Source: Basidiobolus ranarum (taxonomy: Eukaryota). From it: a stretch of 38,716 nt of DNA. How positions within the stretch are numbered: position 1 is the first letter of the stretch; every line of letters starts with the position of its first letter. Below the pieces are notes generated by a model. That model searched no databases, had not been told where the DNA came from, and saw only the letters and a program-made list of their open reading frames with translations. Below, piece by piece: positions 1-38,716 of this stretch. The position numbers and the translations under genes are program-made. Where the stretch lies: the NCBI GenBank assembly GCA_040143965.1, contig JASJQH010006921.1, positions 1 through 38,716 of the forward strand, given 5' to 3'.

Positions 1-135
1 TGGATCAATGGTCAAGGCTGGAGCGCCGACCAGTTGACGTTGCTGATTGACTAGAGCGAGTAGTACATTTGGATCAAAGGAGAAAGCAACCCCGGAAAAA
101 GCGAAAATGGCTACGAATAAATTGAAGAACTTCAT
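1..135 (-). CDS. Secreted CAP/SCP-domain protein, 5' part (runs off the window edge)
   Basis: Minus-strand translation from ATG 135: MKFFNLFVAIFAFSGVAFS (signal peptide) then FDPNVLLALVNQQRQLVGAPALTIDP, matching the 'L.LVN..R...G...L..D..L' start of CAP/YkwD-type domains. TATA-like TATAAAT at about 171-177. Confidence 0.75.
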   Translation of the reverse strand, partial: MKFFNLFVAIFAFSGVAFSFDPNVLLALVNQQRQLVGAPALTIDP

Positions 136-1099
136 GATTTTGTATACTTCTCTGGAATGATATGAGCGATATTTATATTTAGTTGCCACCAAGCATCTCA
201 ATTACTTTGGACGGAAATCAAATATTCTCAATCAAAGTTAGACCAGAATAGACAGGTCTGGAATACAAAAGGTTAACCAATGCTAGGTTACAGTGGGGCT
301 CTTGGGCCAATGGAAGAAGATCATATTACAACAAAAGTATCCGCAAGAATCTCTTTTAAACGGTCGTATATCAACCTTATTAGAGATCAATTCCTAAATT
401 AGTAACTAGCTTCCGTTGCTAAAAAAGGAAAAAAAGAACATTTCAAGTAAGAGCCAGACCGTCACAAAATGAACATTTTCTCCAATACGTTATCCAATAC
501 ACTAGATTTTAGTTGACCTAAATGTTGATTCTAATAAAAATCCAACCAGAGGGAAGCATAGTACGTGAGACGTAACAATAATAAGGATTTTCTAGTTATT
601 CCCATCTATTAATGTGATTACATGTTCGAACATATATAAGCAAAGTTAACTTGCACACCTTCTGGCTTGTATCATAACAATTTGATGACAGTTTTCATGT
701 ACAGTTACAAGTAGTGATTATATTGACTTTAATTCTATAGCGATGCTTTTGAACTAAGTGGTACATACCCGCTTATCGAGTAGTATAGATTTGATTCTGA
801 ACGTCGCCAGTCATCCATCATTTTTACATGCCGTGATTATTTAATTCCCGGGAACGATACAGAGAAGCTATACTAATGTTCACTGAATCTGCCCACCAGA
901 ACTAAGCCCAACTTTATAGTCAATTACTTCAACCACGCCAGCCATATCCCAAACAGTACCCTAGAAAGAGTGTAGTACATCAGATTCTAAAATCTACGGA
1001 AACTGCGAGACTGGAAAGCAACGTGGCAGTTCTTATGAGGTAGTATTCTATTTGGATATATTATTCTGCTAATGTTACTCTTTTTCTCCCATTAGTGCC

Positions 1100-1620
1100 A
1101 TTTGACCATTTTCAACATATATAGGCGGAGTAATAGCATTTCTGTTGGCTCGCTTCTTGCCGAAGTACAAAATACTCATCGCAAAAATTGCAACTCCAAC
1201 CACGGAACCTATGCTAATTCCAGCAATCTAGCCGGCATTCAAACCACTAGATGGTGAAGATGCCGATATTTCTCGGAGCTCCAGTACCTCCAGGTACAGT
1301 TCTACAGGAACACTTTAGTTCAGCAGAACTCCCTATTCCGAGAGCAAGGCATCATTTCTCATCTCTCAAGCACTTGGTTTTCCTTCCATCACAAGCTGGA
1401 AGGTAGTATAGTCCATCCAAAGATGTTTCCCACTCTTCCCACTTTGTATCTTGAGAATCAATCGTAGCCCTTTAGCAACATCAGAATATATTGTACGTTG
1501 CTCCGAGACGAATTACCTCAAGGTTCTTATTAGTACATTGACTTGTGTCATCAGGAAAGCAACGCTGACGGCGGGTATGGTACGACAACCGTGGGATTTG
1601 GTGTAGTCTTATTTGTTCAT
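1100..1620 (-). pseudogene. Probable decayed gene for a Cys-containing single-pass membrane protein
   Basis: Minus strand reads SSPSSGLNAG*IAGISIGSVVGVAIFAMSILYFGKKRANR, a classic TM segment plus basic tail with an in-frame TAG at 1228-1230. The upstream segment TKWEEWETSLDGLYYLPACDGRKTKCLRDEK*CLALG has another stop and is in a different frame. Intron-like GTAATT...CTAAAG at about 1470-1515. Confidence 0.45.
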
Positions 1621-2412
1621 TATACAAAGAGAGAGAGAGAAATCTGATAAGTGAGCTACAATAAGAATCACTACAACCCATTTGGAGAATAATAGTCGTA
1701 TTTCGGAAAGGAAAGTCATCATTAAACAATAACATGGTGTAAAAGTACTTTGCTGCGTATAAAATCAAAGTTTCTCTAACCCCTCATTGAATTTACGTTT
1801 TTATTACTCATTCCTCATCTTGCTCACAGAGACTCTTATGGTAAATGTAGGAGAAGTTCTAACAAAATGGTTTCTCATTCTTCAAAAAGAAGTTATCCAA
1901 CGTCACTCGTTTTTCTATAGTATTTATCTTTACAGTTAATAAAAATCAATGACTTTTCTAGAAAAGGAAAATATCGCGATTTAGTACTCCCAATCCAAAC
2001 TTCATATCCATATCCAAATTCTACCCTTATTCAAGTTGGACTAAACATCAGCGCAATGGAAGCCACTTCAAGTCCTACATTTTGAAACAGATCGTTACCG
2101 GTTATAGAGCTGGAGACGTAAAAGGCAGGCATAACTAAGCCACCAGCTATGCTGCTGATTTAGCTACTCAGATTTTGGCATGCTATAAGAACATTAGACA
2201 AAACCAACATATAATGTAATCTTCACCTTATCCAGATTTATCGAATTCCGGTTAGCGAATATCAGGTTATTCTCCTCAGTAAATGGCTGCTGAGCTAAAC
2301 CATGTTCATACGGAGGGTTGGATCATTGTTACTGTAGAAGTAATAATTGGGTTTATAATAATGACTAATATTTATTTAGGTATTTATATTACATAAAGCA
2401 TCTGTTGAAAAC

Positions 2413-3781
2413 TTAGCACAACCAACTTTTGTTCTTCAATACTAGGGCTAAATTGCATAGCATCTGTGAGCGCCTATTTGGTAAGTATCCCTTCTCTTTA
2501 ACCAACCTATCAGTGATAATTCGGACTCCATCGATGTATTTAGCATCGCCATATCGAAGGTAAGCAAGCTCCAATATCGAGGAGAACTCCAGAACATCAT
2601 AATTACCAATATTGTGATATGGCCAGCCATTACCATGGTCTAACGCATATGGTAGGATGTAGTCTACCGCTTTCTTAATACTACGTCCATTTTTACCTTG
2701 GTAGTTCCAAATATCCACTCCCACACGCTCCGATAGTGAAGATAATAAGAAGAGCCCGCGAAGATTGAATACCGAATAGTAAAATGAGGTTTGTCGCTCC
2801 GTCTCGAATGGCTGTGAGCCATCATCCGCTATTTGCGCTTCAATACGGTTAAGTCTAGATGATTCTGCGATCTCACGCACCGCAGTGAAATTCTTTAAAA
2901 TCAGTGCTACCGACATCAACTGACAATCATAAAATGTCCCATGATTGTTAAGTGCCGATCTTTCCCCTTTTGATAGCGGGTCTTGTTGAAGCCAGTGATA
3001 ATACAAAGTAAACCACTCATTTAGGGAATTTTCCAATGGTACGGACCAGTGTGAAGATTCCCGTAAAACCTCCATCGCGTCGATTATACTATTTTAGCAT
3101 TCATAAGTATCCGTATTGCAAATCTCTAGATATAAATAGAGCTACTTACCGATAAACGTGAAAGAAGTCTAAAACTCCAGTTTGTCGTCCCATAAGTTCT
3201 CCCTTTATCATGCTACCGTACTGGATATGTGGATTCATCTTTGTCTCAGGGTTGACGAACCATTCGTTCAACCTGAGTATAGCTTTTTGGGAGTAAATCT
3301 CGTTTCGATAAAACCGATACGCAAGGGAGAGAGTATAAACATCGGCGAACATATTTCTAAGATACTCAAAGTCTTTGACCTCCTTAATGGCTGGGTTAAC
3401 TTTACCATCTTTACGTATGTAAGGTAAACCAGTGGCAGTATTTGGATCTGGCCAGAAATATTTGGCTAGTGATAAGTAATCGTGGGGATCATTAGAGGGA
3501 GTATGTTGTTTCTTTAAGGTGACAGAATAAACTTGAGAATTATTCACCGCCGAGTCGGCATCTTTCCGAAGAATATCCAAAGACAAAGTAAACTCTGAAT
3601 ACAAAGTTTTCACGTACTGAGCTCTATCTTCACCTGTCATAATACTATCTATGGAAACAGCTGGAACGCAGGAACCATCCGTGCAACCATGTATTTTAAA
3701 CAGTTGAATCTCAGAGAAGTAAAATAGGGTGAAAAATATAACGAAACCTGCGCCAGTTAGTAGTTGGTTTCTTCTATTCAT
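2413..3781 (-). CDS. Alginate/glucuronan lyase (PF05426, PL38-like), 435 aa, N-terminal membrane anchor; 2 exons (3781-3150, 3088-2413)
   Basis: Motifs DPHDYLSLAKYFWPDP, GLPYIRKDGKVNP, MNPH, NNHGTFYD, QIADDGSQPFE and YSVFNL. The 61-nt intron 3149-3089 (GTAAGT...TAG) joins the two ORFs in frame. Confidence 0.88.
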
Positions 3782-4147
3782 GTTAGGGGTTTACTAACAC
3801 TGTCAAAGGCTATTCCAGTTACCCTTTATTCATATCAGAAAATAGATAATAGGGAGACTGGTTTTCTTATGATGGAATTAATGAAAACCAATTTGTTATA
3901 AATAACCGATACTGATCTGTACTAGGGACCCTCCATAGATAACGAAAAAAAGATGGTATTTTATATAGATAGCATTAATTAGCATATATTCAGCTGCATA
4001 TTAAACAATCAATTCCATGACATGAGAGCTATGATGTTGATCTCTCAATTAAGAAAGTCTAAGAAAAAAAGATCGATGTGCTCATCAACTATTATATTCA
4101 TAATAACCAACGATTGACTAAGAGTAACTGAGCTTGCTTTTAATACA

Positions 4148-7001
4148 ATGGGTAAGAAGTGAAGTCTGGCAAACTCCAATACAATATGTTTTACTTAGAT
4201 CCGTTTCATTTTATTCAAAAAATATTCTTTTATAGCTAAAGATAAAAAGAAGAAGAATAATAATAAGGCTTTGAAAGAGGAAAAGAAAGCAAAGGTGATT
4301 TTGTTGTAACCGCAAAGGCCATTTTCGCGCCTAGAATCTCTTATTTCTAACTGAGTTTGTACAATATATCAGGCTGCTGTAAAACAAGCCAAAAAAGAGA
4401 AAAAGGGGAAGAGTAAAAATCAAGAGGAGGATTCTGACGAAGACATTGAGGCTATTCTTGCAAATTTCCAACGCGAAGTAAAATTGACCCTGTTTATCTC
4501 AAGTAGATTTTCTGATAAACTGACTATTTGGAATCCTTAGCAACTGGAAAAGTTCAAGGTTGCCGAGGAAATTGTAGGCGAGGCTCCTTCCTTCCGTGGA
4601 AATGCCACACTCACCCCTAATCCTTTACCCAATGCAAACGAACTCATTTTCTTCGGAGGTGAATACTATGATGGAGCTCGTTGCACCTTCTATAACGAGC
4701 TATTTCGGTAAATTAAAAACTGTTCGAGTAATTTAAAAGACACGTCTAAATCGATAACAATAGCTACAACGTCGAGAAAAACGAGTGGAAGAAAATCACA
4801 TCACCCAACTCTCCAGGTCCTAGATCTTCACATCAAATGGTGGCTACTCCAAATGGAACTATGTTTTTATATGGCGGTGAATTTGCTTCAGCAAATGAAA
4901 CCAAATTTTTCCATTATCGAGTAAGTACATGAATACCCACTACTAGGTTTTTCTTTTAGCTTACGCGAATTGAAATTTTTTAGGACTTCTGGTAGTGAAC
5001 CCATCGATTCATGTCTAAACGTCACTTAAAACTGACTTTTTGCTATCATATTAGGAGCTTCGACTTGAAGAGTAGTGAGTGGACCAAACAAGAGATTAAA
5101 CCTTTACCACCACCAAGGTTCCTACACAAAACTTCCACTTTCATCATCATTCAACCTATTTAGATGAATCCTCTTCATTTAGATCTGGACATCGTATGAC
5201 TCTTTGGAAGCACTACTTGGTATTGTTTGGTGGTTTCTACGACAACGTACAAACTACACGTTACTATGACGATTTGTGGTTATTTGACACCCTGGAATAC
5301 AAATGGATTAAAGTTGAATTTCCAGAAAATTCCAACCGACCCAGGTACCCATTTAGTGACTTTAGTGAATTATTATTCATATTTGCTCATTTGTTTCCAT
5401 TTCTCTAGTCCTCGAAGTGGGTTCCAGCTATTTCCACATGGAGATAATGTATTTTTGTACGGAGGCTACTGTCGTGAATTCGTTAAAGGTGGAGATGCTA
5501 AGGGAATTGTTCATAGGTACGTTTATCTCCTATTATAACGACACCCTCTCTATTGTGCAAATATTAATAACAAGTTTTCTTTCACCTAATACAATTTTTC
5601 AGCGGTAAAAATCGACCCTCAACTTGATTATCGTCTTCGCTACTTTGCTAACTTCCCCTCATAGATTTATGGATGTTGAAGATGAATGCTGACCCGAAGT
5701 TGATTCGTTGGGAACGCCGCAAGAGACAAGGCTTTGCCCCATCGTAAGCACCAAAAATGAACTTTCTCTCACTTTCATGGTTACTCATAACGATTCTTCC
5801 AGTCCTAGAACCGGTGGCACCATGGTAGTCTACAAAAACAGGGCTACTCTTTTTGGTGGTGTCTATGATGAAGAGGTTAACGATGAGAAACTGGAAACTG
5901 TCTGTTATAACGAGATGTACACATATCAATGTGATACCAATAAATGGTATCCCTTGTCTCTGCGTTTGCCCAAAACCAGTAAGAAGAAGAAAAAGGCCAA
6001 GAAGGTGGTTGAACAATCTGTAGAGGAAGAAGAGAAAAAGATGGAATATTCTGATGAAGAAGAGGACGACAATGAGAATAATAATTGGGTAAAGGCATTT
6101 CCAAGAATCTGGGGATCTTTTCATTGGATCTTAACTAATTTGTTGCTTACTAGGGCGCTACAAAGGAAAACTCACATTCCGAAGATCCTTCAAACGAGCC
6201 TGACGAACCTGAAAAGCCATCACCAAGATACAATGCGATGATGTGTGTAGTCAAGAATCATCTATATCTGTAAGTGAAGACTCTTTGAATTTCTTGAATG
6301 GCTTGAAACTAATGGTTCATTACATTTTCTTGGGTCATTGGAATAATAAAGCTACGGAGGCATTCTTGAAGTTGGAGACAGAGAATTCACTCTAGATGAT
6401 TTCTACTCACTCAATTTGGATAAACTTCACGAATTTGTTTGTATCAAAAAGCCAAACATTGAAGCACAAGTTTGGTTAGGTGAAAACAGTGATGATGATG
6501 ATGATGATGACGATGATGAAGACGACGAAGATGACGAGAATGACGAAGAGGGAGCCAGAGGTGATGATGAGGCCGCAGAGAAACCTTCGAAGACTAAAGA
6601 GCCCAGTGGGGTTGCTGCGACTGGAGGTCTAGGAAGACATGGACGTATTGATGTTTGTATTAATTCATTTTTTCTACTTTCGTTGCTGTTGTCTAACCGA
6701 AGGTTTGTATTAGCGCAATGCTCTGGAAGAGTTGGAAGCAGCAGAAGATACACCAAAACCTGGTGAAAGTCTTCGAGAATTCTTCGAAAGAACCAATACT
6801 TACTGGGTGGAGAAAGCTTACGAAGAAACTCAACGCACTGGAAAAGCACTTCGTAGAGATGGCTTTCAAATGGCGGAAGAGAGATATATTGAGTTCGAAC
6901 CACAGTTGAAAGAATGGGAAGGAATTCTAAAAGAAATTGAAGAACGGGAAAAGCGAGAAGCCTTGGAGAAAAAGCAACAAAAGGAGAAAAGTAGACGTTG
7001 A
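4148..7001 (+). CDS. KEL3: Kelch domain-containing protein 4 / Kel3 with C-terminal DUF4110; many exons including 8-nt and 2-nt microexons
   Basis: Spliced product MAKDKKKK...EDIEAIL...[11 protein letters not shown]...SPGPRSSHQ...YGGEFAS...RSGHRM...FGGFYD...[25 protein letters not shown]...[19 protein letters not shown]...LRRDGF, typical of KLHDC4/Kel3. Confidence 0.9.
6490..6548 (+). repeat. (GAT/GAC)n coding microsatellite, acidic poly-Asp/Glu tract
   Basis: GATGATGATGATGATGATGACGATGATGAAGACGAC... encodes [20 protein letters not shown]. Confidence 0.9.
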
Positions 7002-7368
7002 TAGCATCACTATTAGTGCATAGAATCAACTTTATTGGATAGAAGTTATTAAAATCAAAATGCTCTTCAAAGATGATCATATCCTCTCATATATCGGAGA
7101 GTTGTCGTGATGGCCACATTACCACTAATTTCATTGCCCATGTCTGTGCTTCAACTTCACAATAAATCAGTTATTTTTATTGGCCACCAAGATAGCCCGT
7201 AATAATGCCATTGTTCACAACTCTAACACAGTCACCAGATCAAGATAGCATTATTAGATGCACTTTCATTATTAATTTCTACCAAGGTTTATTATCGATG
7301 CTCATAAAGGTTTAGCCATGGAAGCAGACTTATGGTATTACAGGTATTCCTTAGTATCTCACGAATGT

Positions 7369-8271
7369 TTAGCAAGAGCCGGAACAACCTTTGCTTTTAC
7401 AGAAAAGTTGGCACTCAGCTTTTCTACGTCTCACCAAGCCTGGCAACACCTTACCACCTCCATGGACCCAAAGTTTAAATTCGGAGGCTGCTCCATTTAT
7501 ATTCCCATTGTTCAGCATGGTACGCATGTCGGAGCCGCGATACGCTCCACAGCCAAGGTTAAAGGCGAAAGATACCAAAGCGGAGAATTGATTGGTGTCT
7601 AAAGATGCGGCAGTATTATCCCTAATGCACTTCTCAAACTGAGCTAGGTCTTGCCTCAATAGAGCAGATCCCTGTGCTTCACTGATCGGCGGCTTGATAC
7701 TATCACAGTTGGATCCCGCGGTATGGCAAGCATGACCATAGCCGATTGTTTTGATACCCTAACAATAGATTGGAAGTGTGAGCAAGTACATCAGTCAACC
7801 CTCCAGAATCTTTACTTACAACTGGATCAGTGTAAAAATTGGCATAGAATCCTTCAAACTCCTTAACCAAAGCCAACCCTTCGTTATTGATTTGCCCATT
7901 GTTTGGCGACCCACCACCATCACCACCAGTACCATCGCATCGTGGAACACCAGGAACCCAATTCTGATTAGTCTGTACATAGTAATCCGACACATAGCCA
8001 TTACTTTGAACCTTATCCCAAATGCTATCGAAATATGTAAGTAAACCAATAAAAGTACAAGCATCAGAGCCACTTACTTTGTGGTTTGGATTTTCTCTCC
8101 TGTAGTTTGGCAGATGATCTGAACATCGGCTCCAGCAGCTAACGAACCAACCACGGAGTATTGAGTTCCGGGACCAGAGCGGATATTAACACCTTCATTG
8201 ACACGATACCCCATCACTAGCCCTTGACCACCAAGAGAAACCAAAGCTATCTTCAAAGTGAAATACTTCAT
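7369..8271 (-). CDS. Secreted SH3b + GH24 (phage-type) lysozyme, 262 aa; exons 8271-8078, 8024-7820, 7758-7369
   Basis: Signal peptide, then SH3b-like VNIRSGPGTQYSVVG...IWDKV..GYVSDYYV, then a Gly linker. GH24 catalytic segment EFEGFYANFYTDPVGIKTIGYGH (E-x8-D-x5-T), followed by NQFSALVSFAFNLG and W...GGKVLPGLVRRRKAE. Two canonical introns (53 and 61 nt) keep the frame. Confidence 0.92.
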
Positions 8272-8850
8272 ATCGCCAAATATGGACTGTTCAAACTAGT
8301 GAATTGTTTTGGAAAAGACCATAATGTGCCCTTTTATATCCTTTTAAAATGTTCTCTCTCACGAGCTGTTCATTTTTCTCTTCGACATAATGTTCACAGC
8401 AAGACCTGTAAAGAACCAGTTTGATATGAGTTCTCTGTGTATACTTCACTTACCCAGATTCTTGTCATGTTCCACAGGGAATATATTGCGTCTATCTCGA
8501 TTGAGAATGGAATCACGCTCCCAAGACTCTAGGTAACTGAACATGAATATGATATCAGCAAGAGTAAAAGAAAGTATGACTATGGAAATGATCTACAGGA
8601 TCGGATAAACTTGAGGTGTGTGAATCTGTATGTCGCTTTATTTACCCTAACCCTTACACTGACTCTCCTAATCTCGCTTAAGTTTATACGAGATAAAGTC
8701 ATTATGAGGTACCCGAAGACCACCTTGGCAAATAATGGCAAAAGCTGTGATTGATGTAAATACTCGTTGCCATAAAAAATTCATTACATCCAATTTATGC
8801 AGATCGTAGAGGCCTTCTAGTCAAAGGGTTTCCTTTACCATCATTAAATC

Positions 8851-9714
8851 ATGTTTATGCAACTATTGTCTTATCTTGGCCTAGTCCTTGCATTCTCACT
8901 TGTAGTATTAAGTATAGGTATAGTAAGCATGTGCGATAGATTTCTGAATAACAATAACTTACATTTCTTTCAAGCCTGCGGTCTCTATTATTTGTCCGAG
9001 CTGGTAGAAGAATACACGGTCGCCACCAAAAAACTCATCAAATATATAACCTTGGTAAGCATTTTAAGAGTATGTACCATCATCACGCTCGAGCTCACAT
9101 GTTAATTTTGAAGATTGTACTCGGCATTCACGTATTGCTGTTATTTGATGGACTTCCGTTTTGGCGGATTAGCTTTTCAATCTTATGTCATGGAGTGTAT
9201 AGTTTAAACTTGAAAAAATTCCCCTTCATTAATCTGTTAGAAGCTCCTTTCATTGCCAGCTGTGGTATGTTAACTTGAACTTCTGCTCATCTCGAACTTT
9301 ATTAAGTGAAATGAAACTTGTAGCTGTAGTACTAGCCGATCATTTCCTCTGGTTCCAATACTTTACCATTCACGCGACACCTGTTGCACATATTGCTTCT
9401 TTCTTTGCTATCTGCATTTGGCTCGTCCCTTTCATTTACTTCATTTCATTAAGCGCCAATGACTTGACTTTACCTAATTATGGTTGGTTTTTTATTTATC
9501 GCTGGTTATGCATACCTAAGAATTTTTCCAAACAATGATATTGTATATTACAGGTGCTGAGTCCTCCAAGTCAACCTCTTCACCTCAAATTGGAGTTACT
9601 AACATTCAAAGACGGTATAAAGGCACTGGCATGCTTAAATCCTTCCTCAATGTGATACTACGTAAAGGAGATGACGTGCTACCACATACAGGTTCAGCCA
9701 CTAAAGAAATTTGA
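8851..9714 (+). CDS. SVP26: Svp26/TEX261 COPII cargo adaptor (5 exons)
   Basis: LSIACGLYYLSELVEEYTV, FPFINL, DHFLWFQYF and IASFFAICIWLVPFIYFISLSAND are Erv26/Svp26 hallmarks. Stop TGA at 9712-9714. Confidence 0.9.
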
Positions 9715-10132
9715 GTGGTAACCAAGGTAACAAACTGGACTTCTTTTATAGACGTTGTTATGTAGTCATTTGTTCACTTATATAGGGTGAAATTTACCAT
9801 GGCTAACAATAGTATGAAGCACATTAGACAATAAACATACGATTAGGATTCAACATAATACTATTATACAACAGACTATTATTCCGCGATAATGGAGGCA
9901 TTTATTATGCTCCAAAGAAAATCATGCTTATCGTTAGACGAACAGATAGCTAGTATTGTGTATGTTGTCAACGAGATTCTCACTATTCTGGATATAACTG
10001 ATCCTTTTATTTCATGAGATTTTCACCAACTGTATTTAAGAGTCCAAGCTCTTTGCTGCAACTGAATTTGTTATTGTACACTAACTTCTTTAACCCTTTA
10101 ACCTTAACTCTCTAATCAACCTTATCAGGACA

Positions 10133-10855
10133 ATGAACACTTCTAAAGTCATCATATTTGCCTCGTTTGCTTTAAGTGTGTTGGGTCACCCCTACAGCTA
10201 TGAATATATACCTGAAGTGCATCGTGCAACTGCTTATATCAATATGTCCAACTCAAGCATTAAAGGAATTATTCACTTTACCCAGATGAGTGACGATGAT
10301 ACAGTTACTATTCATGGAAACTTGACAGGTCTAGCACCAGGACAGCATGGCTTACATATTCACCAGTACGGGGACCTTGGGAACGAGTGCATTAATGCTG
10401 GGCCTCACTTCAATCCACACAATAAAACTCATTCAGCACCCAAAGATTCCGAACGGCACGTTGGTGATCTAGGAAATATCGTTACTGACAATACAAAACT
10501 GACCATATTCGTTCTTCACGATAACATTATAAAACTATCTGGTGGAAACAATATTGTGGGGTAAGTTTGTGACTGCGTTTTAGAACGTGTATAGACTCTT
10601 TTTCAAAAATTCACTGGTGAAGTTAACCATTTTTTCTTGGTAATTCATAGTCGAGCCATTGTGATTCACGAAAAAGAGGACGATTTAGGGCACGGCACTA
10701 CCTCGGGTTCCAAAGAAACTGGTGAGGCTGGTAAAAGGGTCGCCTGCGGAATAATCGGTAAGTACACGATTGCACTTAACTGTAATAAGATATCCGAAAT
10801 TGTTAACTTTTGATTTGAACGTTCTAAATACAAAACGCTAGGATACAGTAAATGA
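10133..10855 (+). CDS. Secreted Cu/Zn superoxide dismutase (3 exons)
   Basis: Signal peptide, then [43 protein letters not shown] and [14 protein letters not shown]. Last exon ends YSK* at 10855. Confidence 0.92.
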
Positions 10856-11730
10856 TTGCAAGAGTAAATAGAAACAACATAAAATTATTATTAAGAGCTT
10901 CAAGGTTTTAAATTCATGTACATTTTAAAGCGACTTCCCTTTGTTCATAAACCCATAGATAATGGAACGTTAACATACCTATAGAACTATCAATAAACTT
11001 AAGACTCCATGTTTCAATTCACACCACATTCTCTCATGGATGATTCAGGAATGAATATTGGCCAATGATCGGCGAGAACTAGCTTCATACGCGTACGCGT
11101 ACACACAGCTTGCTAGATATATTTACTATACAGCGTACTAAATGGGCACCTCTGATGAAGTGTTACTGAGTGCTGTTGGTTCCCAGAATTCGGAGGTTTA
11201 TCACTCTCTACGTTCAATAAACCTGATAATCCATGCTGTTACGAGAAGAATATGATCTTCTTGCTGATGGGTATCGGTAGAAATCTGGATAAGTATTGGT
11301 ATAGGCTATCTTGTTGGTTCAGATGACTAGAATCAATTTTGTCTGAGCCCCCTTAGGGTTAAGGCCCCTTTTTGGCCACTGATCTTATTATATCTATTGT
11401 ATCGCCTATTCTTTAATTTTCTGATTCTTGCTACTGGTTACTCAATATCCTCACTCCCCCAAAATCAAAGACCCTTTGTTTTATTGGAGCCCCCTGCACA
11501 CATCAGTTACACACTCTTTAACTACTTTGAATATCTTTTGTGGGGGACATCCTTTTGAATATTCGAGTTTAGGTAGTTTTTTTTGCCAATTTTCATAGTC
11601 TTAAAGACCACTTTCATATACCTTAACATCATAATACACCAACCACGACAATACGTAAATACAAAAGTTCCATCATCACACACTATTTCCATTCACTACG
11701 TTTTAAATAGACCCAAGTCACTTTACTTTC

Positions 11731-13565
11731 ATGACGGATATCAATCCAACCACTTTTCAAAAAACTGAGAGTCCCTCACGTAATCTAGTTTATCCTTCAC
11801 ATTCACCCAAATGTTTACCTGTACGAAGTAATACTGGCTGTCAAGCGAAAAACATTCCTTTTGGAAGTACGAACGGCAAACAAATATTGAATATTAACAA
11901 AGAAAACTCCAACAAGCCACAACTAAACGACAGTTCTGGAAACAATCACGACAATAATACTATACAGAGTTCGAACATACAATTACAAAACCACATATGG
12001 GACAAGAATAATCCTACCACGTCTTTAAACTCTCTACCTGCTGAGATCATACTGCTGATATTCTCCTTTCTGAGTGGTCAAGATGTTTATAGAGTGTGTC
12101 AGGTTGGTTATTTATTCGACTTTTTTTAGTTAAAAGAGTTTTCTTTGTGTCTTAGTTGAACAAAAGTAGTCCAAACAGTCTATTTTTTGATTTTGATTCC
12201 GATCTTTCTACTGTTGAGGATAAGGCTACCTCAACAATTGAAAGTAAACCGATACAATTTCCTTTTACCTACCTTTGATTACTTTGATTATTCCCAAGGG
12301 TATTTCTTTACAAATATCCAACCCATTTTGTTACAAATATTGAAGTTAAAATAAGAGGTTATTGAGGGGGGTGTTTAGTAGATAGAAACAGTTTAAACCC
12401 TTTAAGAATTTCTTTTATGCGTTTCTTACCAAAAAAAAATCAGAAGCCACTTCTCCCTTGGTTTTATTTTCTACCTTACTCTACACCACCACTAAGGAGG
12501 AACCATTTTTGTATTAACGAGTTCCTATATTTTAGGTCTGTAAATATTTCAACCAGTTGTGTCAAGATGATCGGTTGTGGCGTATGATGGTTTGGTAAAG
12601 TTACTTCAAATTTCGAGTCATTGATTGTTTCAAGTATTTATATTAGTTTATTTTAAAGTCGTCGGTTCGGTAGACACCATTTACGTACGTTAGGGATTGG
12701 ACAAAAATGTAAAGAAGTTTACCGAGAGAAATGTCAGTTTTTAGTATACATAATATTTGCCAAGTTTTCAACACTCAAATCACTTTTCCTACAGCGGACA
12801 TGAGAATATCTATTGCCAATGGGTTTGCTCGACAAGGCCAAGGATCCAACTCATTTCGGGAGTTTGATGAGCTCAGGTAGGATATATTTACAATTAGTCA
12901 TCACTTGGTTGATTTATTAACTCTTGAGCTTAGTGCTTCTGGTATGGTATTATGTCTCAACGATTTCTATGGATTCTATGTAAGTATAGCATTGATATTT
13001 AGCATGCTATCGTATCAAATGCTCATTACGTATCTAGTCAAAAGCTACGTTAGAAGGAGTCCCGCGCGGGCGCTACGACGTCGTTTGGAAGATCAAAGTT
13101 TTTCATAGATCCTATATGCGTAACACGCTTTTTATAGCTCGGGTGTTGGTAAGTTCAAAGTTGATGTCTATGAATGTGTTCTCGAAAGATTCTAAGAGTA
13201 TCACTGTAGGGGGTACCGGAGGAGTTGGAGATAGAAAGTGGGACAGATCGATTTGTGACATTATCTGATAAATCCGAAGAAATCCAAAATGGTCACTTTG
13301 TGGAGTTGGACCCAGGTATCAGCTTCTTTCAACGTACTGCGGGAATGGGTTGGTTTGATTTGGTAGCACCACAACCGCTGGTAGTTGACGGAAGTTACTG
13401 TTATTCTGATATTGGATTTGAGATCATATCTGATAGAGATTCTTGGAAAACGGGATTGGTAATTTGAAGCATCCATTTGGCATTCATGATGAATATTTAT
13501 CGAACACTAAAAATCCATTTTTTATTCAGGTGTTGGATTATGTGGAGTTGAGGAAAGTCGCTTAG
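11731..13565 (+). CDS. F-box protein with C-terminal PP2/Nictaba-like beta-sandwich domain (8 exons)
   Basis: F-box LNSLPAEIILLIFSFLSGQDVYRVCQ|VCKYFNQLCQDDRLWR. The C-terminal part reads PRGRYDVVWKIK...GMGWFDL...FEIISDRDSWKTGL|VLDYVELRKVA*. Confidence 0.8.
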
Positions 13566-13590
13566 AAGAGTTGAGGAAAGTTGCTTAGAA
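13545..13590 (+). repeat. 23-bp tandem duplication spanning the F-box stop codon
   Basis: GAGTTGAGGAAAGTCGCTTAGAA followed by GAGTTGAGGAAAGTTGCTTAGAA (1 mismatch). Confidence 0.9.
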
Positions 13591-13879
13591 GTCACAACAT
13601 GATTAAGCCATTAATTGTATTTTGTTCTCTTTTTTGTTGACCAACCCTCTCCTCTCTTCCCCCCTACACTTTGTATAGAGTTTTTTGTCAATTCAATTGG
13701 TTGATTTTTATTTGCACCTGTATGTAAAGTAATCCTTCATTGGAACAATATTCTAATAATATCCTTATGTAACACCATTCAGGTTGTTTAAATTGAATAT
13801 TAAGAATAGTTGGAATTATTTTGTGTGGAACTTGAATGAATTATTACAAAAATCAGTGGCATCCCACAGACTTCGTAAT

Positions 13880-14135
13880 CTCCCATGAGATATCTACACT
13901 ATATAAACACTGATAGCAACATCTGGATTCAATGTTCTTACCAACTTGTTGGCATCGGCCGAAAATACCCTCTATGAGGAATTATGATGATCGCGCTATC
14001 TTGCTTCCGAGTTGCAGATTCTAATATCCGTGTTATCTGCGGCCTGAGTAACGTCTTCTAACGTTCTGGCTGTTCGTCTAATCGGGTACATTTCTTCATT
14101 AACATCAAGTATAAATTTCCAAATTTTACTTTATC
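13880..14135 (+). repeat. Dispersed repeat, copy 1 (TATA-headed, structured; ncRNA or LTR/SINE-like)
   Basis: Reverse complement of 24881-25140 (about 5 differences in the roughly 190-nt core) and of 24423-24641. Confidence 0.9.
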
Positions 14136-14343
14136 TCTGATTCATACACAGTCACCGCGTTCACTACGTATAGCTCATTCAATGTTACTATTCGCTATTA
14201 CAATTGTGTGAATGACTAGTTTGTTTGACTTCATATTGGTTTGAGAATTAAGCTATATAGTAGAATTCGTTTACTACATGAATACTTTCTTCAATTACTT
14301 TAGCAAAGTGTTTATCTTCGATATTAGCTGTCATCGCTCTACG

Positions 14344-15383
14344 TGACGTAAAATTGGTGACCTATTATTGATCAAGCATCTACATCGTGGAAGTGCAGTT
14401 GTTGGTACAGCTAATCAAGACTGGAAGGTGCCTTGTCATAAGCCTTCGTATGATGGATATTATGATTGGATGTAAATAAGTGAATAAATGCATTGCGGGA
14501 GATGACGCCAACCTAATACGACAATAATTATTTAAAGTTAAATGGTTAAGAACTGGAGGTAAAACGGGGGGAATAGATGACAAGGATTGGGAGTGACGTT
14601 TCTAATTCGAATAAAGATTATTCGACTTTAATTTATATATCTTGTTCTTTCCCAATTTCTTGCTCATTCTCATCATCTCAGATTATGGATAAAATTAACG
14701 CTAATCTTAAATCGACTGGTGCCGCCGTCAAAGAAAGTATAGGAAATATGACTGGTAATCAACATATGGAAGCCGAAGGAAGGGCTGATCGCGCCAAGAC
14801 AGATGCTGAATATAAGAGTGCTCACGCTCAAGAATATAGTCAAGGAGCTGGCGAAAAGGCTAAGGGTAATATCAAGGATACAATCGGCGACGCCATCGGC
14901 AATGAACAAATGCAAGCAGAAGGAAAAGCAGACGTGGCTAAGGGTGGTGCTCGTATGAATTGGAACTCCTAATCGAAATTGTGTGCATAATAAGTGTGTA
15001 ATAATAACATTGTGAAAGTAATAAAAATGCAATAATTGCCAAAATATCGGATAAATAACTGAATATATCATTAGAACTCAGCAAAAGAGATCGATCGGTT
15101 TCGAAGTGCATGAGTGAAAAGTATATGGTTAATTTTACTTGCCACTTACAATGTAGGAGGTTAAGACATAAACTAGTTATGATTGGAACACTAGCATAGG
15201 GCCACTCATGTACTGTACCTCATATTCGCAACGTCACGAATTATCTAAAGCAGGATGTGGATGTATGCTTGCTACATGTCGGTGGTTCAAACTTTTGGGA
15301 AGTCACATCAATGACGTTGTCAAAAGTTAGTACCTATTCACACTTGTCAAGTGACTGAAGACGTCACCATGACTCTATATAAA
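14344..15383 (+). promoter_or_regulatory. Cluster of CRE/ATF motifs (TGACGT/ACGTCA) and TATA boxes upstream of the CsbD/Hmp1 genes
   Basis: TGACGTAA at 14344, TGACGT at 14594, ACGTCA at 15231, TGACGT at 15312, ACGTCA at 15361, TATATAAA at 15376. Confidence 0.55.
14685..14972 (+). CDS. CsbD-like / Hmp1 ('mismatched base pair and cruciform DNA recognition') stress protein, copy 1, 95 aa
   Basis: Two internal repeats of K(E/D)xIGxxxGNxxMxAEG(K/R)A. The start at ATG 14685 is chosen by alignment to copy 2. Confidence 0.85.
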   Translation: MDKINANLKSTGAAVKESIGNMTGNQHMEAEGRADRAKTDAEYKSAHAQEYSQGAGEKAKGNIKDTIGDAIGNEQMQAEGKADVAKGGARMNWNS

Positions 15384-15437
15384 CCGGTATTTCCTCGTAG
15401 TTAGAAGACATATTCAACAACTTTAAACTACTTCACT

Positions 15438-15725
15438 ATGGACAAAATCAACGCTAACCTTAAATCCGCTGGTGGTGCCGTCAAGGAAAGCCTCGGTAAC
15501 ATGACCGGTAACGAGCAGATGCAAGCTGAAGGAAAGGCTACTCGCGCCCAAGCTGATGCTGAACATAAGAGTGCTCAAGCCCAAGGTTACAGCCAAGGAG
15601 CTGGTGAAAAGGCCAAAGGAAACATCAAGGACACTATCGGTGGAGCTCTTGGTAACGAGCAGATGCAAGCCGAAGGAAAGGCCGGAGCTGCCAAAGGTGA
15701 TGCTCGTATGAACTTCAACTCCTAG
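15438..15725 (+). CDS. CsbD-like / Hmp1 stress protein, copy 2, 95 aa
   Basis: 76/95 aa identical to copy 1, intronless, with a TATA box at 15376. Confidence 0.88.
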   Translation: MDKINANLKSAGGAVKESLGNMTGNEQMQAEGKATRAQADAEHKSAQAQGYSQGAGEKAKGNIKDTIGGALGNEQMQAEGKAGAAKGDARMNFNS

Positions 15726-16153
15726 TTTAGTCCATTTCCCTTCTATGTGAATAACTGTGATTATTTCTGTACTAAATAAATCTACAAGGAATAAACCAAA
15801 TTACAAAATTACATTTGTAAAGTTATCTGTGAAATATGGGAGTTGTGTCTGTAACGTGTGTCAAGTTATCCGTCTAACTTGATTTAAACATTGCGTCAAC
15901 TGTCGCTTAGCCAAACAAAAACTACTCCAAATTGATCGCCAATATATACTAATTTTGACATTTACCATAATTGCCAATCATCGAACCCAAAGATCACTTG
16001 ATGCTACAATACTCATTGTCATACTAAAAATGGTAGAACGTATTTATTAATCTCTGGGAGAATTGACAGAAACAATGTAAATGCTTATTGAAATGAACAA
16101 CTTGATGAAGGGTTGGTGAAGAGGCACTAATGAAATGATGTAACAATCTTAAA

Positions 16154-16924
16154 CTAAACCCTACTAGTATCGAAGCCTCGATATAGAGTCAATGGAGGCA
16201 ACTTTCGATCATCTAAATTGGAATTGGCTGTCGGAAGGGTTTCCATCAGTTGAATTTTCTTTTTCTGATACAAGAATTGCCCAATATCTCCCGTCTCATC
16301 AGTCTGATTACTAAAGGTAAACGTAGGGCTCGACATACCATCACTATCTTTGGAATTAGGGCTGGTGCTATTTGTACCAAAGGAGCTAATGGATTCCGCG
16401 GGACTCATCCCACCAGGGATTTCTTGAAAGTTGAAATAATCAGTGGCACGAATAGGTGCTGGATGGTACATGCTGGATGAGTTGATATTCCAAGGATTGT
16501 TGCTTTCTGGCCCACAATTTGGAGTCAAGTAGGCATTCGTCATATTGGAGCCCATCATTCCAGAATGACCTAGACCAAACAGGCCACTTTTGAATCCGAT
16601 CCCACTATTGAATGGGAAATAGGGATGACCAAGAAATGGCATATTGTTTTGAGAGCGTCTAGTATGTGTTCGAGTATGTCTAGAAAGCTCATCCGATCGA
16701 GAGAATCTTTTCTGACATCCAGGATATGAGCAAGGATATGGTTTTTCTCCGGTATGGGTACGAATATGCCGAGTCAAATGTTCACGACGTCGGAAAGCCT
16801 TGGAACATATTGTGCAAGGAAATGGTCTCTCATTGTTCGTTTCTCTCTTCTCAATTTGTTCTTCATGAAGTTGGTCTCCAGGAAGAAGAATTGTATCAAG
16901 GTTATGTTTACTAATTTGAAGCAT
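16154..16924 (-). CDS. creA: C2H2 zinc-finger transcription factor, CreA/Mig1 family
   Basis: [55 protein letters not shown] closely matches CreA/Mig1 fingers. C-terminal LPPL motif. Orthology versus paralogy cannot be settled from the sequence. Confidence 0.75.
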
Positions 16925-18080
16925 TTGGAGGTTGTCAGATATGTGCAGTGTATGTCTAATTCCAAATAATCTGTTTTCCAGAGAAGTTGATGGAGTGTAT
17001 GTATATTTACACAGTATTGGTTCTAAATTCTATAAACAAAACTGTTAGTACTTTCGAACGGTCTGAACAATTGATCTGTGGGGCGGCTGCTTTTTATTAG
17101 CCTTGTCCGATACCTCTACTTCCCCTTTGTGTCAAAGATCTCGTTGACAACGATCCAACCCACGAGATCCTATGATAACTCATGCACACTATTTGCACGC
17201 CATTAAACGGTAATGTACATATTTTATTGAACCGCTTTCCCGCTTTCTCGCCTTCCATTTTTCTAATTGCAACAGACTTGCATAGTGATTGTTTCAATCC
17301 AATGTCAGCTATCAGTTATTACTAAGAAGCAATAATCTACTAGTAACGTAAGTAGTAGTATGTATGTTGTCGGTCAGAACAAGCAATTAGATTTGATGAA
17401 TTTAATTTCCCCCTATAATTGAATGCAATTCAATGGTCAACAAACCCATCTAACATATGCTGCACACTGTTACGTACATCATAAGATGGATGTATGAAGC
17501 AGATTCACTTTTCTCCACATTGTGGAAATTTGAACGTGTAATGATCCGCGTGTGCAAGCTGATTGGATTTGACATCGTATATACCTCGCATTTGGTACCT
17601 AACTGGGTGTAAGTGTGGGTGTGGGTGTGGACACGATACAAACTGTTTGATTGTTACTTGTCTGTACCTGTAGGTAAGTGATGGTAGCTTGTCAAGATGT
17701 GGTTAGCACTAGTTGAAGATCACTGATGTCGATCTCATGATCATTGTTGTTCACAATCAATGTTTCATGACTAACTTCAATCTAATGAATTTCCCACCAC
17801 ACTAGACGCCACATACTCTGTATTGTCTTGACATGATAGGGCTAGGGTTAATGGGTTAATGGGTCAATAGGTGAATATTCCATCCATCCCCTAATTCTTA
17901 AACTTTCAAGCCAAGATAATGATACATTGTTTTGCTACGGTGACCGTTTACTTGATATAATGAAGGAAGGGGACAACCGACACAAGAAAGAATCTACAAC
18001 AATGGTCATTACGTCAACTATCAAGCGAGAGAACTAGTTAAATACCTTCTCTTCCACACACGTCCATTCATTAGCTTGAC

Positions 18081-18662
18081 ATGTTCCCCATCAGCAAACC
18101 CTCCCACATTGCAGTCGTTTTGGCTTGCCTTCTGACACTGAATCCAATGGCATTAGCACAAGTACAATCTTCCAGTGGTAATTCTATGATAACTTCTGCT
18201 ACTGCTACTACGTCGATGACGGTATCCACTCCCGCGATGGATTCTCGAGAGCAATGTGTTCAAAGTAGAAAGTGCGGAAATGATGTGAACTGTATTGCTA
18301 CATGCTTTAATGTTCCCGGACCAAATGACACTCAAGTACAGGATACCATCAGTTGTGTTCGCCAGTGTAACACCACTGACAATAATCAATGGGCTCAATG
18401 TCGTGATAAGTGCATCAATGATCACTATCAAGCACAACCATCATCTATCATTAAACCATCTACTACGACCGTAGCCACTACATCTACTTTGGGAGTTAAA
18501 CCAACCAGTATCACTCCCTCCTCCACCACTAAATCATCCAGTGGAATTGCTACTGCGACCGCGGTACCTAATTCTGCTTCACTAAATTCCTCTATCATGA
18601 AGAGATATGTCATTTGGTTCTTATTATTCTCAATTCTCTTGCAGTTTTGGTTAAGAAATTAA
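18081..18662 (+). CDS. Secreted, probably GPI-anchored 8-Cys protein with Ser/Thr-rich stalk
   Basis: Signal peptide, a helical 8-Cys domain (C..DVNCIATCFNVPGP...CVRQC...CRDKCI), an S/T linker, NSA omega-like site and a hydrophobic C-terminus. Confidence 0.82.
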   Translation: MFPISKPSHIAVVLACLLTLNPMALAQVQSSSGNSMITSATATTSMTVSTPAMDSREQCVQSRKCGNDVNCIATCFNVPGPNDTQVQDTISCVRQCNTTDNNQWAQCRDKCINDHYQAQPSSIIKPSTTTVATTSTLGVKPTSITPSSTTKSSSGIATATAVPNSASLNSSIMKRYVIWFLLFSILLQFWLRN

Positions 18663-18932
18663 CCAGTAGATTCAATTCATTTCTTTGTCACCAAATACAT
18701 TCATTCCTATTCTTTGTCACATTAATGTGAGAATAAAATCGGAAATCATTGCATTAAAATTGGTTCAATTTACCAAATCTTAATTGATTCATGATGTTTA
18801 GTTACGAGATTAAAGTTCCATTTCAAAAACCTTACTTAAGATTGAGATGGAAATACTTCATCAATGATATTCCCGATTTCACAAAAGTTTATTACTAATT
18901 AATATTGAGAACATCATTTAAAATTTCTTATA

Positions 18933-19550
18933 TTAATAGGAGAATGCTGCTAACAAAGTGATGGCCAAAACCAATGATGAATAAGGAGAACTGATGAAAT
19001 GTCCTGCGTCATTAGTAGTAGTACTATTAGCAGCTGGTTTAGCAACCGTCTGAACGCTGGCTGCTGGCGAAGGTAAAGACATTCCATTTTGACCTGGTTG
19101 AGGAATACCAGTCCATTCGGTAGAACCGTTCACACAGATTTGATGAACTGGGAAATACAATACGTTATTGGGAACTTGAGCGGGAAGTTTCATGGAGATA
19201 CCAAAATCCTCGTAGAAAGTAGGTTCTAAATAACCCGAGAATGTGACTGAACTGACTGTTTGATTAATGGTTTCTCCATGACTGGTAACTGGAGGAACCA
19301 GTGGACGGTAATTCAATGAAATGGTCCAGTTATGAGTTTGATGAGGCGCGACACTGGTAACGCCATCAGGAATATCTACAGTTAATTTCACCGTTGGGGA
19401 ATTAGAGCAACCGTGACCAACGCGGAAGGCAGTTTGAAAGTATGAATCCAAATATGCCATGTTAGGATTGGCAGTGACATGAGCCATCACTGGGGTAACA
19501 GCGACCAGACAAGCGGCTAGAGATGCGGTTAGGGCATTGAAGGAAACCAT
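18933..19550 (-). CDS. DUF1775 / YcnI-like copper-binding protein, secreted and probably GPI-anchored
   Basis: Signal peptide ends VMA|HVT. Motifs FRVGHGC, IPDGVTSVAP, WTI, LYFPVHQICVNG..EW, then a hydrophobic tail. Intronless, with TATATAAA upstream at about 19624-19631. Confidence 0.85.
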   Translation of the reverse strand: MVSFNALTASLAACLVAVTPVMAHVTANPNMAYLDSYFQTAFRVGHGCSNSPTVKLTVDIPDGVTSVAPHQTHNWTISLNYRPLVPPVTSHGETINQTVSSVTFSGYLEPTFYEDFGISMKLPAQVPNNVLYFPVHQICVNGSTEWTGIPQPGQNGMSLPSPAASVQTVAKPAANSTTTNDAGHFISSPYSSLVLAITLLAAFSY

Positions 19551-20719
19551 GGTAAACTGTGGAAATTTAAAGTTGGTAGAAGAGCTTTACAAACTTGTCG
19601 TTTCTGTCACGAAGGATTCTGGGTTTATATACCAATAAATGAATACAAATAATTTCAACATACCTCCCGATGATTGATGGTATAGCATCGATAAACACTC
19701 GACTTGCAACCTTCAGGAGCTAACCTGTTATAGTTTCACACTTAATCTTTCCGGTATATATTGTAGGCTAAAGTAGATATCATGCTTGTTGTACAACATT
19801 CTAAAATGGGGAATCTTCCAGAAAGTGTCTTACCCTTGACCAGTGAATAGAGCGGTAGATGAGTGGGGTTTGTTCTGAAAAAGGCGAAGTTCTAGAATCC
19901 CCTTAAGATAACAATACTGTGACTCTACTGTCTCACCACCAGTTAAGCTGGTATCTACAAATTTGGTAAGAAACTAGAAGTTTTAGGATAGGACTACGTG
20001 ATACACAAAAGATTTATTACATAAACCATGTCTTGTAGATGGTTATTGGGCGACATATGATGCATCGGTATTAGAGGAATCATAGAAAAAAAAGGAATTA
20101 TTTCTCAGTGGACTATTGAATTGGCTCCATAATACTTGGACTTAGTATGTGTAAGAGATTAGTGGCAGTATTGTTAAAAGTCACTTAAAAGTAAGAGAGT
20201 GATGAGTATGGATACCGTTAAGAATTTAGAGATAATTGTTTGCAGTTTACACCTACTACTGATTATTTTGAAAATAGGGTAGTATCTGCAGGGATATATT
20301 GGCCAATACAATTACCCCTAAGATTAACTAATAACAACCAACAACTTTATAGCCTCAGTTAGTTGACATATAATCAATCAATATGGTAAATTCTCTTCGA
20401 AACTTGATTCTCTGGATATCATATTCTTGTATTATAAGTACTTGAGGATGTGCGGATATCAACTCTTTACATAGTGAGGTCTTAGCAACATATAACATCA
20501 TGCAGCAGAAATATCTCGAATGAAGAGATAGGAAGCAGTGATTTTGGGATATAGGCCAAAAATCAATCAATTTTTTTGAAATGTAAAAATCTATGTAAAG
20601 AGTTTCGGTTAGATTTTGATACTCATCTGGTTTAATACTAAACAAATATGTATGAGTTATAAATGTGCCTAAGGTAAATTTTGGAAGAGCAGCTCTATCA
20701 TTCTTACTCATATTGTTTT

Positions 20720-22665
20720 ATGTTTAACCTTAACTCTGAAAATATACCAGTATTTGCAGTACAATGTGCAACTGGTGTTGCTTCAATTTTACTTGTCATT
20801 ACTTTGTATACTAATTCTATTTCGAAAGAGCCTCTTACAATCGATAAAAAGAGAAGGCGAAAGAAGAAAAGTAAAAAGCAAGAAAACAGTTCGGAACATT
20901 CTGGTAAAAATCGTTCTTTGAAAACCTTTGTTTGAATACTGTTACTTACTTTACTATTCATAAAACAGCCGTAAAATGCCCATACTATTCTGGTCTCGTA
21001 AACCTTGGAAACACTTGTTTTCTAAATTCAATTCTTCAAGTAATATTCAGTTTAGTTTAAGTTCTACGTACATTTTTAATAGTTCCTTATTCTTTTCTCT
21101 ATACCTGTTCAGAGTTTGGCTGCTCTTAAACATTTGAGAGGATACTTGGAAAAATGCTGTGTATACGATTTATCCAATAGCGACCTAGAAAACATCCCTA
21201 TTACCTTCTCTTTGAATCGCACAGTGTACGGTATGTAGGATTTAATACCCAAATTCTAAGCTCTCTCTGTAGTTAGCTTTGCGCCAAGTTAACTCATCTC
21301 ACAAAGAACTTAGTCGTCCCTTAAAGCATAAGAAAATTATCTCGCCATATGACATATTAAAGTCACTTGATAAGAAGAAAAGTTGGATTTCTAGTCGACA
21401 AGAGCAGGTTGATTGAAGAAATATATTTTCTTGTTCGCAAGAAGATCGCTAAATTATTCCTAATTTCTCAAGGATGCTCATGAGCTTTTTCAATTAATTA
21501 GTAGTTGGCTCAGTGAAGAAGCGGAGAACGTATTTTCATCCAAACTATCGATGTCTCCGTTGAATCTGAACAACGAAAGAGCCAAGGTACTTGCCAGTAT
21601 AGTTCTTAAGCGCATAGTCTCACTATTGTAACCGATTTTCCTCTCTCCATGTAGCTAATGAGCCAAGAGGAAAATCCTATCCGTATGGTTCGTAATCCTT
21701 TCATTGGGTTCTCTGCTCACCGAATTTCGTGTGTTCAATGTGGTTACACGGTTTGTGGAATTTACCGAGATGAAGCCAAGCAACTTCATCAGTCTAATAT
21801 TCTTAATGATTCAGGATACCATCAAACATTATGCTTTCGACAATATCTCACTCATTCTTCCTCGAACTGTAAGTTGAAATCAGTGATATTTTATACGGTG
21901 ACTATTTGATTAACAAGCGATACAACCTGATTAGACAAAATGCACATTGGAAGAATGCCTTCAAAATTATACTAGCATAGACTCATTAACCGATTTTAGC
22001 TGTCGTCAATGCTCCTTGAATGCAACTAGATGTCGAATCATGAAATCCTTGGAGCAGGCGACCTCCGAGCCCAAAATATCTCTATTGAAGAAAACCTTAG
22101 CACGTATTGAACATGCTTTGGCGGGAGATCTATCTACAGAGTTGGTAGGATTAAGTTCATTCGAGTTAATAGTTGTCGGTCACATTCTCATCTTGAGTGT
22201 TATTGTATTTGTTAGCCCGATATTAAGATCACCCGCATCACTAGTAAGCACACGACTAAGCAAGTGATGTTTGCACGACCTCCACCGATTCTTTGCCTGC
22301 ATTTATCTCGATCCATATTTTTGTCTAATGGCATGTCAGCCAAAAATTCATGTCTGGTAGAGTTTCCCGTTCAACTCGACTTGAATCCGTTCTGTACGGA
22401 CGGTCATCTTTCAGTTTCACCATTAAAGCCAATATCGATTCACCGTAAGACTTCACCAGATAATAGAGAACGATCAATTTTGTATACCCTCAAGTCGGTG
22501 GTTGTTCATTATGGAAGTCATTATTCGGGACACTTCGCCACTTACCGTAGACAAGGGGACGAGTCCTCGAAAAGATGGCTTAGAATATCAGATGATAAAG
22601 TAGAAGAGGTGGATTTGGAGGAAGTGCTAAATTGTGAAGCGTACATGCTTTTTTATGAGAAATAA
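20720..22665 (+). CDS. Ubiquitin-specific protease (C19) with N-terminal TM, USP30/Ubp16/Ubp1-like
   Basis: Cys box GLVNLGNTCFLNSILQ, QEQ|DAHELFQL, CVQC and CRQC zinc ribbon, PPILCLHLSRS, His box VVVHYGSHYSGHFATYRR, WLRISDD, AYMLFYEK. N-terminal hydrophobic helix followed by a basic tract. Confidence 0.9.
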
Positions 22666-22767
22666 TAAAGAGCATTCATATGATGATTCATTTGATAGTT
22701 TACTAATTTATTAAATTCTTAGTCTCAACTAATCGATTAGTCAATGTTACATAATTCCGCTGGATCT

Positions 22768-38716: not shown

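Follow-up and report, generated by a model that had tools for sequence, protein, structure and literature searches.

Three paralogous genes in Basidiobolus ranarum that probably encode a box H/ACA guide snoRNA for 18S pseudouridine 999 behind an snRNA-type promoter

What is encoded by a TATA-headed, structured element that occurs three times within one intron-rich, gene-dense and fungal-looking contig of Basidiobolus ranarum? An earlier note on this stretch (38,716 nucleotides, referred to here as the window) had left two identities standing, an unknown noncoding RNA gene family or an unusual small mobile element. The analysis described below makes it very likely that the repeat represents three stand-alone paralogous box H/ACA guide snoRNAs, the counterpart of snR31, Nc ACA5 and human ACA8, which would guide pseudouridylation of 18S rRNA at position 999.

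A DNA search of the 65-Mb assembly placed copy 1 at 13860-14140 (+) and aligned it with copy 3 at 24918-25139 (-) with 95% identity and with copy 2 at 24424-24643 (-) with 88% identity, in agreement with the places given earlier. This search served as the genome-wide copy-number check that had been proposed; it detected no fourth copy in the assembly, the matches totaling three. A looser pattern search of the genome yielded one extra match, on contig C6949, which on inspection by eye had only the letters of the pattern in common with the element. All three copies begin with TCCCAT followed after 13 nt by TATATAAAC and end in AATCGG(G/A)TA(C/T)AT, as the earlier note had it. The exact pattern TCCCAT-N11-16-TATATAAA was not enriched genome-wide (13 matches versus 14 for the reversed control). 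A distance of 499 nt separates copies 2 and 3, which are direct repeats, and copy 1 is inverted relative to both (Table 1). The neighbors of copy 1 are an F-box gene on one side and two CsbD genes on the other; copies 2 and 3 are found between a PAC2 gene and a DHHC gene. The tandem CsbD-like genes (14684-14971 and 15437-15724 of the window) are 78% identical. Elsewhere in the window, we noted genes of bacterial-type families, namely, alginate lyase, phage-type lysozyme and DUF1775 at 2413-3790 (-), 7369-8185 and 18933-19586 (-), which were possibly acquired horizontally, and, at 34161-34260, a tandem array in which a 20-nt unit is repeated five times almost perfectly.

Table 1. Features of the three element copies, in window coordinates
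Feature	Position	Strand	Remarks
Copy 1, USE core TCCCAT	13881..13886	+	Motif also upstream of 23/24 U1/U2/U5/U6 copies examined
Copy 1, TATA box	13900..13907	+	USE-TATA spacing as in the genome's own U2 gene
Copy 1, predicted mature H/ACA snoRNA, ~154 nt	13940..14093	+	Placed by fold and promoter distances
Copy 1, 5' hairpin	13942..14014	+	Candidate guide arms 13947-13957 and 14000-14006
Copy 1, internal ATGATGA, inside 5' hairpin	13984..13990	+	
Copy 1, hinge / H-box position AGATTCT	14016..14022	+	Unpaired in MFE fold; sixth base noncanonical
Copy 1, 3' hairpin with pocket	14026..14087	+	Arms TATCT 14034-14038 and TCGTCT 14074-14079; predicted target 18S U999
Copy 1, ACA box	14088..14090	+	14 nt past start of right guide arm
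Copy 2, USE (24635-24640) and TATA (24614-24621)	24614..24640	-	
Copy 2, predicted snoRNA	24428..24581	-	Most diverged; ACA 24431-24433; 3' guide and H position intact
Copy 3, USE (25134-25139) and TATA (25113-25120)	25113..25139	-	
Copy 3, predicted snoRNA	24927..25080	-	Tail box ATA 24930-24932; C-like motif ATCATGA

We then compared the copies along their length. Between the end of the TATA box and the end of the predicted RNA, copies 1 and 3 have 7 differences in 186 positions, of which 1 falls among the 32 leader positions and 6 among the 154 RNA positions; this figure replaces the previous count of about 5 in roughly 190. In the same two copies, the USE-TATA block shows 7 differences in 27 positions, and the stretch just downstream of the RNA shows 22 in 40. 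Copy 2 departs from the other two at 7 to 8 of the 32 leader positions and at 13 and 17 of the 154 RNA positions. Conservation falls in the spacer between USE and TATA, with 5 to 8 differences in 27 among the copies, and three-way conservation ends 3 to 5 nt past the tail box (ACA/ATA/ACA). Across the three copies 18 columns are variable, none of them within the 3' guide arms or the H position. The flanks had been described as alignable but diverged; this held immediately downstream of copies 1 and 3, where the first 50 nt clearly exceeded shuffled sequences (4 of 1,000 shuffles did as well, and 33 of 1,000 over 100 nt), and it failed for the remaining flank pairs, upstream ones included, which scored no better than shuffles (106 to 785 of 1,000). 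We propose that the three copies were born by local duplication, that selection would retain the RNA and both promoter boxes while spacers and flanks drift, and that conversion from TATA to ACA probably homogenized copies 1 and 3. The pattern supports the previous reading of a TATA-headed, probably transcribed family of structured RNA genes under selection or conversion.

The free minimum free energy (MFE) fold of copies 1 and 3 (13940-14093 in copy 1) consists of two hairpins with an open hinge, AGAUUCUAAU, between them; the second hairpin leads into ACA or AUA plus three final bases, and pairing probabilities for the model helices are 0.95 to 1.0. The folding energy as such is unexceptional (z = -1.38; 18 of 200 shuffles fold equally well). 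The sequence at the H position, AGATTCT, is invariant in all three copies and has C at position 6, so it is not ANANNA. The tail box, ACA in copies 1 and 2 and AUA in copy 3, directly follows the last stem; AUA is a tolerated variant of the ACA box, and the terminal ACA/ATA flagged in the earlier note fits the H/ACA tail position in every copy. Four of the 35 model pairs vary on one side with pairing kept, none varies on both sides, and two are broken in some copy, so that the claim that substitutions keep pairing applies to one-sided changes only. The suggested covariation check accordingly returned no two-sided covariation, which three close paralogues cannot show. A further hairpin described previously, GTTGCAGAT/ATCTGC, proved to be an alternative fold that is negligible in copies 1 and 3 (probability of ≤0.03) and dominates copy 2 (0.95). 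It hides both the H box and the guide: the left guide arm, being complementary to the target CAGAUA, pairs in this fold with the hinge CAGAU, which reads almost identically to the target. In silico, copy 2 adopted the two-hairpin fold only when hinge and tail were forced open (-31.2 versus -36.3 kcal/mol), and given the dominance of the alternative fold, this copy may depend on proteins for its folding or may be undergoing decay.

Searches with general RNA models assigned no family to the element. The recommended Rfam scan gave no match in the window at the gathering cutoff, and ARAGORN predicted no genes there. Below the cutoff, the only hint on copies 1 and 3 was weak and came from an H/ACA family, snR161 (E values of 0.4 and 0.068), apart from one lncRNA model that appeared at an E value of 8.1. 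Likenesses to U8, U3, U13, telomerase and SL RNA were rejected, as we saw no Rfam support, terminal D box, template repeat or Sm site.

We next asked which uridine the 3' pocket would select. Searches of the assembly for its own rRNA returned only two weak matches below the cutoff and no exact 18S motif, and none was found in viral contigs; therefore, targets were tested on the rDNA of other organisms, taken from eukaryotic rDNA contaminant contigs in prokaryote assemblies (53 loci, 5 of which were typed with Rfam, their fungal type being our own reading). Such contamination extends to at least 53 stretches of eukaryotic 18S rDNA, and one locus, L048, carries a group I intron in its large-subunit gene. 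According to the available text of PMC2780460, H/ACA guides form bipartite duplexes of 9 to 13 bp with the target uridine 14 to 16 nt from the H or ACA box, and in our search the right arm was fixed at 14 to 16 nt from ACA and the left arm kept inside the pocket. In all three copies the 3' pocket forms 5 + 6 bp, 11 of 11 of them Watson-Crick, with 18S AGACGA-U-C-AGAUA at a distance of 14 nt from ACA/AUA. This site was the best match of every copy among 18S, 5.8S and 25S rRNA and the genome's own U1, U2, U5 and U6. When the left arm was left unconstrained, one or two ties emerged, their arms lying outside the hairpin. None of the genome's own snRNAs tested as targets (U1, U2, U5 and U6) scored as high.

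The site corresponds to yeast position 999 by an offset that agrees with 12 of the 13 remaining modified bases listed between 619 and 1290 in the available part of Table 1 of PMC5699541, the exception being 766. Pseudouridine 999 is guided by snR31 in yeast and belongs to helix 24, in the E region; its human and Arabidopsis equivalents are psi1056 and psi1000, respectively, as given in the accessible portion of PMC2794176. Shuffled pockets reached 11 pairs at any of 1,293 uridines in 407 of 5,000 cases, and since a match of this quality to some uridine is that frequent, the argument for U999 depends on its being a known site. At any of 12 yeast 18S sites (those mapping to U in the test rRNA, with 2 of 14 dropped as not U), 11 pairs were attained by only 147 of 100,000 shuffled pockets, from which we estimate, on scaling up to 45 yeast sites, a chance level of roughly 0.005.

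These frequencies bear on a rival reading in which the RNA has the shape of an H/ACA snoRNA but serves chiefly in a different job or on a different target (as an orphan, a scaRNA or a processing RNA), so that the U999 match would be incidental. The commonness of 11-pair matches when any site counts and the noncanonical H box are compatible with such an RNA, as are the resemblance of the right arm to an arm of snR161 and, in the consulted portion of PMC2875012, the association of snRNA-type promoters in plants with processing snoRNAs and not with guides. Against this, the top site of all three copies is one that is modified in yeast, human and Arabidopsis, the 14-nt spacing is exact, none of the genome's own U1, U2, U5 and U6 scored as well, and motifs recognized by eye are in common with Nc ACA5. 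We therefore regard another main target as improbable.

A box C/D RNA, or a C/D-H/ACA composite with an internal C box like the capped plant U13, would bind Snu13 and Nop58 and pair with pre-rRNA. The ATGATGA...CTGA motifs pointed out earlier are indeed present, with box C altered in copy 3; RTGATGA followed by CTGA arose in only 83 of 20,000 shuffles, copy 2 contains 10 nt that are perfectly complementary to a stretch near the 18S 3' end, and plant U13 genes combine USE and TATA with a C box about 30 nt inside the RNA (available text of PMC2875012). However, the C-like motif lies 45 nt into the predicted RNA, and 46 nt separate CTGA, which falls within the upper stem of the 3' hairpin, from the conserved end. 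In copy 3, box C has lost the G required for the kink-turn (ATCATGA), and yet the H/ACA features are all retained. We found no antisense stretch of ≥10 nt that ends beside CTGA, and copy 1 contains 5 stretches of this length, compared with 2 to 14 in 30 shuffles. On position, on the copy 3 change and on the missing antisense element, the C/D reading fails; the C/D-like boxes look incidental, and we consider a C/D function quite unlikely. A small nonautonomous mobile element (MITE, SINE, solo LTR or TRIM) might leave dispersed near-identical copies in both orientations with copies 2 and 3 as direct repeats, but we judge this origin very unlikely given that there are only three copies, all on one contig, that copy 1 is inverted, that no TIR, TSD, TG..CA or poly(A) was seen by eye at the ends (the earlier note had likewise seen no TIRs, TSDs or poly(A)), that neither a primer-binding site nor a purine tract was evident by eye between copies 3 and 2, that the proposed gag-pol check met no gag/pol family among 13 open reading frames scanned within or next to the region separating the copies, a region with CsbD, zinc-finger, DUF1775, UCH and PAC2 genes, and that conservation tracks USE, TATA and RNA, falling between the boxes.

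The H/ACA guide reading also places the element among known RNAs, and it is no longer of unknown class in that anatomy and target put it among the H/ACA RNAs that guide 18S pseudouridine 999. Among its closest parallels is Nc ACA5 of Neurospora crassa, which was cloned, was seen on Northern blots and guides the same 18S site with its ACA pocket (available text of PMC2780460). Like the RNA predicted here, Nc ACA5 is an intergenic H/ACA RNA whose ACA pocket addresses 18S CGA-psi-CAGAUAC, and, compared by eye, the two have in common AGAUU at the hinge, UAUCU and UCG as arms and AUCGG ahead of ACA. The sixth A of ANANNA is missing from both hinges (AGAUUG in Nc ACA5 and AGAUUC here). The Neurospora RNA differs in its length (187 nt versus ~154 nt), in its hairpin bodies and in that no 5' pocket target is assigned to it in the text available, and the element is present in three copies with a USE. 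Saccharomyces cerevisiae snR31 (RF01257) guides the same modification and is longer, with a model of 223 positions. Human ACA8/SNORA8 (RF00393) and Arabidopsis snoR5 are homologues listed for the same site (psi1056 and psi1000) in the portions of PMC2780460 and PMC2794176 at hand. On the genome, the Rfam models of snR31 and SNORA8 returned nothing at E ≤ 10, with 28 and 46 candidates scored, respectively. As the cutoffs of RF01257 and RF00393 were not reached, we file the element as a functional counterpart and not as a member of either Rfam family; it may descend from the snR31 family. The human ACA8/SNORA8 gene is intronic and has a different second target.

Searches beyond this genome were also carried out. 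A pattern scan of metagenomes gave 43 matches, and none of the distinct ones inspected had the two-hairpin layout. A model built from the three copies (R1), run on 23 of these 43 matches, 10 promoter loci and the window, recovered only the three copies, and neither scan identified a homologue in a second genome. A literature search on Basidiobolus and snoRNAs found nothing relevant.

To place the promoter, we examined the genome's own small RNA genes, for which model matches numbered 19 for U1, 9 for U3, 14 for U5, 25 for U6 and only 1 for U2. Within the subsets analyzed, from which one U6 and one U3 copy were dropped for having too little upstream DNA, the motif WCCCAY was located at -56 to -68 in 1 of 1 U2, 7 of 7 U6, 7 of 7 U1 and 8 of 9 U5 copies (23 of 24), against a background of 3.8% per 40 nt. 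The motif was absent from all seven U3 copies, which have a TATA box only. The distance from USE to TATA is 19 to 21 nt in the element, similar to U2 (18 to 20 nt) and two U5 copies, and is 29 to 30 nt in U1 and 34 nt in U6. The plant rule for this distance in U6 versus U1 is the opposite of the one seen here, where U6 has the longer spacing. Because the spacing is like that of U2, the RNA of copy 1 would start near 13938-13944, a range set by the U1, U2 and U6 promoter distances, and its 3' end is placed at ACA + 3. No run of ≥4 T follows ACA, which together with the U2-like spacing favors RNA polymerase II, as we infer. An intron-containing SNAPC3 (SNAP50) gene is present on contig C8100 (2430-3208), consistent with a working USE. 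With the motif and the spacing of the genome's own snRNA genes and an encoded SNAPc gene, the upstream region of the element qualifies as an snRNA-type promoter. A second USE-like motif of the TCCCACA type is found at 13865-13871, 19 nt upstream of the copy 1 USE (-78), and is absent from copies 2 and 3. At the cutoff, Rfam also had no match on the 10 further loci that show the promoter pattern.

In this genome, small-RNA genes typically come in several copies whose flanks have diverged. Contig C181 (7761-16049) carries a cluster of eight U5 matches in tandem and inverted arrangement, and U5 copies on it lie 489 to 549 nt apart, like copies 2 and 3. On contig C19 (41603-42355), a U3 and a U1 gene stand head to head, 364 nt apart.

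The same CCCA core occurs in the USE of plants, algae and ciliates, which likewise combine USE and TATA, for example, TCCCAHCA in Galdieria, ACCCAYAW in Micromonas and RTCCCWTA in Stentor (PMC8287931, available text), and the motif upstream of this genome's snRNA genes equals algal and ciliate USE consensus sequences (accessible parts of PMC8287931 and PMC9841428). Plant-type USE-TATA promoters are bound by SNAPc and can drive polymerase II or III (PMC8287931 and PMC2875012, as far as available). Among Arabidopsis snoRNAs, the portion of PMC2875012 at hand gives this layout only for U3, MRP and U13, whereas here it fronts a probable modification guide, and in a fungus. A literature search for a USE of such fungi returned no description, which is weak evidence of absence.

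Taken together, these data suggest the following course of events. SNAPc and TBP would recruit RNA polymerase II to the USE-TATA promoter, and the transcript would be trimmed to ACA + 3. By established H/ACA biology, Cbf5, Nop10, Nhp2 and Gar1 would bind the snoRNA, the arms of the 3' pocket would pair with AGACGA and AGAUA flanking U999-C1000 of 18S rRNA, and pseudouridine would be formed at U999, a position of helix 24 close to the E site.

The 5' pocket could have a target of its own. In copies 1 and 3 its best match is 18S U558 (yeast numbering), with 18 pairs, 13 of them Watson-Crick, at 16 nt from the H position; 21 of 2,000 shuffles matched as well, 5 of the 18 pairs are G-U, and three unpaired bases separate the arm from the stem. 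U945 comes second in these copies (11 Watson-Crick pairs at 14 nt). A single change in copy 2 disrupts both matches, and its pocket scores at chance (781 of 2,000). Neither uridine is in the available part of the yeast modification inventory (PMC5699541). By an inferred offset, U945 is two bases from the equivalent of human psi1004. U558 lies two bases from what we take to be the equivalent of human psi609, and it adjoins helix 18 of the decoding center. U560 and complements in 5.8S rRNA or at the 18S 3' end were rejected as 5' pocket targets for poor geometry or chance-level scores. It is conceivable, at rather less than even odds, that copies 1 and 3 act as double guides, with a 5' pocket that directs pseudouridylation at U558, and that, since copy 2 has lost this guide, the paralogues have split in function, all under a plant- and protist-like USE-SNAPc promoter that was kept in this fungal lineage for U1, U2, U5 and U6 and serves a modification guide as well. 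We treat the U558 guide as a lead and not as a result.

As a guide for a pseudouridine common to yeast, plants and humans, the RNA itself would be ordinary. It fills a gap, as only 7 of 50 fungal H/ACA families are traced to early-branching fungi in the available text of PMC5824354 and the element is invisible to Rfam; its family may already be listed among the early-fungal members there. The more useful result is a CCCA-type USE before U1, U2, U5 and U6 in a genome with SNAPC3, in likeness to plants, algae and ciliates. Promoter-led discovery of hidden small RNAs, including telomerase RNA, has been achieved in plants and insects, and if the USE holds, this promoter would provide a handle for finding other hidden small RNAs here, telomerase RNA included.
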